Below are positions 1-64,000 of a stretch of 64,000 bases of DNA, in pieces. The notes beneath the pieces were generated by a model. The model ran no database searches. It saw only the letters and a list, made by a program, of their open reading frames with translations, and was not told the DNA's origin. Position 1 is the first letter of the stretch, and every line of letters starts with the position of its first letter. Location: NCBI GenBank assembly GCA_907165135.1, contig OU015569.1, positions 5,022,001 to 5,086,000 on the forward strand, written 5' to 3'. Both the position numbers and the translations under genes were made by a program. This DNA is from Oikopleura dioica (Eukaryota; Animalia; Chordata).

Positions 1-351
1 TGACCATCTCTGAGCAAGTAAGACCCGTTTTGTGCTGTTTTTGAGTATACCAAAAATATGTTTCTATCGAACTGAGACTGCGTTTGTAGCTAGGTAAATA
101 CGTCGTGCAGAGCAGATAATGGTCGGATTATTAATTTGCTTTTTGTAAGAAGCCAAAAAAGGTTGAACAGTTTCTCGAAGCTATTTCTTCGTCATCGGGT
201 GCACTCGTCGGACGCATTGGTCAGTTTAACTCCCGAGCAGCACACTATCGTCAACAGCTTCGTGCGCCAGCGGCTCAACAAGCTCCTAGACGACAAAATC
301 ATTCAAATGTCACAGACGGGAGATGAACCCTTCACAAACAGATACAGGTAG
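1..351 (+). CDS. 3' exons of an unidentified spliced gene running in from the left edge
   Basis: GT donors at about 18 and 93 and an open exon KPKKVEQFLEAISSSSGALVGRIGQFNSRAAHYRQQLR...; no recognisable domain. Confidence 0.3.
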
Positions 352-935
352 CGTCTCAAAGGTTTAATTGTAAATATCTGAGATGAAGTTATAACCGCCC
401 TTGAATATTTGTTGATCCACGCTTGGGTCAACGGTTAACCCTAACTCACTTGAGAATTTTCAATAATTGCTGTAGCTCGCCTTCATTCTGGCCCAAAGGA
501 CTGCGGGAGTTCCGAAGCAACGAAATCAGCAATCTGGCGATGAGTTTGCGCTCCGTCGATTTCTAGCGCCGATTCCTTCATTTTTTATACCCTTGTCATT
601 CTTTCACAATAAAATAAAAAGGAAATATTTCCATACGGGTTTGAAATATCCCACGTTTTTAATTTTATTCACTAACACGAAAAATATCGCAAACCGTAGA
701 CCTGGATTCTAGTCTTTTTATTTCTCAAAAAAGCGTCAACAATAATTTTGGAAAATGGCAGTTTGAGAAGTACCACCTTTGTTTTATAGAAAGTCTTTAA
801 GTTAAATTATTAATTAGAATTGAAAAGCGCAGATGCGAGCCACTTTTGTTTTCGTAAAAACGCTCCAGTTAATAATAGATCAAAGCATTTCCTCTCTTTC
901 GAAGCAGGCATTAATTTTTAAATTAACAAAAAAAA

Positions 936-1733
936 ATGGCTCCGGAAGAGAAGAATGCACAAATACGAAACTCGAATTCCAGCCGTTGGAATATTCCAGC
1001 AAAGGTGCAACAATTTGATTAATCTATCAACAACCGCTCTCCGCGTATTTTCAAACTCAACTGCGGTTCAATCTTTTTTATCAAGCGAATTAAAGTAATC
1101 AAAAATAAAGAAGAAGAAAAGCGTGGGTAAACGAAAAAAGGACCAAGGAAATTTTTCAGCAGTTGAATGCCGTTTTCAAAAAAATCAAAATAAAATACGG
1201 CTGTCGACTATTATTTTTTATTTACGAAAAGGTAGCTAGAACTCCGGAAGCTTTCGCTGTTGTTCTGGCCTTTTTTAATTATCAAGCGCTCATTCGTTTT
1301 TATGTTTGTTTAAACAAAGAAAGAGGTCTATCTGGCTAAAAATAGAAAACTTAGCGGAAATTTTCAATATTGCGTGCGTAAGCTAGAAAAAGAAAAGCCA
1401 TAACAAATTGTAATCATTAATTCGTGCGCGAAGTGGTGTCCTAACTCGATTGTTAATTGCTCCGCGCAACACAAACTAGGTGACAACGTTTCGTGTTTGC
1501 ACCTTTTCCAAGAACAAATTCGCAAAATACGTGCAAAATCCCGCGATCGCCAAATTCGAAAAAGGGAAAACGCCAAATCAACGATCTCAGGTAACGTTAA
1601 TTTGCCAGATGAGTTTGTCTACTTGAAAGCAGGTCCTGTCTCTTGCGAAGCAGATGGCGTCGTGCACCAGATCGGCCCGTCCGGCTCAGACAAGCTGTAC
1701 CTTCGCCGGGGAAACAACCCCTTCGTCACATGA
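936..1733 (+). CDS. Small multi-exon hypothetical protein (MAPEEKNAQIRNSNSSRWNIPAK...LYLRRGNNPFVT)
   Basis: ATG at 936, candidate GT/AG junctions near 1005, 1590 and 1631, stop at 1733; no homology recognised. Confidence 0.35.
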
Positions 1734-2339
1734 GAAAAGTGATTTATTTTGCGAGACAGTAATGAACTAAAGAATCAAGCCAGTAAATAAAAAGTAGAAC
1801 AGTTGAAGTCGAAAAGTCGAGAATGAATAAATATAAATCGGGAGGGTTTTTCTTCTTTCAAAAGTACGAGCCGTACTTTTTAAGGGCTTTCGTCTTATTC
1901 CCGAACCGGAGAAGTTTTGGCTTATTATTAGAAATGTGTCTAAAGGTTTGGAAATGACTCTAACGCTAACTCATACCCTAAAGTCTACAGGCTATAGAAG
2001 CAAAAGGATTTGCTGAAAGTTGTTAGGAACTTCACGGTCTTTAGATCCTGGATGTCCATTATCATCGCAGTAATGAGTAAATACTCTTTGAGCGAACTAA
2101 ATTATCTACACGTGATATTATTCTTCGATGATTCTTCGACGCAACGGTTATGTCACATGAGCACATAAGTTATGTGCTATCTTACCTTTATGCTTCTGTA
2201 TTAAAAATGCCACGGGTTTTGCTGGCAAGAAAGTCATTAAGAGTGCTTTTTGGATATTAAAAAAACATGCAAAATCAAGAAATCGCGCTAAACCACATGT
2301 TCATCTTTTTAAGCGTTGAAAGACTAAGAAAAGACTATT

Positions 2340-3078
2340 TTTACGCGCTTTCAAAAACACGTCTTACTTGTCAATTTTGATTCTTGCTCCGAATCGAGTG
2401 TGCCTTTATCAGTCTCAAATGACGGGCTCAATTGAACTTGCCAATTTGTTCTTGGATTCTCTAAAGTACGAAAGCCCTTTGCAAATAGTCGTGGTCTTCA
2501 ACGGGGCCAGGTTTGTGGAAAGCAATCGAGTTCAGAAGGTACCTCAGTTCTTGCTTCAGTCCCTCAATAAGCTCCAATTCAAATTAAGCTTTTATTTTGT
2601 TCATTAAGTCTTTTCGCTTTCTTACCCTTGAATTCAGTTTGAGGGAGTTGCTAATACTTTATCAGAGTTCTCGAAAATCATTCTTTCTAAATTTGTTCAC
2701 TTCTTTCGGCAATTCTAGAGGACCTAAAATTCTACTGCAGAACAAAGTCTACCTGCCTTTATGAGTCAAAATCTGCTAAAAAGTCGCCGGAAAGGGGAGA
2801 ACTCTGGCCTGAACGCGTTCACAAAAAAGAGAAAGGTAAGTCCCCTCCTTACGCTCTTGAGGAGGACCATTTTCTGATCGCGGATCTGTGCCATTCTGCA
2901 CGCTCTGTTTTATCATTTCAAGCGTATCTATTATTAAACGGGCTGAATTTATTATTGAATTATCTGATTGCATACGATGAACATCTGAAAAAATGATCGA
3001 TCGATCGAAAGAGCACCGTGAGAAACCTTTGTCAAAGCCAATTCGATTTTTTTGCTGGCAGACATTTCCGTCCTCCAA
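2340..3078 (-). CDS. Possible small spliced hypothetical protein
   Basis: Open minus-strand segments (ELELIEGLKQELR..., RLIIDTLEMIKQSVQNG...) separated by short AT-rich gaps; model unresolved. Confidence 0.25.
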
Positions 3079-3590
3079 TCCGTTATCACGTGACTGCTTC
3101 TAGACGTGGTTAGCAACAATCTAAGTTTGTACTTTGCCAAAATCGCGTTGACATGTCAACACTAACAAAAACTCGATCGATTAAAATCTAGTTAACAAAG
3201 GACTTGGAATAGAATCTAATATACCAACTAGGCATCATTTGAAATTGAACTTTTAACAAGTTCTGCGGAATTCATAAACCACAAATTATCATAACAAATG
3301 CCGTTTATCCTATACGCTATAAGTGACACGCATGTTTAATCCTTTTCTTCAATCATTTTGATGTTGCGGCTAAAAACAATAGTGTGGTTGGCAAAAGCTT
3401 CAGGATGAATTCTCCTGGCCTAATTATTGTAACAATAAGTGTTATAATTACATATGCAACGTGAGCTCCCAAATCTGCCACGGTAAAATCTCCGAGCGAA
3501 ACAAAACTGTTTGCTTGCAGAAAGTTCATGTTATACGAAGAGCATTTATTGGATCGATTTGTAAGGCATTGAAGTGTAAGTCTAGTCTGC

Positions 3591-4310
3591 TCATTTGCTT
3601 TCGTTTTCAAAGGAGTCTGGGCACATTCGCGACAATGGCAGGTTGACCATCTCGTCCTTGACCACAGTCAAACTGTTAGGCGTGCTAAAAAGGGATCACA
3701 ACGAATCGCCGAAGAAATTTCAAATCAAATCAAAAATATTATCTTTGGAATAGTTAGGCTTAAACTTCTATTCTGAAATTGTCCTCTCAGTGAGAGGCTC
3801 TTACAAAATGATAAATTCGCTTAAAAAATCGACATGGAAACACTTGAAATGAACTTGCTTACCACCAGATGGAGGGTCCACACTTGATGATGATTCTTGC
3901 AACTATCCATTTATCCGCGACGATCTGGTGCAGTTTCTGGATGTTGACAGACTCCAGGTCGCCAACGCACGCGGCCCTCATTTGAAAATCGTCGACTGCG
4001 CAAAATTAAGAAAAGAAAGAACTGTTTTCATACCTTTTCCGCGTTCGAAATCATTGTGCATCGAATTATTCAGGTCCATAAAGATCGTCTTTCCAACCGA
4101 TCCCACCTGAATTTATTACTGAGATCAAGGAAGACTACTCCTGTAAAAAAGATAAGCGAAGATATATTTCTAGTGCATAAGTGTGATTCTTACGATCTGG
4201 AACATGATTCGATCGTCTGTGCCGGCAAATCGCTGATCAGCTGTGCGAATCCTAATTGTGTACTTTTTGGTCTCTCGCTCAATTTTCTGCTTTTTCTCAT
4301 CGTCGCTCAT
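3591..4310 (-). CDS. Small single PLAT/LH2-domain protein, 4 exons
   Basis: Spliced translation MSDDEKKQKIERETKKYTIRIRTADQRFAGTDDRIMFQI / VGSVGKTIFMDLNNSMHNDFERGK / VDDFQMRAACVGDLESVNIQKLHQIVADKWIVARIIIKCGPSIW / CTPNSL...ENESK* matches PLAT hallmarks (Y.I.I.T...AGTD, NDFERG, W.V..I.I). Confidence 0.8.
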
Positions 4311-5033
4311 TTTGCTCCTTCAAAAACAGAGTGAAATCCCGTAGCTTCAGTCGTCCTCTTGTCTCTTTCTCTCTAACCCTTCGCCAAGAAAGAACAACGC
4401 GCCTGCCAAGCTAAAGGCCAGCTAGGATCAAAATGTCTACTTTGACCTATTACGCCAGTGAAACACCATGAAAGTCCTTATCCACCGGAATTCCATGGCT
4501 TTAAATAACGTACCCCACCCCCTAGCTCGCTCACATTTTGTGAACATTTTTCCCTTACTCGCTTAGTTAAACTCCAACAAGACCCCCCTTGGTCGCTCGC
4601 TTTTTGTTACCATATTCCGTTGGTCGCTTTCCTTCTTTTGCATACTACGCCCCCTTGTTCGCTCTTCTTGGTTTCGACGGCGCACCTTTGCTCGCCCGCC
4701 TTTCTCCGTCATTTATCCCTTGTTCGCTCTTGAAGCCCCGCGAGAACGCTTTATAACGCGTAGCTCATTTTCGTTTTCACTTTTAAAAGGCTTTTTAACT
4801 TTGATTTTCATGATTTTTTCCAAGCAAACTTATCTTTTTATGCTCCTTCACATCCATTTTGTCAAATTTATATATCTTCTTCATAAGAAGAAAATTTGGA
4901 CACTCCATTTCGAGTAAACATAAGTACTCGAAATACTTGGATTGAAAATTTGAGACATGAAAATCTCATGTCTTCTTCCTCAAAATTCATTTATTGAGAT
5001 TTCTCGAAAGAATTGACCGATAAATCTAGGTTT

Positions 5034-5447
5034 CAGTGGATTAAGCGGTTAGTGTACCCCTATTTTTCACCTTTAACCTTACCCCGCCAAATCGTCATGT
5101 TATCCTTACCCGCCAAAAACACCTCAGGTGGTGCATCGGCCCTTCAAAGGAGTTATGAATTGATATTAATATGACATAAAATCACATATTGATACAGAAA
5201 TATATTTATAATAAATATTTAAATGTAATTTACATTTTCGACCTCTGTGTCTGAGGAGATGTACCCTGGCGTGGTAAGGTTAAAATTCATATCCTTCGAG
5301 TCAGGTGAGATTATTTGTTTTTGATACAAGAAAATGAAATTCTCACGTCGTCATTTTGTATAAGGGAAAAATACTGTTCAAAGAAATTTCAGAAATCCAC
5401 TGTAATTTTTGAAAACTGCAGGGGTACACTAGCCGCTCAATCCACAG
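5034..5447. mobile_element. MITE, possibly Tc1/mariner-like, nested in 4504-5964
   Basis: 27-bp TIRs CAGTGGATTAAGCGGTTAGTGTACCCC (5034-5060) and GGGGTACACTAGCCGCTCAATCCACAG (5421-5447); TA on the right flank only. Confidence 0.55.
5077..5279. mobile_element. piggyBac-like MITE (innermost)
   Basis: TTAA on both sides (5073-5076, 5280-5283) and TIRs CCTTACCCCGCC / GGCGTGGTAAGG. Confidence 0.65.
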
Positions 5448-6017
5448 TACATAGAACGCTAAAGTGAAATAAAATAGATAAGTTTGGGGAGATTTCCGCG
5501 GCGTTTGTTAAAAAAAACAGTCTCAACTTAAAGATCCGACTATTTTGAGTATAAATGTACATATGAAGTCACGCAATCAAGTGTACGGCATAATTCAGCA
5601 ATGATACAAGATAAAAAAATTTAACTGGACGCTTTAAAAAGAGGAAATGAAGTTTAGTTACTGTCAAAATATTCATGAAAATGAAAAATATAGTTCCCTA
5701 TGAAAAGCTTGAGTCGAAAGTACAGTAAGAGCTGTAAGAGCGACCTAAACCGAGCTAGGCTTTGGCGGTCTCGCGGCGAACAAGGGATAAATGGGTGAGG
5801 AGGAGCGAACAAGGGCGCGCGAGGTAATAAGAAGGATGGCGACTTATGAAGCGCGCTGAAACAAGAATGAGAGCGAGCAAGGGGACTTCGATAAAATTTA
5901 ACAAAGCGAGCAAGGGAAAAATGTTCACAAAATGTGAGCGAGCTAGGGGGTGGGGTACGTTATTATTGCCATTAACTTTCATAGACAATAAACATCGAAG
6001 TTCGTTCTTCACGTTTT

Positions 6018-7059
6018 TCATCCTGTTTGGTTTATTGGTTTTTGGATATTTTTAGTGATGCAGCGACAGAAGGATAGAAATGACAGTGTTTCGTGTGCTC
6101 TATTTGAGTCAAATAATTTGACATCAAAGTTCTTCGCGTCGTAGTTGGACAGTAGAAAGACGCTCTCCGGTGAAAGGTGGCTGGGTGAGATTGACGTGGA
6201 AATCACAGAGGATTTTGAAGCAGGGGCTAAAGTACTTTGCCGCGTCCAAGTTGTTTTGATACAGGTTTTTTCCGTCGTCAGCCAGGTTCGTTGGCCGCTC
6301 GAAAGGTGCCCCAGTCGCCGAATCCACGTAAGTTGTCTCGCTTTCAATTAATGTGTTCCCCATTAGATGCAATTCGCTGGAGCACTTGACCATCGCTAGA
6401 ATGAGATTTTTTTGAAAGCAAAGATTCGTTTTTACCCTACCGTGCCCGAGAGACTCTGTAATTTCTGCCAAATCAGGCAGCTCCGTTCCTTGGACATCCG
6501 AACCCGTCTCCATACTCTCTGAGAATCTTTTTCTGCTGCTGGCTGGTGCGTCCAAATTCGACGATTTTATGCATTCCAAGCCATTGGCGATAAGAGTGTT
6601 GCAAAGCTCCATTTTCTTTCTCACATGCTGAATCCGAGCATTCCCGGATGAAGGGGTCGTGGATGCATTTGCTGGATCGGAAAAACTTAAATGGAAGACT
6701 TTCAGCGGTCTTATTAAAACGGAAAGTTAAAACAGGCTTCGGTGGCCAAATAAGACCGGATCCTGGATTCTGAAGAATATTCTTGACCTCCTTCAACCGT
6801 TGCTCATTCTTCAACACTTTGGCTAAATAGATTAATCTCTGATTCTCTGGCGGAATCGGATCTTCTCCAATTCTTTCGAAAATCTCCTTCTTGACGTCTT
6901 CAACGAGCGCATCCGCAGGCAGCCTCAGATTCAACTTGGTTGTATCTAAACAGGAAACATTGGTGAAATCGTTGATTATTCTTTTAACTTGCCATTGACA
7001 TGGACAGAAAGCTCTATAAGTTCTTTGCTTTGACGCAGGTTATTCTCTTGCTTTTTCAT
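6018..7059 (-). CDS. N-terminal ubiquitin-like (UBL) domain protein, weakly HERPUD-like; 3' end uncertain
   Basis: Spliced IELSVHVN/DTTKLNLRLPADALVEDVKKEIFERIGEDPIPPENQRLIYLAKVLKNEQRLKE is a typical UBL fold (QRLIY.GK.L); first intron 6946-6992 is GC-AG. Confidence 0.7.
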
Positions 7060-7305
7060 CTCTTTTGCCGGAATGAGGAAATACGCAGCTTTCAATTCTG
7101 ATTGGCTCGATTCTAAAAAGTAGAAACTCCAACACTGATTTTTTAAAATGGAAAAATGAAAGGAAAAGTCATCCTCGACTATCGTCCTTTTCTCATCCTT
7201 TTTCTTTTTCTCTTTTTCAGAAAAAGCTTTTTCTATCAAAAAGGGATGCGAACCCGAATAGTCAAAATCGGTAATCATTCATGAATCATGAGCAAAACCT
7301 GTTAG

Positions 7306-7470
7306 CTGGGATCGGCAATCCGTGTAGAAAGTCAGGATTCTGGAAGAGTTATTATGAGTGTAGCGATTTTATGAAAACGAAGCCGCAAAGTGGCTTCGCG
7401 AAAATTGCAGCTTTATCGTAGCTTTTTCAGGACCCTGACTCAGGTTTTCTACACAGGTTGCCGAGCCAAG
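7306..7470. mobile_element. hAT-family MITE, copy 1
   Basis: TIRs CTGGGATCGGCAATCCGTGTAGAAA / TTTCTACACAGGTTGCCGAGCCAAG; 8-bp TSD CCTGTTAG / CCTGTAAG (7/8). Confidence 0.75.
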
Positions 7471-7742
7471 CCTGTAAGTAATACTAAAAGTTGCAAATTG
7501 CTCTTTTTCTTTACTGGTGATTTATTTTTTGTTGACAGAAAACTTACTGCATTGTGTTTATCTAAAAAGAAGTACTTGTCAGAAAGAAATATATAATAAT
7601 ATTATAATGAATTAGTGACGAGATTCTTTTGTACTTTGGTCCAAGCTCGTGATTTTGGAATATGTGCCTGTTCCAGTGACTTCTGTTTTTTCAGACTTTT
7701 CAGGGCTTTCTCAACTTTTTCTTTGTTATTAATTTTCTAGTT

Positions 7743-8227
7743 TCATTTCAAAAATTCTCTTTTCAAAATAATTGTTTTTTTAAATCCCTTGTCTCGTCGG
7801 AAGTCTTCGAAATGGCCGAGTCTGGCAGCGATGTTTTGCGTGATTTCAGTCATCACTGATCTTTCCTCTTCGCTTTGGAGACACAAACTTGGCTTCTTCG
7901 CTAGAACTTTCTCCAACTGAATCGACCCAATCGAGGTGTAGTTTGCCGGCTCAGGGTGCTCGAAACTTATGTCCATAGCTGCGTAATTGTCCTTGTCGCA
8001 TGTTTCCAACTGTTTTCTTATCGAAGCTTGCGCTTGAAGATTATTACAGAGAAGCTGAATTTTAGGTTAAAGATAAGCAGAAAACCCGAAAAGAAACATA
8101 CACTTTCGAGCATTTCAAGCTTGGTACCATTGTCGTTGTTTTCGATATCAAACTGGAGGTTTTCAACCAAAACCATTGCTTCCTTCGCCCGGCGCACGAG
8201 TTTTCTGGCAAGAGCTTCGCTTTCCAT
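7743..8227 (-). CDS. Small 2-exon hypothetical helical protein (MESEALARKLVRRAKEAM...REFLK)
   Basis: Two ORFs (8227-8100 and about 8010-7743) separated by a GT...AG intron; no domain recognised. Confidence 0.5.
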
Positions 8228-8402
8228 TTTCTCGGCGATTTATGAGCTGATTCTATGTCTAAATCAACCTTCGAAACCCTAATCCTAACCCTAACAGAAA
8301 AACTGACCTTTGTTTGTAACAAAAGAAAAGTTACTATTTATGATTTTGACCAAATCAACAGTCCGTAGTTTTATTCTAGAGATAAAACAACCCTGATTAT
8401 GA

Positions 8403-8537
8403 CTGGGCTCGGCAACCTGTGTAGAAAACCTGACTCAGGGTCTGAATGATCTCCAGAATTCGAAAATTGATTTGGGAAGCGGCGAAAAGATCTTTCAGAC
8501 CCTGACTCAGGTTTTCTAAAAATGTTGCCGAGCACAG
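8403..8537. mobile_element. hAT-family MITE, copy 2
   Basis: About 40-bp TIRs CTGGGCTCGGCAACCTGTGTAGAAAACCTGACTCAGGGTCTG; 8-bp TSD GATTATGA / GATTCTGA (7/8). Confidence 0.78.
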
Positions 8538-9108
8538 GATTCTGACCAACAAAGGAACGGTCGTCGTAGTTGCAATTTCGCCCAAGGGCACTTGCGCGAA
8601 AAAAATACTTGGCTTGAGAAAGTTTTATTCAGGTTCCTTTTTTTAAAGATAGAGAAATAAAATGGCTCAACTTGATGATTCTGTCAGGTACACTGGAAAA
8701 ATAGTCCATCGGATAAAAATTCAAAAGGCAAAATTTATTATATGCTTTTAATTTGCCCATAGCGGCCAAAAAGAACAATAAAAATGTAAATTTAAATCTT
8801 CTTCTCCTTCTTAAAAAAATAGAATTGCAATTAAAATAGTTGACATTGATTGAACCACTTTGCTGGATTCAATAACATATATCGACCTGAGCCGTGATTA
8901 GAATTAATTTCCTCGGGGAATATCCAAGCTTGGAAAGAGCTGCAAGGCCATTTTTTCCTTTTTTCAACAAAAACCATCTTTTTGAAAATCGTAAAAAATA
9001 ATGGAAGACGACCGCTTTTTGGACCCAGAGCGGGATAAAAATATCCAAGTCATTGTTTTCAGAGAAGCGAGTAATAATAGCGGCGAAGGCAATAATCAAC
9101 CAGGATAT

Positions 9109-9600
9109 AACAAAATGACAGGAGCCACGACCATAGAGGAATTAAGGAAAGCAGGCTTAACTCTCTTCTAATCCAGTCAAGAAAGATTTTCATGTTTCAA
9201 AAAAAAGCCTTCAAAAGAAAAAATAATTCTTACAATACATCGCGCGTCTCTTACTGCTGGCGCTGGTTTCTGAACTTGGATGAGTTCGCCCGTATTTGCA
9301 TCTATTTCACGGTGGTCTCTCTTCTACTGACAGCGGCGTTGATCATCGATGCTGCCGTCGGAAACGGCCCCGTGCCGATCAAGTATTCAATCAAAACTAG
9401 CGATGCTTTTTGCGACGAAGTTGTTGAGCAGTTCATGAAAAAATCGAGGAATTCTCACAGCTCGGCTGTTTTGGGTGAGTTTTATTTCAGAATCGAAAAT
9501 CAAAAGCATGGGAGAGTTACTGTTCTTCTTTTTGACTTTGAGATGATCCAGAAGTGCTTTGGGAGTCGCTGAATAGAATTCTCGAGTTGTTTTTCGCCGT
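9109..9600 (+). CDS. Putative single-pass membrane protein
   Basis: ORF 9192-9474 contains a hydrophobic stretch ICIYFTVVSLLLTAALIIDAAV and ends at a GTGAG donor; boundaries uncertain. Confidence 0.35.
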
Positions 9601-9649
9601 GTAGATTTCGATCAACTCTAAAATAGAATAAGTATTAGAAAAGAACAAT

Positions 9650-9862
9650 CTGGGCTCGACAGCCTGTAAAGAAATATGAGTCAGTTTCCTTAGTGGCGGC
9701 TTCTATAAAAATGAAGCCGCAAAGCGGCTACCAAAATATTACCCTTTCAATCTTTTTAAATTCTAGCCAAGCCGCCTCGCGGCTTTGTTTTTATAAAAAC
9801 ATCTACGCACATTTTGATTTATACTATTTGAGAACCTGACACAGGTCTTCTACAACTAGTAG
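9650..9862. mobile_element. Degenerate hAT MITE, copy 3
   Basis: CTGGGCTCGAC...GAGTCAG left end, internal GAAGCCGCAAAGCGGCT motif shared with copy 1, decayed right end. Confidence 0.5.
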
Positions 9863-10475
9863 CACTTACTTTTTGCTCCTTGATCAACGGCCGTGCTACT
9901 TTCGTCCGAAGAGCTGCATCCTTGAAAACGTACTAAAAGCGTAAAATGAAGGGATTACCTGGCTTTTCTTCTTTGTTAATTTTCGCAGAATTAGAAAATA
10001 AAGCGAAGCTTTCCAGATCCCCCAAATCAGCCTCGTATCCTTCATCGCTTGATTTGCAGCTTTTCTTTTGCTGATTAGAAAATGAGCTACAGTCTGTCAC
10101 TCAAAAAAAATCAGGACTTACAGGGTTTTCTTCCGAGGGATTTTCCAAGCCAGAATCATTCGAAATCTCTTCTTCAGTCCCTTTTTTCGCCAACGATTTT
10201 CTTCTTTTCAAAATTCGCGGCTTTAAGAACACAGTAAAATTAGTGTACGAGATTTACTCAAATTTACCTGAGTTTTGCATTCGATGATAGATCCACTTCG
10301 AAGCTTCATTTTTCAATTTTCGATTTCTCGTTCTGATTAATTTTTTATTCTGAATCTCAGGCTATAATATTTTCGACTCAATTCTATCCTTTCTTTCTTA
10401 GGTAGTCTCTGCTTACTGGGAAAAACGCCGGACCGAATTTCTTCGTACGGCGGGGGAGTAGCAGTCGTCTCGAAA

Positions 10476-11103
10476 ATGGGCTCCGACGCACCGCCAAAAT
10501 ACCTGAACTTTTACGGTATTCATCCCTTGCCCGAGACCAACCCAGCTCCAGACAATACGATCAAGAATAACGAGCAGCCGTATCCAGTTCTGATGCAAGG
10601 GATGAAAATCATTCTCCAGTCGCGCAAAGAGTGGGAAGGCGAAAGAGCTGAGTGGACTTACAGCGGCAAAAAGGTTGAACACTACTCGCTGGATGAACTT
10701 TTTGATTATCTCATTGAAAATGTGCCCGATGAAGGAAGAGTTTGAAAAAGCGAAAAATTTTTGATTCAAAAATTGAATTTTCAAACTCGAAAAAGACCGA
10801 AACACCTTCAAAGCAATCAAAGAAAACTACGAAGAAGGGAACGTCGATCCAGACGCAAACGACGATGAGAACTTTGTGGAATACGTTGAAAAGCTCAAGT
10901 CGGATGGGATGATGGAAATGATCGAGTTTGGGAGGAGCAAGGATATGAGAGCTGGCAACGAAACGAACGGAGAGGAGGTTGAAGACTACGAAGTCAGCTC
11001 TACTGTTTACTACGTCGACGAAATCACAGAGCTCGTTCAGACTTACTCTAAACCGCTCGTTGAAAATTGGCTTGAGGAAAATTGGGTTCATCTCTTTCTT
11101 TAA
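10476..11103 (+). CDS. Acidic hypothetical protein, at least 2 exons
   Basis: ORFs 10476-10734 and about 10796-11100 join in frame through a short intron (best fit GA-AG 10735-10795); no domain recognised. Confidence 0.5.
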
Positions 11104-11134
11104 CTATCAAAGAAAGACTCTTTTCAGAAATTAA

Positions 11135-12523
11135 AGAAAGAGCCCAAAAAAGGACAAAACCGAGGAAAAAGTGAAAATCAAAGACGCGCATCTAACAAAA
11201 CACGACAACAACCTGCGATCAGCCTATGTGTCCGTTATCGGTGATGACTTTGTCTCAGTCGGACTTTCCTTCACTCTCGGCTCGCCTGAAAACACTGGAG
11301 GCGGATTTAGTAAGATAGAAATAAAAAATTACCCTTATCATAGTCTCAATACATGTTATAATATATATCAATATTTGAGGGAGGCTTTCAGTCCCACATG
11401 GTCTAGGGGTTAGGATTTCGGATTTTCACTCCGACGGCCCGGGTTCGATTCCCGGTGTGGGAGGACTTTTTCGCTCTTCAACGGAATTCTAGAACATTTT
11501 TTATAAATATAATAACGATGCTTATACTACCACCCAAGAAATAATAATTGATTCTAGTGCCGCGAATCGGAAAAGACGCCTATCAAAACCTCCCAAGTCC
11601 GGTGATTCTCCGTCAAGAAGATGAGCGCTGCGGACTTTGCGCGACAGAAACCATCATCTTCGGTGATTTCGCGTCAACCTCGAAGCAATGGTTCACAATT
11701 CTAGTTTTCTTTTTTTGGAAAATCCATTTATTGTAAAAGCTGTTGTTGACCATTCGCCACAGAAAATCGCAGAGCTGCTGAATGTGTCTCCACCTCAAGG
11801 CTCGTTCAAGGAAGATTCGCAATCGAAGAGTCAAGACTGGCTTGCCAACTGGAGCCTCTCAAATCAGTTCCGCAATGACAAGTTTGAACGCTCGGAGCTG
11901 TAGATTTTCTTTCAATAAATAAAATTGCGCACTTTATCCTCTCTTTCTTTTAGCAATTTGATAAGACCTCGAGGATTTTCGTTTTTTCTAGTTATTACTA
12001 ACGCTGATGATTATCTTTGCACAGTAGGCGATCGCTTCCAGCCTGGAATCGAACAGGTACAGCGCCCTCTTTTGGCAAGCTTTTCTTGTAAAAATGATTC
12101 GCAGGGGTTGATGACACAAAAATGCCAATTGCGACTCGGTCAAAAATCAAATCTGGAGAGGCCAAACTTGCCAAGCCCTTCGACAACCCAGACTGGTCGA
12201 AAAAGATGCCGCTTGAGTATATTTCTTCGGAGAGCCGGTCAATCTCGTTCTACCTGAAGAGCAAAACTGGCCCAGCGCCGGAGACTCCGTGTCTTCTGGA
12301 ACTCAACTCACCGGGCAATTCATCGCTCAAGCAGAATGTTCTCTGCCTCAGAGAATTTCTTTCACGAACAAAGCGAAGTAGCAACGATGATTCCTCAGAC
12401 AAGATTCCAGAAACCGCAACTGATGAATCTGACGATCAATCCTCCCAGATTGAATACACCTTGTTTCCAGCGGACAACAACAACAAGGCCTCAATTAGAG
12501 TCACCTATTCGACCAATTCTTAA
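11135..12523 (+). CDS. Multi-exon hypothetical protein hosting an intronic tRNA (may be continuous with 10476-11103)
   Basis: Exons ...GSPENTGGGF / MPRIGKDAYQNLPSPVILRQEDERCGLC... join in frame across the GT-AG intron 11310-11557; ends ...RVTYSTNS*. Confidence 0.55.
11392..11463 (+). tRNA. trnE: tRNA-Glu(TTC)
   Basis: TCCCACATGGTCTAGGGGTTAGGATTTCGGATTTTCACTCCGACGGCCCGGGTTCGATTCCCGGTGTGGGAG: acceptor stem TCCCACA/TGTGGGA, anticodon stem TCGGA/TCCGA, TTC anticodon, T-run terminator just downstream. Confidence 0.95.
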
Positions 12524-14043
12524 ACAACCGAAGAAAAAAATGAAATGGAAAAAATCATTCAACTCTACTACCTTCATTTTAACTTCCAACAACAAAAATA
12601 ATTCAAAATCTGAAACCGAATTAACTGTACTTTTAACGAAAACGTTTTCGGCAGAATAAATTATTGAAAAATTGATCAAAAGCGGTGAACTTACTTGTTT
12701 ATACAGAAATGTGTGGAACTTTACTATTAATGTTTTGACGTTAACTCAATTATTTATCATAAAATGTGGCTATTGCTAGGCGAGCTGAAGATAACTCTGA
12801 GGAGAGAGAAAGAACAGCGTTATTAATAGAAAGATGCCAAGAAAATTCAAAAATAAGAAATAGAATTGAGATTTCTTGCCTAAATTAATTCTGAATTTCG
12901 GAAGATTCGGAGTCATCAAGCCAAACAGCCAAGAGCTCAAAGAAAAAGCCCAAGTTCTAGACGATTCGATACGATCTCCTGCTCTGCTTTTTCTCAGCAG
13001 CTACATCACCAGAGCATTTGCAGTAACTGTAATCATCGCATTGGTGTTTTTCCTTTGTTGTGCGACAAAGGTAAGAAATTTTCAAATAGATTTTTTAATG
13101 GTTTTTAGTGTTTTAGGCGGCGAGCGAAGTCGTTTGAGTATCTTAATCACAAGAAGGACGCAAAAATGAGAAAACTGTACAAATTTGAGAGAGAGCGGCT
13201 GATTTAATTTTGTTTCTGCTAAAGAAATATATATTATATAAATAATATATATCTATATCACATGTTACATATTGAAAAATATCCTCATCTGACAGAAAAT
13301 GGAAATAATTAGAGGAGGATATTATATCCTGGATATGGCCCGCTAAGGAAGACTGTTCAAGCATGGTGTCACAAGACCCACAGCTTGAGTTATATATTCA
13401 CTTTTTACGTACAATCAAAATCGATATTGGAAATTGCTCTGATTTACCTCTTCTTCCTTGATTTCAAAGCCACAATCTACCGTCATAATTTATCACCCAA
13501 GTCCCCAAAATCCTGGTCGAATTGAGAATACAACAGCAGAAGAGTGATACAGTAGATTAAACGAGCTGTTCTGGGCGCGCGTTGTGGAATGATTAAATGC
13601 CGATTGGAAGTGATCAGCAAAGGTAATTAATCGTGTTCAAGCCCTCAAAGGTAAAATCAATCACCCGGGCGACTAAGAGTCGTGTTCTTCTCATCTCTTT
13701 TCTCGATCATATAAAGTTGAACTCGCTTCTAAGAGACAAGAAGTTGTCGATAAAAGAAAAGGTTAGAAAACAATAATTTTCATGGAAAATATTAATAAAA
13801 GCCAATTCTTTAGACAAAAGATTAATAGTAGTTAATATTGATTAGCATTTCAAGGAGAAAAAGAAAATCTTCACTTTCAACGAGAGAAGCTTGGAAAGCA
13901 CAATCTTGTGACTCGTTGACAAATATCGATCTCGCTTAGCGCCACAAGTTGTCGACGAAAAGCATATTCTTTTTTGGATTTCTCAATCTCAAATACACGC
14001 ACACAATCAAGAGGTCGAGTTTTACGTCAAAGAAGAAAGGAAA

Positions 14044-15046
14044 ATGAAAGTGGGATATTCCATCTGTTTGTTGAGCTCAATTGCGGGCGCTGACAGTCGC
14101 ATCAGACTTGAAAAAGGGTAACTAAATTCAAAGACAGATAAGTGATGTCGATCTAAATGGAAATTCATTGTCAAAAATCACTACTTCGTCAATTAAATAT
14201 TTAGATATTATGGGCGACTATTCGTCAAAACTGTCCGGCCAGATGGAAAAACGACTTGGGCGACAGTATGTTCCAACGAGAAATCGCCAATTACGAAGAA
14301 ATTTGCAAACACAGTTTGCTTAAACATCAACAGCGAGTTAGAATCATTCTCGTGGAAGAACACCACCGATCCACGGACCAAAGGGTATCCATTGATTCAA
14401 GAGAAGAGTCTCTTCTGCGATGACGAGACTGACTTCTCCACTTGCTTTGGGAACTTCAAGTCTTCAGATTGTCGCGATCATCAGAATGACGTGGTGGTAT
14501 GAAACTGAAATAAAGAAACGAGAAACGCTTCATTATTTATGAAATCATTTCAATTCGGCCATTTTCGAGTCTGATTTTAGCTTTAGATCAACTGCAAAAA
14601 GCCTTTGTCTTTTGACAAATCGGTGCAATGGGCCGAGTGGAGCGAATGGGACTCTGATAGATTTTTCTTCAAGTGGCGATCCCGGAACTGCTCTTCTGAG
14701 CTCAGGTGATCTTTCGATCCGGCTCCTTTTTTCATTGCCTAGAACTTTCAACGAAGACATCGTCAGCTGCGCCCTCAAATTTCCAGATTCGGGCAACTGG
14801 TTCCACGGCGAGATTTGCAAAGAAGAAACTTGTTTCAAGGCCGATCTTCTGGACTACAGCACAGTCTTTGACGACTCGAGCACTGATTACATTCCAGACA
14901 ATTACATCTTCGACGACGAGGATTTTACGTCAGAGTCGTCTGGCGAAGCTGGTTTCACGCGACGAGGCAAACAATCCTCCGCAGCTTTTCTCACACTCAC
15001 TCCGTCACTGCTGTTATTTTTGTTTCTAAATACAATTTTAGCTTAA
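14044..15046 (+). CDS. Secreted or GPI-anchored SRCR-domain protein
   Basis: Signal peptide MKVGYSICLLSSIAG; SRCR-like IRLEKG..GRLFV...WATVCS...FANTVC...C.DE...C....C.DH.NDVV..C; then a WAEWSEW...RSRNC TSP1-like remnant and a hydrophobic C-terminal tail. Confidence 0.72.
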
Positions 15047-15196
15047 CCTCTCCGACCAATCAATAGAGACGAGTCAATGGATTTTGATCAAAATTTATTG
15101 TAGTTCATTCATAAAAAAAGAGCTTCTATCTCATTTCCGAGATTTGAATCGATAGAAACAGAGCAATAGTTACATGATGTTAGGAATGCAAGGGTC

Positions 15197-18100
15197 TTAG
15201 TCTTCGCACGTAAATCGCCAGGACATAGCTTTTGGTTTGATTCTTCTGTTGAGGACTTCATCGCACTTTCGATCCTCACACTGGTAGAAGCCGACTTTAT
15301 CTCCGAAGCGTGTGCATTTGAAGGAGATATCTTTCTTTCGCTGAAAAAAATAATCAGGGCGAAAGAATTCGCAGCTTGTAATTTTCTTACTTACAAGAAA
15401 TCCCGGTGATCTCAGACGACATTTTAATAGCTAGCATTTAATCTCGTTAATCTTAGACTTACCCATTTAAGGTTGGGGTCGTTATTACATCGATGGGAGA
15501 AGTATGTTCCGACCTTGAAGCCAGAGCTCTCTATAAAATGACGTTATGGAAATAATAAAAAATACGACTAGTTATTTTCCGCATCGTTGGCAGTTAAGGA
15601 TCGCAAAATGATTTTTAGACTATCGAGCCAAAGACATACGTTGAAGATCTTCGAGTTCGACTTTCCACCATTTGTTCCATCCGTCCATGTACCATTTCCA
15701 GTGATTGGACTCTTCGAAAACATTATCAAATGAGTCGAAAATATTCTTGCACGTTCCTTCGGTCTCATCATCCTCTTCTCCACAGTTCCACATAGCATTT
15801 TCAATGTCCAGTTCTTCATCAGTTGGATTCTCGCAGTCTTCATCCTCGCAGAGTACAATTTTGTCCTCGCTGTTGCACATGAATGCAATGTCCTGTGATG
15901 GATTCTTAAATAAATCACTATTTATTTTTGATTTTTTACGGAGCTCCATACCCATTTTTTAGGTTTGCAGTTGTACTGAAACTTAGTGTCTTCAGGAATT
16001 GCCCAGCCAACAGAGTCAGAATCTTAAACGAAAAATATTAACTTCCAAAAGGTTACTCAAGCAATCCTATTTGGCTCAAACTGATTTAGCAGCTGCGTAT
16101 CGTAATTATCTTTCAAAATTGGAAAGGTTAACGAGGTCAATGTCATTACTGCCAAAGAATATCTTCGAAATATTTTGAACGAAATCTTACTTTTGTTGAA
16201 AGAGAAGTAATTGTCCCAGTTGGGTCCCTTTCGCTTGAAGGTTCCAGGTCCATCGAAAACTTCAGGATTTTCTTCGAAGATTTTCGAACACTCGCCGTCG
16301 TAAACAGTAACAGTTGTTTCTTTTGAAGTTGTCGTGATTGACGACTCATCGACGGTGAATGAATCACTTTCTTGTATGCTCGCGACGACAGAATCTTTGA
16401 CCTGTTCTTCAATCGCAGCAAGATCGGGTGCCGGTGCGCCATCTCCTGTGTCTTCTTGTTCTTGCTGGACAGTAATATCAACAATAGCTTCAGTGTCGCC
16501 TGCTGCTCTTCGCTTTCGCCGCGAGCTACTTTGCTGAAAGCCAGTGCATTCGACGGTTGTTCCTTCGTCATTTAAAATAGCGGCAAGGTTAGCCTCGACA
16601 TCAGCCGCGGCATCTTTAAATTCGTCACTTTCCTTATCGTTGAGCTCTTCGCTCCACTCGACATCCGTTCCAAGAGTAGCAGTAACTACAACTTCGACGA
16701 CTTCGACGACTTCAGGACCATCACCTGATCCACCATCCGTCTAATTACGGTTGAAAATTATTCTTCCAGATTAACGTTCAACGTAAAATAATTAACCAAA
16801 TATGCTGAGAACAATCTTTAACCCTTTCCTGACGTCGTCTTCGGATTTCTATGCCTGTGTGAGGCTGCAGAGACTTGCAAGGGGCATATTCAAAAGTGAG
16901 AAGATTTCTGTTTTCGACGAATCCTTCTTTGCATGTGCACTGATAACCACCTTCGAGGTTGACGCAGTCTTGGGTCGAGTGACACATGTTCAAGTCGCAT
17001 TCGTTGATGTCGACGCAGGTTAGTGCGCCGGTGGGAAGTGTCTCGATGCTCATGTAACCTTCCATACACTGACAAGTCGTCTCAGACATGAAAACCAGTC
17101 ACGGGAACGGTCCTCGCGGCAAACCGCATGTTCGCCGCAGTATTTGTCCTCACATGAAGAATACGCCAGAGAACCTCCCAGCAGACCCTGAAGAAGTATA
17201 TGGTTACTACTGCAAATCATGAATTTAGGTTGGTCAATGTCGAATGGTCATTAAAATTACGAGAATAAATTTCAAAATTCGTTCAACGTGAAAAAGCAGT
17301 AAAAATATAAGAATTGCGTTCTCAAGGTCGCGACTTTATGGCCGGGAATTATGGTAATTCGTGACGTCGTTAAAGTTACGAGACTTAAATGGAATTTGGA
17401 GGATTTAACAAGCAATCCTTCTTTCAGCGAACAATAAACATTTCCTAGTTATTTGTCATCTGATTAACTAGCCTGTAGTGCCCCTGAAATTCGATTATTT
17501 CTGACTGAAAATTTTTCAGCATTTTTCGCATGCCTACGACACAAAGTCCTAGTGCACCTGGTCGAACAATTCATTTGATTTGAGTGACAAAAGTATTTAT
17601 TTCTCCAGTCATTTTTTGAAATTTATAAATAGCGATACCCTTTACCCGGGTATCTGGTTATTTGTGTTTGATTTTAAAATTCGAAATCGTATCTACGAAG
17701 TTGTCAATCAGTCGAAAATAATCGGAAAGTCGGTTATTAGAAGCTTACATAGACTTATGTTAACCGACGCTAAAGGCGGTCGAACTAAAAAAGCGTTTGA
17801 TCGTTATAGTCTATATTTATTACCGGTAGAGCTGTGTTTTTTATGAGGTGACCTTCTCAAAGCCAAAACGGGCTGACTTTTTGATTTATCAGCTCTATTT
17901 TTCACTTTCGGAAAAATTAAGTATCTATAGGAACCCTAAACAATGATTGAAAAGTTTACATATCGATTTCTTTCTGACAGCCTTTTGAAAAGTTTTTTTT
18001 TTTATTTGGAGACAATAAAGACACTCATTGAAACGGAATTCACAGCAAAAGTTAATGATCTTTCAGTCTCGAGCAGAGGTGGTAAATTTAAACGCACAGT

Positions 18101-18322
18101 AGTGAGCACTGAATTTCTAAATGTAAAAAAATTGGGAACTGAAAAAGTGACTCATTCCGTCACTTCTCTTAGTCCTCTTAATCCTTTTACTGGAAGATAA
18201 AAAGGAGTTTCCAGGGCTTTCATCAATAATTTTCAATAAAAAACATTCCCATCTTATCGATAAAAGAAAGTATACTGATCAAAACCCCCTAAAAAGTCAC
18301 TGCTTACCTGAAGAATCTTCAT
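15197..18322 (-). CDS. Secreted EGF / EGF-Ca + SEA-like domain + repeated Cys/Trp-rich domain protein
   Basis: First exon MKILQ (18322-18308) + GLLGGSLAYS signal; CVDINECDLNMCHSTQDCVNLEGGYQCTCKEGF (cbEGF); EELNDKESDEFKDAAADVEANLAAIL...RRKRR (SEA-like); two related C-terminal Cys units; stop at 15197. Confidence 0.72.
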
Positions 18323-18909
18323 AGTCGTTAGCTAAAATCTCTCCCTGTTCTAACTAAAGGACAACGATGCGGCTTTCGACTTGCTTTTGACGGTAAAGTT
18401 TTATCACCATCGGCCGAAGAGCGCTACACTCTCATTTTTTTCTATCCAGCTTGGCCAAAAACTATGGACTACGATAGCAACTGTCCTTCTGTGTTTAAAG
18501 GGCACATCGGAAAGAAAAAAAAAGACATAAAACCTGTAGCATTCCAAGTATTATTGTGCTCAATTCAAGCCTCCTTTGATAGAATTAATTTCTACGTTTC
18601 ATGCTTTTATTGAAAATTCTGCATTCTTGAATGTGTTCTTGAAGACGTTTGGCTAGCAAAGAATGTTAACAAGCACTAGCTTGAGGCGTGTCCGTTCTGA
18701 AAATCGTGATTTGAACTTTGGTCGCAAATATTTTGTTTGCCTTCCCAATAGTCCCTGCATATGGAAAAAAATACTTCTCAAAAAGACCGAGATTAAAGAG
18801 GAAGTATGGGCTGGCTTTTACCCGCTTTGAAACAGGTGCTCTTCTGACGACTGAAAGTCAAGGGACTAAGCGATAATAAGTTAAACGGTTTAGGATTTAT
18901 TTCTCATTC

Positions 18910-21875
18910 AATATGGGATCAGGCGGAAATTATTAGAGAGAAAGGCTCGAAGTCAAAATCTCACGATGCTGGATTTTCTGGAAGATTGGGCACGAAAACA
19001 GCCCAATACGTGAGTTTATATTCAAACGCTTGATTTAAGTTTTTTATGTACAAAAGAATGTGAAACAATCAGACTTGTCAGACGCTTTTTTAACAATCGA
19101 ATTTTAGCAACTTTCTGATCCAGGGGAAAGAAAAGCTCACTTACCAAGAAACTCTTAATGAAATGAACAAGGAACGGATTCCCAGAATAATATTTGTAGT
19201 AAATGGTTCATCATAAACTTTGATTTTCTGACGCCGCGCCAAATTCAATTGCGAATTCTTGCATCGATTATTAAATATTTGCTTCCCACTCCCAATTTCA
19301 AAACTTCTATCGCCATCAAAATTACTCCCCTGAAAAACTTATTAAATTTTTTTCTGAAAAATTTATAGCTGATCTTATTATGTTAATGAGTTCATTGGAA
19401 GTAAAAAAACACAAAGACTAGTTGATGACATAGAAATAATTCATGGCGATAAAACTCAACTGACTTTTATTGTTTAAAATTGTGGCTGGTTTTCGATGCG
19501 CCAAGAACCTTGAAAGTAGTAAATTGTAATCCGCAATAAGCGTGGCATGGCGATGCACGAAGATCTTGGAGCTCGCTACGGGACGAAGGAGAGGTCAATT
19601 TTGAAATTCTAGTCGCTCTTAGGTCAATGCTAATAATGGCAGACAGCCATCACGCGATTGTGTTGAACAAACAGAACCTCTAAAAGTACGCACTCTTCAT
19701 GCAAAACAGACTCGAGTTTGTGACGAACTGGTTTGGGCACGGTTTTAGCGCAGCTTTTCCAGTTATGGGTATTTCGGCGAAACAGGCGCAAGCGCTCGTT
19801 AAAACCAAGTAACAGGGGTCTTAATGTTGGCGCGACGCCGGCATTTGTTAACAATCAGTTGACGGGGAAGCAGCTTCTTCATTGTTTGAAGATTTCCGAC
19901 TCTGAGTTTATCATTTCCGATGGAGACGATGCACTCATGGAAGCTCTATTCGACGTTAGGGAAGACATTAAAAACATGGGACTAAGAATACTCGTTGACG
20001 ATAAAAATGTACAACTTCCCTGGGACGTGTTTCTATCAATAAAAACTAACAATAAAATGATAAATAAAAACAACGAATAAAAGCGACGAGTTCGAGCGAT
20101 TCACGGACATGTATGAGCCTCGCTTTCCAGCGCCGATTCCTCGAGAACTCGGCCGAGGCCAATTCAAGTCCACCGATCCCTGGTCGATTATTTTCACAAG
20201 TGGAACCACTGGATTGCCCAAGGCTTGCGGTCTCACCCACTGGTCAACGATGAAGATGAACACGACAAAGTTGATGCTTGGAATGAAACCTGGAGATGTG
20301 GCTTACTCGGCACTGCCTCTCTACCATGCCTATGCTTCTCAATTAGGAATGGCTTCAGTTGGAGCTTGTCTCAAAATTAAGATCATGTTTTTCGAAGCTT
20401 TGGAAAAGGAATCGCTGGCAGCATTCACGCGGGTGGCACTGTCGCCATTTCGGAAAAGTTCTCCGCCTCCAATTACTGGCGCGAAGTGTACGAGTGCAAC
20501 GCGAAATATATTCACTACATCGGCGAAATGATGCGCTACGTGGTAGAGGCGCCGGAAAGTCCCTACGACAAGACACACGGCGTACGGGTTGCTGCTGGCA
20601 GCCAACTGCGCTACGATGTCTGGCCGAAATTGACGGTAGGCTTAATTAGGGCGAATTCACGCTTTTTATTTTGATCAATAAATCGCTTTTAGAGTCGCTT
20701 CGGTGACTTTTGGGTGTATGAAATTTACGGATCTACGGAGGGAAACGTCCAGTTCGCGAATATTCTTAATGACGAAGGTAAATCGTTAAACGCTGATGGT
20801 GTCAAGGAATTTAAGTTTATCAAACCGTAAAAATATTTTTAATGTCGCCTTTGTGCTGACTTTAAATCAAATTATGCCCAAAACATCTTATAATCGAATC
20901 GGCGCTGTTAGTGACGCCATAAGTTTTCTAAATGGCAAACCCGCCCGAGAGTTCACGATAAAACCGCTTTAATGGTCTTGAGAAAGTGACGACTTTCTTT
21001 GGATTTACTCTCGTCGGACAGACGTGCTTAACATTTTCTAGCGACAATAATCCGCCTGACTCCTTTAATACAACTGACTACTGGCACTGCACTGGTTAAA
21101 TTCGACCCGATCGAGGAGAAAATCATCCGAAACGAGAAGGGTTTTGCGATGAAGGCTGACTTTGACGAGCCAGGGCTCCTCGTCGGCGCGATCCGTGATG
21201 ATTTGCCCTTTGAAGGATATTACAACGACGACGGAAAAACAGAGGAGAAAATTCTTCGGAATTTATTCAAAGAAGGTGACGCGTATTTTGACACAGGCGA
21301 CCTTCTGAAGATGGATCGCGAGTACAAGTTAACCTTCAGGTAAGCATTCTTTTTTGCCTAGCATGCTCATCGCTCTGTAAGTGACCGAGTTGGGGACACC
21401 TACAGGTGGAAGGGAGAAAATGTGTCGACTCTAGAAGTGGCGAATACAATCGGCGAAAATTGCGAATTCGTTCACGAAGCGAATGTTTATGGCATCAAAA
21501 TTCCTTGGGCCGAAGGAGCCTGTGGGGCTGCTGCAATCACTCTCAAATCTGGCAAGGGCGAGCTCACAGGTAATCGCAATTCCGTAAATAACCGTAACAA
21601 TAAACTTTTAAGAGACCGAGCGACAGGAACTGTTTGATATCATGACAAAGAACATGCCTGCGTATCAGCGACCCGTCTTCGTCCGAGTGCAGCCCGAGAT
21701 CGAAATGACTGGCACCTTCAAATTCCGCAAAGTGGAACTCGTTAACGAAGGATACGACGTGTCCAAATTCGAAGACGGCGTGTCGACGTACTTTTACTCG
21801 AAGCAAGACAAAAACTTCATACCATTGACGACGGAAATGGTCAAAAATATTGACTCGGGCGATTTGAAATTCTAA
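18910..21875 (+). CDS. SLC27A: Fatty acid transport protein / very-long-chain acyl-CoA synthetase (SLC27A family); start uncertain
   Basis: IIFTSGTTGLPKA AMP-binding motif, YIGEMMRY, EIYGSTEGN, YFDTGDLL, DRVGDTYRWKGENVSTLEV, PAYQRPVFVR...TGTFK. Confidence 0.93.
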
Positions 21876-22012
21876 TTAGATTTTTTAATAAATGTACAAA
21901 GACTATATTATAAACTTATGAACTATTGACTTATGAACAAGGTTTGGCTTTTAGTTGCAATGAAACTGGGCAGGTCAAAGTATGGCATTTCAGAAGAAGT
22001 AAGATGTATGTT

Positions 22013-23432
22013 TTACGCACTTCTCACGTTAACGTAATCAGAAGCAGGTCGTAATTTCTCAATGTCCCCGGCTATTTCGATTTCGGGTTCAGCGAGTGCT
22101 TTCCGCACTTGCTCCAATAACGACTTTTGCGAGTTGTCGAGGTTCGGCTCTTTGGCCACATCAACGAGGACCTGTTCTAGCGCTGCTCGCAGCTCCCAGT
22201 TCTGATTTTGTTTCGTTTCAAAGATCGTGCGCAACTGCTCGATCGTCTCGTCGTTCTCCTTCATGTCTTCAATTTTGCGCTTACGGCAGCGCGCCGCCGC
22301 GATTCTATTCTTCGATTTTCGACGAACTTCCCAAATTGCAGCACGTTGAGAATTCGTCAGTTTCAGCCGCTCGATTAGGTTCTCGAGATGTGATCGTGCG
22401 CAATTCGCAACTTCGTCATAATTCATTTCTTTTGAAAAAAACAATTAGCGAGTGAATATATGATCGAGTAATACTCAGTAGGCTCAGTAAGTTGTCAGTT
22501 TCTTCCAAAACTGGATCTCCTCTGTCGTCTCCTCTGTAGTCAATCTTTGGAATAGACATGATAGGGTCTTGTATCAGCACTTGAATGTTATTGCCAATCA
22601 AATGGTGTGGAATTCCTTCGATTTTCGGAACAAGCGGTCTTCCTTTTTTAGCTGGCCCTGATGCAGCTGATTCTACTGGGACAACGCCGAACGGGATCAC
22701 CTAGTGAAGGCGACTATTAAAACAGCTAAGAGTACGGAATGACAGTACTTTTGGTTGACTACTGATGTGAGAAGGCGAGAGCATGATTTGCTGAACACGA
22801 GGTAGAGTGGCCTGAGGAGGAGTGGCGGGGCAAGTTGGCTCTACTTCCGAAGTTGGAAGTGTCTTTTTCGAGTTAGTTAGATTAATGTCTTCCCGGATTT
22901 TATTGATGGATACTTCGTCAATATTCCGAATCTATTCAGGTCAATCAAATCATTCCAGCGCGTGAATCTTGCGATCTTTGACCTTTCCTGAAGCTTTTCG
23001 ATCGCCGTCGCCAGTCTGTCAAAGTCCGTCGCTGTGAAGGAGATTTTCCCGGTGTAGGCGAAGTCAACCAGCTGACTTATACTCGTCGGATCAGCTTTTT
23101 TGGTATTCTGATATGCCCCTTTTTCAATAAATCTTTCAGCAGATAAGATACCCTCCCATGCAGGAAATGTCGAGCTGTAGGTTGTGATTGTGATTGTCGG
23201 GCAGATTAATCACGTTTTCGAGGTAACCAGAACTGATGGAGAGAATGCATTTATGGGCGGAAATTGAAGTCTCCACGCCGTGATCGTCTTTGGAGACCAA
23301 GGTCATGTCGCACAAGTGCGGTGAGCTAAACAACTGTAGAGCGTTTGATTCGATTGATTTGGAATATTACCTTTTGCGCTGCTCCATTAGAGCTTTTTGG
23401 AGACCCTCCTGGTGCTGTTTCCACTCGTAACT
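22013..23432 (-). CDS. BACH: BTB + CNC-type bZIP transcription factor (BACH-like); first exon not located
   Basis: BTB: YEWKQHQEGLQKALMEQRKSSPHLCDMTLV...AHKCIL...LVDFAYTGKI; bZIP: EVRRKSKNRIAAARCRKRKIEDM (cf. BACH DIRRRSKNRIAAQRCRKRKL); one CP motif (PTCPATPP, about 22830). Confidence 0.85.
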
Positions 23433-24140
23433 TTCGAGGGTTACAAATTGAAATAAAAAAACAAGGCTCCCAAGGTGGTAACGCGTAAAACGACGAACTA
23501 CGCTATTTCCCCAATTACTAACTCTAGGCGTCGTAGTTTGACTTCACTGATCAAACACGGGCTTTTCGGGAATGTTCCGAAAACAAACAATAAATCAGCG
23601 AATTCATTTACAAAAAATCAAAAACATTTGATGCTATACTTTAAATACTAATATGCAATAAAGAAATAAAACTTTTAAAAATGTATTTAAACAATAAATA
23701 AGAAGATAAAATTTGGACTAAATTTGTAACCCAAATTATACGTCATGATAGATAGAAAATAAAAAAAAGATCAAAATTTTTCTGCTGCTTCCAAGAGATT
23801 CTCTACGGTAAACTACTGGAAGACGATTTTTTCCTTCGCGTCACGCCGTGTCACCTTACGTTGAGCCACCCGGAGCGCTTCTGGCTCGCTCATTGGCTGA
23901 GAGACGGTGAATCAGCTAAGCTTCTCTCTTGGAGGACTCTCCAGGAACTGTATTCTGGTGCTTTAGGTTGAAAATTTACGCGAAAAAAACCTGTTGATAA
24001 GATTTTTAAAATTCAATAATAATTTTACATAGTATTTTTAACCCCGAAGCGGCCTAGATACATCTTTACGATTATGAGACAAACACCATAAAGGCTAGCC
24101 GAATTTGAGAAATTGGGATTTTAGCAAAATTCCTATAGGT

Positions 24141-24330
24141 ATCGCTTCCGGCCTTTGTGGCTAAGATCAAGTGTAGTATCTGTTCTTCTCAGTGTGACAG
24201 CTGGGACCGTCCCTACTGGGACGTCTATTGTCACCCTGATTTTTGGAACTAGGGATGTAGTTAGGGGCTTGCTCCGCTCTTCCCACGGGTTGACTCGCTA
24301 TTGCAGTACCGGCGAGCTCGGCCCACTCCC
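24141..24330 (+). ncRNA. RNU2: U2 spliceosomal snRNA
   Basis: ATCGCTTC-CGGCCTTTGTGGCTAAGATCAAGTGTAGTATCTGTTCTT, Sm site GATTTTTGG (about 24238), GCTTGCTCC loop and ATTGCAGTAC 3' loop; possible PSE CACCATAAAGGCTAG near 24085. Confidence 0.93.
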
Positions 24331-24569
24331 CCACGGGGGAGAAACAATCAACCGAATTAAATATGAGAATTGAAAAACTCATTCTCTTAAGAATCGGCTA
24401 AGACTGAAAAGTTCGGCCCTTTCTCTTGCCCAAGAAATTCTGAAAAGAACATCTGGGTCTTCAAGTTGTAACTGAGACTGAAGAAAAAAACAAAGAAGAA
24501 GGATTTGATAAATGAAGTTAACTGTTTTATTTTTAACAAAGTTTTCCTTAGAAATAAATAAATGCAGGC

Positions 24570-24950
24570 AATGGTGGAAGTTAAAGTTTTAGCACGAACT
24601 TAGTCTCTCCGAAAGCAGCAAGAAGTGGAATTTCAAGATCGCAAGAGACACTGTTTTTTACGGAAAGTCACGCATCTCATCCGCGCTCGCCCATCTTCTC
24701 GTTCGTGTTGAATACTCCTTTACAGGTCTGTCCTCAGCGTAATTGCATGCTTCCAAAAACGTACTAAAATATCCAATCACACTCAAACTACTAGTTTTCG
24801 ACATTAATTACCGGTATTCCTGCTCTCTTTTCTCGACATGTTCTGACAGAACTTTGTACATTTCGACCGATCTGAACAAGAAATTCGCGCCGAAAAAAAA
24901 CATCAAATCCCCACCTTTTGAAGTTCAGACCAAGTTCCGTTTGAGACATT
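24570..24950 (-). CDS. Possible small spliced gene (MSQTELGLNFK...)
   Basis: Short open segments bounded by GT/AG; no domain recognised. Confidence 0.3.
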
Positions 24951-25256
24951 CGAATTTTGATGATTTCCTCGCGTATACTCTGTCCGGATAAATCCGTCTC
25001 TCCTTTCTCTTTCGCGGCTCCTACAAAATACCGCTATTTCTATTTCCGACTGAATTCTGGCATGTTTTTCGATTGAAATCAAAGAGGACTTTCTCTTGAA
25101 AAGAACCCGCTTGCGGCTAGGAGAAAATTAGGCAGCTTCTCAATTTCCAAGAGAGATTATTTTGTTAATGAGAATCGAAATTCCAGCTATAATTCAGTCA
25201 GATTTACGAGTAGCGGTACGGTCATTGAAATCATGAAAGACAATAAAAATGATTTG

Positions 25257-26213
25257 TCACGTACTTAATTCTTCCAATTTCTCCCTTCCCGTAAGCAATT
25301 CTAGTTGGCATTGGATGCGGCTTCTCAAGTTCAACTCCTTGTGTCCCTTTCCTCGCTGAACATTCTGTCGTTTCACAATCAGCTCGTCAAAAAGCTGCTC
25401 AACAAGCTGAGAAATTCGTTGGCTCTTCTTATCGTTCAAAGTGCGATCGAGAAAGGATTGCGCTCCCAACTCCGCGACTTTTTCTGGACTGGCTAGTAGT
25501 TTTTTGGCTGCCTGGTCCTCGGCTTCGGCGACACTGACGGCCACCTTCTCGAATTCAATTCCCAAGTCGTCCTCTTCGTCGGAAGTTTCGGGGATGACTT
25601 CATCCTCGGCGGCATCTTCTTTTTCGTTGATTTTTTTCGATGCGGCCTTTTCGTCCTCCAATTTCTGGAGCTCCTTTTTGCGAGCCGCCAGTTTGAACCG
25701 TTTAGCTTTCTTCGCCAATTCTTCACTGCAATCGATCGTAGTCATGTAGCCGTAAACATTGACTTCTCTAGGCATCAAGGGCGGATGCTCAGGATACATA
25801 AGAGTAGTTCTAGCGCCAATTTGAGGATTCCCAAGAATGAGTTTCTGCTTTTCTAAATTTCTATTTGCGGCTTCAATGGCAGAATTGTTTGACACTTTTT
25901 TTTCTGTCGCATTTTTTGTCTTAAGAGATTTAGAATCATCTTGCCTGTAGTATTCGTACACCTTCAGCAGATTTAGTCACTAGTACTAATACTTAATTCT
26001 TACGCTTTTGTAGACTTTTTCTGTTGCCGCTTGCCTCATTTGTTCGAGATAAAACTGCACTTTCGCCTTCTTATCCGCTTCAGACATCTCCATTTGTCCG
26101 ATTGCGTTATTTCCTGGACTTGCTGATCCGAATAGATCTTTTCTGCTGGCTTCGTTTGATCTATTCCCATATCCTGGTCGTTTGGCAGGCTTTTTTACTT
26201 TCTTTCTTACCAT
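25257..26213 (-). CDS. Charged, coiled-coil-rich hypothetical protein, 2 exons (about 300 aa)
   Basis: ORFs 26213-26005 and 25961-25257 separated by a short intron; K/E-rich; no family recognised. Confidence 0.65.
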
Positions 26214-26289
26214 TCTTCAAGGATTAAAATTTGCAGACAGATAAATCGTAGAAATCGTAACACAAGTTCTGAAAGAACATAAATTAAAA

Positions 26290-26389
26290 GCTGCGCAGCG
26301 GCTTTTTTGTTAGCGACTTCGCGGCTTCGCAAATATAACCATTAAAACCTGACTTATGTTAGGTAAGGTTTACAGGTTGCGTAGCCCAG
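26290..26389. mobile_element. Partial hAT MITE (right end)
   Basis: GCGGCTT...CGCGGCTTCGC internal motif and ...ACAGGTTGCGTAGCCCAG terminus matching copies 1 and 2. Confidence 0.45.
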
Positions 26390-26699
26390 TATGATACAAT
26401 ATAAATTAGAAAAAATTATTATTTTTTTTTAAATTAGAATCAAAATATGAAGCTTGCTAAATGCTTGCAAATGCAGTGTTATGGAACATATGAGTGTGTG
26501 CAGTGATGCTTGATGAACTCTCTTAATAATGTGGTAATAATCCATATAGCAGATTATAAACTGATAATCAAAAATGAGGAAGCGCGTGCTTTGGACTTGG
26601 CGCGGCGCGTCGATTGGTCCATTCAAAAAATGCAGCGAGTCAGCGGGACGATTTCAGAGTGAAGGTCAGGAACACACATCCAATTTCCGAGAAAGAAAA

Positions 26700-27824
26700 A
26701 TGAACCATGGGGACCTGGGAAAGCTGGGAGAGAATCTTCTTCTCGAAGAATGTCGATATGGCGAAACAACGCGTCAACGAAGCGTTGTTTGAGAGACTTG
26801 ATGTTAATCTCGTCGGCGAGCGAACGGGTAAATAGAGGCGAAATACTATTTCGACGTTTTCTTAATACTAGAATTACTTTTATTCTTTTTCAGGTTTCAG
26901 CGCGCTGATGCTGGCAGTTGCCTTCAAGCATGACGACCGGTTGGAAATCGTGAAACGGTTGTTAGCTCGCGGTGCCAAAGTCAACGCCCAATGTTCCGAT
27001 AAGAATGTTTCTGCACTCCATGTTGCTGCTCAGAAAGGTTCTTTTATTTATTGACAAAGCAGGTTTTCATCAAATTTTCTTATTACAGGCGCGCTAGATT
27101 GTGTGACGCTCTTGCTGAAGCACGAAGCGGACCCGACTTTGGTTGATTCTGAAGGGCAAACACCAGGCGAAGTCGCGTACTCCGAGTTGATAGACGAGCG
27201 CAACCGGGTGCGGCAGGAGATCAAGGAGCAATGCTACTGCAGGCTGAAGCACGCGCGCGAAGATTGGATGCAGCGAAAACTAAAGCAGAGCGGCGCCACT
27301 CCTGAGTTTCGACGAAATGTCTTGCAGTCTGTTTATCGAGGTTCTCCGCCAGCAAAAGCCTCTAAGAAAAGAAACCCATCGCCAGAAATCTCGTCGACAG
27401 AAGCGATCCATGGTTCTGCGGATGAGGGCCAGAAGAGAACGCCGATTCGAAAGACTAACAAGGATTCCCCAAAACAAACTACCCGACAACGAGTTGCATC
27501 AGGAAACAGGAAAAGTCCTTACTTGCGGGGCTCGGCAACGGGTCGCCAGTCCCCTCATCAGCTGTACATTAACCGTCCGGGCTTGGGCAAGTTGGAGATT
27601 ATAAACACCCCCCGAAAAGTCGTCCTGGAAGACAATCTCTTTCCCTCTCCTAGATTGAGCTCAAGGAGCCGCAATCCATCTTCAAGACAGCGACACCAAT
27701 CAGATGCTCCCGATCCATTCTCACCTCGAGTTACGCCAAAACCATCGGTAATATTTACATACAAAATTTCAATGTTAATCCCTGTTCAAGGAAAAGTCCA
27801 ATCAAGAGGCGAAAAAGACGGGAG
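26700..27824 (+). CDS. ANKLE1: ANKLE1/LEM-3, 5' part (ankyrin repeats + start of disordered region), cut by the transposon
   Basis: GFSALMLAVAFKHDDRLEIVKRLLARGAKVNAQ, VSALHVAAQKGALDCVTLLLKHEADPTLVDSEGQTPGEVA; last exon piece EKSNQEAKKTG ends at the TIR. Confidence 0.85.
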
Positions 27825-28300
27825 CACTGGTAGAAGTCTCCAATTGTGGCAGGGTGAAAAAAAAATTTTTTTTTCTGAATGGCTCATCTGAAAGAGCTTC
27901 TCAAACTGTATAAAAAACGTTTTTACAGTCTGCCCAAATCTTTGAAATTTTCGAGATTTGGACTTGTCAGAGGTGGAAATTCCGAAATTTTAACTGCTCG
28001 TAGAGCAAAATTTTTCCATAACAAATTTTTTTTTCTATTTTTTTTCGGAAACTCTATAGTCGAATCTATGTGCTCGCGAAAATTGAAGCAGATCGGGCAA
28101 CATTTGGGCTGCAAAAATTTTTTTTTGAGGATTAGTTTTGCATTAATTTTGCAAATATAAAGCATATACTTTTATTTAATTACAAACTACAAAAAATTAA
28201 TCAAATAATGCTCTAAAGTCACTTGAGGTCATTTGAGGTCATCTGAGGTCATTTGAGGTCAACTTTTTTTTGCCGGTAAATTACATATTTTTATTTATTT
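27825..28300 (+). repeat. Left TIR with a (GAGGTCATYT)n array
   Basis: High-identity reverse complement of 40965-41439; AGGTCA at 28226, 28236, 28246 and 28256. Confidence 0.9.
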
Positions 28301-28794
28301 GAAACATGAAAACGATTATTTTATCAATTTTAAAAACAAAAAATAATTTTTATACCGTGCATATGTGTAAGATGCAAATAAAAAAGCACTTTAAACTAAA
28401 AAGAATGAGGCATGTTGTGTTTGTTCCTTCTCGTTTTGTTCTTCTTTTAAAAATCTTCTCAGTCAGAAAATCCAGGCATTCTGCGATGAAAATTTCCTTA
28501 ATATTTTTAAAATTTAAAAAATAAAGATACAAGCAATTACTTTTTTTTCTCGACGGCATAAGAGAGAGTTTAGAGCAGTCAAAGAAGATTGTTTGACGAT
28601 CTGAAACTTTAACACTGAGGATTTCGACCATATTTTTCATGTTTATAAATACCTTTCTTTCGTTTAGGAAGACTCCGTGGTTCTGGATAACTGTCATTCG
28701 CTGTTAAAATTTGTTTTTCGACGCTCTATTAAAAATAATTTAAAAGGCAAAGATTTCAGATAGTAAGATATTTGAAGTTACTGTAAAATATTCT

Positions 28795-30109
28795 TTATTT
28801 AAGGACTTGTTTGCTTAATATCCATTTTTCGAAAAGAATGATGCCGGGGGCAGGGTCCTTAAATCTAAGCTTCTATGAGTATCCTCAATTTTACCTGAAT
28901 AATTGAGACGATTAATTGACGAGCATAATTGTCTTTCAGATGAACTTTATCTGGCGAAAAAAAATGCTGTTTGAGGCTTCTGAAGAATCGGTACTCAAAA
29001 ACATTCAATTTTTTAGTTCTATTTCCAATTAAATGAAAACCTCTTCCTGTTTTACTCGATAATAGTTAGCTAAGCTAGGTACTTTTGCACTTAATATCTT
29101 CTTGAGCCATTTTTGTGTTGATTCTTCAATTGTTCTAAGCGGCTTAGCAAGTGGAAAAGGTTGAACAAAGAGGATTTTTCTTGCATTCGTAAACAGCGAT
29201 GTAAGGGTTCTATGTAAAACCTTTGAAAAGTTCTTTTATTTTTATTTTGTTAATTATCTTTATAATCGGACATAGATAAAAAAAAATGTTCTTGCGACGA
29301 TTTAGATAGAGAAAGAACTATCCTGAATTGCTTTATCTAGGTCAACATCTTGGAATGCCAGTGTTGATGCCTTCAGAATATTGTTGTGTCCAGCATAGAC
29401 TAGAACTGTTCCGGAGACGCGCGAATGACAATTTGTATGGCAATTTTCGCATAAAAATCTCTCCGGTAGATTTTCACCATAGTTCCAGGCATTCCGGCTC
29501 TTGATTTGAAGAATTGGTCTTCTTTCCTCATCGCAGATTTGTCCTACTTTCATCAGGACTGCTAATTCAGTTAAACAGGCACCAGAATATGACGTAATAA
29601 TCCAGTTTTTTTTCTTTAATTTGTGTTTTCCGAAATATTTTATCTAAAGTGGTGTTTGAATAATTTCTTACTTTAGCTAATGAAACACATATATAAGGGG
29701 ACTCCGCGGAAAACCAAAAGCAGGTCGCACCCTCATATTTTGAAAATTTTTACGCGTCTACTTAAAGATCTCAAGATGCTCATTCAGAATCGCGATTAAA
29801 AATTGTATCGGGGGCATCGGGATATAGATATGATGGCCGCCGAAAAGAGGCCCACAAACCATAAAATCGAATTTTTCTCGAATTCCCAATACCCCCGATA
29901 TGATGTTTATTCGCGATTCTGAACAGGCATATCAAGAGCTTTAAGAAAATGTGTTCAAAATTATCTCTCCATAAGGACGCCCCCATTAAAGTATTTTTTC
30001 CGCGTAGACCTAACTGTTCTATCATCTTTTTATATTCAAACAGTCCTGTGAATCTCCGAGAAGGAAATTTGTTTTTTCGTATCCGAAGAAACATGGTCGG
30101 CGCCAGCAC
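28795..30109 (-). CDS. Transposon-borne SGNH/GDSL-hydrolase-like protein, multi-exon; 5' end uncertain
   Basis: Spliced WIITSYSGAC (block II-like), VLVYAGHNNI (block III-like), FFSPDKVHL (block V DxxH); clean 47-nt and 37-nt GT-AG introns; stop at 28795; block I Ser not firmly located. Confidence 0.55.
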
Positions 30110-30194
30110 TCTCGTTCATGCCCTTTGAACCATAAAGACTCCATAACTAATGTATGATATTAAGGATAGAACATGGATATTATGGATAGAACAT

Positions 30195-30577
30195 CGGCTG
30201 AGCGCGGCTGCCCGTTTAGCGCCCCGCCATGACCGTTTTTTCAGAGACCCGTCAAATCTGAACGGTAAATGATTTTATCTTTATTATTTTTGCTTTATGA
30301 TCATCAAAGCCTATTCTTTTATACAAACAATTTGAAAATATCAAAATGGGATAACTTGGTCAAAGTCTCGGAATGAGAGCGACTCTTTCAAAGCCCTCTA
30401 TAAAAATCTAAAGATTTATTTTGAAACTCAGACTAGAAATAAAAGGAAAGTAGAAGTGAAATAGAAGACTAAAAGTGAAGAAGTCGGAGCTCTACAAAAT
30501 CGAAGAATATAATTCATCGTTCAGATTAGACGGGTCTCTGAAAAATAGATAACGACGGGGCGCTAAACGGGCAGCCG
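30195..30577. mobile_element. MITE nested in the large element
   Basis: About 70-bp TIRs GGCTGCCCGTTTAGCGCCCCG...AGAGACCCGTC.AATCTGAACG and their reverse complement at 30517-30577; AT on both flanks. Confidence 0.75.
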
Positions 30578-31145
30578 ATCTTATATTTTACGCTTAAGAT
30601 GGAGAAAACAATTTTTCAATTAACTAGTTTTCCATTTTTCTAACATAGATATTGCGCTCATTTTTCTGACCTGTGTCGAGGCATCACCCATGTTCCGTTA
30701 TGAGAACATACAGACAGTTTGAATCGATGATAAATATTAAATATCTTCTGTGTTTCAGGATTTGATTGAAGAATGGCTGTTTTATTTTATAGTCACACGG
30801 GCAATAAAAAAAATTATAAGCATTCTGAATTCAATGATTTGATTTCTTCTTTCTTTTGCCTTTCTTTTACTCACAGAAAAGAGAATTTCAAAAACAAGAA
30901 TTAACAATTAGGAATATTTGTATTTAACAACGAGGAAAAAAAATGTAATCGTGATATTTCCAGATCAGGAAAAACGGACTCTTTTCGATTCAGCATTGAC
31001 TTCACTTGAATGCTGTGCGACTCTTTTTGATGGAGTTGTTTTATTGCACACCCAATGACTTAAATTTATGAACTGTATTTATTAATATTGCCATACTTAA
31101 TTTTTTTGAGTTGATTTTCCTTGATCTCAAGAATATTCGACGATG

Positions 31146-31520
31146 TTATTTCTGGTGTTCCAGCTTTGAATTCTTGCTCAATTCTTTAATAATTTTTATA
31201 AATAATTTTAAGCAACAAATAATTTTAAAGATTTTTTTTAACCTGTTGAGCACATAGACCGCGCAATCACGATTCGTTTGCGGAACATTTTCGCGTTTTT
31301 TCTTCCAAGGGCCCTGATCATTCAGAATTTTTCCAATAGTATCAAGAAGTTTTTTTTTCGAACTATCAATGGCGTTTTGATAATTTCCAATAGCCCCATT
31401 TGTATCATAGACAGTAACTGAGCGAGATTTGACATTAACGATCAAGAGTGCCGCGTGGTTTTCATCTTTTGATGACAGCAATAATGGTGCACAAATTTTT
31501 TTCGTTTCTTAAGGCTTGGG
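31146..31520 (-). CDS. Ulp1/SENP-type (peptidase C48) cysteine protease domain
   Basis: KKICAPLLL...NHAALLIVNVKSRSVTVYDT...VPQTNRDCAVYVL retains H, D, Q and C of the C48 active site. Confidence 0.75.
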
Positions 31521-31820
31521 TCATTATAAGTGCCTTGAGTCATGTTTCCGACGGAAGATGTAGGATATGAGCAAAAATCTGTTTCTCGAATTTTAAATTC
31601 GGACAAGATAACGATTTTGACCCCGGACTTTGGAAATTTCCGCTTTCAGAGAAGATTTTGATATTTCGCTTAAGAAAAACAGAAAATTAGGTTTTAAAGC
31701 TCTAGAGTCACACCTTTGGCGGGCCACAGGGTAGAGGATACTGACTGTTTTATTTGTATTTTCTAATCTTAAGAGCGCAATCTTAATCAGGGTTCTCTAG
31801 AGCATATAGCCCTGTTTTAG

Positions 31821-34800
31821 TTAATGACGTTCGGTCGTTAAAACCCTTAACTGAGCTTGAATATCTGTTGCAGAGTAGACGTAATCGCTGATTGTTTGTT
31901 TGTTTGATAATTCTCGAAGATTGACGGGTCTTCTTTGAGGCTGATTTTTATTATCAATAATTATTGTTCCGTCTTTCTGTCCGATTTTTCTGGAAAATGT
32001 GTTTCCAGAATTTCGAACACAGAGACTAATTTTTCCACTGGAACAGAGATCGCAGCTGCAGACTATGTCTTTTGCATAAAGAGCTCCTCTTGCTGCGTCG
32101 AAGTTTATCATACGAATCGATTTAATTGACGGTATGTTGAGATTTACGGAAGATTTCGTGGTCTCTTCATTTTTATTCTTGAGAATGGCATATTCTCGCC
32201 CAGCAAAATTTTGTTTTGCGCGTTTTTCTTTTTCTTCTGTCCGCAGCTTCTGCTCATTTTCCTTCAAGAATCCGAGGCATTCATCAAGAGTACCACAGCG
32301 ATTTACAAGTTTCGCATTTTTTATCGTGGTAGCGCAGTGACTATGGGCGCCATCGACGAGGCCTCAGAATTCTAGAATTAGTTTCGCGGAAAAAATACCT
32401 TTTCCATGGCGGCTGGTTTTGAAAATATAAGTTCTCCGCAGGCCATCGTTATTTGAAATGGCATGGTGAAAATGTTCCCTCGATTTGAATTCAGAGCTCG
32501 CATTATGTAAAACAGGGTTCGGGAAATTCAAAGATCTTATAAATCCGCAAGATCGAAATAGACCATTACCTACCGACGAGCCATAATGGAATTATCGTCA
32601 ACATTAAAATGCAAATTTTAACCCTTTCGAACCCTTTCAGAAATCCTGTTAATGACTGTGAAATTTATGTTTCGATTTTTAAAATTTTCAACAATCATTT
32701 TTTCCGCCTCAATCGGCGCTCCGGCAAATTTCTTCTCCATAAGAAAATGAAAGTATTGCATTTTTTGTATTTCGTTTTCATTCCATCGAGCGACCGCCGT
32801 TAAAACGTTACAATTCAATCCAAGGCGCCCGGCTTGAAGATATTCATGCTATTTTTAGGGTTCATGTAAACAAGCCAAGCGAAATTAATGAATTTTCTGA
32901 TCCCGAACTGTGACGCAGTATTATTTTGAAGAACAAACGTCGAGGCGTAGTCAAGCTTTCCACGGGTCTCAGAAAGTTCTTGCTTATAGACACACTTGAC
33001 GTATTCATTCGATACAATTTAAGACCCTCGGCTCAAGATGAAGACTCCCTGGCTTAACATCTCCATGTTCATATACTTTAAGATCTTCTTTATTTCTGCT
33101 CTTGTCGATGCTATGGGCAAGTGTTTCTCTCGTCATACTTTTAAGCTGATCGAAGAATTGCCGTATTGGCATTTTACCGCGAGTTTCGCTACCAGAAACA
33201 AAAGCTGTCTCAGCTTTAACTCCAGCTTTGAGGAGTTCGAATCTGTCAAAGGCAACGGTCTCGTCAGGATGCATTTGTACGACTTTTTCGAATATTTCTC
33301 GATCAAAGTCTTCCATAAATTCATCCGGACCAACGCAACTCTTGTGAGTGCAGTCGCTGCAGGATGTTGAATTTTTTGGGTGAACAAAGCAACTTGTCTT
33401 CTTTTTACGATCAGTGACACAATATTGTTTGTCCGTTGTTGCACAGGTGCTCCTTTCCAAGATTTCTTTGAAATTGAAGCCTGCCAATGCGGGAACGTCT
33501 TATGGAGGGGGGCTTTTTTATCCTCAAGATCTTGTTAGGACCTGTTAACGGATTCTGCGATGAACTGTGATATCTAAGAAAAGAGTCTCCTGTCCTAATT
33601 TCTTTCCAAGGCTCTGCGCAGCCTTCTCATAAGTTCCCTTGTTAAGGCAGGACTAATAAATGGTCTTAATCATATCATGGTGTGATTTCCATTACAGTGA
33701 CAATAAATTTATAATAATTCACGATTTAAGACCCTATCTCGCAGGCGCATACAACTTGCGTTGTACGTGAGGGCGGAATGTAGTAAAATGGAGTCATACT
33801 TTTGAACTCCTTCAAAGTTAGGTGTGTAAGCTGTGGATATTCACTAATAAATTCAGCGTGAAGTTCTTCAAGAGTTTTTTTCAGTATTCTTCTCGAAGTG
33901 GTCAGAGACTGAGTCGTTGGTCGTAGCAAGTCAATTTTATGGGTTCGCGTATCACATTTTTCACGAAGATATTTCAAGACAGTGCGGTCAAGAATTAAGG
34001 ATTCCCTTAGAGTTGCTTTCTTTTGACTCGGATCAATGAAAGCTCTCTCGTCAAGAAATGCGTCTATTGCCGAAACAAATATAGGATTATAGACATGATG
34101 GAGATCGTAAAATTCATTAATTTTATAATCCAATCTAATGAAATATTCGCGGATTTGATCTGATTGAAATTGGCATAATTTTCCCCAGATTCTTTTTCAT
34201 CTGCAAGCTTCTTCAGTTTCTTTTTCTAAAGCGAGGTCGCTCAACTTTCCGATATTTATAATAGGGTGTTTTTCCATTTACTCTATCAATATTGTTTTGG
34301 ACTTTTTGACCGGTCCTTAATTCCAAATGTCGAGGAAAGAACATGAATTCTTTCTTGCGAATTATTTTCTTTTAATACCGCTTTTAAAATCACGTTCTCA
34401 TTTTTCCAAGTTGATTTGTCAAGCATATTTTCATTATTTCACTAGAATTATAATCTTTTATAAATTGTTCTATTCTTTTATAAAATTTTCTCTTCACAAA
34501 CCTTGGTAAAAGCTGCATTTTGATGAGAGTATTTTGATTCTGCTCACTCAGGTTTTGCATTTCACTTTTAATTTCCTCGGTTGTTTTCAAAGTTGACAGA
34601 GCTTCCAAAATACTTGGAACGGAAGATGTACTGGCAATTTCTTCAAGTGCACCTATCAAGTTTTCTTTTTCAAGTTCAAGCCGCTCAGCGGGATTTTCAT
34701 CTATCCAATCAGGATCAGAGTCATCTTCCTCAGAATTCGTCGTTTTATTCTTTTTAAGAATAGAGCGAGGCTGAATGTTTAGTTCCTGCTCTTGGTTCTG

Positions 34801-35510
34801 TTCAACACTTCCTTCCTCTTCTCTAGAGGCGCGTGATATTTTTTCGAGACGAACGTCAGCATCCAAATGCTCTATCGTTGATTTTGATAGAATCCCGACT
34901 TCTTGAGGCATAAAAAGCATCTGCTCACTTGCCTCGACATTTTTCGTTAACACTGTAGGCAAATTTTTTGATGAATGCGGTGCCTCTTGATTTTCAAGAA
35001 GATAAGGCTCTTCAGATGATTTTTGCACCCTGACAGGTTCTTCTCTAACAGCTTGAACTAGACCGGAGCCGAAGTCATCTTTGTGATTACTCACGTGGTC
35101 TTCAATATGCTCTAATGGGATCCTCTGGCAGCATATAAAGCAGGTTGGCAAAACGCATTGTCTGATCTCATGCTGTCGTTTTACCCGGCCATTCTGTTTT
35201 GTTGGACGACTTCCACAGCATTTGTAGGCATCTTTTCTCTTCAATAGCTTCACATCATAGTCTTTGCTTGTGACGGAAGCCGTACAGTTACCAAGGTGAT
35301 TATTGTATAAATCCAAAGAAGAAAAGTGCTTTTTGCAATCTTATTTTTGATAAGAACACAGCATACTTAGACAATCCTGATAATTATTATCTTTCCTGTG
35401 CAGACTCGACCAGAGCATATTTTAACATGATCATGAAATGCTGAGGCAGTAGAAGATGTTGGAAAATTATTTCCACATTTACGACAACAAGAGTATCCTT
35501 TGATGGATTT
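31821..35510 (-). CDS. CMC/CACTA-type DDE transposase with N-terminal zinc fingers, multi-exon, possibly decayed
   Basis: RILKKTLEELHAEF...EFKSMTP...VCACE; LDYASTF; NASSEFKSR...F; TSRHGKG/LVDG; C-terminal VCSCDLCSSG; N-terminal C2H2-like CRKC...FHDH and CFICCQRIPLEHIEDHV; apparent in-frame stops at about 33654 and 35350. Confidence 0.8.
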
Positions 35511-35534
35511 TAACAGCGCTCAAGCTAAAAAGCT

Positions 35535-35605
35535 AGACAAGTCCTGGGATTGAACAACGGTTTCCCGCGTCCGGCCGGGGTGTGCTACCACTGGATCAAC
35601 TCGCC
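35535..35605 (-). ncRNA. Degenerate tRNA-like (Pro-like) Pol III unit or SINE head inside the transposon
   Basis: GGCGAGT...ACTTGTC 7-bp acceptor stem, A-box-like TGATCCAGTGG, B-box-like GTTCAATCC, TTTTT at 35527-35531; D, anticodon and T stems mispaired. Confidence 0.5.
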
Positions 35606-35776
35606 GAGATCTCTATCGAGATTTTGAAATGATACTCTGAACGGTCGGGCCTGAGCGCTGCTAGGACCCATCACCTTTATAATTGGACAATTTAATCGAT
35701 GGACGAGACGTCGGTCCATTGTATCTATTGGGTTGTAAGCGGTCGTTTGGGCAGACAAGTAAAGATAGAAAAATTT

Positions 35777-37463
35777 TTAGGTAAAATATTTTTCATTCTT
35801 TGAAGGTCTGTTCAAAAGGCCGCCTACCACCCTTTTTGTATTAAGCTCTTTAACTAAAAACTTTGCAAAAAGTTTTTCTGCTTCTTTCGCCGTAAAAGCG
35901 GGAGAAGATTTCAGCTTAAGAATGTTAGAAAATTCTTAAAAAAAAACGATTATACCTTTGAGAGAATATCACCTAATTTTGACTTTTTCTTTGACGATAT
36001 TATCTTTGTCACATCATTGATTATTTTCGTGGCAAGTTTATCAGTCATTGATAGAAAACTAAGCTCTCTTAGAGAGTCTGCAGACCGTTGATCGGTGATT
36101 TCGACCGATGCGGCGATCTCGCGGAGCCTACTTCTTGCCAGAGCTTGCCTTAAGCCTGTTGTTTTTGCTTTTGATTCTTTCTTGAACGCGTTTCTTAGGG
36201 AACGAGTTGAAGAATTTGTTCTGGTTAATGGAAAATTCTTCGTCCGACTGCACTCAAGAAGACTTGGTCTATGAGTGCTTGGTTTGCGTGCGATTTTTGG
36301 AAGCGTGATCGTGTGACATTTTCAGTTTTCGTAAGCGCCTCAAGGTGACCATTTTGCGATTGTTTTATCATTTCCATCGTTTCTTCGTGATCTTGCAGAT
36401 ATTGATTCTCCGGTGTGTCCATCGAATTTTGAATTTCTGTCCCGTTGACATGATTGTAAGTGTAGTCGGAATCTTGTATATCCTCACTCACATTTTCATG
36501 ACCATAACTTTGCAGGTGCGAAGAGCAATCTGCTTCCGCTCCTAATTCATTCACTGAAGACGTCGATAATTGAATTTCTGAATCCTCATCAATCGTAAGA
36601 GAACTTATATCTGGCACAGAAGGCGCTCGTTCGTTCATTATGTCGAAATCTGATGAAGATGGTACACTTGGAACGCATCCGTTCATTATGTCGAAATCTG
36701 ATGAAGACGGTACACTTGGAACGCATTCGTTCATTGTGTTTATATGGTCAAGATCAGGGTCTCGAAAAATACGAGGCCAGGCGGCAGCCACAACCCACTC
36801 ATACTCTTTTGGTTTCCACCTCTTAGAGACCCACCTCCGCTGGCCGCCAGGGTTCAGCGGCCACTTGGTGATTCATCTTGCGTTAACGCGACCCAGTCCG
36901 AATTTTACATTATCCGAGGCTGAAATTCGGTCTCCAGTGGAATCCAGCGGCCAGCGGCTGGCTTTGCCGCCAGAGCGTGGATTCGAAAAATGAATGGAGG
37001 CCGTAAGCGAAGGGCGCGCGGAGTATGAATAAATCCTCGCCGCCGCATGGCTGCCAATTTTTCGAAACCCTGGTCAAGATTCATCACACTTGGAACTCGA
37101 CCATAAAAACCTCCGTTAAATCAGTCAGTTCAGAGTTATTCGCCTGAACCTCATCGTGGGAATAAACAGAAATGGTGTCAATATTAAGAATTGACGGAGC
37201 TGTGCCAAGCGGTTCATTTAGATTATCAAGTCTCTCGAGATCAAGAACACTGAAATGCAAAATTAACTTTAATTCAATCAATCTTGAACGAATAAAAACC
37301 TTGGTACTTGAAGAAGATTAACAGGAGCTTCATTGGGGTCAAAGTCATAGTTAGACACAGCATCAATAGAATCGATATTCATGACGCTTGGCGCTGGACC
37401 AAGTGCGCATAAATCATCTGGTGGTGGTTCAACAGGCATCATAGAGACGCCAAACTCGGACAT
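35777..37463 (-). CDS. Transposon cargo protein: acidic repetitive N-terminus, basic helical C-terminus, multi-exon
   Basis: Exons MSEFGVSMMPVEPPPDD..., 16-aa repeat MNxCVPSVPSSSDFDI (48-bp unit, about 36630-36740), ...AEKLFAKFLVKELNTKRVVGGLLNRPSKNEKYFT*. Confidence 0.55.
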
Positions 37464-37660
37464 CGTCTAAATACTTTAACAATTAATCCTTATCCAAGAT
37501 TTTATCGAACAAATTGCTTAAGGGTAACAATCACGTAAAAAATAAGGAAAGAGTGAAAGAAAAGGATAAACATCGTAGAACATTGACATCATAACAGAAC
37601 TTCTCATCCACGACGACGACTTAAAAAAGAAAAATGAACTCCACATCATATAATTCGATT

Positions 37661-39050
37661 TTACCACAAGTTTTTTGGAAACAACGATGTGAGAGAGACA
37701 AATTTTCCACACAGTAATTCGTAATAACCCTGATGTCGTCCACCTTGATTGTAAGATCGTCTTATTCTTTGTTGGAGACGTAGCTCATCATATGCACGAT
37801 GAAGTTGATATATTCTGTAGTCTAAACACCTCGTCATTTCCAAAACATCTATTGTTTCTTTAGATATTTGATTCCAATTTGAAGGCTTGTCAAGTTTTTG
37901 GAAGAAAAAACTTTTAACCAATCGTTCAGCTTTTAATCTGAGCCATTCTTTCGAAGAGATCGTCTTAAATATAACAGCAAGCTCAAGAGGCCTCTTAACC
38001 ATAAATTTTGCAATTTCTCGATCGTCTAGATCAGAGCTGGTTATTTGATAACTGTCGTCACTCGAAAAGAAAAAGAATTAATTTTTAGAGAAATTTTGGA
38101 GACTTTTAAAGCGCTTACTTCTATTATCTTTTTTCTAAAGCTTTCTGAAGATGATTGAACGAGACGAACGCGAAAGATAGAAAAACGACGCGTAAATATT
38201 AATTCGCACACTAAAATTTTTTTGACAGATCATAGGACGCGAATTCGACAGCCATGATCCCGATTATAATCGAAAATTCATATGATAAGCGGTACCGCAC
38301 ATTCAAAAGAGCAATTTATGACAGGCCCGCCCTGAAAATGGAAAACGAAAAACGACTCGACAGTCATAGTGGCTTCAGTTCTTTCCAATATATCTTCTAA
38401 TGCCCTGTACATTTGCTTTGGAGCAAACTCAGGGAGTTGGCTTTGCACGACACGAGACATCATAAAGGTAAGATTCGCCATGGTCCCCGAGCCATCATTT
38501 GACACTTCGAAGGAATTAAGGAATCGTGGGATTTTTCCAAGGTATTGTTTTCGAGCATCCATGGTTTTAACTAAGCAGATCAATTTTTATACTTTTGAAG
38601 CAATAATCAACGATCAGAAAGCAGAAAAAGCGGGTGTGCGCTCCGCGCCTGTCTTAAAGGAAACCCGCAACTTTCTAGAATTGATGGCCTTGAGGGCGTT
38701 GTTGAATTCAGGTTATAGGGACTTTTGCTGATTTCTAAAATGGTCTTTATAGCCTCGATGGCCATGATGTCCTTGATGGCCTTGTCGACAATCTCTTTTT
38801 CTTTTATCGCCAGAGAGAAATGAAAAAAATCGGTCAAAACGAAAAACACAAAGAAACCGACTTAAGCCGACCACCCACCGACCAAACCCCACCACCGATC
38901 AAATCAAAAAAATCCATGGTAGGATCGTTCGGTGCCAATATAAACCCCACCATTTCCGACTAGGTCGAGTTTTTGGTCGGGTCGATGGCCTTGATGGCCA
39001 TGCTGGCCGTGATGGCCTTGATTGCCTTGTTGACAATTTCAGGTTCATCC
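37661..39050 (-). CDS. Further transposon cargo ORF(s) of unknown function
   Basis: Open segments 38002-37661, 38583-38278 and 38849-38607; internally duplicated EIV(D/N)KAIK.I.A motif at about 38800 and 39040. Confidence 0.35.
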
Positions 39051-39098
39051 CTATTAAAGGTGTAACGAACGTAAGTGATCTTAATTCTCGGTCCGAGC

Positions 39099-40310
39099 CA
39101 GAGTTGCAGATTTTTGAAAATTTTTGTGAGCTGAGCTAGCTGAGCTGTGGTCGAAATTGAGCTGAGCTGGCCCCTTGAAAAGCAACTGAGCTGAGCTGGA
39201 TTTTTCGAAAAAATGAACTGAGCTGAGCTGAGCTTGGGCTAATTTGAAAATTTTTGAGCTAAGCTGAGCTGACAATTTTTTTAAGCTGAACTGAGCTGAG
39301 CTGGCCCCTTGAAAAGCAACTGAGCTGAGCTGAATTTTTCGAAAAAAATGAGCTGAGCTGAGCTGAGCTTGGGCTAATTTGAAAATTTTTGAGCTGAGCT
39401 GAGCTGACAATTTTTTTAAGCTGAGCTGAGCTGAGCTGGCCCCTTGAAAAGCAACTGAGCTGAGCTGGATTTTTCGAAAAAATGAGCTGAGCTGAGCTGA
39501 GCTTGGGCTAATTTGAAAATTTTTGAGCTGAGCTGAGCTGACAATTTTTAAGCTGAACTGAGCTGAGCTGACCCCTTTGAAAACAACTGAGCTGAGCTGA
39601 GCTGAGCTGGATTATTTCGAAAAATTTGAGCTGAGCTGAGCTGAGGTTTATCTGTTAGTTTTTGAGCTGAGCTGATGATTTTTCAAACTGAGCTAGCTGA
39701 GCTGAGCTTACAATTTTTTCAAGCTGAGCTGAGCTGAGCTAGCTGAGTTGAGGTTAAAATTGAGCTAGCTGAGCTGATCTGACTTTTCTCGAAGAACCAT
39801 TGAGCTGAGCTGAGCTGAGCTGGCCCCCTTGTAAAGCATCTGAGCTGAGCTGAGCTTGGGCTTATCTGAAAATTTTTGAGCTGAGCTGAGCTGACAATTT
39901 TTTAAGCTGAACTGAGCTGAGCTGACCCCTTTGAAAACAACTGAGCTGAGCTGAGCTGAGCTGGATTTTGTCGAAAAATTGAGCTGAGCTAAGCTGGGGT
40001 TTATCTGTTAGTTCTTGAGCTGAGCTGAGCTGATGATTTTTCAATCTGAGCTTGCTGAGCTGAGCTGACAATTTTTCAAGCTGAGCTGAGCTGGGCTAGC
40101 TAAGTCGAGGTTAAAATTGAGCTAGCTGAGCTGAGCTGACTTTTCTCGAAGAACCATTGAGCTGAGTTGAGCTTGCTTTCTTCAGAAAAATTAAGCTGAG
40201 CTGAGCTGAGCTGACCCTCACCTCGAAATCGCTGAGCTGAGCTGAGCTGAGCTGTAGCTCATCTAGCTCATATAGCTCACCTCAGCTAGCTCACAAAATT
40301 TGTAACTCTG
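39099..40310. mobile_element. Non-autonomous hAT element filled with GCTGA pentamer satellite
   Basis: TIRs CAGAGTTGCAGATTTT / AAAATTTGTAACTCTG; 8-bp TSD GTCCGAGC / GTCCGCGC; interior is (GAGCT)n in higher-order units of about 120 bp. Confidence 0.8.
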
Positions 40311-40964
40311 GTCCGCGCTATTCCGATTTACGGAAAATTGTAAAATGAGGGAATTATAATGGCCTAAATTCCCTTTTATAATTTTAGACTTGTAATAGAT
40401 ATATCTGTTTAAAAAATAAGTCAAACGATAATTATAATAAATAAGTATAAGAAGGACCACCGAACATACTGTTTTTTCAGAATTTTTCTGCGCGAGGCCC
40501 ATCTAGGCCAAAACCGTGGGGGAAGTCTTTAAAGCATACCTTCTGTCTTCGTTTGAATTCTACTTTCTTTGGAGTCAGTCGTTGGCAGGATTTCTTCTGT
40601 TTTTGATTTTTTCTGCAATTAACAAGCGTCTTATATAATTTTAAGAATAAATATATATATTTAGTATACCTGTCACGGGTATCGAAAATTATTAACAATC
40701 TTTCTCTTAGCTTTCTCTTCTTCTCTTTCAATTTTGTGTGTTTCACAGAATTAACTTTCTCGAAGTGAACTGCCAGCCAGAAATTAGTTTGGAAATTTTT
40801 TCATACTGTGATTTTGATTGATGCATCCATTAAATAATCATTAATGAGCGAGGTAGTTCCGGAATCGCGAGCGCATGTGTACACTTCACCGTCGATCGAT
40901 ATTGAAACAAAAATTTTCAAAATCAAATGAGCAATATTTTTGCTCAAAATTATTATTTTCAAAA

Positions 40965-41439
40965 TTAAAAAAATAAAAAATGTAATTTAACGGCAAAAAA
41001 ATTGTTCTCAAATGACCTCAGATGACCTCAGATGACCTCAAATGACCTCAAGTGACCTCAGAGCACTATTTGATTACTTTTTGTAGTTTGTAATTTAATA
41101 AAAGTATATGCTTTGTATTTGCGAAATTAGTGCAAAACTAATCCTCAAAAAATTTTTACAGCCCAAATGTTGCCCGATTTGCTTCAATTTTCGCAAGCAC
41201 ATAGATTCGACTATAGAGATTCCAAAAAATTAAAAAAATTTTGTTATGGAAAAATTTTGCTCTATGAGCAGTTAAAATTTCGGAATTTCAACCTTTATCA
41301 AGTCCAAATGTCGAAAATTTCGAAGATTTGAGCAGACTCTAAAAACGTTTTTTATACAGTTTGAGAAGCTCTTTCAGATGAGCCAATCAGAAAAAAAAAA
41401 ATTTTTTTCGACCTGCCACAATTGGAGACTTCTACCACT
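40965..41439 (-). repeat. Right TIR with a (TGACCTC)n array
   Basis: Reverse complement of the left TIR; five TGACCT copies at 41013-41058. Confidence 0.9.
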
Positions 41440-43999
41440 AGAAATCACGGCGCTGCCACGGCCAACTTTGACAGAAAGCAAAAATTCGCCGAAGAGTGCC
41501 TTTGTCTACCCTTCACCTGAAAAACCGCCTCTTCAGGAGCGTTCGAATAATCAAACACATGATTTGACCGAAGCTTCAGAAGATCACAGTAGATGCTTGT
41601 TCGACGATTCTGATAAGGAGCCTTCTGTCATCGAAAAGTCTCATCAAGAAGAAAAAGAAAACAGTCCTGAATCTGCGACCCCTCGTTCCTTTCGCGAATT
41701 CTCCACGCAAACTCCTCCATATTTATCACCGGTTTCTGAGGTCTTATGTCCTTCTATTCCGCCAGTGACTGTAACGCCGATCGCCCCTGCAACCTCTTCC
41801 GGGACCACTCTAAAGAGGCAAAACGAGTTCAGTTTACGAAGCAAGCCCCTGAAACTTCCAGTTCCAAAAGTTCCTGCCGCCCTTGAAGAGACCATCGACA
41901 ACGACTCTTTAAACAAATCAAAGAGCGAAAATCTGCAAAATCCAAGCAAAACTAAAGATATCCCCGACCCTACTTGTGCGAATTCTGAAAGCTCCGTCGT
42001 ACTCAAGCACTCCCTTAACGATGTTAAATCAACACTGCCTAAATTTCAGGGATCCATAACGGAGACAAGTTTGTTTGAGTACTTTGAAAAGTCGCTTGTC
42101 CTGCCAAATTTTGCCGCGTGCGAAGATCCTTCAGCTAATTTGACGGATGAAAGCTCGTCCTCCGAACATGCTCGCAAATCAAAAACGTCCAGCAGTTCCA
42201 AAAGCGTGCGGCGTATGTCTTCGAAAGAAGGAAGATGTGAGAGGAAGGAAGTTTCCAAACTAGACAACACGCAAAAGTCTGAAATCAAGGAGGTCGACGT
42301 GTCATCAGATTACCATAATAACGAAACATTTGCTCTCCAAGGCGGCTCCAGAATAGAAACTTCAAGAGAAGAGAACCCAGCAACGCCCACTGAAACTACC
42401 TGCGAAACACCGGGAAAGACAATTTCGCGAAAATCTTCCACTACCTCCTCGTCATTCAGTTTCCCACCACCACCGGACTTTATCCAATCGATAGTGGTCC
42501 ACCCTTCGCCTGAGAAGAGAACTCCCAAGAAGCAGAAGACCGGTGACGTTTCCAAGAACGCCAATCTAGACAAATCTGGTTTAGCAACGGTGCTCTTTGA
42601 AACAAACAACAGCGCCCTGCCCTCGATGATGCCGGGGTCCATCATCGACTTGGTCAATGTTCCCACGGAGCCGCCTCCTCCCTCCTTGATGATGACACCA
42701 GTCAAGGAAGATCAGATTCTCGCGGAAGATCATCCTGCTAATTTGACAACAAGCGAGGGGGCACAAAGCTTCCACCTGGAATATTCATTCTCGTCGATGG
42801 AAAACTCGATTGAAATCATAGAAGACGGAAAAAGTATTGCGCGAAAAGTGGAGAATCTCTCGGCTACAGAAGAGCAGCCGAATCTCAATCTTAGGAAAGT
42901 TTCATTTTCCGTGAATCGAATCATTCACTCATGAATTTTTATTTCTGAAAACTCGCAAATGATCAATAATGGCGAAAATACCCGAAATCGTTTGCGAAAC
43001 ATTTTCTCAATTAAATTTTGATGAATGAAAAAATTGAAACTACGAAAAGCTCTAGCTCAGAAGTAGGCGAAATGGACGATACAAAGCTGCGACTTGAGCT
43101 GAGAAAGTTCAAGGTTTGCGTGCCTCCATGTCTCACCGATGCAGCCAGATGTCGATTCAAAGGCAAATTGCGAAAAATGCGCGATGTTGGAGTCGAATTT
43201 TCAGCCGAACTTATCGAAGCAATTCACACAGTGGATATTCGTGGGCCACCTACTGGGGAGAATAATTTACGAAACAAAGTTTGCAACGATTCCCGCACTC
43301 CTGGAAAAGATCCCAAACGGTAACGATAAGGTGCAAAAAATTTCAAGCACCACCGTCTTTCTTTAGATTTTTCAATTACCTCCTCCTTGATCCGCGGAAG
43401 ACAAACAATCTGACAAGAAGAGTTCAGCAAAATCCGAATCTGTCCAGTGTCGATATTTTGAAATGTTTCATGAAATCAATTTTCTACGTAGGAAAAGGTA
43501 CATTAATTCGTCAAACTTTGATTCGAATGTAGAATTCTAGGCACTGGTACTCGGGCGCACGCGCACATCAAGGAAGCGATGGACTTCAGTTCCAAGAAGC
43601 CTGGTTACAAGATGAAACTGAAAACCATTCAAGAGATTTTTGCTACGCCGAGGTCGAATGTTCAACCCAACGAGGAGCAAAACTATGGCCTGCTGGTTTG
43701 CGAATTCTCGAAAAATATTAGCAACGCTCAGGCGCTCAATCAAGAAGCTGCTATGATCGAAGGAATGGCTTCATTTATCTCCGTTTTTTAGTTATTTGAA
43801 TGAATTATGAAAAAGAACTTACGAGTGATAGCCTCCAAAAGCAATCAATATCGAGAACTTGACGAATTATAAACGCGAGAAGTTCTCGTTGAAATGGAAA
43901 GACGAAGACATTCGCGAGCTCGGGGCCGAGTTGCTCTGCCAGGCCTGCAGAATGTACCTCATTGAGAACGAGCATTTTCTGTATCCTTCACATGTGTAA
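41440..43999 (+). CDS. ANKLE1: ANKLE1/LEM-3, 3' part (disordered region, LEM domain, GIY-YIG nuclease)
   Basis: LEM: MDDTKLRLELRKFKVCVPPCLTDAARCRFKGKL; GIY-YIG: FNYLLLDPRKT...FMKSIFYVGKG...AHIKEAM...EAAMIE...LTN...ELGAELL...LIENEHFLYPSHV*. Confidence 0.9.
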
Positions 44000-44803
44000 A
44001 AGCACTGTTTTTTTATTTTTAAATATTTTAATAAATCCCACTTCACTCTTTCAAGAAAAAGTCGAGTCGGCTGTCAACTTGACCAACTGCATCGAGCTAA
44101 ACTCGCTCCTCCGAAAAGGCGATTTTAGATCATCATGCAGGATCGATTTTTCTTTTGTTGAGCGGTCTTCAAGTTGAAGATGTGTTTTCCTCGCGGGGCG
44201 GACCGCCTCAAACCGTGAGAATCGTTCGTTGACGTGAGTTGATTGGGTGAGTTTGCTTTACTGAGTTGGCGCCCGTTCCCGCCGAGCCGCTCTGCTTCAC
44301 AACACACTCCTCCGCTCCCACTCTCAAAAATATAATTCAAAAAAAATCTGAACATCTATTGCGGCGACGAGAGAAGCTCGCGTTCAAGAAGGAGAAAGGC
44401 TGCGGAATTGTTGTTACGAAAATGCGCTTTCTAAGAATTAGATGATTGGTACTAGTGTTAGTTACCGAACGAAGTAACGTCTAGGGAAAACAACCACACA
44501 GTCACAAGCGGAGACAGATGCAAGTCACAGAAGGTAATCACTGCTACTGTAGATTACATTAAGGCATCCTTCTTTTCTAAGAAATGAGTGCAAGAGTCAA
44601 TTTGCGCATGATTTTTTTTCTTTTGTGGTTTATTGGAAAATGATAGTCCAACTTGTTTGACGGAAATAGCAATAACGAACCATCTACAATGGGCTTGGTA
44701 GATTACAGACTAAAAATTCCCTTTGAGAGTGCAGTTTTAAAAAAAATAGTCGAAGAAATAGGTGCTTCAAAGAAATAGTTTATGTTTTCAAAAGGTTCTG
44801 GTT

Positions 44804-45332
44804 CTAGTTGTTGTTGACAGTTCGTTTCGTTTTCTGCTTCTTTTGTGGAGGTTCTAAAACTATTTTTGAAACGACCGATTTTCTAAGAAAACTCACCAAG
44901 GATATGATCCCATTCGGTTTCGTTAGCAACTTCATCTGATTGATTAGCGAACCAAGCTTTAGCCATTTCGGAATGGCGAGGAGACCAGGCCTGGTGATTG
45001 CTCCCGTCTCCAAACTGGAAGTGAACCCAAGTATATTTCATCGCTTCGTACATCGCATCTTTGACTCGCGGGTTCTTCCCGAACTCATCTCTGTAATCCT
45101 CAAGATGGTAGATGTCCTTCTGAGGGATCCAGGCAATTTGATGGGTGCCGTAGAAGTAGATCGGCCAGTGGAACTCGGGATCGTTAACGGGTGCAGGGAG
45201 GTTTCCTTGGTCTCTGGTGGGGCACCTGTTCGGTCGGATGCAGTCGATCCGAGCTGGCCATGCAGGGTAACTTCTCATCTTGGCGAAGACGAGGTCGCCA
45301 CTAGCCAGCGGGTGAACGGGAACGGTCGCCAT
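44804..45332 (-). CDS. HDGF/LEDGF-type PWWP-domain protein
   Basis: GDLVFAKMRSYPAWPARID...WPIYFYGTHQIAWIPQKDIYHLEDYRDEFGK. Confidence 0.85.
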
Positions 45333-45918
45333 TGACAAGGTCTATTTTCGTACTTTTCGCTTTTGTCTCTGAAAATAGAATTTTTGATTTCTGAATTGAA
45401 GTTCAAAAGCGTGAGAGGTGGATGATAAGTCTAGAAACTTTTTTCTCCGAGAAACAAATAATCATTCGAAAAAGCACGATGTCTAGTGATGAAAAATTAA
45501 GTGGGTCCTTTTTGATACGGACCAATCTGGAGTATTCATTTAATTTTCGAATTTTAGTATTTTTCTAATGTATCCTTTTTTAAATAGGGCGAAGATATTT
45601 TACCTAGTACGAGTGAATAAAGTCTCTTTTACGTTTCTTATTAGTTTACTTCTTCTCTCTTTTTGCAAAAATAACTTTTTTTTGAAGAAAAAGTTTCCTT
45701 CGGGGAATTTTTTTGTTGTTTTTAAAAGCTTTTTCTGCTCGAAATAAAACTTATTCAGCTTGTTTTGGAGCTTAGAAAATAAGAACGAACCGATATCTTC
45801 AAATTATTTTTGTCACCTTCAGTATTCCCACTCGAATCTAAGTAGACAGTCGGTTTTAGCACTATTAGTTCGCAATTTGCAATTGAGTTGGAGCGTCGCG
45901 AAAATTTTCGGCGCGAGG

Positions 45919-49308
<3,390 letters not shown>

Positions 49309-49648
49309 TGCGAGTAACTCCCGGCGAACTGCTAGACTTGTACAATCCTTTTCAATTATTATAATTCTAAGCCTACTCAATAACTTTAGCTGTATTTTTT
49401 TATTTGCTGCCCAAGTGCTCACATGTACTTTACCTTCTTTTCAATTTACTTTGCTATTTTGCCATTGATGCGATTGAATATTTCAAGAAGCGCTAACTTA
49501 TAAATAATTACTGTATAAAAGATGGAATAAAGTTCGATCGTTTCAAAATTCGATGTTTATTATTCAAGTATATGTAAAGGGTCAAGTGTATGCTTATTGG
49601 TGTAGGCTACAGATTGAAGATTATTTATTTATAATATCGGTGAAGAGT

Positions 49649-52416
49649 TTATCGGCCAGCGAGCGTACATGAGTCGCCCGTCGTTCCAAATCGATCGTTC
49701 TCGACCATATTGAATACTATACACGAATTTATGCTATAATTATGTCGCCTTGTGCTTGTTACCTGAGCGCGTAAAAATGCGGCGGAGCGGTAACACAGCT
49801 CTATTTCTGCAGTATCGACAGCGTCGGCAAGATCGACGCCCATGCAGTTCACCTTTTCGACGCATGGGCTGAGATCGTCGCGCGTAAAGAGCGGGATCAG
49901 TCCGTCGAACTCGGCCTTCCAGACGCTCGTCAGCGTTGTAAAAATCTTTTCGTGCATATCAGGATTCGTGGAAACATAGACACCTTTCAGCTTCTTCTTT
50001 TGATTATACTGCTTTACATAATTCGTTAAGCCTGAAATGTTATAGTTAAAAAACGTCGGAGAGAGAAGATTCGGACCTCGAATAGCTTCTGTGCTATTGC
50101 TAGTCAGCTTGCAGAAAAAGTCATCCTTCTTTTTCTCGCAGCTGTCCGAAAAGTCTTTCTCGAAATCCCATCGAATCGCCAAATAGTTGCTTTTGTCGAG
50201 ACTATTCAGCTCGAAGAAGTCGTTCACTATCTGGTGGATGTACTTGGGTCGCTTCGTGTACTTGATGATGTCCTCGAGATAAGCGTAAACGAGTGCGCCA
50301 GTTTTTTATGCGTACCTTGAGCCATTTTCCCTCGGGTGGCGACGCGCGGGTCAAGAACGGAATGAGCAGTTTCTTCTCGCTCTCAATAAAATTAATGTAT
50401 GGATAGAGCCACAAGGTGCACGTGTCCGACGCCACGGGAAATTGCTGCTGCACATCCTCGACCTTGGGCTGCAGCTTCACCATTTTCTCCGTGAAGCCGG
50501 GCGGGCTCAGCTTCACGCCGTCCGCCAGCGTGCAATCCTCGTCGGTGTAAATCGGATCAAAGCTCAGCCGCTGCTCCAGCTCCGCGATGCGCTTCCTCGT
50601 GTATTTGGAGCAAATGTTTTGGCCCAGCATAACCGACGTAAACTGCTTTCTAAATATTAAACTAAGCCGAGGGAACCTGATTTGATATAGTTAAATATAC
50701 GGCTCGTTCTCAGACCCGGATAATCCAAAATAGAATAAAACACCAAAATGCACGTAAAATGTTACTTAATCAACTGTGTGTTAATCAAAATAGTGAAAAT
50801 ACTGAAAATATTACCCGCATTTAGCTATAACATCTTCCAGCGAGCAGACATTGACTAGTTTCGAAAGCTCGTCAACGTCTATTCGAGCGCCAGCGGGAAG
50901 TCCCTCTCCCACCATCTTAAATGATTCATAAACTCCTTGTTAATGCTGCTAATAGAACCTTAAACGCGCTTGGACTGCGCTCGCGCCAAAAAGGGGGAAC
51001 GCAGACTGTCCTGTTCATGAAAAAGCCCATTAGTAGGGATTCACGGAAGCCGCGAATCTGCTCGGCTGGTCCCCACGGCAGCACAGGAATCAACAGCTTG
51101 CTTTTGTCCATCTCGTACATTGGGTTCGGCGGGTTGGCAGAGGATCTGGCGTGCGTTAGAGATATGCGCGCGGTATTTATAAAACTGATAACTAAATGAG
51201 CGAGCCCGTGATAGCAAAGTGGTAACGCTGCCTAAGTACATGACACTTCTCGGGCGAGACTGACTGTAATGAGGGAATGTCGAAAAAGATAGATGACAGC
51301 TTCGAGCGGAATCACAAAAATTCTATCCAAAATTTAAGAGTTTCGTTATGACTCAGATTCGCTCGAAAAAAGTTCAAAGACGGAAATTAACACGTGAAAG
51401 CGCAACGTCTTAGGATTGAACGTCGCGTCCACTCCATCTAGCCGTCGGATTTAATGCGAATCTGAGCTCAATTTACTTGATTTCACGTTGTGGCTGGCGC
51501 ACGGTGAAGAGCGAAAGAAATGTGCCGAATTTGTGATTCCGTAACAGTGAGGATGCTGGCTTTGGAAAGAGGTTTGGCGCCTGCTCCTGGTTGGGCAACC
51601 CTTGGACAGGATCAGCCGCGTTTGCGAGATCTTGAGTTTGAGGAACTTGCGGAGCGACTGGAGGAATTTCCGGGACGGCTGGGAGAACTTCTGGTTGTGC
51701 GGGGGGTGGATTCTGAATGACTTCACTCGCTAAGTCGAGAGGTTTTGGACTTTCTAAACGGATGGCATTTAAATTCGCTCCTTGATCTGGTTCTCCCAGT
51801 TGTTGCGGGACCAGTGGCGAATCTTTTTGTTGAACAACTCCCACAGTTAATTCAGGAGCTTGCGCTGGAGATTCAACAGCTTCCTCTTTGACAGGAGCTA
51901 AGCTTGGCTGGAGGTTGATTTCATTCGTTTCTAATACATTTGGCAATTCCGGAAGCTGAACGAGATTGTTCAAGGGCTGCTGATTAGTTAATGGGAACTG
52001 GAAGGGATTTTGCTGCTCTTCGTAGGCAAATGGGTTCTCCAAGTTCTTGCCGAACTGCTGCTCAACAAATTGCTGTAGCTGAGATGTAGCGCCTTGTAAC
52101 GGATACGATCGTTTCATCTGCATTAGAACGCTAGAATCAGCGCTTTTGCGGCCTCTGTGGAGTCCATATCTATCAATGTCGTCGTTTTCAACAAATAGAA
52201 AGTAAAAATGCTCACCTGTGTAGAAGATAAACCTGGGAGAATACCACAATTAGAATAAGAAGATTGTGGAGCAGGCTCGACCCTAAATGAATGTTTACGG
52301 GCGCTGTGGCGGGTGTAAATTTGAAAACCCCTAATTGGAGTAATGCTAGAGTCCGATAAAAATGCGCTGCTGTTTTTACAAAATTGATTTAAGCGTTATC
52401 TGATCATTTGATACAT
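49649..52416 (-). CDS. Type II membrane O-fucosyltransferase-family (POFUT-like GT-B) protein with a long P/Q-rich stem
   Basis: TM LLHNLLILIVVFSQVYLL; LIPVLPWGPAEQIRGFRESLLMGFFMNRTVCVPPFW; RIDVDELSKLV; YLAIRWDFE; VYVSTN; EIELCYRSAAFL; first intron GA-AG (52283-52400). Confidence 0.7.
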
Positions 52417-52924
52417 GGCAGGCGCCGGTCTAGTTCTCCGGGGAGGAGAGGCTCAAGCCACTTTCTTATCAATTACGACAACGAAACGCCATCGAATATT
52501 AAAATCTATGCATTGTTTTTTACCCTTTTGGCGGTGACTGTAGCAGCATAAAATCGCGATTTTCCATTTCAAAGAGCGCCAGCAAGTCGATCTGTTTTCG
52601 CCTTTCTTACTTTAATTTTTGCTTTATTTTCTGTTAAAAATTTCAGTTCGATTTCGTACCTGTGCTTTTTGAAGACTTTGGGTGGTTTGAGTTGCGAGTT
52701 TGCCATTCTAGCTTTCTCTTCATTTTGAACGGAACATTTTTCTTTAATCCTCAGAATTTTCTCTTTGCTTCGTTATTGCTGTGTGTTTCTCTATTTTACT
52801 GATGCAACCTTCTGTTTCTATTTCAATTTGCACGTTAACTCTATTTTTGTTTCAAACAAGCTCCATTTTACGTGTGTTTTATATGCAACCAAGTGAGATG
52901 CGAAAAATCGGTCCAAAGTCGGAA

Positions 52925-53150
52925 TAGTGTGGAGGAGGGCTGGCGCAGGCAGCGCGGTCCGGTGTGGTGCCACAGTGTTGGTGGTAACCACTGCACCTCC
53001 ACCGGCTACTAGACAGGGAGGAGGCGCAAGGCCCGCGCCCTATCGCGCCCATTGTTCGGGACTATGGTTGGCAAAAAGCCGCGTAAAGAGCGCGAGTACT
53101 AGACACGGAACACGGCAAAAAGTAGAATCGCCGTCGGTGATGACGCCCTT
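52925..53150. other. GC-rich structured intergenic island with a strong hairpin
   Basis: CCGGTG...CAGTG-loop-CACTG...CACCGG hairpin at 52959-53005; direct repeats TACTAGACA and GGCAAAAAG; AT-rich flanks. Confidence 0.35.
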
Positions 53151-54055
53151 CACTGTGCAGAATCAAATTTCCGCTGAAATAATACAAGTCCTCAACAGCC
53201 GACACCAAAGTCTGCTGAGTACTTTTGCGATTTTCTCATTAATTAGAATTTTCCTCTTTCTCTAGCGAATTCTTGATCACCTTCTAAAGCCTAGCCTTTG
53301 CTTCAAATATAACCTAAAATAAACTTTTCTCGCGATAACACTAAGCTCTTCCAACGATAACAAAGTGCATTATTTATTCTATGCAAGGTTAAGTCGTTTA
53401 AATTCAAGTGTCGAAGCAATTTGTTAGACTTCTTTATCTTTATTTCTTTCTTTAATGCGTTCGGATCGGAATCCTTTCCAGATTTTGGATATTTTTCTAG
53501 CGCTCTAAATCTTATTTCACGAGTGAAGCTTGAACGGAGAGTAGAACTTATTTGAAAATAAAGCATGTGCTGATGCAGCTGTGTTGGGCTTTTCAATAAT
53601 GCGAGAAAATCGCACTCTTTCAATCACCAGAAAAGCCTCTATGGCACAAGAAAAGTGGCTAACTAAGCCTTCATTTTCATAACAAACGTTTAACGGTACT
53701 TCCGCACGAAGAGCCACTCTAGCAAACGACATAATAACCGGCGGGTCGAGATCCGTATTAGAAGTACCCGCCCCATGATGAAAAGAAGCTCATCAATCAA
53801 GAAGCACTTCCCCAAGTTTGAGAAACTTGAATAATCTAGACCTTGCTCGGTAATTGGAAGTCTCTTCGCATCCAAGTATTCAATTCTAATGTCCTGAAGT
53901 TATTAATATGCAATAGGTTTTTATATTTATTCCAGTATGACGGTGAAAAGAGAGTGGCAGAGGTTTGTGCGGTGTGTTTTGGTTCAATTAAAGATGTTCC
54001 AATGAAAAAGATAAAGAGAGAAAAATTAATTAGGCAATTGTAAGGTCAGCTGATT

Positions 54056-55425
54056 TCAGTAGTGGTAATGTCGCGCGTGGTTGCGGACTTGTTCTTCTTT
54101 CTTCTTGAGTGTCTCCTTGTTCTTTGCGAGGACCTCTTCCATCCTACGCAACTTGTCCTGCAAGTAGCCAAGGCATGAGTTCTTGTGATTTTCCTTTATC
54201 TTTTCAAGCTTTACTCAGCAGTTATTTCAAATTTGGTTTGCATAAATATAAAGCTCTTTGCCTGGAACGATTGATCGCAGAATCGGCACTCGACGATACC
54301 TTCGCAGACTTTCAAGTGCTCCAGTCGTGTTTGGTAGTTGAAGGTCTTCTACAAAATTGATTCTACTAGCAGCAGAGCTCAAAAGAACTTACAGAGCATT
54401 GATCAGCGGTGCATTTGACCATCATCCCCTTGAAGCAGGTGTCGAACAGCTCACATGGAGGAATAAGTCGGTCTATCAAGAGTCATAATACTCCTCCTCA
54501 CAAGCTTAAGCAATTTAATGTGAGAAGGAAGATTATTCACTCTTTCTTTGGAAGAGTCAGCGTTGCAATAAGGGCATTTAAACTTGGAGCCACTCTTGCA
54601 CAGTTTCTCGATGCAACCAGTGCAAAACAGCTGTCGGCAACATTCGGACTCCGTTGGATTTTGGAAGAAATCCATGCAGATGGGACATGTGAAGTCGTTC
54701 TCAGAAATGTCGATCGCATGCGCCACTGGCTCCCATCGAGGCGTCTTCAGGAGATCTTCCTCCTTGATTGCAGTCTTTCTTTGACTTAGAGTCAGTCCGT
54801 CTTGAAAATAGGTAAATGCTAGTTACAATTGACGAATGTACCAAATCCAACTGGTGAAGGAGTAGAGCGACTGTCAGAGTAATCAAGCTCGTCCACTCGG
54901 ATTTTTCCTTGATTTTACTTAAAATAAGCTCTGAAAAATGTGTGCATACCTGATCCAAATAGACTGGCATCTTCTTCGGAGGAGGAGTTTTTATAACCGT
55001 CCTCTGAAGAACCAACAGAACAATAACTGCTCCGATCAGATGAGTCAGATCGAAAACCCACAAAACCGTCTTCATTATAACTATCATCATCCACATAGGG
55101 ACTAGGACTCGCTGAAAGATTTTAATGAGTAGTATTCTACCATAACTATAGTCAAAAGGAAATAACTTCGGCTTCTATCATTTCAAGGCGCAAGTAAAAA
55201 TAAATAATTTTAATAGCGGTATATACCGCACTTACGAGAGCCACTAGAAGCAACAGAGCTAGGAGGACTGATGCAAGGATTTTCATGTCTCTGTCCTTGT
55301 CCTTCTGCTATCAACTCGCCCGTAGAAGCCCCTGACGAATGACTGTAGGAGATGGAGATGTCCGACTCAGAGTCAGTCTCACGCTCATGGTAGCAGTCAA
55401 ACCCGCCATAGCATCGTCGCAGCAT
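54056..55425 (-). CDS. RING-finger protein with TRAF/C2HC-type zinc fingers, coiled coil and S/D-rich N-terminus
   Basis: CPICMDFFQNPTESECCRQLFCTGCIEKL...CPYC; C...C...RLEHLKVCEGIVECRFC; LQDKLRRMEEVLAKNKETLKKKEE; no MATH domain seen. Confidence 0.75.
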
Positions 55426-56700
55426 TTTCTTCGCTTTTCAATTTTTCGTTTTCTTCAAAAAAGTCAAAATTGTATAATGACCAAGTTGAGGCTTCCCCAT
55501 GGTTTAAATAGGCCCTGTCGAAGATTCTGGAGTTATCGGACAGATTTTGAGTCATTTAGGAGCACGAGCCAAGTTATCCGGCTTAATTTTGAAAAATCTG
55601 AAGCTTTCATGAACGGAATCGAGGGATTTCGAGCGGTTGGAGATTGTCAAGTCTGATCAAAATGTACTCCAAGGAATTCAGCGAGGATATTCTGTGGTTG
55701 ATGGAAGACATTATTGAGTCGCCGCTTTCCCACTTCCGGAGTGTAGCTGCTTATCCGTCAATAGATAAAGTGTTTGTCTTTGAGCTTTATCTGTGACACG
55801 CTATCGTTGCGAGCGAGTGACCAAAAGCGATCTGGAAGCAATTCAAGAAAAACTAATCAGCCCTATAAAATTCACATTCGCCGCGCATTCTAGTCTCAAA
55901 ATGTAAAAAAAAGAAAGAATCATCACATATGTAAACCACAAATTCAGAGACCGAGAAGATTAAAAATCCTTATCGCTTCAAAGTACGTAGCTTTAGCAGC
56001 TTTGATTCTTTGTGTTTGCCTGCCAAGGTGTATTAGTAGACTAGTAGATTATTTAAAATAATATTGATTACGGGCTAAAAAGTACAGTAACGCCGCTAGA
56101 GACTGCGCGACGCCCCGACAAAGATTACCATGTCAAAATCGTTTCAGAATGACGGAAGAAGAATGTACCCGTGTTTTTGAAAAGTCATTTCGAAAAGAGC
56201 TGATTTTCAAAAATGAAAAAAAGCAGTTGAGCTTGGCGCGCCCGCCGAACTCGCTCTCCTTTTCAAATTTGCCCAAGAATGTTAAAAAAAGCGGCAAATG
56301 GTGACTAAATCAAACGGCTTTCTTTGGTATTTCTACGTTTTAGATTTTGTTTGACTGTTATTATATTGCTCTTACAGATCGATTCGAACACAACGTTGCA
56401 TAAAAATGATTATAAATTATAATCATCATTAAAAGTCTGAATAGATTAGCTGAGCTTTAAAGTGCCTCCGTAAGAAAATTTTAAAACTGATCACAATCAA
56501 TAACAAATTGCTCTGTTATTAATAAATATTTGTTCACGCTCTATATCTAAATTGATGACAATCGGAGGTAGAAATTCCAAATGAAGCGAGCCGTGGAAAT
56601 ATCAGATTCTTGCTAGTTTGTGGAGAAATTCACTTCTATTTGTTTTGATACTGTAATGAGCTTTATTAGTATTTATGCAGTAATCAGTAAGAAACTCATG

Positions 56701-56895
56701 GAACCTGTGTTTAAAACCTGAGTCAGGGCTAGGAAGATCCCTAATGTAAGGCCGCTTTTTTTTAATGAAACCGCAAGGCGGCTTCACGAAATTATCCTTC
56801 CAAGCTATTTCTAAATTACAGTCATGCCGCCTCGCGGCTTTTCATTAGATCTTCCACGCCCCGACATGCTTTCAGGTTTTCTTACGCCCAGGTTT
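56701..56895. mobile_element. Degenerate hAT MITE copy
   Basis: AACCTGTGT..AAAACCTGAGTCAGGG and AAACCGCAAGGCGGCTTC motifs as in copies 1 and 2. Confidence 0.5.
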
Positions 56896-57749
56896 GAGCT
56901 GCCAAATGAGTGAGATATTATTGAAGTGAGACGCATTCTTTGGATACATTCATCGGCGCTGCGTTCTCGGCGAGTGGGGGTGCGAGAGCGGCGTCTTTTG
57001 GGGGGAGGGAGTCTCCGTCCGTTCATCGAGCCCGATCGAGCTCTTCTAGCTTGCTCTAATTAGGAGTCACGTGGCACTTTGTCCGAAGTGACGCTTTTCG
57101 CCTGGCTCTCGGCAGTTTCTCGATTTTGGTTCGTTCTGGCGGGGTCCAGGCTGCCTAACCCTGAGACGCACGTCAGCAGAGAGAATCAGAGAATCAAGAA
57201 CGCCCGGCCCAGGAACACCTCGACCGTCAGCCCGAACTGTAAGTACAAGAGTAACACCCTGCGCAATCCCAGGCAGCTCGAGGAGACGAGAACTAGGCAA
57301 TAATTATTGAGGAAATGAGGCTTTTTTGAGTTTGGCGGCACGCCCCGTGAATGGAAAAACGGCCGAATCAAATCGAGCACAGCAATTAGAAATTTATTTT
57401 CCTCAAATTCAGAATTAGGAATTTCAATTTTTCACAATGTTAGAAAGTGTTTGTTTATCTTGAATAAGAAAATCGGAAATTCTGAAAGAAGAATTTTGAA
57501 AGTGCAAATAACGGAATGAATATTTCATTAGTTTTTCTTAATGTGTTTTTTTATTCTTTATTTATTTTTTTCCTCATTTTTAAAATTTACAGGTAGAATT
57601 TATTAAAACAGATGTTTATTAATTTTTAAGCGGGAGTATTTTAATTATGTGTTTATTTATTTCAGAAATTTAAAAACTATTTTGTAAATTGAAAATATCT
57701 ATATTTTATATACAATATTGTTTATATACAATATTATAAATAATAAAAT

Positions 57750-58050
57750 TCCGGATCGCGAAAAATTCAAAACGCGCAAAAAGGCCTACAGACACGTTTT
57801 TCATAATTTTCCCAGCCACGGTCTCTCAGTTTTTGCGTAAAAAGCGTCGCGCTTTCGTAATTATTCGCCCGAATTCAAGTTCAAGGGCGAGTTTAATTCT
57901 TGGCGGCATTTGCTTACTACGCTCGTGGTGCGTCTGGGCCGGCGGCGGCCAATCAGCGCCGGGCTCCATTCATGGGAGCGCCCTTTCCAGTGCCGGCCAA
58001 TCAGCGCGCTGCTGGCGGACTTAAAGCGCGCAATTCGAATTGCGCACTTT
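57750..58050. promoter_or_regulatory. GC-rich promoter-like region with twin CCAAT boxes
   Basis: GGCCAATCAGCG occurs twice (about 57948 and 57995) in a CpG-rich patch; E2F-like CGCGAAAA near 57757; target gene not determined. Confidence 0.45.
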
Positions 58051-59112
58051 GTTATTCTCCACTAAAACCAGCTCAATATTTTTCTAAGGGGCTCGTGTTG
58101 AATGCGCCCCAACGCGCGGCCTCCACCACACTCATCGCTACAGCCACCCTTTTTACTATAAAAATACACTTAGAATTTTTTGTCTTAAAAAATCTGAAAT
58201 CAACGAAGAAAATCTAGATATTTTCATCAGGAATCGATACCGCGCAGAATGTAAGTCCAAATAAACTAGCTCTGATCAACAGATAAACGCAATTGAATGA
58301 ATAAAAAGATCATTTTTAAAAAATGGAGTCAATTGTAATTATGTTAATTATCATCTTATTTTGAGGTCAGCTCGTAATTATTTTGGAAAACCGTTTCTTT
58401 TCTTCTTCATCATTTTCAAAAGCTCTCAACTTATCATCGATTCCTAGCTTTGAAGTCTTTGGAACCAAAGTTCTAGGGCGCCAGTTTTTTACTGATAAGG
58501 ATGGACAGTATCTAATAAAGTAAAGCCCGAGGCCCAGGCGGTGCTCGATCATTTTTTTCGGCTCTTGAATTTCGGCTTAATTTCTTTAATTTCGCGTGTT
58601 TTATTGTTTCTTGGAAGCGGTATATAATCCAACTATCAGGGGTGTAAAGATATAGAATCTATATTGAAATCGCGCGTTGAGACTCGCCAATTTTCAACAA
58701 GAAAAAGAGAGAGCCCGGGCGAAAATAGAGTTTACATTTTTAGCAGGAGCGAAAATTAAACGTTGTTCTTGGCTTGGTATTTATTTGGTCTCTGGGACGG
58801 AAGTTGCCCGCGGAACAGCGATTCACTCTTTTCTTTTCTTTCTTCTTTAGGTTAAATTTAAGCCCCTAAAATTTGACATTTATAACTTTTAAGGCCGCTC
58901 TTTTAGGGATACGTTTTTTGAGAATCGTAAATTTAAATCTTTGGGTGGGAAATTGACAATTGGGCGACTCACTCTTCTGTTTCGTAAAGACACTTTTTCA
59001 AGCGCGTTTTTAGGAGCGCAAGATTGGAGGAAGGAAAAGATTTGTTTGCTAGTAGGGATTAAATAATCTGGTAAATTCGATCTGCCGATTCTGAACGGCT
59101 TTTTCCACGTAG

Positions 59113-59500
59113 TTTGGTCGAGACCGGGACCAACCTTTCCACGTTCGATACGTCGCTCCCCGCGGCACAATTCGAGAAATTCGAAAGAGACTCTCTCCTA
59201 CTAGAATACCAGCCAGACCTCGAGAAATTTATTTCCTATTACTACGGAGCGGCTAATGAAGAGCTGCTACGTTTGTCAATGTAAGTCCTTGAAGCGGAAG
59301 CTTCGAAAAGAGAAAACAGCTGCTTTTTCTTTGATTGAATATCACTCCGAACTCAGCGTGAGACTCCAAAGGAGTTGATAGATTGTCGATGCAAATCTAT
59401 GGGAGCAGTCTTTTTAGGTTCCCACTATGACGACTTAGCCCTTGCGAAGTCGCATATTCCCATGGATATTCCTACTCGCTTTCTCAAATTCGAAACATGA
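59113..59500 (+). CDS. Possible exons of a small unidentified gene
   Basis: Open exon LVETGTNLSTFDTSLPAAQFEKFERDSLLLEYQPDLEKFISYYYGAANEELLRLS ending in GTAAGT. Confidence 0.3.
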
Positions 59501-60468
59501 CGTATTGAATCGAGTCGATTCTTTTTCAATAAAACTATATTTGAAGACATATACTATATATGATATATAGGCCCTATATGACTTTAATATTATTTCAGTA
59601 TAACAAAAGGAATATTATTAATTTCACTTATATTTTGCAAATAATATTCCTTCCGTTTGTTTGTTTATTTTTTGTTTGAAGCGGTAATCTGCACAGTTAC
59701 ATACTGGCTAATGCTTCGGGGACTTGACGCCCCGATGCCAAATGTCCATAGTAACACCTAAAGTCTCCATAAGCCCAGCGCACAAAAAAAGGCAGAGAGT
59801 TCTTAATCAAAAACACAATCGGTATTTTTTGCCTTCTTTTCTAATAGGCTTTATTTTTAGATAGCTGCTAGCTGACGCCGGAGCCAAACTGGGTGCCTTA
59901 TGTCTGGACGGCGATCTGGGTAAGTCGTGGCTTTTCGTAGCGCCTTGTCATCTCGTACGGGCCATCTTGTTAGAAAACTGATCGACATGTCTGTCCGGAA
60001 TTCAAGTTTTAATGATATACAGGGCGCTTCCTGGCCCTCTCTACTTAGAATTAACTTTCTCGATTTCTCCATTTTCGACTAACGATAAAGATATCACACG
60101 TGGCAGGGCGGAGGAAACCGGAATCTGGTTTCACTTGCGTGAAATGCTACTACTGCAACAGGCCGAGCATTTAGAGCCGGTAATCTGGACCGGTTTCGGC
60201 GAGGGTGTGAGTTTCATTTCATTCTCACACCCGACTTTTCGAATTTAGTAATTAGAGGATAAGTATTATCGGCTTAACTTGACTGTTACAGTCATTATCT
60301 GTTCACAGGATGCTCGCAATTGATCATTTTCGGAAGAGATCAATATGATATTGACAATAGAATGATTTTTTGCCGATCACTGTTCCGCTCTACACAAAAA
60401 TTTTACGCTCCGATTATGTCGTTTTAATCCGGAAGAGATTTTTAAGAATCGTCCCTTCCGGTCGCGTT

Positions 60469-60476
60469 TTTGGCGC
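60469..60476 (+). promoter_or_regulatory. E2F site upstream of cyclin E
   Basis: TTTGGCGC (TTTSSCGC consensus) about 80 bp upstream of the first ATG; cyclin E is a known E2F target. Confidence 0.5.
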
Positions 60477-60553
60477 ACCGAATCAATGCGTTATTACTTA
60501 ATAACGCTTCATAAACGCTGTTCAATTAATCATCGTCTTGACAGTAGCGAACA

Positions 60554-63461
60554 ATGGCAAGGGGCCAAGGGTCCCAGTCAGTTATATGGACGATCAAAAG
60601 TATCGAGCTGTTTGAGATCAATTATTTGAACTTGAATCCTGGACAGGCCATCCTCCCACATGTGCTCGAGCTCGGGCTATTTCTTTAACACGCTTGCGAT
60701 ATCAAAATTTCTTCGTTTAGTCAACTCAAGTCTCACGGAAAAGGTCGGACTCTCCGCACCCCGTCGCATGCAACGCCGAAGAACGAGCTGATCACAAGTT
60801 TCCTCAGACAGCGACCGCCAAGAATCACCCAGCCAAATGTAAGATTCCTTAGTTTGAACTTAAAAGATCAAAATTGGAACTACTGGGTCTATTTTTTACT
60901 GAAATGTTTTTGAATATGTCCGAGATTCGGTAAATAGAATTTTCTTCTCTAGATAAATTGTTGTTATCCTAATTTGTCCCTGAGTTCTATCTCATTCACT
61001 GAAAGAGAGATCGCAATGGCAGAGGAATCCATTTCATTAGTTGTCCCTATTTCGAAGATGACATTGAAAGAATCCCCACCAAAGCCGGCTTGTAGGCCGC
61101 TAGTCTTTAAGAAAAACAAGGAGGATGACGCTTCGGTAAGAAGAGCTGTGAGAGCTATGAATAACTGAAAAATGAGCGAAATTTCGAGGAGTCTAAGTGA
61201 GAAGGTTTATTTTTAGCGCCGACGCGTCTGCCTAGGGATACCTTTTCATTGAAGAATTTTTAGCTTGCTCCGATATCCGCCTTCTTGAAACTGGAGCCCC
61301 GCGCGGCGCCTCTCTAACTTGACCACAAACTCGGCTTCCTCGCATCATTAATAGTCTCCAGCTTGTCTACTCCCTTTAATTGGGAAGACGCAATTGGAAA
61401 GTTTTACATTTTTGATTACACATCAGCGAGACGAAATTTGAATTAAAGAATATTCATAAAACCGGGCTTATACTCCGCGTTCCGACTCAGTGGCCGCTTT
61501 ATCCGACTTTCGGTAGTTGTGTTCCAACGATAGAATTCAGCCAGCGAGAAATTTAGAGACCAACTTGATTTGATTGTAACTCAACTTAGTGATGTAATCG
61601 CCTACGAATGACGATTCTTAAAATTTCGACTATTTTTAGGGCAAAGAGAGAAAATCGTTTTAACAATGTTTAGCGGATGAGTGATGAGTCCTCAACAGAT
61701 GCATCTACAAATCCAGCTGCCGAGGAACGAGTACCACAGCCCAAGAGAACATGTCCACTGCCAAACATCACATGGGCTGAGCGGGAGCACGTCTGGGCAG
61801 AGCTGATCAAGCGCGAGAAACGACACAGACTCGACATGAAAGTTTTGAGCCATCATCCCGAAGTGACTCCGAGAATGCGCAGCGTTCTCATTGACTGGTT
61901 GATGGAGGTCAGCGAAGTCTATCGTCTCCACAGGTAAAGCATCAAAACATTGAGCAGCATAACTAACAGTAGCCAAGAGAAACAGTGTACAACGCCGTGA
62001 CATACGTGGATCGTTACTTAGCCCGTCAGACGCACCCTGTGCGCAAAAACGAGCTCCAGCTGATAGGCGTTTCTGCCCTTTTCTTCTCCGCCAAGCTGGA
62101 AGAGATCTACCCTCCGAAGCTAGTGGATTTTGCCTACGTTACCGATTCGGCGTGTACAGAAGTGGAGATGAGGGAAATGGAGCTGATAATGTTAAAGGTT
62201 CGGTTCCGACTTTTGTTTTTGGAAAGCTGCCACATCGTGAAACCTCATCAGGAAACGGCTAGGGGGATCGGCGAGGGATTAAACTAGATTTCAATCAAGT
62301 CCTTTAGAAGCTCCAGTGGGAGTTGAGCACGCCAACAGCGATCAGCTGGCTCAATCTCTACCTCCAAGTCGCCCAATTGCCGATGAACAACGATCACTTC
62401 CATCTCCCGCAGTATCCACAAGAGACATTTGTCCAGATCGCCCAGGTTTTTTTTTCGTGAAGAAATCTAATGAAAATTTAATTATTTTAGCTTATTGACC
62501 TCTGTCTGCTTGATATTCAATCGTTGAAGTTTTTGCCATCTCAGCTTGCCGCTGCCTGTTTATATCACTTTAGCTTGGGGTCGATCATTTTACAAATCAT
62601 TATCTAGTAGAACTTGAAAATTCGGGGCTTGAATCAACCCCTTTATTAGTAGTGAGGATATTGCACTCGACTGCTCCGGCTACAAAATGGAAGAAATTGC
62701 TGCTGCAATAAAGTAGGCAACTAATTTTAAACTCACGGACTAACAAATACCCCCAAGATGGGTGACTCCTTTTGCCGAGACGATTCGTGACGAAGGCCTT
62801 GCAGCATTGAAGTCGTTCCGAAAAGTCAAAGTAGAGGACGCGCACAACATTCAAACCCACATCAACAACGTTACTGTGCTTGTAAGTTTTCCTTTATGTT
62901 GTCAACGCGGATTTTAAAACTTGCTGTCAGGAGAAAGCGCAGGCATTACAGACGAGTCGTTTCTCGCAACTATCGACGACATCTTCAAGCCGATGGAGCG
63001 CCACCCCTGAGACGCCGACAGACCTCAACATCCTCGTGACCCCTCAAAGTGAGGAGAGCTCGAAAGAAAACCCCTCAAATCCAGCTTCCACACGTTCCCG
63101 AAAGCGCCCCTCGGTCGAGCCAGTCGCCGCGCACATTGACCCCAAACGGCTAGCATCAGAAAGCGGCGCTTTCCCAGCAACACCTGACACCTCGCCACTG
63201 GCTTTGAGCCACTCCTCCTCGTTGTCCACGTCCCCTAATGCCGGCCAGAGTGGCAGTGCCAGTGGCAGCACCTCCGAAATCGCCCCCGAAGACATTGAAG
63301 ACGACGAAGATGATGTTCCCGAGCGAGTGCCCTTTGCGCCCCTCAAATACGAAGAAGAAAGCCAAGACTCGACTGGGAGCAGTCTCTCAGCGACTGATCT
63401 CGCCGAAGAGATTGATTTGCCACTTGAAGACGAGAGTGCCGATGTGCAGCCGATTAGTTAA
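60554..63461 (+). CDS. CCNE: Cyclin E, with alternative first exons
   Basis: [23 protein letters not shown]...LQLIGVSALFFSAKLEEIYPPKLVDFAYVTDSAC...SWLNLYLQVA...LPQYPQETFVQIAQ...VEDAHNIQTH. Confidence 0.97.
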
Positions 63462-64000
63462 ACTTAGGAAGGGGCTGTCAATCTCGCTCTGGTCAGTATT
63501 TAAAATAGAGTTTCAAAATCTCTCTCTCTCTCTCTTCAAATTCACATCCCTCCCACAGTTCTCTTCCGTTTTCCAGGCTGGAAAACATTCTAGGCCGAGA
63601 AAGGTGAAAACAAGGTGTCCTTCTCGAAGGCCTGCTCCTCGTCAGTTATCTTCCGTTATCGAAAGTAAACAGCGTTTCTGGTGCGCGTCAAAAGCGAATT
63701 GGAATATTTCAATACCCCTCTGTATTATAAGTTCAATCCACGTTTGCGGCCTTCCCCACAATTTCTTCCAAAAAAGAAAATACAAGCATTGTGCCCTGCT
63801 TTCTTCTGCAAACCAAAATTAATATCTAATAATGCCCTGTGTTAGTAACCCTGCTCTTGACCCCGAAACCCTCTTTTTCGACAATTTCAACACTCAGTTC
63901 AAGGATGCACTCGCCTTAACTCTGTGCTCTAAAAATCAATTTTGCCATAAAAAACAGAACATAATAACAACGCAGCATTCGTTTCGTCTCCTGTGATGGC

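Follow-up and report, generated by a model that had tools for sequence, protein, structure and literature searches.

The apparently single ANKLE1/LEM-3 gene (ankyrin repeats plus a GIY-YIG domain) of the Okinawan Oikopleura dioica reference is split within its fourth coding exon by a transposon of 13.6 kb, as a preliminary description of this DNA had proposed. The gene occupies 26707-43999 on the plus strand of the 64,000-nucleotide stretch that was analysed (hereafter the window), and the element occupies 27829-41436 (13,608 bp). The best explanation overall, which we consider very probable, is that a transposon with terminal inverted repeats of ~475 bp inserted recently into exon 4 with duplication of ACT, that the insertion is segregating and was hemizygous in the reference male, and that the resulting allele is a putative tolerated null.

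Gene model and homologues

All exons lie on the plus strand. Exon 1 (26707-26827) opens with the ATG at 26707 and was placed by tblastn of the homologue P0014, by an open frame of 1,065 amino acids and by the sister-lineage cDNA L003, which aligns at 26695-26829. Exon 2 (26894-27037; L003 aligns at 26893-27038) encodes an ankyrin repeat recognized by Pfam at 26896-27036 (Ank, E=7e-8; Ank_4, E=4e-5), and exon 3 (27089-27747), drawn from tblastn of P0014, the frame and the cDNA, covers the end of the ankyrin region and the start of a disordered linker. A 43-nt GT-AG intron (27748-27790) precedes exon 4, and the frame is open only with this intron removed. The left part of exon 4 (27791-27828) ends with the left ACT copy, up to which contigs L001 and L005 align; its right part (41440-42894), also disordered linker, is 98% identical to P0001 and P0008, both of which contain the uninterrupted exon 4 junction. 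Beyond a GA-AG intron (42895-43049) lies exon 5 (43050-43319), with the LEM-like motif; it is colinear with P0014, and L003 aligns to 42894 and resumes at 43048. Exon 6 (43367-43497, with the FYVGKG motif), exon 7 (43541-43762, from the model and the L003 alignment) and exon 8 (43842-43999, from P0014 tblastn and L003, with the stop codon at 43997-43999) encode, in that order, the start, middle and end of the GIY-YIG domain, and exons 7 and 8 are separated by another GA-AG intron (43763-43841). The profile for LEM-3-type GIY-YIG domains, PF22945, matches these three consecutive exons (E=2e-9, 4e-5 and 1e-5, respectively) over profile positions 2-148 of 151.

That the two halves form one gene is evident from P0014, the 1,005-amino-acid product of 3.16-kb intron-less contigs from a sister lineage (L003 and L004, from two runs), which are most simply read as mRNA. 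This protein carries Ank and LEM-3_GIY-YIG domains on one polypeptide (PF22945, E=4e-32, full length), and the ankyrin matches of P0014 and of P0004 are to Ank_2, Ank_4 and Ank_5 in Pfam. The sister-lineage sequence read as mRNA crosses the insertion site uninterrupted (...KKTEALEITALPRP...), and a sister-lineage genomic contig contains the entire gene within ~3.5 kb, a compact locus. With the element and one ACT copy removed, our model contains 1,065 amino acids and zero internal stops and remains colinear over its full length with P0014 (66.5% identity) and with P0004 (42%), which bears out the earlier proposals that the flanks rejoin in frame and that both halves are intact. About 321 of the 1,065 codons precede the insertion point, which falls within the disordered linker that separates the ankyrin repeats from the LEM-like/GIY-YIG part.

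Like mammalian ANKLE1 and Caenorhabditis elegans LEM-3, the protein has ankyrin repeats at its N terminus and a GIY-YIG domain at its C terminus, between which lie a long disordered linker and then a LEM-like stretch; the catalytic core keeps its Y-x-G motif as FYVGKG. It differs from them in that the gene is interrupted in the reference allele, in that the linker of ~600 amino acids is fast-evolving (53-66% identity between cryptic lineages), and in that the LEM domain is undetected by Pfam or PDB sequence search, both here and in larvacean homologues. With the threshold relaxed to E<=10, Pfam still returned no LEM match for 43051-43317 or for the equivalent parts of P0014 and P0004, and the PDB sequence search had no LEM protein among its matches. 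Hence, of the domains previously placed on either side of the element, the ankyrin repeats on the left and the GIY-YIG domain on the right are upheld by Pfam (the latter by PF22945), whereas the LEM domain on the right is not. A LEM-like motif, D-T-K-L-R-x-E-L-R-K...R-x-x-F-K-G-K-L-R-K, can be made out at 43069-43180 by eye only.

Insertion boundaries and empty sites

The target-site duplication of this one insertion consists of 3 bp, ACT, at 27826-27828 and 41437-41439. Contig L001 from Tara Oceans aligns to 27161-27828 and to 41436-45425 of the window, with a 4-nt overlap, CACT (27825-27828); since 41436 is also where other copies of the element stop, the 3-bp ACT duplication is the symmetric solution. 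These copies, present as contigs in runs X6 and X4, match up to exactly 41436 and then continue into different flanks. The L001 overlap and the other copies together replace the AG duplication that had been assigned to the junction.

The Tara Oceans metagenome yielded two empty-site contigs (L001 and L005), which are 98-98.7% identical to the flanks and share the CACT overlap; from L001, the empty site reads ...AAGACGG(A/G)AGCACTAGAAATC.... Precise removal of the element gives the protein ...EAKKTGALEITALPRPT..., and the wild allele encodes ...KKTEALEITAL.... The junction protein predicted earlier, ...KKTGEITAL..., was thus correct in its frame but not in its sequence, the true empty site in L001 being 9 nt longer. 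Empty sites also occur in other DNA runs, where a 2,987-nt contig (X5) and a 471-nt contig (X4) fit rightwards from 41436 and have overhangs that correspond to the left flank (...GAGGCGAAAAAGACGGAAG). The depths of these contigs (73.8 and 49.5, respectively) equal that of the remaining gene, so that the comparison of the orthologous locus suggested in the preliminary description found an empty site at full locus depth.

The insertion is young and polymorphic in the Okinawan O. dioica lineage, and other animals and wild plankton carry the intact exon. That it is recent and confined to some haplotypes, where the preliminary description had suspected one or the other, follows from the empty sites (in two Tara contigs, two DNA runs and the sister lineage); its recency follows also from the unbroken protein, colinear with the 1,005-amino-acid homologue, that removal produces.

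Structure and classification of the element

The element is a cut-and-paste DNA transposon with a GC content of 37.9%. Its first bases are GGTAGAAG and its last bases CTTCTACC, with termini GGTAGAAGTCTCC...GGAGACTTCTACC, that is, GGTAG...CTACC. Repeat pairing delimits a left terminal inverted repeat of ~475 bp (27829-28300, plus strand) and a right one (40967-41436, minus strand), whose arms are 93% identical; the right repeat is further delimited by arm alignment and by the contigs of other copies, which end at 41436. Subterminal arrays with a 10-bp period lie at 28218-28261 (4.4 copies, by TRF) and at 41007-41060, and a repeat search located a GAGCT-rich tandem array (units of ~135, 36 and 5 bp) at 39113-40254. 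The minus strand contains a predicted multi-exon coding region (31149-38586), in which stop-free segments were joined along the path with the fewest introns. C2H2-like zinc-finger motifs occupy 34393-35519 of this region, a middle part spans 31824-34196, and a C-terminal Ulp1/C48 protease domain lies at 31149-31508 (Pfam Peptidase_C48, E=8e-7) with its His, Asp, Gln and Cys in place. The element would accordingly be the carrier of a putative zinc-finger/Ulp1-protease gene. Pfam searches of ~30 stop-free segments of the element, and a search of NCBIfam, found no known transposase family, and structure models were too poor to be informative (pLDDT 39-45).

The element had been described as CACTA-like, a label that the sequence does not support, because the empty site shows the leading CAC to be host bases and the termini are not CACTA/CACTG. 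Resemblance to CACTA/EnSpm (CMC) elements is seen in the 3-bp target duplication, the long structured ends that carry short subterminal repeats, the large size and the Ulp1-like protease, a type of protease that certain plant CACTA and Mutator-like elements capture or encode. In contrast to that group, the expected termini 5'-CACT(A/G)...(T/C)AGTG-3' are absent. The ~30 unspliced segments gave no match to a CMC-type DDE transposase in Pfam (Transposase_21, Transposase_24 and relatives), where the CACTA models are plant-centred.

The 3-bp target duplication is also a likeness to the Zator superfamily, reportedly described by Bao, Jurka and Kapitonov in 2009 as eukaryotic relatives of the bacterial ISAzo13/'transposase 36' with 3-bp duplications. 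A language-model search with the exon at 33729-34196 returned DUF7869 and DDE_Tnp_ISAZ013 as the nearest named neighbours, at scores (0.65-0.74) in the chance range, and two other exons of the element returned unrelated neighbours. The matched stretch resembles a helix-turn-helix and not a catalytic core, and no HMM in Pfam or NCBIfam matched a Zator-type transposase (PF07592, ISAzo13/transposase 36).

The element family appears to have been mobile recently and is probably still mobile. O. dioica is not known to have classical end joining, and microhomology is what guides its break repair. An excision site could therefore be rejoined on the 4-nt CACT microhomology that the duplication leaves, which would restore the exact wild-type exon. 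A bolder proposal holds that the transposase belongs to none of the described superfamilies or is very distantly Zator-like, that the family is still mobile and that CACT-resealed excision makes the allele a reversible X-linked knockout; taken as a whole, we regard it as unlikely.

Consequences for the allele and its genomic setting

The insertion is probably gene-killing, and a null allele, which the preliminary description had named beside some mechanism of rescue, seems the likeliest consequence. Transcription from the native promoter would continue into the element, yielding a message for a 348-amino-acid, ankyrin-only product, and canonical GT-AG splicing at the element ends would give a frameshifted product instead. 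The allele would be a loss of function, presumably tolerated as are the nulls of worm and mouse. A null allele is plausible in view of worms lacking lem-3, which proliferate normally, and of the viability of Ankle1-deficient mice (PMC5820297). A word search of O. dioica RNA runs found none of the exon's words, and RNA run X12 contained only 20 partial reads of 90-95% likeness, with zero at the junction, probably from another lineage.

Partial function might persist if a transcript beginning in the right inverted repeat, or reading out of it, were translated from the ATG at 41378 within that repeat (segment 41378-41440, plus strand), producing a LEM-like/GIY-YIG nuclease that lacks the ankyrin repeats. 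An ORF at 41378-42934 does start in the repeat and share the frame of the downstream exon, with 22 element-derived codons followed by ...ITALPRPT, and all downstream exons are intact. However, 21 codons in a row without a stop could easily arise in the repeat by chance, and X12 offers no junction reads, although it is probably the wrong lineage; we find this outcome improbable.

It is very improbable that the element is spliced out as a giant introner-like intron, its inverted repeats pairing the ends, to leave near-normal ANKLE1. Two GA-AG introns already exist in the gene, and a GT at 27830 and an AG at 41440-41441 sit at the element ends, but splicing from GT(27830) to AG(41441) would excise 13,612 nt, and the resulting mRNA would be 1 base short of that of the uninterrupted allele, a -1 frameshift with a stop ~12 codons on. 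A GG donor at 27829 likewise shifts the frame, and in-frame removal would require a TG donor, which is not a known kind. The introner-like insertions of Fritillaria borealis are similarly inverted-repeat transposons within larvacean coding exons, but those are short non-autonomous elements whose ends serve as splice sites, whereas the present element is 13.6 kb, an extreme length for an intron in the O. dioica genome, and GT-AG at its ends shifts the frame.

The putative null resides on OU015569.1 (12,959,145 bp), the X-specific scaffold (12.9591 Mbp) of OKI2018_I69 (GCA_907165135.1). This assembly was built from one male, and its X-specific scaffold has half the autosomal Nanopore depth (PMC8008620). 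Since the scaffold is X-specific and the assembly derives from a single male, that animal would have been hemizygous for the broken allele, bearing the insertion on its only X. An assembly artefact, either a chimeric join or a misplaced transposon copy, is scarcely credible: the inverted repeats do occur in several copies, but independent empty-site contigs match both flanks in exact colinearity and the target duplication is clean, neither of which a misjoin would yield, the public record carries identical sequence (OU015569.1:5063215-5065934 is 100% identical to 41215-43934 of the window), and 95% of the words sampled over the left junction are present in run X1, which comes from the animal of the assembly. 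Run X6, of the same study, was too shallow at the junction to bear on this.

Overall, we consider this a well-founded, if fairly unremarkable, case of a polymorphic insertion by a recently mobile transposon. Current views are not overturned, as a species with so much polymorphism should harbour segregating insertions that disrupt genes, and other animals survive the loss of ANKLE1. As a candidate natural hemizygous knockout of a chromatin-bridge-cutting nuclease, in an animal not known to have classical end joining, the reference male supplies an allele that could be used to examine how such an animal copes with bridges and branched DNA. With 44% of O. dioica repeats unclassified (PMC8008620), a large DNA transposon family that moved recently would be of use to transposon biology and is a possible transgenesis vector. 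In the public annotation, the right half of the gene is represented by fragment models only (239 and 209 amino acids); comparative studies that draw on this most-used chromosome-scale O. dioica reference, with its broken ANKLE1, may miscall the gene as lost or split.

Interruption of ANKLE1/LEM-3 within a coding exon

The ANKLE1/LEM-3 gene (26707–43999, plus strand) carries a transposon insertion in its fourth coding exon that is real, precisely bounded, recent and polymorphic. An ankyrin repeat lies to the left of the element (Pfam Ank, E=7e-8), and three exons to its right jointly cover positions 2–148 of the 151-position LEM-3_GIY-YIG profile. The preliminary description had placed ankyrin repeats on the left and both LEM and GIY-YIG domains on the right; the ankyrin and GIY-YIG assignments stand, whereas a LEM domain found no match by Pfam or PDB sequence search and a LEM-like motif is seen by eye only.

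When the exon on the right was used as a protein query, it retrieved P0014, a homologue of 1,005 amino acids that has both the Ank and the LEM-3_GIY-YIG domains. Its coding sequence is intron-less on 3.16-kb contigs from two sequencing runs (L003 and L004); the simplest interpretation of these contigs is that they are mRNA assemblies from a sister lineage of O. dioica. We derived the exon borders with P0014 as guide, giving coding segments at 26707–26827, 26894–27037, 27089–27747 and 27791–27828 to the left of the element, and at 41440–42894, 43050–43319, 43367–43497, 43541–43762 and 43842–43999 to its right. The nine joined segments encode a protein of 1,065 amino acids with no internal stop, bearing out the claim that removal of the element restores the frame. 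This model is colinear over its full length with P0014 (66.5% identity) and with the more distant P0004 (1,001 amino acids, 42%), and the nucleotide alignment of L003 to the window is interrupted at the same exon borders. Two introns, at 42895–43049 and 43763–43841, are of the non-canonical GA-AG type, as judged from the L003 cDNA contig and from colinearity with P0014. The neighbouring gene downstream lies in the opposite orientation; its ORF (44883–45338, minus strand) starts with a PWWP-like motif (...SYPAWPARI...), recognized by eye only.

Two Tara Oceans metagenome contigs, L001 and L005, with 7 differences between them, carry the exon without the element and so confirm that a transposon splits the gene within an exon. 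The proteins they encode, P0001 and P0008, share 98% identity with the right exon and have MFKEKSNQEAKKTEALEITALPRPT as first residues. Both contigs align to 27161–27828 and then directly from 41436 onward, with four nucleotides, CACT, common to the two pieces. The uninterrupted exon therefore reads ...AAGACGGAAGCACTAGAAATC... and ‘CAC’ is host DNA; a precise excision, without footprint, would leave ...GCACTAGAA.... On this evidence the CACTA-like termini and the AG duplication proposed in the preliminary description are both rejected, the duplication being a 3-bp ACT, and the junction join offered there is in frame but 9 nt short of the empty-site exon.

Boundaries and coding content of the element

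When contigs of other element copies from DNA runs X6 and X4 were aligned to the window, their matches ended exactly at 41436 and gave way to unrelated flanks. Because these copies stop at 41436, the symmetric solution is a DNA transposon at 27829–41436 with a 3-bp ACT duplication; the empty site and the ends of the other copies together define an element of 13,608 bp with termini GGTAGAAG...CTTCTACC. The element–host junctions fall at 27828/27829, where ...AAGACGGGAGCAC meets TGGTAGAAGTCTCC..., and at 41436/41437, where ...GGAGACTTCTACCA meets CTAGAAATCACG... (approximately 5,049,828 and 5,063,437 on OU015569.1). A repeat search detected inverted repeats of ∼475 bp at the two ends (pairs I1–I4, I7 and I9), the arms of which are 93% identical to each other (alignment A1). 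The window contains exactly two copies of the 26-nt terminal sequence (0 expected by chance), and a 10-bp subterminal repeat (GAGGTCATTT) is present in 4–5 copies at the inner end of each arm. The GC content of the interior is 37.9%, compared with 42–47% in the flanking gene, and no second copy of the element was found within the window.

Stop-free segments occupy the minus strand of the element from ∼38586 down to 31149, comprising C2H2-like fingers (34393–35519), a middle part (31824–34196) and, at the C terminus, an Ulp1/C48 protease domain (E=8e-7) whose His, Asp, Gln and Cys are all present. Peptidase_C48 was the sole Pfam match among ∼30 stop-free, ORF-like segments on both strands, none of which matched a transposase. 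Likewise, NCBIfam gave no transposase match for the element, no DDE motif was recognized in the least-introns spliced model of its gene, and a word-indexed protein search returned no homologues of two element exons even at E≤1. Single-sequence AlphaFold models of two element exons reached pLDDT values of 39.5 and 44.8. In the ESM Atlas, the neighbours of exon 33008–33499 were fungal hypotheticals and those of 31824–32363 were unrelated lectin folds; for exon 33729–34196, which resembles a helix-turn-helix, the DUF7869 and DDE_Tnp_ISAZ013 clusters were the nearest named neighbours, with scores (0.65–0.74) within the chance range. Elements of the Zator superfamily likewise make 3-bp duplications, and the weak DUF7869/ISAzo13 lead would fit that superfamily. 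The element departs from CACTA elements in its termini; its transposase may still be of the CACTA type. A Polinton/Ginger-type element was rejected on the lack of integrase, polymerase and capsid matches and on the wrong duplication length. Among JGI metagenome contigs, an exact 21-mer of the terminus had 0 matches and a protein-guided scan for the element gave 0 confirmed matches; the exact products of three element ORFs are not on record.

The element also contains a 1.1-kb GAGCT-rich tandem array (39113–40254) with units of ∼135, 36 and 5 bp, and a 48-bp tandem repeat (36632–36739; 2.2 copies, 95% identical) that lies inside a minus-strand ORF and gives rise to a peptide in which ...VPSVPSSSDFDIMN... 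recurs. Small nested insertions may account for two short inverted-repeat pairs within the left, non-coding third of the element, at 29742–29965 and 30205–30577 (arms of ∼80 and 72 nt).

Polymorphism, age and X-linkage of the insertion

Empty sites were also present in two DNA runs. In X5, a 2022 run from another study, 41436–43486 is matched by a 2,987-nt contig whose 937-nt overhang, ...AGTCCAATCAAGAGGCGAAAAAGACGGAAG, is the left flank; the depth of this contig, 73.8, equals that of the remaining gene. A 471-nt contig of X4 (2025, labelled as another organism) is likewise an empty site, at a depth of 49.5 versus 43.8 for the gene. The element interior is nevertheless present elsewhere in both runs (depth 172.8 in X5 and 42.9 in X4), and in X6, which shares its study with the best-matching run X1 (a run of the assembly's own male), the depth of the interior is ∼37 against ∼4.5 for the gene. 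Given these differences across runs, the copy number of the element varies between animals, contig word depth being a rough measure. In the sister lineage, the whole gene fits within ∼3.5 kb of a 9.9-kb genomic contig. This compact locus and the empty sites in L001, L005, X5 and X4 agree with the proposal that the insertion is recent or haplotype-specific. Moreover, within the exon only ∼0.6% of positions distinguish X5 and X4 from the window, the two ACT copies are identical and, as the description of both halves as intact had implied, the remainder of the gene is without lesion, all of which points to a young insertion.

Over the inverted repeat (40955–41436), depth was generally above that of the element interior in three of three DNA runs, by roughly 2–4 fold in X5, up to 5 fold in X4 and up to 4 fold in X6. 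This excess suggests that shorter MITE-like derivatives with the same ends exist.

The locus OU015569.1:5,063,215–5,065,934 (GCA_907165135.1) is 100% identical to 41215–43934, which places the window at OU015569.1:5,022,001–5,086,000. The OU015569.1 record is 12,959,145 bp long, and the X-specific region has a length of 12.9591 Mbp in Table S1 of the assembly paper (PMC8008620). Nanopore depth is 140 in that region versus ∼255 for autosomes, and the assembly derives from a single male in which the region is haploid (PMC8008620); the reference animal therefore had the interrupted allele only. Since public annotation splits the right half into two independent small gene models (239 and 209 amino acids), the broken gene is mis-annotated in the reference and not flagged. 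The first fragment model starts at an internal methionine, and the 239-amino-acid NCBI model on OU015569.1 (P0007) agrees fully with a portion of the exon in the window.

Predicted consequences for the gene

Judged from its sequence, the insertion most likely inactivates the X-linked ANKLE1/LEM-3 of the reference male. A transcript from the gene's own promoter would enter the element and yield a 348-amino-acid product in which the ankyrin repeats and a portion of the linker are followed by 26 residues encoded by the element. An ankyrin-less nuclease could in principle be made from an ATG that the right repeat carries at 41378, in frame with the downstream exon. Splicing at the element ends, with a GT at 27830 and an AG at 41440–41441, would remove 13,612 nt, but because the resulting mRNA would be one base shorter than that of the uninterrupted allele, the frame would shift and reach a stop within ∼12 codons; a GG donor at 27829 would shift the frame too. 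Inactivation, as a tolerated null, would match the situation in other animals: proliferation is normal in worms null for lem-3, and mice deficient in Ankle1 are viable (PMC5820297). The kind of biology involved is familiar. Those who work with the reference genome should be aware of the insertion, which would offer a natural knockout together with a recently mobile, unclassified DNA transposon.

Sequence words of the exon were absent from the O. dioica RNA runs checked. X12, a 2026 oligo-dT RNA run labelled as the same species, gave just 20 partial reads; as these show only 90–95% likeness on a conserved stretch of the gene, its probable source is another cryptic lineage. In two marine metatranscriptomes (X25 and X26), 5% of the exon's words are present, a hint of wild transcripts of the window's lineage.

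Follow-up and report, generated by a model that had tools for sequence, protein, structure and literature searches.

The locus examined here raises a question of identity. An earlier note had taken the long unit at 27825-41439 of a 64,000-nucleotide stretch of Oikopleura dioica DNA (the window) for a CMC/CACTA transposon loaded with five to six genes: a transposase, a SUMO protease, an SGNH hydrolase, an acidic repeat protein and a Pol III unit among them. Is the unit a mobile element at all, which enzyme does it encode, and how much of this cargo can be recognised by computational means? These points are addressed below, beginning with the ends of the element and proceeding to its coding content and its possible relations.

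Boundaries, termini and target site

The segment 27829-41436 is a 13.6-kb DNA transposon of Oikopleura dioica with terminal inverted repeats (TIRs; Table 1). The TIR pair (27828-28299 and 40967-41437) is about 470 bp long, its copies being 92-93% alike and separated by three small indels, and its perfect match opens with GGTAGAAG. Moreover, the 26-nt terminal sequence occurs in the 64-kb window at the two element ends only (0 expected), so that the large TIR transposon described earlier is confirmed. Additionally, the motif TGAGGTCA is repeated at a 10-bp phase, with four copies near the left end and five inverted ones near the right end. The window holds 10 matches to the motif versus 1.35 expected; these subterminal AGGTCA arrays are likely to act as protein-binding sites. 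Of the sequence words in 27401-33400, 81-99% were present in five DNA runs of the species, which come from two studies and more than one sample.

In an end-to-end alignment of the two ends, the bases just outside the perfect TIR are ACT on the left and AGT (reverse complement) on the right. This match/mismatch/match pattern fits a direct repeat, as predicted for a target-site duplication (TSD). At this single insertion the alternatives are ACT (3 bp) or AG (2 bp), and ACT and the exact ends are candidates resting on three bases of one insertion. A long host open frame is broken by the element and is restored after removal of 27825-41439. With ACT as the TSD, simple removal leaves the host frame unrestored, unless the site lies within a short host intron. 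As dozens of in-frame host intron models across the site are also possible, the host frame cannot fix the TSD. The flanking sequences, GACGGGAG and GAAATCAC, have no 8-bp repeat in common, whichever offset close to the ends is taken. The left end is readable as CACTG, as a CMC element would have it, but this is better read as a flanking C, the TSD ACT and the G of the TIR; the right end is ...CCACTAG and not the mirror-image ...CAGTG.

Table 1. Features of the element and its target site, in window coordinates.
Feature	Position	Strand	Basis
Candidate TSD ACT, left copy	27826..27828	.	end-to-end alignment of ends
Left TIR	27829..28299	+	5' start GGTAGAAGTCTCC
Left subterminal array, 4 x TGAGGTCA, 10-bp phase, AGGTCA-N4-AGGTCA	28218..28261	+	repeat count
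Candidate SGNH-like gene, predicted from 4-5 ORF pieces with two GT-AG introns of typical form (44-45 nt)	28868..30109	-	ORFs, intron model
Main gene, last exon: catalytic half of Ulp1/C48, carrying H, D, Q and C	31149..31508	-	PF02902, SENP1 alignment
Main gene, exon linking core (LVDGAH..., CxCxxC cluster) to Ulp1 start	31845..32362	-	single 180-codon open frame
Main gene, three small catalytic-core exons: LDYAST (first Asp), LTAVARW block, RISE/...SEFKS (second carboxylate), FKTSRHGKG	32399..32955	-	collinear with relative's single exon
Main gene, N-terminal two thirds: zinc-finger-like motifs, acidic linker, pre-catalytic region ending ...SLHLEPR	33028..35519	-	ORFs, relative
Acidic repeat protein ORF pieces	35953..37466	-	[AV]PS[VI]..N[IL]D six times, three frames
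GC-rich island of ~300 nt, stable minus-strand fold, T5 end	36765..37066	-	fold z -3.5 minus vs -2.7 plus
ORF pieces, 102 + 138 aa, no assigned family	37664..38586	-	ORFs, Pfam
Tandem array rich in GAGCT pentamers, ~135-bp higher-order unit	39100..40260	.	repeat analysis
Right TIR	40967..41436	-	inverted-repeat alignment, end-to-end alignment
Right subterminal array, 5 x TGAGGTCA	41007..41060	-	repeat count
Candidate TSD ACT, right copy	41437..41439	.	end-to-end alignment of ends

The main gene and its single relative

Segments of 100 aa or more without a stop are far from evenly distributed within the element, with 15 on the minus strand and four on the plus strand, whereas shuffled sequence gives 1.4 per strand on average. 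This minus-strand excess indicates that co-oriented coding is real. Co-oriented, intron-containing genes had been proposed before, and this part of the proposal is upheld by the strand excess and, for the introns, by comparison with a relative. The number of genes, formerly given as five to six, could not be maintained, as transposase and protease form one gene and the other ORFs are without homologues. The main gene is predicted on the minus strand at about 35.5-31.1 kb, with roughly 11 short introns, and would encode one protein. The predicted order within this protein is Cys/His zinc-finger-like motifs (35519-34900), a transposase-like core, a CxCxxC cluster and a C-terminal Ulp1/SENP-type protease.

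An exhaustive HMMER search of 1.84e9 protein representatives returned one cluster, from metagenome contigs, at 39% identity, and the window protein is collinear with this relative over ~840 residues. The N-terminal pieces are 31-45% identical to the relative's exons, with 30% identity and large gaps in the longest aligned N-terminal stretch, which runs on to 32636; the exon that links the core to Ulp1 is 36% identical over 218 aa. The in-frame stops of the window coincide exactly with an uninterrupted exon of the relative, as where HGKG, 36 nt and LVDG stand against HGKGRVDG, and this comparison supports the predicted introns of the main gene. When intron options were enumerated, the best collinear models of the core required GG-AG introns, the candidates lying at 32904-32849 and near 32633-32497. 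Frameshifts formerly assumed in the catalytic exons were withdrawn once this enumeration had yielded in-frame GG-AG intron models. VSNEY was likewise given up as the first Asp block, the motif falling in an intron according to the relative.

The relative is under purifying selection, with 20 synonymous versus 4 non-synonymous changes among its variants and 9% difference in introns versus 2.5% in exons. Further protein searches with the 164-aa exon, the relative's 370-aa ORF and its core as queries returned nothing or the query itself, and no match was obtained when metagenome and viral contigs were scanned with the protein and the TIR. The sequence words in 31000-36900 were almost entirely lacking from 18 older RNA runs.

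A protease fused to the transposase-like protein

The Ulp1/C48 domain PF02902 is the sole Pfam domain above its cut-off among the ORF pieces (E 1.9e-6; 28.3 bits versus a gathering cut-off of 20.7). HAALL, VYDT, PQT and RDCAV of the window align to HWCL, YYDS, PQQ and SDCG of SENP1, whose H, D, Q and C positions we take to be the catalytic residues (His, Asp and Cys, with the oxyanion Gln). The window protease is thus intact-looking, with its catalytic residues apparently kept; the relative has Asn in place of the catalytic Asp. Since the core and the Ulp1 His share one 388-codon exon in the relative, Ulp1 is the C-terminus of the transposase-like protein. The SUMO protease of the earlier note is therefore retained as a domain, but not as separate cargo.

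Such fusions have parallels. Ginger1 and Mutator elements share with the present one a C-terminal Ulp1/C48 domain, introns and a TIR element of several kb in animals. Their cores differ, being integrase-like (Ginger) or MURA-like (MULE) and recognised by Pfam, whereas rve and MULE are unmatched in the element. The TSD differs too, measuring 4 bp in Ginger1 and 8-10 bp in MULE. Ginger1 and Mutator transposons with a C-terminal Ulp1 have been described from animals and plants, including Hydra and lancelet (PMC2836005). The Ulp1-fused transposase is therefore an architecture already on record. At the sequence level, the core found here matches no curated transposase family.

The transposase-like core

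The core contains a conserved D..D..D pattern, carried by DYAS, ITD or ISE, and HGKGxVDG, with the last two ~39 residues apart. All G*-AG intron models of the window copy place either Glu or no carboxylate at the second position. The blocks conserved here (DYAS, TDNxxxEFKSK and HGKGxVDG) are unlike the known CMC blocks. Pfam scans of ~35 ORF pieces and the relative's exons, run mostly at E ≤ 1 or looser (E ≤ 0.1 for the first ten pieces), revealed no CMC, KDZ/Zisupton, MULE, rve or other curated transposase family. Furthermore, PF25273 (DUF7869) and PF07592 gave no sequence match, PF25273 not even at E ≤ 10.

Structure comparison provides some leads. In an Atlas structure search, the relative's core reached TM 0.51-0.55 over ~230-250 residues with eukaryotic DUF7869-type proteins; for ISAzo13 the values were 0.38-0.43 when taken by query and as high as 0.64 by row, and rve transposases and integrases were weaker too. 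Atlas feature scores, at 0.72-0.73, serve as leads only, Atlas on the 164-aa exon was uninformative, and AlphaFold on the relative's exon gave a useless pLDDT of 38. An RNase-H fold of the core is weakly suggested by an Atlas model with a pTM of 0.54. In fold, the relative's core comes closest to invertebrate DUF7869 (PF25273) proteins and to the ISAzo13 (PF07592) transposases of bacteria. ISAzo13 transposases are kin of eukaryotic Zator, in which the TSD is reportedly 3 bp. The short spacing of the second and third carboxylates (~39 residues in the element) is a further point of likeness to the DUF7869 and ISAzo13 group. A D..D..D pattern may also be shared with Sola (DDD), which has a 4-bp TSD. 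As of 2017, the Sola and Zator superfamilies matched no Pfam domain (PMC5751038).

Other reading frames

The remaining minus-strand frames were less productive. Look-alikes of SGNH motifs (GNS, SGA, GHNN and DKVH) are readable in order in 28868-30109, the putative block I sitting within a 75% palindrome at 29744-29962, and the exon pieces received no SGNH support from Pfam, PDB or Atlas. An SGNH hydrolase remains a candidate, indicated by these motif look-alikes. The ORFs of the acidic repeat protein include a 48-bp tandem repeat (36632-36739), and no homologues of them were found; the protein persists as a set of ORFs with a repeat motif, beyond which no tool supports it. The supposed Pol III unit was not borne out, as neither a tRNA nor a B box was detected within the element and Rfam gave no match at E ≤ 1, and the foldable GC-rich island is probably the source of that claim. 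With Ulp1 fused rather than carried as cargo and the other ORFs unsupported, the element amounts to one fusion gene and a set of unexplained ORFs, and not to a demonstrated multi-enzyme toolkit.

Classification and rival explanations

Taken together, these properties point to a 13.6-kb cut-and-paste transposon of an unclassified and very divergent family, which is the reading that we consider probable. Three other explanations were weighed against it.

The superfamily name Zisupton stands for zinc finger, SUMO protease and transposon, and its members have Ulp1 fused to the transposase. A divergent Zisupton/KDZ member would account for the same domain order in the element (zinc fingers, transposase, CxC-type cluster, Ulp1) and for a multi-exon gene in a chordate host. 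However, the multi-exonic Zisupton elements are marked by the KDZ transposase domain PF18758 (PMC9297572), which is undetected in the pieces or the relative even at E ≤ 10. Their TSD is 8 bp (PMC12730594), and the flanks of the element hold no such repeat. Membership in this group is hence considered improbable.

The unit may alternatively be a host or domesticated Ulp1-domain gene lying between old inverted repeats, or a long-dead shell, in which case the selection seen in the relative would reflect a host function. The lack of a match to any transposase family, the low dN/dS of the relative and the missing Asp at the second position of the window copy are in its favour, and none of the RNA runs checked was listed as holding the gene. 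Nevertheless, the gene sits in a TIR-bounded unit with subterminal arrays that breaks the frame of another gene, the lead from fold comparison is towards DDE-type enzymes, and C-terminal Ulp1-transposase fusions are a known transposon architecture (PMC2836005). A host gene of this kind is given little credence.

A CMC (CACTA/Mirage/Chapaev) transposon with a CMC enzyme and with Ulp1, SGNH and other genes as separate cargo is very improbable: the element shares with CMC/CMCT elements (EnSpm, Chapaev, Mirage) a candidate TSD of 2-3 bp that is compatible with theirs (2-3 bp, up to 5 bp), great length and the subterminal repeats typical of En/Spm-like elements, but no CMC-type family such as Transposase_21 was found on the ~35 ORF pieces or the relative, the ends read GG...CC in place of CA...TG, the C(2)C and H(3-4)H motifs that mark the CMCT clade (PMC12730594) were not found on inspection of the aligned core between the second and third carboxylates (the 39 residues from ITD to VDG hold neither), the CxCxxC cluster lies further downstream without a His pair, and Ulp1 is fused.

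Proposed mechanism and significance

Read as a cut-and-paste transposon of a very divergent family, the element may work as follows. The core would be an enzyme of RNase-H fold; it would bind the termini as well as the TGAGGTCA arrays and perform cut-and-paste transposition with a 3-bp duplication. SUMO conjugates would be the target of the protease, which would act either during transposition or to counter silencing that depends on SUMO. The remaining co-oriented ORFs would be accessory or captured genes, possibly co-transcribed. As a more doubtful and purely tentative extension, the element and its metagenomic relative might constitute an undescribed cut-and-paste lineage, possibly a superfamily, characterised by a DUF7869-like D-D/E-D enzyme fused to Ulp1, TIRs of ~470 bp with phased AGGTCA arrays, a 3-bp TSD and co-oriented accessory genes in the intron (perhaps operon) style of the host.

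The Oikopleura genome is among the smallest in animals. In the Okinawa O. dioica assembly, 44% of the repeats are unclassified (PMC8008620), and a 13.6-kb DNA transposon in so small a genome is therefore worth cataloguing. Among 1.8 billion protein representatives, just one relative of its predicted enzyme could be detected. Moreover, the element would represent another independent fusion of a transposase with a SUMO protease, which would strengthen the idea that de-SUMOylation aids transposition or counters SUMO-dependent silencing.

Boundaries of the element

The 13.6-kb unit is a real, large terminal inverted repeat (TIR) transposon that carries a zinc-finger/transposase-like/Ulp1 fusion gene and belongs to a very divergent family, which is not CMC. 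Its terminal 26 bases are the same at both ends and found nowhere else in the window. In an end-to-end alignment, perfect complementarity begins at GGTAGAAG. Beyond it lie the bases ACT at the left end and, after reverse complementation, AGT at the right end; these three positions give match, mismatch and match, as expected of a 3-bp direct repeat ACT with one copy read backwards. On this pattern, and on the basis of one insertion, the element is read as 27829-41436 with ACT as target-site duplication (TSD). An alternative reading has imperfect ends and a 2-bp duplication, AG. The earlier note had placed the ends at 27825 and 41439 with a CACTA-like CACTG, which on the ACT reading consists of a flanking C, the ACT and a G. 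Excision of exactly 27825-41439 joins both flanking open frames, which excision with ACT or AG fails to do; the host frame nevertheless cannot fix the TSD, because an in-frame G*-AG host intron could span the site in dozens of ways and there is a single insertion.

Coordinates of features in and around the element (window positions)
Feature	Position	Description
tRNA-Glu(TTC) gene	11392-11463	outside and upstream of element
U2 snRNA gene, full-length	24141-24331	outside and upstream of element; 156.8 bits
TIR pair, ~470 bp	27828-28299 and 40967-41437	inverted; 92-93% alike, three small indels
TGAGGTCA arrays, ~400 bp inside each end	28224-28261 (left, x4) and 41013-41060 (right, x5)	exact 10-bp phase; mutually inverted
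Inverted repeat pair, 72 nt	30205-30577	85% complementary; arms 229 nt apart
GC-rich island	36765-37066	minus-strand fold z -3.5; long G·U-dependent closing stem, ends in T5
GAGCT-rich tandem array, 1.1 kb	39100-40260	135-bp higher-order unit built on GAGCT pentamers

The window (G+C ~40%) holds ten matches to TGAGGTCA against 1.35 expected, nine of them inside the two subterminal arrays. These repeats are AGGTCA half-sites with 4-nt spacing in a DR4-like arrangement, the classical geometry of nuclear-receptor response elements; the arrays could therefore serve as enhancers besides transposase-binding sites.

Main gene and its protease domain

The minus strand of the element has 15 stop-free stretches of at least 100 codons and the plus strand four, where shuffles give 1.4 per strand. 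About 35 ORF pieces were scanned against Pfam, the first ten at E<=0.1 and most at E<=1 or looser, and protein searches were made exon by exon. The sole match above the cut-off was the SUMO-protease domain Ulp1/C48 (PF02902, 31149-31481, E 1.9e-6). Aligned with human SENP1, the domain extends across the motif positions of the catalytic residues His, Asp, Gln and Cys.

The 164-codon exon 33008-33499, run through an exhaustive HMMER search of 1.84 billion representatives, hit one cluster (P0001) at 39% identity, drawn from four short metagenome contigs; K-mer-seeded searches found nothing besides this relative itself. The relative's gene is collinear with the window over ~840 residues (34725 to 31239); its sequence directly shows two canonical introns, of 42 and 74 nt, and an exon of 388 codons. 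This exon begins at the first conserved Asp (DYAST), runs through ITDNCAREFKSK, FKTSKHGKGRVDG and a CxCxxC cluster, and finishes past the Ulp1 catalytic His. Since a single exon thus spans the transposase-like core through that His, the SUMO protease is the C-terminal domain of the main-gene protein: the protease named by the earlier note is present, but not as a separate cargo gene. The window gene has the same block order, split by short introns; these are placed at the in-frame stops found between blocks collinear with the relative, and one of them is a 36-nt GT-AG intron within HGKG|LVDG.

Nature of the transposase-like core

The core, from window and relative alike, has no Pfam or NCBIfam match even at E<=10, the families without a match including CMC, KDZ/Zisupton, MULE, hAT, rve and ISAzo13. 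A CMC assignment, proposed from the sequence, found no support on any test run, with no family match and ends that are not CACTA-like. The ESM Atlas model of the relative's ORF reaches a pTM of 0.54, and the AlphaFold model of its exon a pLDDT of 38. In structural comparison, eukaryotic hypothetical and DUF7869 proteins form the nearest Atlas clusters (TM 0.51-0.55 across 228-250 residues), and bacterial ISAzo13 transposases and rve integrases come next; ranked by features, DUF7869-type proteins make up 70 of 100 matches, with scores near 0.72. The modelled likeness to DUF7869, ISAzo13 and rve offers leads, not proof.

The core is best read as a candidate DDE/DDD-type transposase, because the gene lies inside a TIR unit, its N-terminus bears zinc-finger-like motifs, a D..D..(39)..D pattern is conserved, and Ulp1 fusion has precedent. 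The transposases of Ginger1 and of Mutator elements in hydra and lancelet likewise carry a fused Ulp1 (PMC2836005). Zisupton has the same architecture, yet the PF18758 domain and 8-bp TSD that mark it are absent here (PMC9297572, PMC12730594).

Proposed accessory genes

Beyond the fused Ulp1 domain, the multi-enzyme cargo is no more than putative. ORFs at 28.9-30.1 kb can be chained through two typical GT-AG introns (44-45 nt) and contain ordered look-alikes of the SGNH blocks (GNS, SGA, GHNN, DKVH), that of block I within a 75% palindrome. Searched against families, solved structures and Atlas clusters, none of their exon pieces has a match, and the suggested SGNH hydrolase is possible though rather doubtful. 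The 72-nt inverted repeat pair, placed between these ORFs and the point where the Ulp1 exon ends, looks like a small nested MITE.

The ORF pieces of the suggested acidic repeat protein exist but have no homologues; they contain a 48-bp tandem repeat and share a motif six times over three frames. The supposed Pol III unit is likeliest the GC-rich island, whose minus strand folds better than the plus strand through G·U pairs. The element, island included, has no tRNA, B box or Rfam match. The island lies where the acidic-protein ORFs would have an unusually long intron. The long stop-free 'SSAQLSSA' frames left by the GAGCT array are artefacts, not genes.

State of the copy, host gene and relative

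In five DNA runs of the species (several samples, two studies), 81-99% of sampled words of 27401-33400 are present, and 28% in a run under another species label. Of the words of 31000-36900, eighteen older RNA runs contain almost none, and the region is listed for no RNA run. Frameshifts in the catalytic exons need not be invoked, since a model in frame throughout is available with G*-AG introns, which the 2010 genome paper reportedly described in Oikopleura dioica, a species that the very short introns also suit. A 56-nt GG-AG intron (32904-32849) yields LDYASTFVLQNNTASQF|HEYLQAG..., whose collinearity with the relative is off by one residue at most. All ten intron models give RISE (Glu) at the second carboxylate or drop the position, and none gives Asp.

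The interrupted host open frames (27103-27824 and 41441-42934) are low-complexity, with no Pfam domain in these exons. A GT lies just inside the left end (27830-27831) and, directly beyond the right end, there is an AG (41440-41441); splicing between them would join the host frames in phase (...DGST|EITALP...). Through this candidate splice, the host might remove the whole insertion as an intron.

The relative's variants (ENA contigs L001-L004) differ by 0.7-3.4% and have short introns of the classical GTAAGT...TTTTAG type. Synonymous changes outnumber non-synonymous ones (20 versus 4), and introns differ more than exons (9% versus 2.5%), so selection maintains the relative's gene, whose source organism is perhaps another appendicularian.
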